DNA of 63,141 nucleotides, filler included, from Reticulomyxa filosa (lineage: Eukaryota; Protista; Foraminifera): the NCBI GenBank assembly GCA_000512085.1. It is 20 parts of 20 records of this genome, joined end to end, with 100 filler letters (N's around TTAATTAATTAA, not from the genome) between each part and the next. Parts side by side here need not be neighbours in the genome. Positions count along the whole stretch, not along the records: positions 13,481 to 19,654 come from ASPP01003787.1; 19 more parts are not named here. The stretch is one strand, 5' to 3'. A model generated the notes under the pieces. The model had not been told where the DNA came from, did not search any database, and saw nothing but the letters and a program-made list of their open reading frames with translations. This document shows, in pieces, positions 1 to 63,141 of the stretch. The stretch's first letter is position 1; every line of letters starts with the position of its first letter. Both the position numbers and the translations under genes were made by a program.

Positions 1-672
1 ATTTAAATTAAACCCATTAATTTTATTTTTGAATATATGATAAAATAGCAAATATTTTTTTCATCAATTATCGCATACACTTATTGGTAATTTCTTGAAT
101 GATTGTATGTTAATTACAATGGCTTGATTTATCCATTTTTATTACTACTTTAAACGCTTACATGTATATCTCCAATTTATGTTTAACATATCTACTAAAA
201 GGCAACAAAGTGCGTTCATTTCAGTGTTTATTGTTCTATAAAACTTTGAAAGCGAATTAAAGTACTATATCGGCCTTGTTTAACTTGTCTTTCAGTAGGT
301 TTTTATATTGTAGTTCGATTACCCATGTTGTTAATGTTAAATAGCTTGACTTTCCTTAAAAAAAAAAGATAATGCGAATAACTTTTAAAAAAACAAAAAC
401 AGCGAATTCAAATGTATCTTTTTTTAAAAAAACAAAAGTGTATTATTGCTAAGCGGTTCAAATAAAATACAAATTACTTCTTCTTTTCCAAGAACGTGCC
501 AATAAACTTGATGCTGAATTGGTGTTAAATGTTCTTTTTTTGTGGAACATCTGCTTGATTAGTGAAATAAAATATTAAATAAAAAAACTAGTTGTCACAT
601 TGTAATTTTTTTTTAATTACTAGCACAAATTAATAAAACTTTCTACAGTAGATTGCAAAAAACATGCCATAC

Positions 673-1419
673 CTAAATGTCACTATATGAATAGAATCGA
701 TTTTCTCCATATTTATTTTCAGTCAGAATAGTGATATTTGTTTGTGATGCCAAACCATTAAACTCAATTTACTCCAACTTTGTTTGTAATTTGAGAAAAT
801 CGTCTTGTTGCATATTTTGAACTTGTTCTATCCATTTTTCTAACGTAGTAGTTATTCATTATATTCATCTAATACTTTCTTATTGAATTTCCGAATTTTT
901 TGGAATTTGTCATGTATTTGCTCTTTGTGCTGTTTTTCAATTAATAAATTTTCTGCATCTTTCTTATTTACATTGGCAATATCAGCTTTTTTATTTTTCT
1001 TTGTGGTGTCAAATAACAAGTCGTTTGCCTCATTGTTGAGATCTTGGCCTTGGGTTTGGGTTTGGACTTGGACTTGAAATAGAAAGAGTGACAAAACATG
1101 GTGGTGTTGAGAATGTTGAACACACATCTGTATCGACTCTTGCGAGTTGCCAAACTCAACTTGAACTTCTCTCGAATGAGCACCATGTTTGTCCGAGACA
1201 ATATTATCTTGGACGTCTGCCAAGTCCCATTGAGAGTCGAGTTTGTTCATGTTGACATCGACGACACATCCTGGTTCGAGCCGATCCAATTGAGTGCAGT
1301 AGGAATACCACAACTCTTTGTTGAGACAGTGGTTGCGAATATGCTCGACGGAGAGCAGAAATTGCTCCAAATTTGACAACCTTTGGACGATAGTTGGATT
1401 TGGATTTCATTGAGGTTTA
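673..1419 (-). pseudogene. 3' part of a multicopy coiled-coil family gene, disrupted
   Basis: ORF 852-1379 continues after a frameshift as ITTTLEKWIEQVQNMQQDDFLKLQTKLE*IEFNGLASQTNITILTENKYGENRFYSYSDI*. The same C-terminus and 3' flank recur at 54022-54105. Confidence 0.55.
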
Positions 1420-2619
1420 NNNNNNNNNNNNNNNNNNNNNNNNNNNNNNNNNNNNNNNNNNNNTTAATTAATTAANNNNNNNNNNNNNNNNNNNNNNNNN
1501 NNNNNNNNNNNNNNNNNNNAAAGGATATTAATTCGGCAGTGGATGGAATCGAAATACTTTCTCGCAGACAGGTGTGTGGCTGTTGCAAGTTGCATTTCAT
1601 GGCAAGATAACGGAGAAATGATATTTGACATTTTTACATTTGTGTTACTTGCCCATGCACAATCGATAATAGTTAAAGTGATTATTATATGTGTTGTAAC
1701 TTTACTTGAAAATTTTTGGTATATCTTTATTGTTTTCCTTGGATCACTGTGGGATAACTGAAACATAACTGATATAAACGTTGATTTAGCGACTTAGTCG
1801 TTAAATTACAAAACATTTTGGCTCTAATTTCACTAATGATGCACTTGTATCAATTATTTCAGCATAAACTCTTTTTACACATTTTTGCTTACTTTTTAAC
1901 TTTATATTGTTTTCATTGGATCACTTATTCATTGCGTAATATATTTATCATTTTATCTGACAATGGCTACACCTAAAAACAGTCATGTAGAATATCCTTC
2001 AGGAAAAAAAAACATAGTTGGTAGATGCAATCTTTGGAAAGATTTAATTTCTATGTATTAAATCTATAAATAAAACTTTTCAATATACCTTGAATGCTTA
2101 TTGTAAATACAAACAAATCAAAAATTAGTTTCTTTCACACGTTTTGGCTGCAAAGAAAAGTAAGAAACATAGCAGAACATTTTCTTTAATGAATTACATT
2201 TTAAAGGAAAAACGCTACTGAGAGGCTGATGATTATGAAAAGTGAAAATACACTGAATTTTTGGAAATTATTGGGACAATGTGCATTAAAATGTTAATAT
2301 TTTGTACTTTTGATAGATTTGATGAATAATGGAAAATTATTCATTTTATTTTCTTTTATTGATGTCTATATTGCTGTGTTTGTTATTATCTACCAAAGTC
2401 CAGCTATTAAATTCGAAAGATAGTTGAATAATAAAATATTAGCTTTGTATTATATAATGCAATTTTTCATGTTTGGGAAAATACAAATCGACTGATTTGC
2501 TCTTTATTTAGCACACAACNNNNNNNNNNNNNNNNNNNNNNNNNNNNNNNNNNNNNNNNNNNNTTAATTAATTAANNNNNNNNNNNNNNNNNNNNNNNNN
2601 NNNNNNNNNNNNNNNNNNN

Positions 2620-4275
2620 GATATTTAATGCAAATTGTACCAAGTAATGACGTTTTTCAATTATTGGTAAATAACTCAGCGTTTCTTTCCAATTGTTACT
2701 AATCACGATTATCTGTACATACGCCCTTTGCTGCAAGTCTAGGTCTAACCACCATTCTGGTATTGGTTTATTATCAGGATGAAGTTATACTACTAACAAT
2801 TGTCGGATCATATCTCTAAATGCATTTCGCCATTATGTATGGTTTTGTTTGTATACCTTTTTTTGAACATATTCCATTACCACAAGACAAACAATCACAT
2901 CATAAATAATATGATAAAATCAACTAATCAAAAAAACAACATTCGAGTGCTAAAAATCCCACACAAAACTTAGAATGGTGTTTTCATCAACTCTTCAATT
3001 TTGACAGTCGTCGTAGTCGTGGCCACTTTCGTCTTCGCTTCTACCTTCGCTTGTTCTTTTGCTTCATCATCTGTGTCATCCGGGAGTAGGAGCAATGTGT
3101 CGTTCGTTGCATAGAGGGTGGCAGTTATGTATTGTTCGTTGCATCAGTGGTTGGCAGTGTTGACAGCGGATGCACCGTTGCTAGTCGGATTTTCGATAGC
3201 CTCTTATGCAAATTTCTTAGTTTTTGCAAATCGTCAATGCGGTCTTGTATTTCTTGTCGTGCAAAGCCAAGTTGTCCATAATAAATTCGAGTTATCATCT
3301 CACCTTCTTGAATTTTCAACGTTTCTTCCAATCGTTTGTTGTCTTTTTCAATTCCATTGAGCAATTTTTGTCTACTGGTTCAATATCTACATAATCACCA
3401 TTCTACTCAAATTCAAAAAAAAAAGTTAGTGATTACATATACCATACACACATAAAAAACCAACAACAACACATGCCCACACAAAGTAAACACAAAACAT
3501 ACGACATACACATACAACGCCCCGTGCAACCTGCGTTAAGATATTGGCCATTTGCTAATGTATTTGTTGGGCATTCGCCACAAGCACTTGTTGTTGTGAA
3601 GCAGCAGTGTCACCTGCATCGGCACTGTCGGTAGTATCTGGTTGACCTTTGATGCTTCCAAATCAGTCACACGCGACGCCAGTTCATCCACCAATATTTG
3701 AGACACTACTGGTGCGAAATCAGCACTAATTGCCGACGACACCACTCGAGTTGGTACCTTTTATGATCAAAAAGTAATTTATTTTTTTTTTGGATATTAT
3801 CAGTTGTACACACATAGCATACAAATAATATATATGTATAACATATATAATAAATATCATATTTATGATTACATATTCGTGAAAGTAACGTTTTGCAAAT
3901 ATTGGATAGACTCTTTACAAGCTATATTTTCATGGGCCAACTTGATTTGCATATTATTGACGACAACTGCCTTTTCTTCAGTGGCGGCAGCGTCTGCATT
4001 GGAATGTGCACAAGGATGGGGAGCAAAGGCATCTGTTCGATTACGATCACTTTTGGCGATAATACGGTTGAGCTATCCAATGCTTGTTGGACGGCATCGT
4101 TGCGCTGTTTGTTTTTGGAAACAATGCGATCCAACCCACTCGCTGGTTTTTCATTCTTCGGTACACTGATTGTAGTCTGTAAATCTTCCGTCCGGTCTTT
4201 CATTTCGGTCAACATACCCTTTTTCACAAAGGCGACAATTTGCACCATTTTGAAGATTTAGTCTTGCAATTGTTG
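2620..4275 (-). pseudogene. Fragmented multi-exon hypothetical gene, probably a pseudogene
   Basis: Coding-like blocks at 3922-4248, 3536-3745, 3125-3364 and ~2620-2830 (NAFRDMIRQLLVV*LHPDNKPIPEWWLDLDLQQRAY) are separated by AT-rich intron-like DNA, with stops and frame changes. No family recognised. Confidence 0.3.
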
Positions 4276-4412
4276 NNNNNNNNNNNNNNNNNNNNNNNNN
4301 NNNNNNNNNNNNNNNNNNNTTAATTAATTAANNNNNNNNNNNNNNNNNNNNNNNNNNNNNNNNNNNNNNNNNNNNACAACAACAACAAAAAAAAAGAATT
4401 AAAATGATTAAA

Positions 4413-5912
4413 TTAATCATCATTAGACACATCAATAGAGCGAGTATCATTGTTGTCAGCATAATCTTCCAACAGCTCGAGTGGATTGAATGCTACATCT
4501 TTGAGAACAGTGGCGATGGGCTGAACAACCTCAGAGTTCACTCCAGTGCGGGGAGTGTACTCAATAGTAGTAGTAGTAGTAGTAGTAGTAGTAGGCCGAG
4601 CAACTTCATTTATGATGTCTCTTTTGCTGATAATAGCTGGAGGGCTGGCATCGCCAGTGAGATCTTCCGTAGAAGATTCTGAGTGATGGTTGTTCTCATC
4701 TGCAGCATCCGGTGCACCAGTATTTTGTGTATTAGTATCAGCGGTGCTTTCATCCAAGTACTCTGTGGGATCAAACATAAATTGTTTTTTTTTCTGTTCT
4801 TTGGCTTTCAATAATTGTTCTTCTTCTTGTTTTTGATTTTTTTCTTTTTGAAGTTGTTCGTTAACATCATCAACAAATTTGCTCGCTTAAAATGTTGTAC
4901 ACGTTACGGATGCGTATGCATATGATACATATATTGTGTAATGTGTGTATACATTGCTATTGATCATATCATTTATTTTGATAGGAAAAAACAAAACAAA
5001 ACAAAATTGGGCTTTTTGCAAGATGAGTTGATTTTTTGAGGATCGAATTGCTCTTCTTTATCAAACTTGATTTTCAATTCTCGAGGAGTTCGGACGTGGT
5101 CATGACTTCGAAATAAAATGGCCATGAGATTGAAGTCCATCCCACACTGTGATAAGCAATCGTAAAATTTGCATGTTTCCTCCTGAGTCCAGGGGCATTT
5201 TTTGTATTTGATCTGTTTCTTTGCAAAGCTTCGAGTGTTGACCAAAGGCGCGTCTTTGCGTAGCTCTTTGACGTCAACGATAATAGGTTTGACCGTAGCA
5301 TCGACAGTAACAGATGCGGGTGGATTTGTATCTGGAGCCTCAACACCCGTTTCTGCTACAGTTGCCGCAACTGCAACGACTTGCTTGGATTCTTCTCGCA
5401 AGTTTTGATCCAATCGCTTCCAAATGTCATGAAAGCGGCCTTTGCCACTTCGCAGACGATCTTTTCGAAGTTTGGTTTGGGAGGTCATGGCAATGGTGCC
5501 GTCTTGCTGCATCACTAGGAAATGCGATAATGGATTGACGAGCTTGTCTTGCAATGTGTTGGCACTCTCCTGATCATTTTGATCGTTCCCAAACGGATCC
5601 TTTACTGATCTCATGACAAGATGATCCCTGGTCAAGTGTGCGTGCTGTTGCTCTTTGTGATGTTGCAACTCTACTCGTGTCAAAAATGCAATCTTTTGTT
5701 CGCAATGAATACATTGATATCGATGGATCTTCATTTGATGCTGGTCACATTCATCCAATGTCAAAAACTCTTGTCGACACCAATGACAAGTATATGCTTC
5801 ACTTGCAACCTCTTTCTTCTCTTCTTTCTCTTCTGCTTCGTTTTTGTCTTCTTCTGCTTCGTTTTTGTCTTCTTCTTCTTCTTCTTCTTCTACTTCTTTT
5901 TCTTTTCTTTTT
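4413..5912 (-). CDS. BDP1: TFIIIB B''/Bdp1-like SANT (Myb) domain protein with two N-terminal C2H2 zinc fingers; 5'-partial, intron ~5010-4890
   Basis: PWTQEETCKFYDCLSQCGMDFNLMAILF..RTPRELKIKFDKEEQFDPQKIN matches the Bdp1 SANT pattern WxxEETxxFYxxLxxxGxDFxLxxxLF..RxRxxxKxKFxxEE. In-frame upstream are YTCHWCRQEFLTLDECDQHQMKIH (C-x2-C-x12-H-x4-H) and YQCIHCEQKIAFLTRVELQHHKEQQH. Confidence 0.75.
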
Positions 5913-6138
5913 NNNNNNNNNNNNNNNNNNNNNNNNNNNNNNNNNNNNNNNNNNNNTTAATTAATTAANNNNNNNNNNNNNNNNNNNNNNNNNNNNNNNN
6001 NNNNNNNNNNNNGCGAATTCGTTAGTGTATACAAGACTTTTTGGTATCAAAGGACCACGTGAAGGATTTTTTTTATTTTTTCATTTATTACACGAGCCGA
6101 GCCCCTTTTTGCTTAACGTTTTTTTTTTTTTTTTTTAA

Positions 6139-6446
6139 GTATCGGTGGCTGGCTGTGACCAGCCAAAGGGTATCAGATATTTGTTGGAAGTATGGCCGGT
6201 GGTATTGCTAGTATTATAGTTAGCAGTCCATTAGACGTGATTAAAACGCGTTTGCAAAACAAATCATTTGATGACAAACGAAGTGGATTCCGAGTGTTGA
6301 GTGAATTAGTTAAAGAGGAAGGATTTCATGCGTTCTTCAAAGGCTTAACTCCTAAAATTGGATTAATTGGACCCAAATTGGTCTTTTCTTTCACTGTTGC
6401 TCAATGGTTGACCAAAGAGATCCAAATTCATTTGGAGAAAAAATAA
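6139..6446 (+). CDS. GGC1: Mitochondrial carrier, GTP/GDP carrier (Ggc1/Yhm1)-like, last exon
   Basis: Carrier signature PLDVIKTRLQ. The C-terminus EEGFHAFFKGLTPKIGLIGPKLVFSFTVAQ closely resembles the yeast Ggc1 C-terminus (AFFKGLTPKL..GPKLVFSF.LAQ). Confidence 0.75.
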
Positions 6447-7278
6447 ACATTGAATTTTGTTTGTGTTTTCTTTTTTTTGTTTCATTTAATTATTTGAGTT
6501 TTTTGCTGATGAGAGCTATCTATAGCCAACTTGTACAACAACCAATCACGAACAACTTTTCCTAATTTTAGTTTATTGTGCAAGGTCTAAAAAAACAACC
6601 AATATTCCAAATTGCAAAACTGATTGATCTTTTCAACATATGTACAACAATGTAATCAGGTAAAAACTTTTCATGAGTCCAAATTTGTTAGGTTTTTTTG
6701 TTACTGCGTTTATAACAAATTATTATGCCTTTTTTGCAAATACTCTTCGTTTGCTTTGCTTTAGGCTCACAAATCTATCACATTCAAATAATTCCAATAA
6801 CGTTTCATTCGGGTGCTCCTATATATCACGCACAAAGACAAACATAAATAATGTGTAACAAAAAATATATTTTATTATTTTATTTTAATTAAATGAAATA
6901 CAAAAATAAAAAAAAATACATAATTAATAATCAATTTATCGAAATCATTTACACATCCAAATTTAATGTGTAGTCTTCGAATCAAATACTGTATAATGAT
7001 TGGAATTTAATTTTCATTTACATGATTAAATAACAAAACAAAAAATAAATATTAACTTTTTTGACAATGAATAAAACTTATCATTATTGGCCTGTTCAAA
7101 GTTTACATTTTAAAACTAATTTTACATCATTAAAGATTATATAATAAAAACCAAACTTTAATTTTTTTTTCAAGTTCAATGAAAGAACTTCAAAAATATA
7201 ATTATACAATGAAAAAATTTGTCATTATCTAATTTTTTAAAAGTGTGAAAAAATATTTACAAAAAGGTGTATCACACC

Positions 7279-7568
7279 AACTTATATACTCAATATATTT
7301 CAATAATCAATATAAGTTTCAATGAAGACAACAATTGCGTTGTTTATTTTTTTTTTTTTTTTATTCTTATTAAAACAAATATCACACAAACTATGATATA
7401 CTCAGCAAATGTTTTTATTCAGTGAATGAGAATACTTTTATACAAAAAATTTGCTTAGTATATCATAGTTTGTGTGATATTTGGTTTAATAATAATAATT
7501 TAACAACGCAAGTGTTTTCTTCATTGAAACGTATATTGATTATTGAAGCATATGAAAATATACAAGTT
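7279..7568. repeat. Long imperfect inverted repeat (foldback), arms ~7279-7416 and ~7444-7568
   Basis: Left arm caataatcaatataagtttcaatgaagacaacaattgcgttgtt...aaatatcacacaaactatgatatactcagcaaat. The right arm reverse-complements to caataatcaatatacgtttcaatgaagaaaacacttgcgttgtt...aaatatcacacaaactatgatatactaagcaaat. Loop ~27 nt. Confidence 0.9.
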
Positions 7569-8318
7569 ATTTAATATCAATCAAATTTCAAAGAGTTGAA
7601 AATATGTTGTCAAATATCTAGTTAGAACTTAAAATTTATTTGGACTAAGCATCAGTTTTTACTTGAACTTTTCCAACTGAGGAAGCAATGCCTTCCTACC
7701 AGACAAAAAAAAAAACATTCCTTGATGGACTTTGTGTTTGCTGCACTTGTAGGCTAGTTGAGAAAGATCGTCCCATTTTGGCCTTCACACAATTGTTCTG
7801 TACGTTGTTAAACACCACCTTTTTAAAACGCCTTTTTGCAATAAATCAACCAACAAAAAATAATAACAGCAATTCACAGTAACGTGGAACTTGTTCAGAA
7901 TGATTTCTTTCTTTCACCGATACTTCTTGTTCTCGTTTGTCGATATTATATCAGTTGATATTTTTTACTAATTTTCATTGCTTTTTCTTTAAAATCAAAG
8001 GGGGAATGGTTTAACTCATTGTATATGATTGTCCATTCAATATGAAAGTTGAATTGATTTCAAAACTTTTTTGTGTAATTCTACATTCTATCTAATATTC
8101 GTGTTGTGAATACTGGCTCAATGACAGATCTATGCATTCGTGAAAACAATATGTTTAAGCTGTGGAATGCACTGAATATCTTTGAGAGTGATCAACAAAA
8201 TAAAACAAAGGAAGTTACAAACGTAAGAAAACAATAAAAAAAACATCTGTTTTTTTAGTTACAATAGTATCTTTTCACCACCTTTTTTCATAAAGCTTCA
8301 CAAACGAATTAAACTAAA

Positions 8319-11210
8319 ATGTGGCTTTGGTGGTTGCTTGGTGTCAAAACAGTATTAGCCTTGACAACAACACAATTCGCAACAGTTGACCCGTCACTTG
8401 AGAGTTACTTGCAACAGTTGTTGGGCTCTGACTACACACTATCGGATAATGTTTATGAAGTTAAATTAGGTCTTTTTTTGCCTTAAAAAAAATGTGCAAA
8501 ATAAGACACATTTTTGCACCTAACACAATATAGTGGAATGTAACATTGATTGCAGCAATCATTGAAAGAAGGTCTCCAGGGCTATTATGTGGAACAGACA
8601 AAAGTTTTTATAGCAACTTTCCGGAAGTGGTAATTGAGCGCTTACCAGTATGGGTCTTATGGTGTCAAAAATTTTATTGTTTAATTTCAGAAAAAACGCT
8701 GATGTCAAGCTATTCTACCAACTATAGTGAACTTGGAGTGAACTGCACAAATTACAATGTCAGTCAAGATCTCAACAGTTCACAATCTTGTCCAATTCCA
8801 TTAGTTGCCAACAAAAACTGGAGCCCTTTTGGCGGTATCAAACTTTTTTCATTATTAAAAAAAAATGGCTGCAAAGTAGTAATTGATGTTTTATTTTTTT
8901 GAGCTGATTAAAAAAAAGGGAAAAGAAAAATAGCATAAAAAAAAAAAAGAGGTGTCCACAGTTGACACATAAAAACAACCTTACCGACACATAGTGACAA
9001 ACAAACAATGAGGCAGGAAAAAAAAAATGGATATTTTTTCAATATCTTACTTTGACAGCATTTTTTTTTTGCATGCAATTTGAAATAAACAAAAAATAGG
9101 TTGTGCAGTCAGTTGTAAATACAATGGATTGCTCACGGGCGTGCCTCCGAGAAAATTGAAGATGCTTCGAATAGTGAAAATGTTGTGCTGCGTGTTGGCA
9201 CTATTGTTTCTGGTCGTATTGATTGTAAACCAAGTGGCAGACCACAAAATCCAAAATCTACCTTTTTGGAAACGTGGCATTTTGAATCACTCCTCCACTT
9301 TCATTACCATATCTTGGATCGTCATTTTGGCAAGCTTCTTTATTGTTGAAATGGTCGGATTGAATCAAGTGCTGTGTGCTGATAACGGAGATAAACCACG
9401 AGTTGTCTCTAGTTAAGCGATATTTGAAACTGCATAAAAAACACGCTTACATGCAAAAAAAAAACATACACATTAAAAACGCAAAGTACTTTTCTTTTCT
9501 TTTGCCTAGCATACGTATACTGAATAACAAAAAAAAAAGCAAAAGAGAAAAAAATTATTGTTATTATTATTTTTTTAATTTATTTGAATATATGTATAAT
9601 TTTTTTTGTTTGATCTTTTTTTTTTTTTTTTTTTGTGCAGTTGGTAATCCTGCTGCCGGATGGACACCATGTTTTGTTTCAGGATTGACATTTTTTTTGT
9701 CTGAGTTGTGCATATGTAATTATTCGGCAGTGTTTGCGCTGTCTCTTTGGCACCAATTTTATGCACCTTTAAAGTATACTTGGAAGTCTCGTTTTAATAT
9801 CAACTGCGACTGGTTGGATATCATTTGCGTGAGAAAGCACAAACAAAATCGAGGAATGGCGATGGCAATGGCGATAAGTACAGCCTCTCCGTCACCTTCT
9901 CCGACGCCAATGACAGACGATCGGAAATCCGCCATGTTTGCAATCGTGAAGCTAAAGGACAGACTGCATCGACAACTAGCACATTCCCAGTACTGCGACC
10001 ACTCATGTGGCCGTTGCTGTGTTGGATGCATGTGCGCATCTAGCTTCAAATGGCACGTACTCGTTTGGACCCTCAACATCTTTTTCCTCAGTGGTTCCAT
10101 TTACAATAACATGCACAACGCGTACCATCCAATAGGTATTTGCAAAATGACGTGTACGTAGATTTTTTTTTTAAAAAATATATAAAAATTCGTCTATGTA
10201 AATTTGGAAATGAATTCTTATGTGTACATATATAAAAGGTACGTGTTTCCCAACGGCGAACGGCGAAGAGAATTTGTTGTTCGTATACGACGTCTTGCCA
10301 ATAATAGCACCCACGCTGTTTATGGCGATATTCTTGCCTTGCGCAGGCACACTGTTGTGGCAGACAACCCGCACAACTGCGTCCGCTGGCATTGCAAAGC
10401 AAATGCGACAACTGGGATGTCGACTATCACTATTTTATTTCGGCATTGTGTTCAGTTGGTCGTGCATTGTTTCTATTTCATTAAACGGTTATTTGTTCAG
10501 TAAACAAGTAACCAAAGGAGCCGAACAGCGAATTATTTGGTAATTATTTCATTTTCTTTTTTTTTTTTAAATAATATTTATATATATATATATACATATC
10601 GTTATTATTATTATTGTGTTTGGTTTTGAAAGTGCAATGGCACAAAGTGGTGACCCGAATGGATGCTACGACTTAGGATACGTATCACCGATTGTCTACG
10701 CGATAATGTTATTTATTGCAATACCGGTGGCAATTTTGAGTGCAACTATCTTATCGTTTCACGAAAGAAATCTCCAAAGGTGGATGAATTTGCTTCCTTG
10801 CCTTCGCTTTTATAACTTTTCTGATGCTGTTCGTGAGTCCAAGTTGCTCCGCATCAAACCTACTCTCAACGTTCGGCAAGACGAAAATGAACTGTCCAAT
10901 CCTCCTGTAATCGAATTGCAAACCCAAGCGTCCGTTCCACATCGGCCGGATGATCTTAAACCTGCTGAAAATGTCATTCATGGTTCCAATGCTCCCACTG
11001 AACATGACCATAAATATCGCGAAAAAACGCCAGAAATGAGTTTGTTTTATTTTTTTTTTATTTTCATTTTTTTTTTTTAAATGATGTTTGTTTCTTAAAA
11101 AAAAAATTTAAAAAATAGCAATGACAGACAACGCAAGTATACACAGAACTGCAACACCACCCACACAAAAATCAAGTGACAAAAATTCCAGCCCTAATGT
11201 ATCAAATTGA
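8319..11210 (+). CDS. Multi-exon 7TM receptor, Frizzled/Smoothened-like (class F GPCR-like) with a reduced N-terminal Cys-rich region
   Basis: Signal-peptide-like start MWLWWLLGVKTVLA; linker SCPIPLV...CAVSC before TM1; ECL1 Cys (VLCADN); TM3 Cys (WTPCFVSG); ECL2 Cys (GTCFP); two Cys in ECL3 (CVFG...GCYD); post-TM7 RNLQRW at the Frizzled KTxxxW position. GT-AG introns, e.g. 8460-8533. Stop TGA at 11208-11210. Confidence 0.65.
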
Positions 11211-11567
11211 TAATTTGCTTGCAATGAAAAGAGTTTTATCAGCTGCAGGCATTTTATCTTACATTTTTGTTTAAAAGAACAGTATAGTGGGTAAGTTTGC
11301 GCCTTTTGTTGATTTACATGTACAATGAATGGGTGCACTACTTTTTGTCAATTTAAGAGAGCTCGGTTAGATTCGTGAGAAACGAAGGAACTGAATTATT
11401 TCCTCACTCTCTGAAATCTAAATCACTCAATTTTTTATTTTTTAAAATAATAATTTTCAAGACAATTGAAAAGTTGAAAATTCACCACATATGTCCCATT
11501 GACATCCAAATTGAATAGATATTGTTTTTTACATCACAAAAAATAGAATATAAAACATTCTATTAGC

Positions 11568-13380
11568 TTAAAAAATTCCACCATAACGTTCCACAACCGA
11601 CATTTGTAACAAAGTTAAACCTTTTGCATCTTTCCAGATGCTGTCCTTTAATGACAAACCACAACTCTGAACACCACCTTGCCAAATGCATTGAAACAAA
11701 CATGTATTTTTATTTTGGAAATCTGATATATTAGTGGATAAATTATTCTCATATAAATTATCTTGCAAATCTGTTATACAAGGGAATGACAATTTCCACA
11801 CTCGAATTGTGTTACTATATGAACATGAAACAATTCTGGAACCATCAGGTGAAAATCGAGCAGTTGTTAATGGATATTCTTTAAATGATTGAATTAATTT
11901 ACCAGATGATACATCCCATACTTGAATAATATCTCCTAATATACATGATATCATTATGGAGCCATTAGGTGAGAAGTCAATAGAAAGTGCACAGCCCATT
12001 TCTATGACTTGAAGTTGTTTACCAGATGCTAGATCCCATATACGAAGAGTTCCATCATTTGCACCTGATGCGATCTTGGAACCGTCAGGTAAGAATCGAA
12101 CACAATAAATATTAGATGAATGACCTTCAAAATATTGAATTTGTTTACCAGATAATACATCCCATAATCGAATAGTTTTATCATATGAACTTGATGCAAT
12201 TTTGGAGCCATCTGGTGAGAATTGAACACAAGAAACATTAGATTTATGTCCTCTCAAAATTTGAACCTGTTTACCAGATGACGCATCCCATAATCTAATG
12301 CTATAATCGTCTGATCCTGATACAATTAGAGAACCATCAGGAGAGAATTGAACAGAAGTAATAGCAGATACATGACCTTTAAAAATTTGAATTTGTTTAC
12401 CAGATAATACATCCCATATTCGAATAGTATTATCAGCTGAACCTGAAACAATTTTTGAATTATCGAATGAAAAATTGACAGAAAGAATTGGATCTGAATG
12501 TCCTTCAAGAGATTGAATTTGTCTGCCAGATATTGCGTCCCATAATTTAATGGTATTATCATCTGAACCTGAAACAATTTTGGAACCATTAGATGAAAAT
12601 TCAACAGATCTAACACTTGAAATGTGTCCTTCAGATGATTGAAAATGATTAGTAGATGATACATCCCATAATTGAATGATATTATCATCCGAAACCGAAA
12701 TAAGTTTAGAACCATCAGGTGAAAATTGAACAAAAGTAAATGGATAAGCTCCTCTAGTTAAAGATTGAAGTTGTTTACCAGAAGATGCATCCCATAATCG
12801 AATAGTTGTATCAATAGAACTTGATACAATTCTGAAACCATCAGATGAAAATTGAACAAATGTAATACCAGATGAATGTCCTTTTAATAATTGAAGTAAT
12901 TCACCTGATGATGCATCCCATAATCTAATAGTACTATCATATGAACCTGAAACAATTCTGGAGCTATCATATGAAAATTGAACAGAAGTAATTCTTTCTA
13001 AATGTCCTTCTAAAGATAAAAGTTGTTTACCAGATAATATATCCCATATTCTAACAGTTTTATCATATGAACCTGATACAATTTTATGACCATCAGGTGA
13101 GAATCGAACAAAAGTAATTCTATCTAAATGTCCTTCCAAAGATTTAATTTGTTTACCAGATAATACATCCCATAATCGAATAGTTTTATCATTTGAGCTT
13201 GAAATAATTTTAGAATCATCAGGTGAAAATTGAATAGAAGTAATCCAATTTGTATGTCCTTCTAAAGATAAAAGTTGTATACCAGATAATATATCCCATA
13301 TTCGAATAGTTTTATCGTAAGAACTTGAAACAAGTCTAGAACCATTATGTGAAAATTGAACTGAAGTAACAATTGATGAA
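11568..13380 (-). CDS. WD40-repeat protein with about 12 highly similar 42-aa repeats; 5'-partial
   Basis: Repeated GH..I.SVQFSPDGSKIVSGS.D.TIRLWD..SGKQ. The open frame runs to the contig edge at 13380. The C-terminal tail is GLSLKDSIWKDAKGLTLLQMSVVERYGGIF. Confidence 0.95.
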
Positions 13381-13480
13381 NNNNNNNNNNNNNNNNNNNN
13401 NNNNNNNNNNNNNNNNNNNNNNNNTTAATTAATTAANNNNNNNNNNNNNNNNNNNNNNNNNNNNNNNNNNNNNNNNNNNN

Positions 13481-14566
13481 CACTCAAAAACGAATACAAA
13501 TTTATCTGTGAGTATCCAAGTCATATTGAATTATATGGACACTGTGTAGTGAAATTGGTAGATAACGACAGCAAATACAGCAATCAAATTACTTTGTTGT
13601 CTTTTGGATCTGATTTGGAAGGAAAAAATAAACATACATTGTTGATGAAATATGTAAGTGTTTGGAGTAATATATCAAACAAATCAAATAAACTAAACAG
13701 TTACAATCAGTGGATTCCTTTCACAGACAATCACAATCATCCGATTATCATTGGAATAGAAAGAGATCAAGATAATTATATTGGAGTGCGTGCATTGACT
13801 GGTGGAAGCAAAAATCATTTGTTATTTATCATTTGTCTTGGTAATAATATTAGTGTGTTTGATTTAAATGCATTTCAATTTATTAAACATAATTTTTTAC
13901 CAGCTGGTGGTTATTATATTGAATATCCTTGCTTTGTATCAAACTTAGAAAATGGGCAAGAACAAGAAATGATAAAAACAAATAAACAAAATTGTCAAAT
14001 GTTATTTTTTTGTAGAAAGGCAGGATCGTTAATTGAATATGATGAAGATAAAAACATTTTTCGATTTTATCAACTACCTGTTTGTGATGATATTGCACTA
14101 TTCAATGCATATGCATATGTGTGTATCAATGATGTCATTTTGTTCTTTGGTGGATCAAATTACCCTGATATTTCAAGATCAGTGTACAAGTATTCAATAC
14201 GAGAAAAAAAATGGGTGACATTTGAAAACATTTTACCCAATCTATTATATGATTGTGTTGCAATATTGAGTGAAGAAGACAATGATATATACATCATTGG
14301 AGGATTAGATAATAAAAAGAAAGCAGCATCAACTCACATGAAGACTAGATTACGTGTATGGGATCCTTCACAGTTGGTAATAATTTGCTTATGTATGTAT
14401 TTTAATAAAATCCATGTAAATTTTATTGAGTGACAAATAATAAATAATAAATATTGGACAGTCAAAAAATGAAATAAAATATATTATTCAACATTGGATT
14501 CGAATTTTAAAGATAAAATTAGGATGGATCGATGATTTTGATAAAATTATTATGAAATATAAATGA
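13481..14566 (+). CDS. Kelch-like beta-propeller protein (expanded family), 5'-partial; last exon 14462-14566 encodes the HWIR/LGW module
   Basis: Kelch-type GG motifs (ILFFGG, IYIIGG; SVYKYSIREKKW). Phase-0 intron 14377-14461 follows WDPSQL. The last exon reads SKNEIKYIIQHWIRILKIKLGWIDDFDKIIMKYK*. Paralog at 51268-52519. Confidence 0.85.
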
Positions 14567-15471
14567 AACAGATTTTGAAGAAGCAAAATTAAAATATTTG
14601 GTTAACCATGCTTTAGATATGATTTTGATTTTGATTTTATTTCATAATCATGAAATTTGGCAATTTTTTCGTATTATTTTCAAAATATATATAAAAAAGG
14701 TTAACAATTAAACAAATAATAAATTATCAGCCTTTACTTTATCTTTTGAGTTTTTCATTGCTTGCTGACAAGTTAAAAAAAGTCTTCAAATTCATATCCA
14801 CCCCCTTTTTCAGTTTGTAAGGTTAAAAAACGTTATCTTTTTTGGTGTAATTTTGTATTTTGGTTTTGCAATCCGAAAGAAAAAAAAGATGACTAGCATT
14901 TGGCCTAGTTCAACTTCGCAACAGCAAAAATAACAAGAAGTAATGAAAAAAACAAGAGATAGAAATACAAGTGTTATTAGAGCAAGTGGGTGATTGTTTC
15001 ATAGTGATTCGAAGAGTAACACACTTGAAAATGGCAGCAACGAATAGATACTAAAAGTTTGGAAATGTCAAATTTCACAATGGCACAATCGGTCAATCTT
15101 TTACAAATTAGTTTGAAAGATTGTCAAAATAAAAAAAAGAGGCTATACAATTAGCTCAAGCAAATTAACAAGTCTTGATTTAAAATTGAATCCGTTGGCA
15201 AAAAATTTAGACGAAATTGAAGAAATTAAAAAAAGAGTTGCTCCAATTCGTAATAATTTAATTCGATTGTAAAGAATGAATCAGTTGCATTAAATCCAGG
15301 ACCAAATTAAATTTCTACAAAAATAGGATTCATTTTTTTTATAGATTTTTATTGGAGTATTTTCAAAGAACATTACAAAATTTATTAATTTTTTTTCAGA
15401 TCCAATTTTTTCTCTTTCAATAAATTAAAAATAAAATATTACTCCATTTTTTTTTCTCACTCTTTTTCTTT

Positions 15472-15812
15472 TCATGAAAGATCATGTTGTTTTCCTAAAT
15501 TGCTACATAATGAAAATAACCACATTACATCCACATCCTCATCTGTAAAACCATTCATCATTATCATTGCTCTTTGAACTATTGCTGCTATATGTATTGG
15601 CTCTGCTGGTTTAGATTTATGTTCTGCACTATGTTTACCACAATCCCATCTCCAATTTTTAAATGGTCTGGAATGTCCATTTATACAACGTATATCTGCT
15701 TTTTCATTTATTTGTAATTGTTTTCCATCTTCTGTATGATACCAATATGAGTTTATACCATTTCCTTTGTCACACGCAGGCATTGAATTTTCAGCTTCTT
15801 CCAAGTTGTCAT
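15472..15812 (-). CDS. Small Cys/His-rich putative Zn-binding protein with a 1-nt frameshift near 15779
   Basis: ATG at 15812 gives MTTWKKLKIQC. Restoring one C (TGCCT to TGCCCT) joins it to PACDKGNGINSYWYH...INEKADIRCINGH...WRWDCGKH, giving a CPAC..WYH..RC..WRWDCxxH pattern. Confidence 0.55.
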
Positions 15813-17310
15813 CTTTTTTTTTTTTAGTGTGTTACAGTTTTATGTTGAAGCTCAGTTTATTACAAAAGATACAAATCAATTTTACTTTATTTTCTTTGCA
15901 ATTCTCAACTCTTCACAACTACAATAAAGCAAATAAACAAACAAAAAAAGGTGCTTCATAAAATTTTTGATATTAGTTTTTATGAAATATGTCTTTACAA
16001 TATTAATCAGAAAAATTGGAAGTGAAAAAGGTTTATTAATTTGATAATTTGTACAAAATGAAATACGGAAAAAATATTGCTTTCAATAGAAGACAAGTCA
16101 ATTAAATCAAAAAACAAATAACAACAAAAAGATGAGAAAACGAGAATTGTTGTTTTTTTAAAGAAAAATTTGAAAAAAAGGATAAATTTACAATTTTGTG
16201 TAATAATAATGATAATATTTGAAAGAAGAAAATGAGTTTGTTTATTGCGACAACACTGTATTGTTTTTATTGAGATGCAGAGGGATTTTCCAATACCGAA
16301 CCACCAACACAAAATATGGCTTGTGTCAACAGAGTATAAAAAAGAAACAAAGAATATGCACTCATTTTTATTACCACTGTTATCATTTCAAAATTCTAAA
16401 TATAATTTCCATCATCTTTATTGATCAAATGTAATTGTTTATTGAATTGAATATGTTGTTTTAAATGGATTTTGTACTTTATTGTCAAAATTGAATTGTT
16501 GTTATACACCAGAATGTATTTCATAATAACAACTTCTTTTGTTTTTTGCTTAAGATCGTTTTTGAAGATATAAAATGGAAGCTGATCGAATCTTTTTTCC
16601 ATCAAGAGCAACGAAAGGGATTGTCAAAATATTTTGGCAATATAAAAAATGGAGTTTAGCAACACATGTGATTTTCTTTTCAGTGAAGAAATAAATTTTT
16701 TTAAAAAGAATTTATCCAAACATTAAAACTGCGTAAATCATCAAATGCCATGTAATTGCATAAATTACATAAACTGTACCTTTTCATCAATTAATTTGAA
16801 ATAGTTTAATAAATTTGTACAGTCCTTCTGTTTTTGATTTAATAAAACTTGGAAGAAAAAGGAATTTTTTGTTTTGTAATAAAAGGCAACTTGCTTGCAT
16901 TAAGTATAATCCATTGCTTGTTTTATTCAAAGCAATACGATTTTTCAAATATATTATTGAGGCACTTTTGAGAGATTGGATGAACAATGCAACATTGTGA
17001 TAAATCATTACCACCTTTTTCTTGCATTATTTGCAAAAAAAGTAATTTTGAAGACAGCTCTTGTTATAAAAAAAATTTTTAAAACCAATGAAAAAACTTG
17101 AACAAAAAATGACTCTAAATTCAATAATCCAGTCTGGAAATTAATGAGAATTGTTTGAAATGAGTTTTCAAAGAAAATAACAACATTCAAATTATCCATT
17201 TCCTATCATTTTGAGTAAACTAGAATTAAAACAAAAAATTCTTGCCGATTCCAAAAGTTTATTTTATTTGACAGAGAATAAATTTATTTCAATTTTTTAT
17301 TGACACTTCA

Positions 17311-17709
17311 TGAGCTTAAAAAAAAAGTTGAAGAGCATCTTTTTCGTCATCTTTGCATCATCAAAGAGCATCTCAAGGAAAAGAAAAGGAGATACGTGAA
17401 CAAATTCAAGTGTTCAATGGACATCATGACTGGGTGCATGCTGTTGAATATTCACCATTTGTGATAAAGGATAGTACTGGTAGTTCAAATGTGATATGTT
17501 CTGGATCAGATGATAATACAATTCGATTTTGGGATATTCGATCAAATAAGGATCAATTGTATGTCATTGAAGGAGATGAGAACGAAGATGATGGAATATT
17601 CTGTCTTAAATTTATTGTATTGAAAAAGAAGGATCAAACTAAGAATGTTACACATGATTTGAATTTGCGTTATGGTTCATACAACGGTCTCATTCGTATT
17701 TGGGGATAA
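17311..17709 (+). pseudogene. Internally deleted WD40-family copy: 5' flank fused to the last repeat and C-terminus
   Basis: QIQVFNGH..VHAVEYSPFV...NVICSGSDDNTIRFWDIRSNK...YGSYNGLIRIWG* is collinear with the end of the 54361-55693 gene. The upstream sequence 17315-17380 matches that gene's 5' flank (55725-55790, reverse complement). Confidence 0.8.
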
Positions 17710-19104
17710 TTATTTTTTGTCGAATAAGAAATAAAAGTATTTTTTGTTTGAAAAGTTTGATAAAAAGAAAAGAAAGGTTATATTAAACTTGTTTAATTTG
17801 ATTGAATGTAAGCATTTAAAGATGTCTTCTATCTTACTTTGTTATTTAAAAAATTTAAAAAGTTACACGAAATGTTTTTTAAAAATTCAAAGACATTACA
17901 AATGAAAATGGTATCCAAATCGCAAGATATTTTAGGTATTGCGTTTTCTTCATTGCAAATCACTACTAATTTTTTTTGTATAGTATCAAACACTCAAAAC
18001 AGCATGTAAAATAACAAAAACATTATCTTAAACAATAATTTAAGAAACAACAAGTTTAATTTGGTGAGCAATTGATGGTCCTTGCTATAACTACATTTAA
18101 TACAATGATGAAGGTGTATAAAAAGAAGAGATTTCAGATAAGTATTACATTATCTTCATTTAATGATTGCTGTTTGAAGAACAAATGAGATAAAAACATT
18201 AAACTATTCACAGAAATAAGAAATATTTATCCCAATAGATAAAATAATATGTACAAAGGTTAATCAGGTTTTTTAAAAGCAAACAAAGTGCATTAAATTA
18301 AGTTCCAAAATTAGATTTGAGCAATAATATTAATTGAAAATAAAGATTTTGAAAAAATATTTTCTAAAAATCTGTTTACATTCATTCCTTATGTTTTTGG
18401 CAACAAGATATTTTTAATGAAGAAAAAAATAATAAATCAAACAAGCATTTTTGACTTAATTAATTGTTCAATTTCAGTAAGTTGATCATCCTAGCTAATG
18501 AGGTATTTAAATGCTCATTCATGTCTTTTATTTTCCCGCTAAAATTACATATTATAGCCATGATCTATATGTCCGTTTTTCTTCACTTCTTCCAATTGTT
18601 TCAAATCTTAACGAAATTGTCTTTGACATATGATATTCAGTTCATTAATTTGTTTTTGAGTTGTTTTTACTTTAATACGTGGAATTGTAACACTCAATTT
18701 CTGTCAAAGTATTGCTAGCCAAAAAAAAATAGAGTTACTCCAGTTTCAACAGTCCTTGTTTTTTATTCCAGTATTTGGCCTCAACTTTACTCATGTTCAC
18801 CTTCTTTACTCTCGACTTGTCAAATTTTTATGAATGGTATATCCTTTATTTTCGCCAACTTGCTCGCAGGATCACATTTTTTTATTACACAAAAATTTTT
18901 TTCTGTACAAGACAAGGTTTCGTGATGTATGATGAAATTTTACCAACAACTGTGCAGTCACATATTTTTTTAAATAATAATTTTTTTGAATATTATTGAT
19001 CTATTGAATGCAGTTGACGAAATTGAAAAACAAAGTGAATAAGATAAAAATTTCATTTAAAAGGATCACAAAAAATTTACATTTTTTATATGTATAAATC
19101 TTAA

Positions 19105-19654
19105 TCATCCCCAAATTCGAATATTACAATCTGTAGAACCTGATGCAATTATATTTCCATTTGGAGAAATGTCCACGCATCTCACACAATTAGAATGTCC
19201 TTTCAACATTTGTATTTCCTTTCCTGACTCTACATCCCACAATCGAATTGTATTATCACTTGAACACGATACAATTGTTTGGCCATCTGGAAAATATTTT
19301 GCATCATATACTTGATTTGTATGTCCTTCAAATATTTTCCATTCTCTTCCCGTTTCAATACTCCATATTCGAATTGTATTATCCAATGAACAGGATACAA
19401 TAAACTTACCATCTGGAGAAAATTTTGCACGTGTTACATAATCAGAATGTCCTTCAAATTGTTTTAATATTTTACCTGATTCTACATTCCACAAATTAAT
19501 TGTTTTATCATTTGATGATGATACAATCATTTTACCATCTGATGAAAATTGTGTGCTTATTATGTCTTTTGAATGTCCTAATAATAATTTCATTTCTATT
19601 CCAGAATGTACATCCCATAATTGTATTATACAATCTCGTGAGCATGATGCAATA
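19105..19654 (-). CDS. WD40-repeat protein, C-terminal part (G-beta-like repeats)
   Basis: Four to five GH...FSPDG..IVSCS.D.TIR.W repeats ending in CNIRIWG*. Open to the contig edge. Confidence 0.9.
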
Positions 19655-19754
19655 NNNNNNNNNNNNNNNNNNNNNNNNNNNNNNNNNNNNNNNNNNNNTT
19701 AATTAATTAANNNNNNNNNNNNNNNNNNNNNNNNNNNNNNNNNNNNNNNNNNNN

Positions 19755-19794
<40 letters not shown>

Positions 19795-20280
19795 GCTTAT
19801 GTTATTATCGCTTTGGTAATTTGGTGGTTTTAGTGCGATACCTTCCACGTCGATGGTGTATTCTTCACTGATTGGCACATTGGCCAAAGGGGACAATATC
19901 TTGCTCGTCTTGCCATTTGAGCTCATTACTGTTGCTTTGCTTTTGTCCTCTTTCTTCCCTTGCTGCTCTTGCAAGGGAGACAATGTTGCTTGTGCTTGTC
20001 CAAAACCATTCGAGCTACCCAGTCGAGCTTCCAATTTTCGTGCGTAAATTTCACTCGCCACTTTCAACGACAATCCCAATATTATCAACAAATTGAAAGT
20101 AAAATAAAACCAACATGGACGAATTGTCTTTTCAATATTCAACAAATGCAGCTGTTCTTTACTATACGTGATGTTCATAGTGACACCTGCAAACAAATTA
20201 TTGCCGACAATTTGAACGCAGATAAAAAGGTCTCTTTTATTTTATGGTCTTGCACAAATCAAAACACCTGACCAATCCAT
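19755..20280 (-). CDS. Hypothetical membrane protein, 5' part
   Basis: ATG at 20280 (MDWSG) and a short GT-AG intron join to VTMNITYS..., followed by the hydrophobic segment WFYFTFNLLIILGLSL and a poly-Asn tract at the contig edge. Confidence 0.4.
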
Positions 20281-20432
20281 ATTAATTTTTCGGAAGGTTG
20301 CACATTAATTTGGTCTGAATTACTTGTCTGTCCTTCCAAAACAAAACGAAAATCAAAAAATTCTTAATGTGTAAGGCAAGAGACGAAAACCTTTTTCCCC
20401 CCTTTTTCTGTCCCATCGATTAAAAGGAGAAC

Positions 20433-21406
20433 ATGATGTTATTTTTATTTACATTATCATTATTCTTGTCACAACAAGTTGACGCAAAAAAGAATATTCC
20501 GCTTGATTTTGCTGGGAATGTTGAATCGAAGTCATTGTTCTGTAACACTTGCCACGTGGTGACATACGAGCTATTGAAATACCTCAATAACACGAAAGAA
20601 GACTTTTTATTTCAATTTGGATTTCGATTGGATTCAACCGTGTTTAGAAACTTTACTTTTTCATATTGGCAAGCACGCCTTTTTTTTTGTTAATAAAATA
20701 AATAATAAACAAAAAACAAAGGGCAAGAAAATTCGCAAAAATTCGGATATATTGAAAGCAATAGAAAAGTTGGGGGATATTTGTAGTGACTGGACAAGTT
20801 AAGTTTCTTCCAATGGACACCTATGAATGTATGTGTACGTAATGTTAAGAAATGATCAATATAAAAAGAGATTGAAAAAAATCTATATATATGATTTGAC
20901 GATCAGAAAACTACCGAGTAGCGAGACGCAAGTCGAGCAACTACTTGTATCTTGTGTCAACGAAAGAGAAAGCCTCATTGGAGAAAATGGTTAACGAAAT
21001 GTTGATAACGTACAGACCCAATTTTGTCCGTTCAGATTCTAAAGTGCACAAGTCGTCACAAAAGATGTGTGATGTGCTCAGTGAACGTTTGGAACAGAGT
21101 TTGGAAAAGGGCAAACAAAATGCGGTGGATGAAACCAAAACCACACTTTACAATTATTGCACACAAGAGTATCCTTTGGACTGTCAGGAAGCCATGTTCA
21201 ACACAACTATTGAGTGGAGAAGCGTAAACATCAACAACAAAGAGATAGATCAAGATAAAGCCAGCAGCAAAGAAAAAGAGGACTTTGTCTATGATCCAAA
21301 ATTTTTTGGTGGTGTCTTTTGCATAGTTTTGGGTTTTGTGTTGATGGTCAGGCAATGGATTCAAATATACAAACCTATACGTCCTGATGTGGTAAAAGTT
21401 GATTGA
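20433..21406 (+). CDS. Canopy-like saposin-B (DUF3456-type) protein with a C-terminal TM anchor; 3 exons
   Basis: Signal peptide; CNTC; FQFGFRLDST|GKK (Canopy GFRxDxxG); IEKLGDIC; KMCDVL; YC......C, giving six saposin Cys. TM segment FFGGVFCIVLGFVLMV; ends in VKVD. Confidence 0.7.
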
Positions 21407-22248
21407 TGTCGAAAATTTTCTGGAAATTTCCATTTTTTTTTTTTTTTATTTGTTTGAGATACTTGCTCATGCAGTAACCCAAAAGTGAAACATTGCGTTA
21501 ATCCTTTACTTCTAATCTTTTCATGCATTAATTTCATAGTTTAATGTATTTTCGTTACCCGCTTTTTTGCCATAAAAGAACTGTTGGATATGCACTCAAA
21601 ATTTCAGTTACAATTTGTGCTTTTTTTTTGCCAGTGCGACGTTCGCCAACTATGGATTATTTATTTTTACGAAAATTGCGAACGATTCACTGGAAGTAAC
21701 TTATTTCAACAATTCCACAAAAAGAAAACAGTAAAGTGATGTCAATTTGTTGCTCAAAACAGACTGACTTGCTTCAGCGCATACTGTTGTTTGTGTTAAA
21801 CCTTCCTTTGGAATAAAGGAGAGGCCCTTTTTAATGGGGAGGAAAAAAAAGCATCAATAATGTATTTGCTTGCTCTTTTATTAGCAGTTTTCCTGTGTAC
21901 ACCAACCTTGAGTGTGGATGAGGAGGCTCAGCATAAGCTCATCGACTTGATAAAGCGGTCAGCACAAACTCCTAAAATGAGTTTCAAAGAAAATGACTTT
22001 GAGGTGCTTTTGACAATTTGACCAAACTGTACAAACATAACGACAAAGATGTAGTGTTTTTTTTTTGTTGTTGTTGGCTTGTTTTCATTACGATTTCGAT
22101 TACATACTGAAAAAAACAAACAAATCGAATATATTCACGATCTAGCACTTTGTAATCAAAGGTCCTCGTCCTTACTGGATACTCGCAATCCTGACGGCCC
22201 GAAAATCAAATAGCTGTCACCCTTGCGTGTAAGCGAATCGGAACAAAA

Positions 22249-22285
<37 letters not shown>

Positions 22286-22401
22286 NNNNNNNNNNNNNNN
22301 NNNNNNNNNNNNNNNNNNNNNNNNNNNNNTTAATTAATTAANNNNNNNNNNNNNNNNNNNNNNNNNNNNNNNNNNNNNNNNNNNNAAAAAAAAAAAAAAC
22401 C

Positions 22402-22432
<31 letters not shown>

Positions 22433-22523
22433 GTTATTGTATTGATGTCTATGAGAAGAAGGGGGGGGGGGAAATTTTTGTGGCTACCCTTATTTTGATT
22501 ATGATTACAAATTGTAATTGTAA

Positions 22524-23183
22524 TTGCAATTGCTTGTACAAATAGGTTTGAGTGGATGGCAAGCCTCATCACTGTCGGGGAGCACAGCAGGTGTAATAAA
22601 TGCAGTAATGATGAACCCGGTGGCGGCGCTGAAGTACACGCGATGGAATGACCGAAGGAGTAAATCGCTGATCAAAGAGATAAAGTCAATGTACAACGAA
22701 GGAGGGATCCAACAGTTCCGCAAGGGGATGTTTGCGACAATGATGAGAGACGTGATTTTCGGATCGGTATTTGCGACAATGCGACACCACCAAAGAGACA
22801 AGCACAAATTGCATCCGCAAGATTATGACAAAGAAAAAGAAAAAGATACCACCGAAAATTGGTTTGAAAAAAATAGACGCGTTTGGATCGACATGAACAG
22901 TGCGTTCGTGGCGACTATGCTGTCGTCGCCGTACAATTACATTCGCAATATGCAATACGCTGTTCCAAGGGACCACGACGGCAGACTACCCACTTCGCTC
23001 ACCATTTTCAAAAACTTTTTCTTTGAAGGGCTCAAACAACAGGGTCGTCTTGCCCCTGTTCGCTATTGGATCTTTCAACTGCGAATCGGCTGGGGCACGG
23101 CCAGAGTCGCTGTAGGCATGGCCCTAACTAGCTTGTGTTGGGAAGTCACTACTCAACTTTTTCACATTGATGATAGTCAATAA
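22524..23183 (+). CDS. Divergent mitochondrial carrier (SLC25) family protein, 3' part
   Basis: Degenerate carrier signatures NPVAALKY and SPYNYIRN; EGGIQQFRKGMFATMMRDVIFG; GWGTARVAVGMAL. Confidence 0.75.
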   Translation: MQLLVQIGLSGWQASSLSGSTAGVINAVMMNPVAALKYTRWNDRRSKSLIKEIKSMYNEGGIQQFRKGMFATMMRDVIFGSVFATMRHHQRDKHKLHPQDYDKEKEKDTTENWFEKNRRVWIDMNSAFVATMLSSPYNYIRNMQYAVPRDHDGRLPTSLTIFKNFFFEGLKQQGRLAPVRYWIFQLRIGWGTARVAVGMALTSLCWEVTTQLFHIDDSQ

Positions 23184-23668
23184 ACACTGCAATCCTTTTT
23201 GCATGTTTGTATGTGTGTGTGTGTGTGTGTGGCTTTTTGTAATGGTCAGTTTTTTTGGTTTAATCTTGCAACATAATCCATTCCTTTTCTTTCTCAAATT
23301 TTTACTAGCTTTCACTGCTCACACGCTACACAAGCCAAATCATTTCTGTTCAAGGTTTGTCTTCCACTCTCATTTTTGTTTTGTGAATAGTTTCGTGTAG
23401 TAAAAATCAAAAAATTTTTTTTTTTTTTTTTTTTTTTTTTNNNNNNNNNNNNNNNNNNNNNNNNNNNNNNNNNNNNNNNNNNNNTTAATTAATTAANNNN
23501 NNNNNNNNNNNNNNNNNNNNNNNNNNNNNNNNNNNNNNNNGGTCCCTTTGGGACCACGCTCAGACCCCAAAGTGCAAACAAAAGCAAGTTGAAAAGCACC
23601 TGGTCCAAAATAGGAATGGCACTAAATAAAACAAAAGAAAAGTACAAACAACCAATTTGGGCGTTTTT

Positions 23669-23986
23669 TCAATAATTTAAAAAGAAATGTTTGTACAAAA
23701 TCTTAATTAAATAATTCTTCCAGTTGCATCTGCCAGAATGTCCTTTGATCCAATAAATCTCAGGAACTCCATTATCTCCAAGTTCTTGTATTTGATATCC
23801 ACAATCTTCCAATGTTTCTTTAATATCGTTATCGCTTTTGTGGATTGATACACCACGATGTTCAGGATTTGTCACTACTTCTCTTTTGTTCAGCGAAAGT
23901 CTTGCGATTGGTTTTGCCCGAGGTTCGGTACACTTAAAGCACCTCTCACAGTCACACCGCACGCAAGATGCAGAAACCGATGACAA
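23669..23986 (-). mobile_element. Possible LINE ORF1 (gag-like) fragment
   Basis: RGVSIHKSDNDIKETLEDCGYQI resembles the ORF1 pre-zinc-knuckle RRM-like segment. It has CxxC motifs and abuts LINE ORF2 debris. Confidence 0.35.
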
Positions 23987-24025
23987 CAGCCCCGAAAATG
24001 AATTGCAACAAAAACGTTACCAAAT

Positions 24026-24840
24026 GTGAAAAAGATTAAAAACCACACAATACTAACAATATCACAAAAATCCAACATCAATATTGATGATATGGGCGAA
24101 TCAGTGACGGATTCTATCATAACAACAATTTATAATAATGAATTCCAGTCCACCTATGGGGCTCAATTATCTATTGATATTACTTTGTGCTCTGAATCAA
24201 TTTTAAGATGGTGCAATAATTGGAGGACAGACAATGATGAATTGAATTTGCATTCAGATCATCTTCCAGTCACATTCAATATCAAAGCACATTGGTCATT
24301 TCCAGAAATCAAGAAACAAAAGATTGAGTTTAAGAGATTTATATCGACAAAGCAAGTTCATAGATTGAAAAAGTATAGAAAAAGCAAACTACAAGAGATG
24401 CAGCAGTGCAATTAAAGAAAATTGAGACAGTAGAAACAAAAATATTTGATCAAGAGTATCGAATCATTGAAGGAAGAAAATACAATACAGTTATTTTCTC
24501 AATTCAAATCAATGAATTCGAACAAAGTTTCAATAATTCCTGTATTGGTGGAATCAATAACTGGAAAGATTGCAAAGACAGACCTAGAAAAAGCTGAAAT
24601 GTTTGTATCGTGGTTTTCAACCTCCAAGTTATTCTGAAGAAGATGAAATTACATCGGTTTGATAATAATGGAGTATCATATGCAGTGCTATTGGATATCT
24701 CTTCGAGAAAAGAATTTGGATTGAAAGGTAGAATGTATTGGCCAATGAAAGAAAATTTGAAGTCGGTGTGCCATAAGGATCATTGTCTCCATTGTTATTC
24801 CTATTGTATATCAACGATATTTCAAGATCCAATTCAATGT
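24026..24840 (+). mobile_element. Degenerate non-LTR retrotransposon (LINE) ORF2: APE endonuclease and reverse transcriptase remnants
   Basis: APE end SIDITLCS....W......SDHLPVTF; spacer IPVL...GKIAKTDLEKAEMFVSWFS; RT YAVLLDIS and GVP*GSLSPLLFLLYINDI (TAA at 24774-24776). Many deletions and frameshifts. Confidence 0.85.
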
Positions 24841-24915
24841 GATCCCTTACCTAGATCCCTTCAAAAAAACAACTTTTGCAGTAAGTTAAAAATGATTATG
24901 AACTCGCTTTCGTAA

Positions 24916-25110
24916 TCGCCACTCCACCATGGCTTGTTGCCTTTCCAAATTGTCTTGATAACAACATCCAATTTTCAATATTCCTTTTCCCATTTATTAA
25001 TTCTCAGATTCCAAGTCTCAATTTTTGTCATTCAATTCGTGGTGATGACCATGTGGTTTGATATTGAATAGAATAGACGATATCGCATTATCTTTCATGA
25101 ATGTATTGAT
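24916..25110 (-). mobile_element. Second, inverted LINE ORF2 fragment
   Basis: The minus strand gives FNIK../TWSSPRIE*QK/IETWNLRINKWE and KTIWKGNKPWWS. This is homologous to the plus-strand FNIKAHWSFPEIKKQKIE at ~24274-24330. Confidence 0.6.
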
Positions 25111-25573
25111 AATGATCGATTTCCAATTGATTGCAATAAGGATTGTAATTNNNNNNNNNNNNNNNNNNNNNNNNNNNNNNNNNNNNNNNNNNNNTTAATT
25201 AATTAANNNNNNNNNNNNNNNNNNNNNNNNNNNNNNNNNNNNNNNNNNNNTTTTGATCAACAAATTTTATCCAAAATTGTTTTTATTTACACATTTTATC
25301 AAGACAACTTGTTACTCTTTTTTTTGTCAAACAGGAAAAAAAAAGTTCTAAACGAAAAAAAGGTTTCTTTTTAATGAAATATCTAAAATTCTAAACAGTT
25401 GAACAAGATCTTTCTAATGAAAACTAGTCTCGCGTTATTGCTCCTTACCAAAAAGACGTATTTGGAGATGAAACAAAGAAAGCCGAAACACAATACGGTG
25501 CAAAAAGTAACACCAAATTCACAGGCAACAAAAAGAAGATAACATTCCTATTGTTTATATTTTATCTGGCTAG

Positions 25574-25770
25574 TGAATTTTGACAATGAAAAACGATTGC
25601 AAAGAGTTGTACTAAATGATTTGGAAAATATTCCAGTGGGGATGTTAATGTTGTATCACCCTTGCTATGTTGGCCATTGGGCAAGAGTAGCACATTCCTT
25701 TGCTACATCTACGAGTTTAAGTCCTGGTGCACTATCGCATATTTAATGGCCGTTTTCGTACATAATTAAC
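25574..25770 (+). pseudogene. MAPEG (microsomal GST/PGES-like) pseudogene
   Basis: EKRLQRVVLNDLENIPVGMLM, then after a deletion and frameshifts ARVAHSF/CYIYEFKSW..AYLMAV. This matches the MAPEG motifs R..R...NDLENI and AR..H...Y. Confidence 0.6.
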
Positions 25771-27570
25771 ATGTTGGTCCATGAGCACGGAGGTGCAACG
25801 AATAGCAGTGGCAATGGATTGAGAGCGCACTCACTACTTGGTGTTTGCAGTGAATGTTCCAAGGGCGTTCCAGTCAAACAAAAGAAATCGAACAATGTCT
25901 TCGATTTATATTATACATACAAGTAGCACTGTTTCTGCTCAGCCAACGTGCATTTTTTTTGTCACGCCATATACTTTTATGCATGTATATGCTATTTGTC
26001 GTTGTTTTTTTTTTTCTCCTAAAAAAAACATCCCAATGTACATATATGTATATATCATCGTGCAATATAAATAAAATAAATACATTAGAATTCTCTTTCA
26101 ATGGAGTAAACATATTGTGAACTGTCTGGGAAAAATGATGAATTAATGAAGATGGTGGTTCTGCTAACAATATCAAGTAGCAAACGTGGAGAAAAGAAGG
26201 ACATAAAGATTAACGAACCAAAACAAAGTTATTCGAGTAATTACGGGAATTTTAACAATATCAATTTATATAATAATTTACAACGCAAATTAAAATATGA
26301 ATAACAATAAAAATAAAGATAATAATAATACATGATCCACAAATTCATGCGCTGCGAATGACAAATTGCAAAACAGTGACACAAAAGGATAAAAAATGTT
26401 TGGAATGTGCAAGCGGAAAATACACATACAAAGTGTGTTTATTTGACAAAATGACTCAAAATGAGAACTGGCATTGTTTGGACTTTGGGCATATTTGAAA
26501 AGTGAGACATATGTATGGATTTGAATCAAGAGACACTTTGGTTAAAGTATACAGATGGGTATTATTGCGGAGTTGGTTTGCTACGTTCTGCCAACATATT
26601 GTTTACATGTAGCAATAATGTTGCACAAACACAGAAAGTGTAAAATGTAATGGAACCTTACACTTGTCAAAATACCATTGATTTAATCGTTCCAACCCAT
26701 GTTCCGTAATGGGAAAATCAGCCCAGATCAAATGTGTAGTTTGCTGCTTTTCTTTTGTCTCATTCGTTGCTAAGCTACAAACTCGTTTGAATCGCAGGGA
26801 TTGACCGCCTTCCAGAGCGTGTCTTCTCTTACATGTTTGCCTTTTGGAGTGAATTAACCTTTTTTTTTGTAATTGGCCAACGAAATGTGAGATTAAAAAA
26901 GCTATTTTTTCTGAAATGTAGAATTAATTCATTTCTCTTTAAAGAATTTCAAGTAGCCTTGCATAATGATGACCGAATTCATAAAAAAATATCCGAAAAA
27001 ATTCTTTCTTAGAGATACAGTATTTGACAACAAGTTTTTCATTTTAACGCTTGAAAATTTGGAAAATATTGAAATAGTAGAATTTTAAAAATATCAATCA
27101 ATGGAAAAAGGTAATAAAATGTTAAAGCAAAAGGAGAGCCCAAACCAAGTTTTTTTTACAAAAGTTAATCATAACTTGCCAGTGAATAAAAATACCTCGT
27201 TGATTCGAACGAGTATCTTTATTCTCCAACTTACAGTTTGTGATTGTGCAGGCAACCAACTTGAGATGCTGTTCAAACGAACGGTCTCGTGTACTGACAG
27301 TTCGTCGAGCAACATATAACCAGAGCAATATTTTCACTCAAATTGCATAACATTTCTTTGAGTTCTTTCTGTCAACGTTCTTTTTCACTCTTGGCAATAT
27401 CTTGCTTTTTAATACTTGCTGGTACGTAAGCTCTTGCTTTTTGCAAGCAATCAACAAATGTGCATGTCAATGGCGCTCTAAACAATCAGAACCTTTGAAT
27501 ATTTGAGCCAATGTCTTTACGTCTGCGTTTTCAACGAGTTATTTGAGTTGGCCTGTCCACCAGGCAATGC
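25770..27570 (-). pseudogene. Fragmented hypothetical multi-exon gene(s)
   Basis: Coding-like blocks such as RHALEGGQSLRFKRVCSLATNETKEKQQTTHLIWADFPITEHGLERLNQWYFDK and IAWWTGQLK*LVENADVKTLAQIF, with internal stops. Confidence 0.25.
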
Positions 27571-27670
27571 NNNNNNNNNNNNNNNNNNNNNNNNNNNNNN
27601 NNNNNNNNNNNNNNTTAATTAATTAANNNNNNNNNNNNNNNNNNNNNNNNNNNNNNNNNNNNNNNNNNNN

Positions 27671-29777
27671 AAAAAAAAAAAAAACAAACCTAATGCTAAG
27701 GTGGGAACACAGTGTAATTGCCGTTGTGTACGTAAGCGTTCTTGCACTCCTTGCGTCATCAGCACCCGAAATTTTTCGGATCGAAGGGAAGGCTCTTCAA
27801 CAACGGAGTGTCTTGTCAACATGGCCCATAAAACACATCCCAAACTCCAAACTTCGGCAGCTTGAGCATCGTAAAATTGGTAGGTGACCGAATCCACATT
27901 GTTGCAACTCGTTGGCGAAATTGGTACAGTAATATTTTCTTTCACACTTGGAGTGCTACTCGCCACGCTCATCGTTTCTTCGTGCGCAGTCGTTTGTTTT
28001 TCTTCTTTGTTTTTCTCCTCGTTTTTGTTGTTCTCGCTATTTGGAGTCACTCCTTTTTCTTTTTCTTTTTCCTTTTCCTTTTGTTTTAATTTTTCTTTCT
28101 TATGTTCTTCTTTTTGCGCTTTTCGATTCCATCGCTTGAAAAGGGGTTGAAGGTCTTCAAACAGCAATTTTTTTTCTTCGATGCTGAGTGCAGCAGCAAG
28201 ACCAGAGTTGGCAGCGACGACCCCTCCGTTTCGAAAAAGAGCATTTGAAGTGGAGCCACTCAAGTTATTGGGCGTAGCGCTGCCGGTGACAATGACTTGG
28301 TCTTTCGTCGAGTGATTGGACGATATAACCGGAGGAGTGAATACAGCGCGAGCAGATAACGAATTGGAGACAACGTTTCCGTCGCAATCTTTTTTCCGAC
28401 TCTTTTTTTTCAGTTTGCTTTCTTGCGACGTCACATCGTCACAGTGTTTGGCGAAAGCAACACTTTGATCTTCTCTGAGCAAATAGCATCGGTACGATTC
28501 AGGCGACATGTATTGTTTGCGTCCCATCATCCGATGATAGCGAAAGTCAAACATGGAGTCTGTGGTATCGAGAGTCGAGTTCGATGACGGTGATACTTTG
28601 CGTGCAAGAGGAAAGCGCTCAGTCCTTCCAAAGTCGCACAACTTAATGGTAAGTTGTTGTTGAAGTGAGTTATCAATGTTCTCAATCTTGCTGATTTCAT
28701 CTCTTCGATCCATTTGTGAATAAGCAAAATCGAGACTACCATTGCGAGCGATATCGCTACCCTGAAAAGCCAGTCCAATCTCTGCAGTATCCTTATCTTG
28801 GGTTGCAATCAATACATTTTGCAAGGCAATATCCAAGTGCAAATAACCCCGTTTGTGCAAAGTAGACACGGTGTGAGCCAGCTCCGCAAACAGCTTTCTC
28901 ACCACTCGCATGTATGAGTTCTCTTCTCCACTCCAACCCATTACCGAGTTATTTTGCAGCTGCTTATGCCGCTGGCGGAGCTTCAAGTATTTTTGGTAGC
29001 AATCGAATATCTCCATGTCGCTCATAAAGTGGAAGTTCACTGTCGCCGGATACGAACACACCATCTCCATTCCATTCTTTCCTAGCATTGTCTGTGGCGA
29101 ACAAGCGCCCGTTTCCAACGTCGTCGTCGTTGTCGCTATTGTCGCTGTTGTCGTTGTTGTCGCTGTTGTCGCTGTTGTCGTTATCGTCGAAGAGGAGGGC
29201 AATGACAATGCAGAGGAACAAGAGGACGAAGCTGAAGACGAAGGCAAAGCCGACGATGATGATGACGATGACGATGACGATGACGATGACAATAATAAGG
29301 GTGGTGATGACAACAACAAAGGTGGCGGTGATGACAATATCGCCCTGGTCGAGGCAGCCACTTCACTTGACATTGTCATCAATCCTGACGACTGTTGTAC
29401 TGGGGACATATGGCTTGGCAAACCATAACCATTCGCGGCCACCATCACGGGGACTGTTTTTGAGATCGCCAAGGATCTCTTCAACACTGATTGGATCCGC
29501 TGCTGCTGCGACGTCATCTCCGCTTCGAAGCTTCGCAGAAACTGTGTCTCGTTGTTGTGCTTCTCATAGCACGCTTGATGAAACTTGGATATAAACTTGG
29601 CCAACGACCCGTCCGGGCAATACTCCAGTATCATGCAATAATAGTCTTTCGCGTCGCTGCAATGCTCATAAAACTGCAAAAATCCTTTACATTTTTCGCA
29701 AACAACAAACCGTCACATGTATCTGTACTTGTGCTTTTTTTTCTGTTGGAACCGAAAGGGTTTGAATTCCGGGTTTT
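27671..29777 (-). CDS. Ser/Thr protein kinase with very large low-complexity inserts; partial at both ends
   Basis: MILEYCPDGSL (V), LHKRGYLHLDIALQNVLI (VIb), IKLCDFG (VII), GRKQYMSPE (VIII), AEVWSLGCVLWAMLT (IX). Confidence 0.9.
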
Positions 29778-29877
29778 NNNNNNNNNNNNNNNNNNNNNNN
29801 NNNNNNNNNNNNNNNNNNNNNTTAATTAATTAANNNNNNNNNNNNNNNNNNNNNNNNNNNNNNNNNNNNNNNNNNNN

Positions 29878-29918
<41 letters not shown>

Positions 29919-30029
29919 GAACTGTTTGTACGTGTAATGTGTAATGTTGTGTTTCTTCTGTTAGCTCAGTTATGAAGTGATGTTTGTGTGTGTAATCCAT
30001 ACGCGCACATTATCATATATATATACAAA

Positions 30030-32668
30030 GATTGGGCAAAACAGTTCAAGTGTGTGCACTATTCGCGTATTTGCTAGACACGGAACAAATAAAAGGACCG
30101 CACATAATCGTAGTGCCTCTTTCTACATTGAGCGGTTGGATTGAACATTTGCAAAAATGGATCCCTGCCTTTCAAGTGTATGTCCATCAAGGAACTCCCG
30201 AAGAAAGAGAGTTAACTTTTTAAAAAAAAAAAAAAAGGAAAGAGAGAAGAAAAAAAAATTGGAATGGGGGCGGGAACGGGAACATGGGAGCTCAGAAGTG
30301 ATTTGAGAAAAATGTTTCGAGGGAAAAAAGAATTCAACATAATGCTGACGACTTATGATCGGGTAATGAAAGACATTGACGAATTCAATGACAAGTATAA
30401 ATTTTGCTATCTTGTCGTGGACGAAGCGCATCGCATAAAAAATCGCCGAAGCAAGTTGTTCGAGTCACTGGATCGCATCAGTGCCAAACGCAAATTGCTT
30501 CTAACGGGCACGCCTTTGCAAAACCACTTGGGCGAACTTTGGAGTTTGCTCAACTTTATCCTGCCTTCGCTCTTTAACAGCGCAAAGTCGTTTGAACACT
30601 GGTTTTGCTTTGGCGGACAAAAGGATGAATCTGTCGTTATCACCGACGAAGAGCGACTCATGATTGTCGATCGCTTGCATCGAGTTTCTTTCTTTGTCTT
30701 TGGTCTTGAAAATCAAATGTTTCAATATCATCAAATTTTATTTTTTTAAATAAAAAAAAAGGTGATTGATCCCTTTTTGTTGAGACGATTAAAACAAGAT
30801 GTTTTGCCCGACTTGGTGAAGAAAGAAGAAATTGTGATCAAATGTCCAATGTCAGGAATGCAAATTGCTATGTATCAATGTCTCAAACTTCACTCAAGCC
30901 TATTTTATCAAGGCACTGATAAGCCTGTTCGATTCAATAATGTGTTGATGCAATTGAGAAAATGTGCCAATCATCCCTATTCTTTTCAATACCAACCATG
31001 TTATTCACACATTTTTGTATTTGTATATTTATATGTATGTCCTATTAGTCCACAATTTGCATCTTTTTTTTTTTTTTTTTTTTGGGACTTTTATAGATGA
31101 GGTGACGGATGAAATGATAAGTTGTTCCGGCAAACTGGCGCTGTTGGAACAATTGATTCCAAAACTCAAACGCTTTGAACATCGCATGCTCATTTTCTTC
31201 CAAGTTGATGGCCATTCCACTTAAAATCAAACGTGCTTAGATTTTGATGTCGACTCAATACAGACAATGTGTTTGTGTTTGGTTTGATGCAAAATATGCA
31301 TAGTTTCGTACGAGCATGGACATTTGTAGTGAGTACTTGAATTATCGAAAAGAAAAGTATCTGCGCATCGACGGCGGGACATCGTCGGAGGACCGAGCGA
31401 AACACTTGAAGCAGTTCAGCCGATGGAATGAAATGAAAGAAGAAAAGAACTCATCCGACAATGTAAAGGATATCGACTTGACAGCAGAAGGGAAAGAATC
31501 AATCACTAAAGAGAAACCGGCAATGAACGACACTGATTCGTCATCCAACACAAATACAAATGCAGACACAAATACAAACGCAAATACGGACACGAATGCA
31601 AACACAAATGTAAATGAAAATAATGGAGATGCAAATGAAAATGCATGGATATTTTTGTTGTCGACACGTGCTTGCAGTCTGGGTCTGAATTTGTATGCGG
31701 CAGACACGGTGATATTATTTGACAGCGATTGGAATCCACAAGTGGATTTGCAAGCGCAAGCACGCGTCCACCGAATTGGACAAAAACGCGAAGTAAGGAC
31801 GTTTCGATTCATAAGTGAAAACACGGTAGAAGAGGTGATGTATCAGAGAGCACAGCAGAAATTGGACTTAGAAAGGAAGGCCATTGAATGCGGGAAGTTT
31901 GATTTTTCATTGTCCGCTGAGGAACGAAAAAGCATTTTGCAAACAGTCATGTCGCAGCGATTGGAACTGGATTTGCACAATGTGAAAGAAGTTGACAAAC
32001 ATCAAGTTTCGATTCTTTCCGGGTTTTTTTTTTTGTGATAATACATGTACCGACGAAAAAGATGCAATTTGTGGTTGGATTTTACTTTTTTTTTTCCAAT
32101 TCAAAAGTTGAACAGATTGATTGCACGCTCTTCGGATGAAGTGGAAGCATTTGATAAAATGGACCAAGAGTTTGAAAAGCAATGGATCAACATCAATCCC
32201 ACGGTAAAGTTGCCTCCGTGGCTACAAGAGATCAATGAAGCCACTTTACCAAAAAACATACTTCCAGCAAAGCGGAGGCGAGTACAAAAACAAGCAGTGA
32301 TCGAATTTTCGGATGATGAATCCTCTTTTGATACGGAATTGCAAAACTCGAATGGCGATGATATTGTGGATGTTGACAAGGAAAATATTCAAACTGATAG
32401 CAATGACAAGTGTGCTGAAGAAAAGAGTGTTGATATTTGCAATGGTACACCAAGTAGTTCTTTGACCGGAGGAAAAGCGACAAAAAGAAAAAGACCCGAT
32501 AACGCAAATAATGAACCAAAAGTTCATTTGGATACAGAGTATGAGGCCGACACAAATAACGATACAACACAAAATAGTCTTGTTCAAGACAAGGAAAAAG
32601 ACGACAAAGTTTCAACAGGTCAGGTTACTTCACAGCCACGAAAAAGAAGAAAACTTGTTGCGTTGTAA
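30030..32668 (+). CDS. SNF2: Snf2/Brahma-subfamily chromatin-remodelling ATPase, multi-exon, 5'-partial
   Basis: [82 protein letters not shown], and a SnAC-like [24 protein letters not shown]. Confidence 0.9.
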
Positions 32669-33025
32669 AATTGTCTTGGTGCAAGTTGTTTTTGTTTTTT
32701 TACTTTTATTTTGTTTTGCTATTTTGAATTGTTTATTTAAGTGATCAAAAAAAAGCGTCTGAAATAGCTTCTGCAATTTTCTTTTTTCGAGATTAGAATA
32801 ATGCTTATTTCAATATAAATCGGTTAAATATGAACATTTACAAAATTGCATGAATTTCTGGATGTTGAAACATTAGCATTTATCAAGTTTGCCATCTCAT
32901 CAAAAATCGACACAATCCTTAGAATTGTTTACAAAAAAAGAAATAAACCCAACACGGCAGGAACTAACGCAGCTTTTCGAAAATTCTTCAAGACAATATC
33001 AAGACAAAAAAAAAATAGTGGCATT

Positions 33026-34326
33026 TTACTCAGGACTTCTTGGTTGTGATACAGTTGTGTCTTTGGCAGGTTGTTTTTTTGCTTTCTGTTGGGCTTTTTC
33101 CAAAATTTCAGCGTCATTTCTTTGTCTATACATTTTCTTTTTGATTTTTTTTAAAATCTTGACCATTCTTTTCCGATTGGCCAGTTTTTGTTGTTTTTGT
33201 TCATCAGTTTCGTTTTCTAACTCCTTTTGCTTTTGGATTTCAGTTTGTTTGAGTTGGGCAATTCTTTTCTTTATCATGGCCCGCTCCATATGTCCTGGTG
33301 CAAGTTGTTTATATTTATTTCTCTGGATATCACTCATATGCCAATCACTTTCAGCAAACATAACTCCAACAAAATAAAATGTTTGCAATGCCGTCATCTC
33401 ACGACAGTGAGCTGCCAGACTTTTGCTCATATTTTTCAAACATACATATCTCCATGCTCCGTGATCACAATGGCTGTAATAGTTGAACCACTGTTCCATG
33501 AATTCAAAGTTACTGTTCATCACATAAACATAGGCATATACTTGATCTTTTGAAGTGTTATGTCAATCATATATCGGAAAGCAAAACAAAATAAACAATA
33601 AATGCACAAATCACAAACGTAAATAATTCCGTGCGTTGCAATAGCATTTGAAGAAATGCATTTTCTGGATAATTTTTGTTTTGTTTATTGTTATTATTTT
33701 ATAACTTATAAAAAAAAAAAGACAAGCAGAAAATTAACGTTCGCGCCAATGCTTTTCGAGGGCTTCTCCCCACTTAAATTTTTCCAAATCAAACAAAAAA
33801 AAAGCTTTTCAAACAACTCTTGGCAATTCAATCCATGTTCGAGACATCTCTGAACTAGTTCCAATACGTATATCCTTTTCAAAAAGTTACAAAAAAAAAA
33901 GTAAGCAATGGATGAATAGAAAACTAATAACTTTTGTTGTTCCTCTTTCTCTTTGCTTTCAAGGCAGATAAAACGCAAAACTTTTTTTCACCTGACATGA
34001 TGGATTTGCGAGGGCAGTCGTGGTGCTGGCATACAAACTACAATCAGGTCTGCCTTTGCAAATTGGTCAATGTGCTTTAATAAATTCTCAAAAAACATTA
34101 TTTTGGATAAATGAATTTGAAAGTTAGCTACTCTACTGTCATTATTTATATTCGCCAGATTTCTTTCAAACGCAATTTTAATCAAGTGTCCGTACTCTTC
34201 TTTTGTTTGGCGAATCTCTTTTTGCATGTGCAAAAAGCTGCTGCTGAAATCATGGGCATGTCGTGGATTATCAGTCACTACCGCAAGTTGTAGTTTACGC
34301 ACAAATTTTTGGGTTGCAACGGACAT
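33026..34326 (-). CDS. Hypothetical protein, about 3 exons, Lys-rich coiled-coil C-terminus
   Basis: Same-strand open blocks 33988-34326, ~33735-33875 and 33026-33545 are separated by GT-AG-like AT-rich gaps. No family recognised. Confidence 0.5.
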
Positions 34327-34582
34327 GATAAGAGTTTTTTTTCCCCGGTTGCACTTTAAACTCGTAAAAGTATTTAGCTTGTGGTACTTGTTTTTTTAGC
34401 ATTTCAAAATCGATCAACACATGGATTATGACAAAAAATTTTGATGAAAGGGTGACAAATAAGTATTGTTCAAGAAAGACAGGAGCATAATGAAACGTTA
34501 AAAAACACTAACAATTTAGAAATCCGAACCGGGTGAGAAAGTTTAGAAAACCTTGAAAAGAAAACTAATATAATCCATCATA

Positions 34583-35443
34583 ATGTCAACCATTGCGAGT
34601 AGACCGCCTGAAGCTACCAATAAAACTAATGCGCTGATAATAACAATAAGGAGCTACTACTGCCCGACCTACGCTCTGAGACTAAAATTGCACAAAGCAA
34701 CAACAGTGATGGAGCTGAAAAGACATATACACAAGAGGTACCAAGGCAGACCAGATCCAGTAAATCAACTGATAATGTTTGACGGTATGATTTTGACGGA
34801 CGATATGACGTGGGAGTGGACAACAGCAGAGCGATGCGAGGTATATCTGTTATTACGAAACGACAATGAGAATTGGGCCAAAAAAGAATTGAAAAGATTG
34901 GGCCAAGTGCATAGGCCAAATCGAATGAATATAAATGTAGGGAGGAATAGAGAAGCATTTGATCTTACAGGCAACACGACAGTGGAGCCGATACTTCGAC
35001 CGCGTGTTGCTCGTCCAGTGACACATCGTAGACTGCAGACAGATGAAGACATACTCGACAGGGAATGGCAATTGGTGCAACTATGGAATTGGGGGGCTTT
35101 GTTTCGCGTTCTTATGTTCTTTATGCTATTCCAGCAGCAGTTATATCATGTATCTCCCATCCTACTTTTGGCAATCACAATAGTAGCTTACTTTTATCAA
35201 GTGGGGCTCATTTCTATGCTTATTCGCTGGGGCAAACGTTTGAAAAATGTAAATCAAAATACATCTGCCTCGAATTCAGAGAGGTATGAACGCCATATTG
35301 ATAACGATGGAAACGAAGTCGTTGTCGTACGAAAACTTCACTTCTATCAGCTGGTATGGAGAGCGTATGTCGGTATTATTGCTTCGCTTTGGCCAGAGTG
35401 GCATTGGTCTTTCTGGTATTCCACCCCTCCTTTGCCTACTTAA
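34583..35443 (+). CDS. HERP/HERPUD-like ERAD protein (N-terminal UBL, C-terminal TM hairpin)
   Basis: UBL TVMELKRHIHKRYQGRPDPVNQLIMFDGMILTDD; TM segments with YFYQVG; C-terminal IIASLWPEW resembles the HERP FASLxP motif. Confidence 0.7.
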   Translation: MSTIASRPPEATNKTNALIITIRSYYCPTYALRLKLHKATTVMELKRHIHKRYQGRPDPVNQLIMFDGMILTDDMTWEWTTAERCEVYLLLRNDNENWAKKELKRLGQVHRPNRMNINVGRNREAFDLTGNTTVEPILRPRVARPVTHRRLQTDEDILDREWQLVQLWNWGALFRVLMFFMLFQQQLYHVSPILLLAITIVAYFYQVGLISMLIRWGKRLKNVNQNTSASNSERYERHIDNDGNEVVVVRKLHFYQLVWRAYVGIIASLWPEWHWSFWYSTPPLPT

Positions 35444-36554
35444 TCTGCAACTAATGGATCTATGATTGATAATGACGATAATCAAAAAGAAAAGCCCCCT
35501 TTTTTTTTTATCACAGTCAAAAATTGTTATTGCTCTCCTTTTGTTTTTGTCCTAGATTTGTCAACTTGATTTGATCACTTCTTTTCAATTTTTCAGTTTT
35601 GGACACTTTTTTACATTTTTGCATTTTCATATTCCGAGTTCTTCAAACTTCACCAACAAAAGAAGTGAAAAAACAACGCTTTCATATTTTGCAATTCAAT
35701 CATAAAATCATAGTATCTAATGTTTAGACCTATGCCATTAAGAAAAAGTATTCCAAATGGTAAAAAGAATATGTGGGGACTGGAATCTATGCAACGATGG
35801 AGTTGCACGTTCATTTGAAGGATGGTATAAGTATACCATTGAGTATTTTTAGTGCACTGTTATCTTGGTGTGCTCACACTTATTTCTAACATTTCCGCTA
35901 TCTCTCTTTGTCAACTTGGACTTTTTGTAGTCTTGGAATTGATAAACTCTGTAGTTGTCCATGAGTTACGCAAAATAACAACAAATAAAAATGTAAATAT
36001 TGCATTCGTTATCATAGCAATATATTTAAACACAAAAATTATGTTATTGAATATGCAACTAATTGTATATAGCAAGATTGGTTTTAATTAAGATATCTTT
36101 TTATTATTTTTTATTTTTTAGATACAAAAATTAGTGCTAGCAACTTTCGTATTACATTTAGTGTTGCCTCTGCATACTTCATATTTTTTAAAAATGTGAC
36201 AATTAAAAAAAATATCATTGTAATAATGCATATAAGTATTAACTTAGTGCCGAAATCACATAAACTTGAGCTTATTCGTTTAATTTTTCTGCTATGCGTT
36301 TATATGTATTTTATGGTGAGTTTCAGACATAAATGTATTAGCTCATTTACTGAAGTTTGAAATTTTTCAATTTTAAATCTTGTGTATGATACAAGAACAA
36401 AAACGTTTTATCAATAAATAGTTTTTTTGTGTTAAACAAAACTAAAAAAGCATTATTTTCAAAGTGTGAACTAATCAAATATCTGAAGATTGTAACAGCG
36501 TTGCAGTCCTTTTAAAAATTTAACAAAAAAACAAGTTCTTTCACATTTACCCCA

Positions 36555-37607
36555 ATGGCAAGTCAAAACACATCACAAAAATATATTTATAAACTTACCT
36601 TTCTTTTGTTGATCTTTTGTTTTTGTGTTTTTTTGCTGTCATATTTGCGTTTTTGGTTTTGGGGATTGGGCAGTGGCTCTTCAGCACTAGAACCAGAAAA
36701 TATTATACGTGTCAATTTAGAAAATAACGAACTAAATTTTGAATTATTGGTAGAGGAGAATGATGGTAGGTTTCCTCGAAACATAATTCAGACCAGCAAA
36801 CAACTATCTTTCAACTTAGACTCTTGGCTTACAAAAAATCAAGGGTGGAAATATATGTATTTTAATGATGAAAACATGATTAACTTGGTAAAGAATTATC
36901 TTAAGTATCACCACCAAAAAAATAATTTAAGTGGTGATGCCAAAAAATGGACGAACACGCTGCTCAACAAACTGGTAATGGTGGAAAAAGCAGATCTGTT
37001 TCGATACATTGCAATATACATACATGGAGGGGTATACGTTGACAGCGACGTGATATGCAAGGTCCCGATTGAGCACTGGTTATTGAGATATAGCGACACT
37101 TTGGGTAACATTTCATTAGAAGATGTGGACATGATTGTTGGAATAGAGTTTTTGAAACGTCATGGCCCTAATCCTTTTCAATTAGTGCAATGGACATTTG
37201 CTGCAAGGAGACATAGCCCAATTCTTAAAGCTGTTATTGATATATGTATTAGATATATTATGAGAGGGAGATATATATCGGATGTACTTCAACGTACTGG
37301 ACCTGGAATGTTTACCCATGCCGTGTTGACATATATCATTGCAAAATCGACATCACATAAATATGGTAGGAGTACTTCCGATTATTTGCCCTATCCATTT
37401 CACGTAATTCATCCCATGGAACAATTAGATCGAACTGGTCAGATATTGATATTACGGGACAGAAATACAACTTCGAGACTTTGCATTTTACCTTATCGTG
37501 CCTTTGGCATTTTCGACGAACATCAATCTGTCAATAAGTTACCCGCTTCCCAACAACTTGTTCAACATCTCTTTGATGCGTCATGGATGAACCGGTCTTT
37601 TCACTAG
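36555..37607 (+). CDS. GT32 (Gly_transf_sug) glycosyltransferase, Och1-like, type II membrane, intronless
   Basis: N-terminal TM; FPRNIIQT; ADLFRY....HGGVYVDSD (DxD); QLVQWTFAA..HSPIL; TGPGMFT; VQHLFDASW. Confidence 0.9.
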   Translation: MASQNTSQKYIYKLTFLLLIFCFCVFLLSYLRFWFWGLGSGSSALEPENIIRVNLENNELNFELLVEENDGRFPRNIIQTSKQLSFNLDSWLTKNQGWKYMYFNDENMINLVKNYLKYHHQKNNLSGDAKKWTNTLLNKLVMVEKADLFRYIAIYIHGGVYVDSDVICKVPIEHWLLRYSDTLGNISLEDVDMIVGIEFLKRHGPNPFQLVQWTFAARRHSPILKAVIDICIRYIMRGRYISDVLQRTGPGMFTHAVLTYIIAKSTSHKYGRSTSDYLPYPFHVIHPMEQLDRTGQILILRDRNTTSRLCILPYRAFGIFDEHQSVNKLPASQQLVQHLFDASWMNRSFH

Positions 37608-38078
37608 GCTTTCCCTTCTTCTTCCTCGTTCTCTTCCCTCTCTAGTTGTTGGTTTTTTTTTTCTCCAAGATACCCAAGGTTGTAGGGTTTTGACTATCCA
37701 AACTTATGAAAGTAAAAAAGAGTCATAAATATCTGTACGCTTTGAGGTAACTAAAAAAAAATTATTTTGAGGTGATTGATATTTTAAGTATTGCTATTTG
37801 TTTTTGTTCAATTTTAACGAAAGTTTTAATGTGATGTAGTTATTCAGTATTTTCAAAACTATACAAAGAAACGAACAAAAAAAAAAAAGTCGATCGCAAT
37901 TCAAACAAACAATAAAAAGTCTGATAACAAAGAAAAAACATTTTTGTGAACACAAAAAAATGAGAGAGGAGGTGAAACACAAAAGTAATCATACAACTCT
38001 CTACGAGACAAAAAAAACAACACACAAATACACCAAAAAAAAAAAGTTTCAAACAAATTGACTACAAATTTAATACAT

Positions 38079-40618
<2,540 letters not shown>

Positions 40619-40718
40619 NNNNNNNNNNNNNNNNNNNNNNNNNNNNNNNNNNNNNNNNNNNNTTAATTAATTAANNNNNNNNNNNNNNNNNNNNNNNNNN
40701 NNNNNNNNNNNNNNNNNN

Positions 40719-41712
40719 TTCCGGGCATCCGAAGGGTCGTGATCCTCGGGCGGCAGCAGGGTGATGGCGCCGGTCGTCTCGGTGAGGCCGTAGACCTGCT
40801 GGAAGCCGCAACCGAAAGTCGCCATCGCCTGCTTCAACAGGTCCGCCGGGATCGGCGCGGCGCCATAGACGATCAGGCGCAGGCTGGAGAGGTCGGTCTC
40901 GCGGATCTGCGGCGTCTGCAGCAGGAACAGGATCATGGCCGGCACCAGCAGCATCACCTCGATGCGGTTCTGCTCGATGATCTCGAGCACGCGGCTGGGC
41001 ACGAACTCACGCACCACGTGATTGGTGGCGCCGGCAAAGGGCCCGCGATGGCCCAGCCCGCGCCGCCGATATGGAACATCGGCAGGCAGACGATGTTCTG
41101 CGTTCCGGGCTTCAGGAGCCAGCTGCGCGTCCATTGCTCGAACATGAAGGCGAAATTGGCATTGGTCAGCTCTGCCCCCTTCGGCAGGCCGGTGGTGCCA
41201 CTGGTGTAGAACTGCACGGCGGTGTCCTGTGACCGGGCGGGCAGGCGAGGATCGGTGTCGGGATGCCGGTCGCGCCAGTCGGCGAAGGCCTCCCAGTCGC
41301 CGTGGCGCGGTCCCAATGTCACGATCCTGCGCACGGTCACGAACTGGTCGCGTATCTTTTCGACGACCGGGAAATACTCCTCGCCGACGAACAGGATCTC
41401 GGCCTCGGCATCATTCACGATCTGCAGGACCTCGGGCGGCGCCAGGCGCCAGTTCACCGACACCACCACGGCGCCGGCTTTGGCTGTGCCGAACAGCAGC
41501 TCGAAATAGACGTCGCTGCTCTTGTCGAGATGGGCGACACGGACCTGCGGCCTGACGCCTTCGGCAATCAGGCCGCTGGCGACCCGGTTCGAGGCGCGAT
41601 CGAGGCCGCCATAGGTCGTGGCGCGGCCGTCATGGACGATCGCCACCGTGTCCGGACGCGCTTGGCCATGGGCGCGCACGATATCGGCCAAGCCGACCAT
41701 CTCGATTCTCAT
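40719..41712 (-). CDS. fadD: Bacterial long-chain fatty acid--CoA ligase (AMP-binding), 3'-truncated, frameshift near 41038
   Basis: YTSGTTGLPKG, LPMFHIGG, YGAAPI, QVYGLTET. High GC, intronless, purine-rich RBS-like sequence upstream. Confidence 0.85.
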
Positions 41713-41851
41713 AGGACGCTTCCCCTGCGATACTGGCCCGTCCGTCGTTGCGGCCGGGCGTCATCATCCTTCGGCGAATTTGAAGTGAATTCAAGAGCTT
41801 GATCGCCTAGTGTCGCCGCCGAAGCGAACACGGGCGTTTCCAAGAGGCACC

Positions 41852-42147
41852 ATGGGCAAGCGGATTCTGGTCACCGGCGGGGGGGCTTCCTGGGCTCCCA
41901 TCTCTGCGAGCGCCTGCTCGAGGCCGGACACGACGTGCTCTGCGTCGACAACTACTTCACCGGCAACAAGGCCAACGTGGCGGCCTGCCTCGACAATCCG
42001 CGCTTCGAGCTGATGCGCCACGACGTCACCTTCCCGCTCTATGTCGAGGTCGACGAGATATACAATCTCGCCTGCCCGGCCTCGCCGATCCACTACCAGT
42101 ACGATCCGGTGCAGACGACCAAGACGAGCGTCCACGGCGCCATAAAC
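41852..42147 (+). CDS. Bacterial UDP-glucuronate decarboxylase (NAD-dependent epimerase/SDR), 3'-truncated, frameshift in the G-run at 41879-41885
   Basis: RBS aagagg. Translation [10 protein letters not shown][A][25 protein letters not shown]...[44 protein letters not shown]. Confidence 0.9.
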
Positions 42148-42429
42148 NNNNNNNNNNNNNNNNNNNNNNNNNNNNNNNNNNNNNNNNNNNNTTAATTAAT
42201 TAANNNNNNNNNNNNNNNNNNNNNNNNNNNNNNNNNNNNNNNNNNNNTCCTTCCAAATTTTCTGATGAATTAGAAAAAGCCAGAGCCAGTGACATGGTTT
42301 AGTATTTGCTTTTTTTTTTTTTTTTTTCCCCCTCCCCTCTTCCAATGCAAGTAAGACTCGGTTTTGTTTTGTATGTTTTCTGTTGATGATGGAATGAAAT
42401 GAATTGAAATGGGGGGGTGTGAACAACAC

Positions 42430-43960
42430 ATTAACAAAGTTAGTGTATGAACACAATGGGCGCAAGTTTTCAGTGTTCAAAACGTCGGACACCACCGCAT
42501 TGCAGTATAATCAAGATCAAAAAAAGCGAGACGTTCGGAGAGTGGGCACAACCAAAACGATCACTTCGATTACTTTAGACGACAGAGAAAGCTTAAGGGA
42601 ACGGGGAGGAATGCGACGAGATGAATACCAGAATGATCAAGACCGAGAGAGACAAGAACGGGCACGAGATAAGAGCAGAGACATCGGCTTTGGTATCTTT
42701 GTCATCCCACTCCATCTCCTCTCCCCCCCTCTCCTTTGTCACATTACAAACAGATACACACGAAAGAGGAGTATAGTGCGCATTAAAAAGCCAACTCCAA
42801 TTATTATTATTGCAAAATCATTGGGTTGTTTTGTTTGTTTTTTTTTTTGGGGGGGGCATATAACATTTACAGTGCATACGAACACGGACATCGACAGAGA
42901 TAGAAGCTCAATGCAATATGACAGAAACGTGTCCGATGAAACGGAGCAAAAGTCTTGGAGCCAAACAATAAATTTGACAATTCTTATCGCACTGTCACCA
43001 ATACTACCTTTTCTTCTTCTTCTTCTTCTACCAATAACATTCCGATCTGGGTAAGCAATTCATAATACGTATACACATACTAGATATGCATATACATGTA
43101 TCCCAGAGAACAAAAAAGTGAGCTGCTTTTCATTTGTTGTGTGATGTCAAAAGGAAATAATTGAAGAAAATGGATCTTTTAGGGCCTATGACAGAGACAC
43201 TTCCAAATTCATTGAACAAGCAAGAATTGGGACACCAGTTAACACCATTCTCTCTTACACATACATACATAATATGTATATACAACATGTATGTATATTT
43301 GAATAAGTAATTCCGTTGTTTTTTTAATTTTTTTGGAAAAAAAAAAGGGGGTCCAAGAAAATTTAAAAAAAAAAAAAACCAAACAAAAAACAATCAAGTT
43401 TGGAAATAACAAAACACAAAACAAAAGGTGGAGTTTACTTTCGAATCGCATAGATTCAAGTTGGATAAATTAGATTACAATATCGGATTTGTGATACACA
43501 CAGAAACAAAGAAAAAAAGTGTTATTCAACGACAAGAGTCTCAAAAGGAGGAAACAGACATAATCCAAACAAGCAGTCGATCCAATAACGATTTTGGTTT
43601 GTTTTCATCTCTCTCTCTCTCTCTATGAATAATACATACATATATTTATATATTTATATTGATATGGGAGGGGGGGGCCGGATAACAGATACAAATCAAT
43701 CGTCGCATTGCACTAGTTTATCCCTTAATTACGTGTGGGGTATGTTTTTTTTCTTTACTTTGTTATGTATGTTCATACATCAAGCACGTTATCTTGATGC
43801 GCATAGAATGGGACCTAGGCAGTGGCGACTATGAACCTTATAACGAACAAATTTCCTCATGGCTGGAATTCGCAAGCCCCTCTCAAAAAGTTTGTACTGG
43901 AGGAAATTGTTCCCCTCCTTCTCTCCACTCTTCTTCTCTTTGTGCATGAAATAACTTTCG
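42430..43960 (+). CDS. Hypothetical multi-exon protein fragment with an R/D-rich region and one TM segment
   Basis: Coding-like exons (RESLRERGGMRRDEYQNDQDRERQ; LTILIALSPILPFLLLLLLPI) between AT-rich and microsatellite introns. Confidence 0.35.
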
Positions 43961-45205
43961 GCGGATAGGATCACTTTTCAATTGTTTGATTACAAAAAAA
44001 AAAACAACGTAGAAGGAACTCAAAATAAATACGACCTTATACGAAATAGAGAAGAGCTCATCTAATAGTGCTTGGCAGACCAACTTGAACACAGGAAATA
44101 AAAGAAAAATTAGACGAAAAATTTTACGAACGTAAAATCATTTTTGTCAATCACATGAAGACAGTATTTGGATTTTCAAAAACAATTTTATTTTTTCATT
44201 TTTGGCCTTGTAGATTGGACCGCAGATGCTATAAAGGTTCTTTATTTTGCGGTGTGCACAGCTTAGTGTTTTTGAACAAACACGAAAAAGTTAATATCAA
44301 TGTGCAAAGATCTCATCTTTTTGAAATGTTAGCTTTCTATAGTAAATCAGTCGAATATCTTTTTTTCAAGTTAATACATTAACAACTGTACTTCCCAAAC
44401 AAAAGTGAATAAAACTACTTCAGAAACTCGTACAACAAATTCCGGTACAAACCGATCATAAAAAAGATCCCTAAATTAATTTTTTAAAAAATATTAATAT
44501 TATTATATATTCTATGAATCTAAAAATTCATTGTTTTTTAATAAGAGCGTAGAAAATATAAAAACATTTGTTTTTTTAAATTTTAAAAAATGAAAAAATA
44601 TCAATTTTCATTGTTTTCTACACTTTTATTGAATATCAAAACATATTCTTAGATTCACCAGATATCATTTAAAAAAACTTTAAATGTATCATATTTAATA
44701 AATAAATTGCAATATTTGTGGAAATTCATTTTGAAGATTTTGTGATCAATTATACTTCTGTTCTGATTATTTTGACCTATAAAATGTAAGTCGGAGCAAC
44801 TTGTTGCCAAATGAAAGAATGTTAGCATTTATCAAAGTAGTTCATCACTGTGAGCCGGATGTAGATAAAAACCTTGAATCGATAAATACAATTGCAAACT
44901 TTAAAATTTTGTGCTTTTTTTAAAAAAAGATGATAAATTGTTGCCAAAAAGTCAATTTTATGCGTTATTATTATTATTATCTCTTCGCAATTGACAAAAG
45001 AAACAGACAAACGATTGGTGATCCGTTTAATTTGTGGCCAGATTTCATAGTTTTGACAGCAATGCAGTATAGTAAATAAGTAGGTGTGGACTGAGGGGAG
45101 AGAGAGAGAAAAAAAAAGAAAGGTTGTCGAGACCATAAGTTAGTATAAAAATGTGGACTGTGTATTGTATTATCAAGTTTAAAAGTGTGTGTAAAATGAA
45201 AAAAA

Positions 45206-46835
45206 TTACTCCAAGCCAAAGGCTCTGGATTTGAGAAACGTTTCGAGAAGTTGTTGCATAAGAAAAGGGGTAAGTTCAGTGTTGCTGGAGCTTCCGTACA
45301 TGGTGGCTTGAACGTGAATCATATATTTGGCAATCTGCCGTCCACTCAAGCCTTTGGTCATATCAGTGAGACGATCCCAAATGATAGGATCTTCCTCAAA
45401 GCCTTTGACGACAATAGGAGCGCCACCAAAGAAGCCAGTTTTGGAGGAATTGGCTTGAGAAATGAATTGATTGAAGTAGTGCTGTAGCATTTCCTTGCGT
45501 TCATCGTCTCCGGGGAGAGGGAACTCAACCAAGTCGTCGATGCGGTCAAGCACGGCCTTGTCCAAGGCGCCAGGAACGTTTGTGGCGAGCACGATCATGA
45601 AATGAGTGGTTTCAGTGCCAGTGCGATATAAGAAAGCGCTGAGCGCATTGCGCATGTGTTCAGACATGACATCACCTTCGCGCCCTTTGCGAAGAAAAGC
45701 ATCAGCCTCATCAATGAAGAGGATAGTACCTTTACGAGCAGCCTCGGCCCAGTCAAACACCTTGTGCAATTCAGTGACAGCATTGGGTCCAAGTTGCGCA
45801 AAATCGCCACCGCTGATAATGGCATAATCAAGTCCACTGTCGCGACTGAGAGTGCGAGCAAAGAGCGTTTTGCCCGTGCCAGGAGGGCCATAAATGCATA
45901 GATGACGGAAGGGTCCTTTACGTTGTTTGGTGTTTCTAGTGGCACGTGCAATGAACTGCATTTTATTTTTCACATGCGGAGCCAAGATGATGCCTTTTAA
46001 TTCTTCCAACTCTTTGCTTTTTTGTAAAGGTTGTTGATGCCACCATCGCGTCCAGTACCAGCGCCACTTGCCCAATCGTAAATAGTCTGCCGGACTCCAT
46101 CGCGACGTTTCACGCACCAAGTTGGGTTTGCCTAATCGACTCTCAATATATTGGCCAGCAATGTTGACCCCTTTGCGAGCAGTGTATACACCCAAGGCAA
46201 TGCCCACAATCCCAAAGCCCAATACTTTCATTTTGTGTTGATCCGTCAATGTGTCCATACTTCCTTTTGCCATATCTCGCCACGCTGCAAACTTCTCCTT
46301 CGCCACCTCCAACTGCGTCTTACGTTCCTCTTGCAATCGCTCACGCTGCGATCGCAAATGGATCTCCTCGTTCTTCCTCTCCAACTCAATCTGTGCTTCC
46401 ATTTTTGCCTTTGCTTTTGTCTTGGCCAACTCTTGATCCAACCTATGCTTGTGCTCCAATGTCTTCAACTTCATCTTCTCCATCTCTTCATTGCTTTGCT
46501 GTTGTCGACGAATGTTCTCCTCATTCACCTGACGCTGCTTCTGCAAAAACTCCTCCTGCGCTTTCTTCTTCTCTGACACAGCTGCTGCTCCAACTGCTGC
46601 TTTTGACGCGCTTCTGCGCCCATGCGCTCCTTCCATTGCTCCTGATTCAACTCGTTCTCTCGCATCTTGTTGTCGTGCTCCATTCGCGCTATGCGCTCGC
46701 GGTGCAATAGGTTCTGCTGGATCAATTCTTGCTCTCGCTTCTGCGCCTCCGTTTGCTTCGTCTTCTCTTGGATCATCGCTAGTTTCAATGCGTCTTTCGC
46801 ATTCATTGATTTGTCTATCTCTCGCAATGCCTATT

Positions 46836-46867
<32 letters not shown>

Positions 46868-47198
46868 TTGGTTTTTTTTTTTTTTCTCTCACTCTCTTTT
46901 TGTCCTCATCCCTCCCCCTTTTTTTTTTTTTTTATTTGTTACTTCCCCCCCCCCCTCCTCCTTTATAAACACATGACCCAGAAATTTCCAGATTTTTCTT
47001 TTTAAATAATCTTTTCAACATTTTATGCAAAAAATAAAATAATAATAATCAACTCACCTGAGCACCTCGTTCAAGCGCAGTTGGGTCGAAATCGGCCACA
47101 ACTTTGCCTTTCACATCTTCTCCTATCTCGTCACCATCTTCTCTATCTTCGTCTTCTGAATTGTTGCTTCCGCCGCCACTGCCCCAAAGAAAAGACAT
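45206..47198 (-). CDS. ATAD3: ATAD3 mitochondrial AAA ATPase; intron 47057-46831, apparent frameshift near 46578
   Basis: FDPTALERGA|ALREID; YIESRLGKPNLVRETSR; YGPPGTGKTLFA; SGLDYAIISGGD; ELHKVFDWA; LFIDEADAFLR. Confidence 0.93.
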
Positions 47199-47330
47199 TA
47201 CTATTAACTACTTTGTTAGTACTATTGAAAAATTTTGCTGTGACGTCCTCGTCTTATTGGAAAATCAATCGTGCTCGACGTCTAGAAAAAGTTTGTGTTT
47301 GTAGTAGGTTTTCTCAAAAAATAAAAGTTG

Positions 47331-48480
47331 ATGTTTCCCTTGCGCGGTGACACGCTTGTAACGTTTTTTGCTTTAGTTTTTTTATTTTTTGAAACCAATC
47401 TTTTCGACTGTATTTTAAATCTTACAAAACTTGCTCACCTATAATATGGAGCAGTAACAAGCTTAACCAAAATTTTTTTTTTTTTTTTTTTGAATTTGAT
47501 ATGTTGGCTTGATGATTTTGCGTGTGTATATCTTGTACAATGCTAACGTCAGGAGAAAGCAGGGATTTATATTGGGGTTATGGAGTAATAACCTTGTTTG
47601 GCTTGCTGGTGGTTTCACTAACCTCGATTTCGTACCTGTCAGAATTCAAGCTGTTTACGCATGCGCTGTGGTTTCAAAAGAGGCACGGACAAACGACAAC
47701 GCTATCGATAATAGCAGTGAATGTGTTTCTCGCAGGGAACTTTATACGCGTGACATATTGGACATTGATAAAGTTGGAAATCTGCAAAGCGGAGAGTTTG
47801 ATAGTGATCGTGATGATGGAGGTGGAATCGGTGTTATACTTTTCTTCTTCGACCGTGTTTGCGTTGACATATATTTATCGGTCATGGCTGTGCTATTTCG
47901 CAATCAATTATATTGAAGTAATGTTCCGAAACACATGGAAATCGATTATCGATCCGGTCACATACAAAAGCCAAGACAATTTTTTCAGTCGTGAAAATTC
48001 AACCTATGGCATGTACATGTCTGTCCTTGTCCTTTTCTTGTCTGGCTTTTGTTTTGTTTTTTTTTTTTTTTTTTAAGCAATCGAAAACAGTAATATCTTA
48101 TTCACGTATATACGTATATGTAATGTATACCTTTGGCATACCTTGATCATACATATACTTAATGAAAGGAGGGGTGTGTGTGGTGGGGGGGGGGGAAAAA
48201 AAAAAGGGAATCATAAATGGATCGGAAAACGATTGATCCTCATTGGGGTCTTTTTTAGCATTTTGCGATACTTGCTTTGGGAAATTAGGTGTATATAATA
48301 AAATGTATGTATACATATATATTCATATATACATATATATGTGTATATTATGTTAAATGTGAACCTAAGCTTTTGGATGGATGATATCCGACTGTTCAAT
48401 GGATACATTGCAGCAGAGTCGTTGTTCCTTTGGATTTGTTTCGTTTGTGTTTTTGTGTCTTATGTTACAATTTGATTGAT
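47331..48480 (+). CDS. Multi-pass membrane protein (GPCR/THH1-TOM1-like), 5' part
   Basis: Possible first exon MFPLRG (47331-47346), then hydrophobic helices in ORF 47522-48076 (NVFLAGNFIRVTYW; SVLYFSSSTVF). The start is uncertain. Confidence 0.45.
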
Positions 48481-48503
48481 TTAAAAAAATGCAATACAAA
48501 TAC

Positions 48504-48543
<40 letters not shown>

Positions 48544-48989
48544 NNNNNNNNNNNNNNNNNNNNNNNNNNNNNNNNNNNNNNNNNNNNTTAATTAATTAAN
48601 NNNNNNNNNNNNNNNNNNNNNNNNNNNNNNNNNNNNNNNNNNNAAATTTTTTAAGAGCCAGTCAAAAAAAATTCGAACAAGACAACACTTTCGAAGATGT
48701 TCTGGCTCTGATTCGCTTGAAATTTAAAGAAGTGCGTTGCGCGATTTATGAAAATCAAAATATTTTCGTAAGCAAACATTTTTCACAGAAACTGAGTAAA
48801 AAATAAAGACAATAATAGTTGCAAGTAGAACTGGCTCTTGAGTGAATTGCAGGATTGAAATGTGCACATGAATTAAATAGAGGATGTAAGATACCTCTTC
48901 CAAAGAACAAGTGATTATGTTTACTTGAGAGGGGAGGAAAAAAAAGGATTGCATTGTTGCAAAATAATTGACGAACGAAAGTAAAGAAA

Positions 48990-50030
48990 AAGTTGCTGTG
49001 AACTCATTGATTGGACGAATTGGCCAAAAAAAATTGAAGCAAAGATTGATACATAGGCTTAAAGGCATTTTCTAAGTCTTTGCGATAAATGTCATCTTTA
49101 GTGGAAGGAGTGGTATCGACAACCCTCCTTTCCAAAGCAAAAATGTGTCTTACTTTATCATAATCAAAAGGGGTTTCCCATTCAATTCCAAAGGAGTTTC
49201 CAAAAGTTCTTTGGTTTCATTGTTTATATTCAACACAGATCGCATCACATTTCGTGGCGTTTTCATTCCAATTTCCAACAACACAACTCCAGCAACTAGC
49301 AATTTCAAATGATCACTACTCAATCCACTGAAATCCATATGCTGTATTTAATGAGAGCAATGTATAAAAGAAGGTATTTGAGAAGGTTTAAAAGAGGATT
49401 AAAAAAAAATATAGACACATGTTATACATGTATATATGTACATGCATGTGTAAATGGACCTGTCGTTCATGCATAACCAGACAATAATGAATAAATTGAT
49501 AAAAGTAATTTAAAACATCTTTGAAACACCTACTTTCGTCAACAATTAATTCATTTCCAAACTCCAAAGTGGTTAGTCCTTCGCAAATGCAATAAAAACG
49601 ACACAAGAGCAAATCCATATCACGATTGTCGACTTTTGGAACACTTGTGGTTAAAAAGTACTTGTTGTCATTGGCCAAATGGTCTTTGATGCTTTGAAGA
49701 AATTGTTGATAATTGCTATTCATACCCAAGACATTGCTTCGCACATACGAAGACAAGACTGGCTGTCTTGCGGCCACGGATGCTCCTGACCCCGTCCCAG
49801 TTTGATCTTCTGTCTTGTCATCGTTTGTGTTTATGTTGCGTTCTTCGTTCCCGTCCGTCCCTCCACTGCTCATTGAATTCTTTGTTATGTATTCATAGCG
49901 TGTGTAATGAGCCACTATGTCCTTATAGCTGCAATGCTTCCACCTTTGCTGTAACTGTTGATGTGTTGGTTCTGGAGTTTGCGTTACCACTCCTAATATG
50001 TGATCCAATTTTCTATTTTTTATTTTTTAT
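48990..50030 (-). CDS. Hypothetical protein, 3' exons
   Basis: Same-strand blocks 49388-50008, 49150-49338 and ~49000-49130 are separated by short AT-rich introns. No family recognised. Confidence 0.45.
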
Positions 50031-50066
50031 TAATTTGTATCTTTTTTTTTTAACAACGCATTTTCG

Positions 50067-50103
<37 letters not shown>

Positions 50104-50203
50104 NNNNNNNNNNNNNNNNNNNNNNNNNNNNNNNNNNNNNNNNNNNNTTAATTAATTAANNNNNNNNNNNNNNNNNNNNNNNNNNNNNNNNNNNNNNNNN
50201 NNN

Positions 50204-50340
50204 ATCATCTTTTGTGATTTCATTTTTCCATTTGCATTCATCCAATAGCCATAATTTAAATTGTTCATTTGACATTATCTATGTTTTATCTTTTTGTTCT
50301 CTTTGATTCCACCATTTCATCCATTTTTTATTTTTTTTAT
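50204..50340 (-). pseudogene. Fragment of a Trp-rich gene with an internal stop
   Basis: KWMKWWNQREQKDKT*IMSNEQFKLWLLDECKWKNEITKDD runs off the contig. Confidence 0.3.
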
Positions 50341-51267
50341 TTTTTGTTTCACGTATAATATAATACAAAACAAATATATTCATAACAATGATGCCATTTT
50401 CGTTTTGTCCTTTTTTATCTATTTTATTTACGTTCTATTTCAAAAAAAACGACATATTTTACATTTATTAATTTGTTAATTCAAAATTATCTTTCATTTT
50501 CTAGTTATAAATCAATGCTCAACATCGTTATCTTTTTTCACTTTGTTTACTATTGTTTCCAATTCATTTTTCTTCTTTTTTTTTTCTGTGTGATGTTGAC
50601 TTGTGATGTCAAAGCTAGAAGAAAACAAAATCTTTGTCTTCCTTGTATATTTTCCATCATCTTGTCGGTCCTCATCTCTTAAAAATTTAATGTATTGACT
50701 GAGTGATTGTTAAATGAACAAAAAAGGAAAGAACATGTCAATAATTGCACAAATTTGATATTATTTGTTTTATCTTTTTTATTACATTACAAATTATTAT
50801 TGTTCAAGAAGAGTATATTTCAATTTAATTTTCCATCAATTTTTGGAGTAGATTTTTGCTAGAAAAAGATAAAAGTGTAGTAGAAAACAAAGTTTCTATA
50901 ATTTCTGAAGCAGAATGAAATTTGTGTTCTCTTGGAAGAAAATATTGGAACTTTGCATAAATAAAAAAAATAATTTTTAAATTATTGTTTGTTGAACTGA
51001 AAAAACCCCACCAAGGATTTTTTTTTGACATGAAAGAAAATTGACAAAATATTCGAGTTGTTTAACTTTTTTTCAAAAGGGAGTAAACTGGTCCTTTTAA
51101 TGTAGAAAATGTTTGACATTAGACATATCTCGGATGAATGTATGACTAACCTCTTTGACGAAGACCATTTTTTTTCAAAAAAAAAAAAACAAATGAAAAA
51201 ACTCAAAAAATGATTGGCAATTTATTATTTGTTATTTGATATAATTTGAAAATAATTCTAATTTCTT

Positions 51268-63141: not shown

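What the first reader, a model, noticed from the sequence alone, without database searches (positions are those of the whole stretch)
14462..14566. Unnamed ~34-aa box at the C-terminus of Kelch propellers: candidate cullin-adaptor (SOCS/BC-box or F-box-like) motif
Seen: both Kelch genes end in a separate phase-0 exon, SKNEIKYIIQHWIRILKIKLGWIDDFDKIIMKYK (14462-14566) and SRFVIEHWVRILKIKLGWIDNFDQIIFKYSR (51268-51363, minus). The ORF track misses these exons. Known: beta-propeller plus short helical box is the design of cullin-RING substrate receptors (F-box-WD40/Kelch, WSB, KLHDC). Inference: IIQHWIRIL resembles the BC box SLQHLCRL, and WIDDFDKIIMKY has the spacing of F-box helix 1 LPDEILLEILSY. 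This may be a lineage-specific box that couples many variable propellers to one E3 scaffold.
Basis: partly seen in the sequence, partly recalled or inferred. Interest (0 to 1): 0.8.

Follow-up and report, generated by a model that had tools for sequence, protein, structure and literature searches.

The report
Shared helical box joining foram propellers
The small terminal exon is real and encodes a 33-residue helical module, seen only in the foraminiferan Reticulomyxa filosa, that sits after Kelch propellers, before WD40 propellers or between the two in over 200 distinct proteins. It looks like a new protein-docking or pairing motif, but it shows none of the tested sequence hallmarks of the F-box or SOCS/BC-box it was proposed to be.

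Summary
The piece is a 6174-bp Reticulomyxa filosa contig. A Kelch ORF (13483-14376, cut at the 5' contig end) is followed by an 85-nt phase-0 GT..AG intron (14377-14461). A terminal exon (14462-14566) then encodes the 34-aa box plus TGA. The deposited gene model (RFI_04136) misses this exon.

The box is not a Kelch-specific tail. A profile of it finds 198 representative proteins, and all 30 looked up are R. filosa. Among 211 instances:
- 57 are Kelch-box-end.
- 13 are Kelch-box-WD40.
- 81 are box-WD40 with no Kelch detected upstream.

In four genes read at DNA level, the box is a discrete 33-codon exon flanked by phase-0 introns in three. In the fourth the upstream intron is missing.

AlphaFold2 predicts two amphipathic helices at low confidence (pLDDT below 50-68) that are packed on neither propeller. 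Pfam and PDB sequence searches give no significant match and a protein-atlas feature search gave no usable hit. The BC-box pattern occurs in 1 of 211 instances and the F-box LPxE start in 0 of 211.

Best reading: a new, lineage-specific interaction module for propellers. I favour LisH-like self-pairing (about 0.4). Docking to a shared adaptor such as an E3 scaffold is the main rival (about 0.25). The function is untested.

The parts
13483..14376 (+). Kelch propeller exon (298 codons). It is cut at its 5' end by the start of the contig, with about 44 N-terminal residues missing.
   Evidence: Open frame. Pfam Kelch_1/2/6 hits. 55-70% identity to more than 350 R. filosa Kelch paralogues.
14377..14461 (+). 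Phase-0 GT..AG intron, 85 nt.
   Evidence: Sequence. An intron sits at the same position in L001, L002 and L004.
14462..14563 (+). Box exon: the 33-residue helix-loop-helix module plus one extra Lys codon.
   Evidence: 72.5 bits against a profile built without it. 62-91% identity to 52 paralogous boxes. Helices predicted in paralogues. Both helices are strongly amphipathic.
14564..14566 (+). TGA stop. It stands where Kelch-box-WD40 genes have a splice donor after the terminal Lys-Tyr.
14567..14690 (+). 3' flank conserved among Kelch-only paralogues. It is non-coding, because the equivalent stretch in L001 contains stops.
   Evidence: alignment A4.
19105..19654 (-). C-terminal part (182 residues, about four WD repeats) of a WD40 gene of the family that carries the same box. 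It is 71% identical to the WD40 half of the Kelch-box-WD40 protein P0139. It is cut by the contig end, so its own box, if any, is off the piece.

Best explanation
The exon encodes a self-contained 33-residue helix-loop-helix protein-interaction module restricted, as far as sampled, to Reticulomyxa filosa.

Shown:
- In three of the four WD40-linked genes read at DNA level it is carried by a symmetric 33-codon phase 0-0 exon. In the fourth the upstream intron is missing.
- It occurs in three architectures: Kelch-box (this gene, where the exon runs one codon further into a stop), box-WD40 behind a 14-16-residue leader, and Kelch-box-WD40.
- It is not predicted to pack on either propeller.
- Its conserved positions are mostly hydrophobic or aromatic (W12, G21, W22, I23, F26, Y33) plus R14, arranged on two amphipathic helices.

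Inferred: the module folds only on binding a partner. The most likely partner is another copy of the box, giving a LisH-like four-helix pairing. That would dimerise these proteins and could pair separate Kelch-box and box-WD40 proteins into the two-propeller assembly that the fused genes make in one chain.
For: - Architecture census: 57 Kelch-box-end, 13 Kelch-box-WD40 and 81 box-WD40 among 211 instances.
- Discrete 33-codon phase 0-0 exon in L004, L005 and L007. No Kelch lies within 2-4 kb upstream of three box-WD40 genes.
- The existence of fused and split forms argues that the split forms work together (inference).
- AlphaFold2: propellers at pLDDT 90-98, the box below 50 in the two-propeller model and 57-68 in the Kelch-only model, with helices at box positions 2-15 and 23-30 and pTM 0.65.
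- Helical hydrophobic moments are 0.62 and 0.66, reached by 2.5% of shuffles. 52% of residues are hydrophobic, too many for a free 33-residue hairpin.
- In divergent pairs the box is more conserved than the adjoining propeller: 0.62 vs 0.41 for Kelch and 0.49 vs 0.32 for WD40.
- In divergent Kelch-box-WD40 proteins a 40-55-residue Glu/Lys-rich stretch, coiled-coil-like by eye, precedes the box.
- In P0228 the box stands between a TRAF-type zinc finger and WD40, where TRAF7 has its oligomerising coiled coil. The TRAF7 layout is from my own knowledge.
Against: - No oligomer prediction or experiment could be run.
- Pfam LisH did not match at E 10, and no LisH protein appeared in the PDB profile search.
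- The fused proteins have only one box, so a box-box contact is not needed to join their two propellers.
- Very large families of variable propellers with one constant small box are the classic signature of E3 substrate receptors.
- Low pLDDT fits any bind-to-fold partner, not specifically self-association.
- The WD40 identities may be lowered by repeat-register slips in the alignment.
Confidence: 0.4

Rival explanations
1. Adaptor-docking box. The module anchors hundreds of interchangeable Kelch and WD40 propellers to one common scaffold. It would be functionally equivalent to an F-box, a SOCS/BC box, or the helix-loop-helix (H-box) that ties DCAF WD40 receptors to DDB1.
For: - One constant box accompanies very many divergent propellers.
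- It sits at a protein terminus in most cases.
- A helix-loop-helix directly N-terminal of a WD40 propeller is the DCAF layout (own knowledge; position).
- The only structural rows whose alignment extends into the tail helix are Kelch receptors with a C-terminal Elongin-binding helix, KLHDC10/3/2-EloB/C.
- The box is not packed on the propeller.
Against: - BC-box pattern in 1 of 211 instances and LPxE in 0 of 211. 190 of 206 boxes are proline-free, so there is no Cul-box.
- No F-box, SOCS_box or VHL family hit at E 10, and no such protein in the PDB profile search.
- The KLHDC overlays of the tail have rmsd 4.4-7.2 A on a low-confidence segment.
- In Kelch-box-WD40 proteins the box is wedged between two propellers with only 3-4 spare residues. 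That is awkward, though not impossible, for insertion into an adaptor pocket.
- P0228 already carries a TRAF-type zinc finger upstream of the box.
Confidence: 0.25
2. Structural linker or cap. The box is simply the conserved N-terminal extension of this WD40 family, acting as an inter-propeller hinge comparable to the HELP motif of EML proteins. In Kelch-only genes it is retained after the WD40 half was lost.
For: - Box-WD40 is the most frequent context, with the first WD repeat starting 3-4 residues after the box.
- In Kelch-only genes the stop sits where the fused genes have a splice donor. One Kelch-only 3' flank resembles the intron of a fused gene over about 20 nt.
Against: - AlphaFold2 places it on neither propeller, at pLDDT below 50, although both propellers are modelled at 92-98 from an alignment in which every row has the box.
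- It remains conserved in at least 57 Kelch-only proteins that have no WD40 in cis.
Confidence: 0.15
3. Membrane- or cytoskeleton-targeting amphipathic helices. The Trp/Lys/Arg-rich box lies in-plane on a membrane or binds a filament, localising the propellers.
For: - High hydrophobic moments, two invariant Trp and net charge +4.
- Some family members start with Met-Gly-Asn, a possible N-myristoylation start.
Against: There is no direct evidence. The acidic cluster at positions 24, 25 and 27 is conserved. The myristoylation-type start is present only in a subset of members.
Confidence: 0.05

Closest known systems
LisH motif (LIS1, TBL1, muskelin, TOPLESS)
   Same: About 33 residues and two short helices. 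It is found next to both WD40 and Kelch propellers, at a terminus or between domains. The hydrophobic stripes and a Gly-aromatic turn fall at comparable spacing, a comparison made from memory only. LisH acts by dimerising through a four-helix bundle.
   Different: No Pfam LisH match at E 10 and no LisH protein in the PDB profile search. The two Trp and the Arg are not LisH features. Dimerisation was not tested.
SOCS/BC box of CRL2/5 receptors, including the KLHDC2/3/10 Kelch receptors
   Same: A six-bladed Kelch propeller is followed by a C-terminal helix. KLHDC-EloB/C chains are the only structural matches whose alignment runs into the tail.
   Different: The BC-box consensus and the Cul-box are absent, and there is no Pfam match. 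The same box is mostly N-terminal of WD40. The tail overlays have rmsd 4.4-7.2 A.
F-box of F-box/WD40 and F-box/Kelch proteins
   Same: A small helical box adjoining WD40 or Kelch propellers in a very large, divergent family.
   Different: It has 33 residues and two helices, against about 45 residues and three helices. There is no LPxE start (0 of 211) and no Pfam F-box or F-box-like hit.
Helix-loop-helix / H-box of DCAF receptors (DDB2, CSA) that binds DDB1
   Same: A helix-loop-helix placed directly N-terminal of a WD40 propeller, not part of the propeller fold.
   Different: The H-box has no usable sequence consensus, so homology cannot be tested here. No DCAF is known to me with the element C-terminal of a Kelch propeller.
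TRAF7-type architecture (RING, TRAF zinc finger, coiled coil, WD40)
   Same: P0228 has a TRAF-type zinc finger, then the box, then WD40. The box occupies the place of the oligomerising coiled coil.
   Different: This is a single example. The zf-TRAF score (24.8 bits) is just under Pfam's cut-off of 27.

Membership tests
SOCS / BC box | BC-box consensus [STPA]-L-x3-[CSA]-x3-[ILVMA] | tested here: not met
   The pattern was found in 1 of 211 box instances, searched with 6 upstream residues included.
SOCS / BC box | Proline-containing Cul2 or Cul5 box downstream of the BC helix | tested here: not met
   190 of 206 unique boxes contain no Pro. Kelch-only proteins end 1-5 residues after the box.
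SOCS / BC box | Match to Pfam SOCS_box or a related model | tested here: not met
   No such hit for any of 53 boxes at E up to 10, although HMMER filters drop very weak matches.
SOCS / BC box | Binds Elongin B/C | not testable with these tools
   No complex prediction was available.
F-box | Match to Pfam F-box or F-box-like | tested here: not met
   No hit at E up to 10 for 53 boxes or for the 41-residue tail.
F-box | About 40-50 residues, three helices, conserved Leu-Pro start | tested here: not met
   The conserved unit is a 33-codon exon with two predicted helices. LPxE occurs in 0 of 211 instances.
F-box | Binds Skp1 | not testable with these tools
   No complex prediction was available.
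LisH | Match to Pfam LisH (PF08513) | tested here: not met
   No hit at E up to 10. No LisH protein among PDB profile hits at E up to 10.
LisH | About 33 residues forming two helices | tested here: inconclusive
   The length is met (33 codons). Two helices are predicted, but at pLDDT below 50-68.
LisH | Homodimerises as a four-helix bundle | not testable with these tools
DCAF helix-loop-helix (DDB1 anchor) | Helix-loop-helix immediately N-terminal of the WD40 propeller and outside its fold | tested here: met
   81 box-WD40 instances. The first WD repeat starts 3-4 residues after the box, and the box is not packed on the propeller.
DCAF helix-loop-helix (DDB1 anchor) | Binds the DDB1 BPA-BPC cleft | not testable with these tools
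   No complex prediction was available, and no sequence consensus exists to test.
Kelch beta-propeller | Six-bladed Kelch fold and Pfam Kelch repeats (upstream exon) | tested here: met
   Kelch_1 E 1.2e-7 on the window exon. The paralogue model aligns to the NS1-BP Kelch domain at Z 28.4, rmsd 2.2 A, 258 residues.

The most novel reading that the evidence does not exclude
The box is the docking element of a foraminiferan-specific ubiquitin-ligase (or other) scaffold. Several hundred Kelch and WD40 propellers would then be interchangeable substrate receptors. That would be an independently evolved equivalent of the F-box or SOCS box, spread through the genome by shuffling of one 99-nt phase 0-0 exon.
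Probability: 0.2. Interest if true: 0.8.

Novelty: new variant of a known kind. Interest (0 to 1): 0.5.

Why it matters
Short helical boxes next to beta-propellers (F-box, SOCS box, LisH, DCAF helix-loop-helix) organise large parts of eukaryotic ubiquitylation and scaffold biology. All were defined in animals, fungi and plants.

Here an undescribed box of the same general kind marks over 200 distinct proteins in a rhizarian and is carried by a single symmetric mini-exon. It links two of that genome's largest gene families, Kelch and WD40.

Identifying its partner would show what these expansions are for. It would also give a clean example of exon shuffling of an interaction module outside the well-studied lineages. 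In practice, the profile would correct many gene models in the R. filosa annotation, where about 35 of the 120 listed Kelch paralogue models and the deposited model at this locus miss the exon.

Tried and rejected
- RNA support for the splice: no RNA run was listed.
- Pfam on the exon, on a 41-residue tail and on all 53 aligned boxes at E up to 10: one stray hit only, Rec114 in one member.
- PDB sequence profile search at E up to 10: only chance-level hits to rBAT and P2X3.
- Protein-atlas feature search with the box: no usable hit.
- Literature: no paper holds both 'Reticulomyxa filosa' and 'Kelch'. The papers that mention WD40 are unrelated. The genome paper is not held.
- A WD40 remnant directly downstream of the box exon in the window: none found by tblastn. 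The window gene therefore really ends at the box.
- A hidden Kelch exon upstream of three box-WD40 genes: none within 2-4 kb.
- Further partner domains upstream of the box in 20 proteins: only zf-TRAF (P0228), a weak NACHT (P0261) and a weak TPR (P0244).
- My first, looser census counted 27 Kelch-box-WD40 proteins. A stricter criterion gives 13, and I use that figure.
- Within the close Kelch-only subfamily the box is only about as conserved as the propeller (0.70 vs 0.67). I therefore dropped the claim that it is much more conserved there. The difference appears only in divergent pairs.
- The two window exons were never joined. They were searched separately by reference. The deposited full-length paralogues P0038 and P0139 (residues 320-990) were folded in place of a spliced window model.

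Full report
**What is at the coordinates**

The piece 13481-19654 has about 27% G+C. It is a complete 6174-bp contig of the freshwater foraminiferan Reticulomyxa filosa: the 100%-identical database protein RFI_04136 (P0001) sits on a single 6174-bp contig.

- A frame opened at 13483 runs off the 5' edge and ends with Gln-Leu at 14371-14376.
- GT follows at 14377 and AG ends at 14461, giving an 85-nt phase-0 intron.
- The upstream exon is a Kelch propeller (Pfam Kelch_1 E 1.2e-7).
- The mechanical ORF list lacks the small exon. The deposited model also skips it and splices into the 3' flank.

They were searched separately by reference, and deposited full-length paralogues were used for folding.

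**Is the exon real?**

At least 351 R. filosa proteins match the Kelch exon.

- Of the 120 listed, 61 end with, or contain, the same box spliced at the same codon. About 35 read through the intron.
- Two read-through models were checked at DNA level (L001, L002). Both have the exon behind a GT..AG intron at the same place.
- A profile built from 52 paralogous boxes without the window's copy scores the window exon at 72.5 bits. It finds nothing else in the six frames of the piece.
- No RNA run was listed, so the splice rests on comparative evidence.

**The box is not a Kelch tail but a shared module**

A profile of the box was run against 1.84 billion representative proteins. It finds 198 proteins at E up to 1e-3 and 44 at E up to 1e-10. 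All 30 that I looked up, spread over the whole score range, are R. filosa.

In most of these hits the box lies directly in front of WD40 repeats, and in some it lies between a Kelch and a WD40 propeller. A strict census of 211 instances in the 267 proteins fetched gives:

| Architecture | Instances |
|---|---|
| Kelch-box-end | 57 |
| Kelch-box followed by unassigned read-through tail | 21 |
| Kelch-box-WD40 | 13 |
| box-WD40 without upstream Kelch | 81 |
| fragments | 39 |

Three box-WD40 loci have no Kelch coding sequence within 2-4 kb upstream. Single examples put a TRAF-type zinc finger (P0228, E 3.7e-5) or a weak NACHT-like region (P0261, E 4e-3) upstream of the box.

**Gene structure**

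- Kelch-box-WD40 gene of P0139 (L004): the box is a discrete 33-codon exon (4670-4768) with phase-0 GT..AG introns on both sides.
- Box-WD40 genes of P0193 (L005) and P0162 (L007): a 14-16-codon first exon is followed by the same 33-codon phase 0-0 exon and then the WD40 exon.
- P0226's gene (L003): the upstream intron is missing and the downstream one is kept. The deposited model misreads that downstream intron.
- The window: the exon runs one codon past the terminal Lys-Tyr into TGA, at the position where the other genes have a splice donor. No WD40 remnant follows it.

The module is therefore a symmetric mini-exon. This is the form expected for exon shuffling.

**Properties of the box**

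Among 206 unique instances the most conserved positions are W22 (99%), W12 (97%), G21 (96%), I23 (94%), F26 (93%), R14 (91%) and Y33 (91%).

Conservation relative to the adjoining propeller:

| Comparison | Box identity | Propeller identity |
|---|---|---|
| Close Kelch-only subfamily | 0.70 | 0.67 |
| Divergent Kelch pairs | 0.62 | 0.41 |
| Divergent WD40 pairs | 0.49 | 0.32 |

Mean box identity between Kelch-only and WD40-only proteins is 0.52.

AlphaFold2 was run on two deposited proteins:

| Protein modelled | Propeller pLDDT | Box or tail prediction |
|---|---|---|
| P0038 (Kelch-box), 48-row alignment | about 90 | One helix at pLDDT 57-68, then coil below 50 |
| P0139 residues 320-990 (Kelch-box-WD40), 88-row alignment | about 92 (Kelch) and 98 (WD40) | Two helices at box positions 2-15 and 23-30, pLDDT below 50; pTM 0.65 |

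The box is therefore not modelled as part of either propeller.

Both helices are strongly amphipathic, with hydrophobic moments of 0.62 and 0.66 that 2.5% of shuffles reach. 52% of the residues are hydrophobic. A hairpin of this size cannot bury that much surface alone, so I infer that it folds on a partner.

- Pfam gives no F-box, SOCS_box, VHL or LisH hit for any of 53 boxes at E up to 10.
- A PDB sequence-profile search gives only chance-level hits.
- The feature search of the protein atlas gives nothing usable.
- The BC-box pattern is present in 1 of 211 instances and the F-box LPxE start in none. 190 of 206 boxes have no proline, so there is no Cul-box.
- Structurally, the propeller is an ordinary six-bladed Kelch (NS1-BP Kelch domain: Z 28.4, rmsd 2.2 A, 258 residues aligned).
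- The KLHDC10/3/2-Elongin B/C chains rank among the top hits and are the only rows that extend into the tail helix. They do so at rmsd 4.4-7.2 A on a low-confidence segment. That is a topological analogy and no more.

The general idea of a lineage-specific box shared by many variable propellers holds. The specific assignment to cullin-adaptor boxes has no support, and the 'C-terminus of Kelch' framing is too narrow.

**Mechanism**

I commit to a bind-to-fold interaction module. I favour self-association, at about 0.4, for these reasons:

- It has the size and two-helix form of LisH, which also accompanies both WD40 and Kelch propellers (my own knowledge).
- Fused Kelch-box-WD40 genes exist alongside split Kelch-box and box-WD40 genes.
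- Divergent fused proteins have a Glu/Lys-rich, coiled-coil-like stretch just before the box.
- In P0228 the box occupies the place of TRAF7's coiled coil (the TRAF7 layout is from my own knowledge).

The main rival, at about 0.25, is docking to a common adaptor. This would include a DCAF-like helix-loop-helix anchor to DDB1, and it fits the 'one constant box, hundreds of variable propellers' pattern. A purely structural linker (0.15) is disfavoured by the models and by conservation in proteins that lack a WD40. A membrane- or filament-targeting helix (0.05) has no direct support.

None of these could be tested directly.

**Novelty**

I found no name, family or paper for this box. It is a new short helical module of a familiar general kind, restricted as far as sampled to one foraminiferan, and present in over 200 distinct proteins.

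Noticed in passing
window 13481-14711 (+): The deposited model RFI_04136 (P0001) is wrong at both ends. Its start is an internal ATG forced by the contig edge. Its 3' end reads into the intron and then splices into the 3' flank, skipping the box exon.
   Followed up: yes
window 14567-14690; L001 11284-11400; L002 5130-5250: The 3' flank after the stop is conserved among Kelch-only paralogues whose proteins are only about 65% identical. It contains stops in L001, so it is non-coding, possibly a regulatory 3' UTR element. About 20 nt of the L001 flank resemble the start of the intron that follows the box in the fused gene on L004.
   Followed up: partly
window 17353-17709 (+): A 118-aa ORF holds only the last two or so repeats of a second WD40 subfamily (63% identical to P0121 residues 313-393). 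tblastn found no upstream WD40 exons or box on this strand. It is probably a gene fragment or pseudogene.
   Followed up: partly
window 19105-19654 (-): This is the C-terminal part of a WD40 gene, 71% identical to the WD40 part of the Kelch-box-WD40 protein P0139. The gene is cut by the contig end, so whether it has its own box or Kelch part cannot be seen.
   Followed up: partly
window 15472-15804 (-): A 110-aa ORF in a slightly more G+C-rich, C-skewed stretch. It has no Pfam hit and no usable atlas hit, and its coding status is unknown.
   Followed up: partly
L003 2214-2292 (gene of P0226): The deposited protein P0226 reads through the intron that follows the box, giving a run of Ile-Tyr repeats. 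This gene also lacks the intron upstream of the box, and its box is four residues shorter at the start.
   Followed up: yes
P0228 (252 aa) and P0261 (306 aa): Other upstream partners of the box. P0228 has a Cys/His-rich region with a TRAF-type zinc finger (24.8 bits, cut-off 27), then the box, then WD40, which is a TRAF7-like layout. P0261 has a weak NACHT-like region (17.4 bits) running into a partial box.
   Followed up: partly
P0180, P0218, P0266, P0267, P0121 (residues just before the box): Divergent Kelch-box-WD40 proteins carry a 40-55-residue Glu/Lys/Gln-rich stretch, coiled-coil-like by eye, between the Kelch propeller and the box. Some Kelch models (P0071, P0080, P0087, P0106) end inside such a stretch.
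   Followed up: no
N-termini of P0004, P0005, P0016, P0226, P0159 and others: A subset of Kelch and box-WD40 proteins starts with Met-Gly-Asn followed by Ser/Thr-rich residues, a possible N-myristoylation signal. Others start with Met-Ser-Asn.
   Followed up: no
L002 3883-4896 (+) and 6010-6717 (-); L002 1-350 and 1024-1296: Kelch and WD40 paralogues and fragments lie clustered on the same short contigs in both orientations. This suggests local duplication and decay of these families.
   Followed up: no
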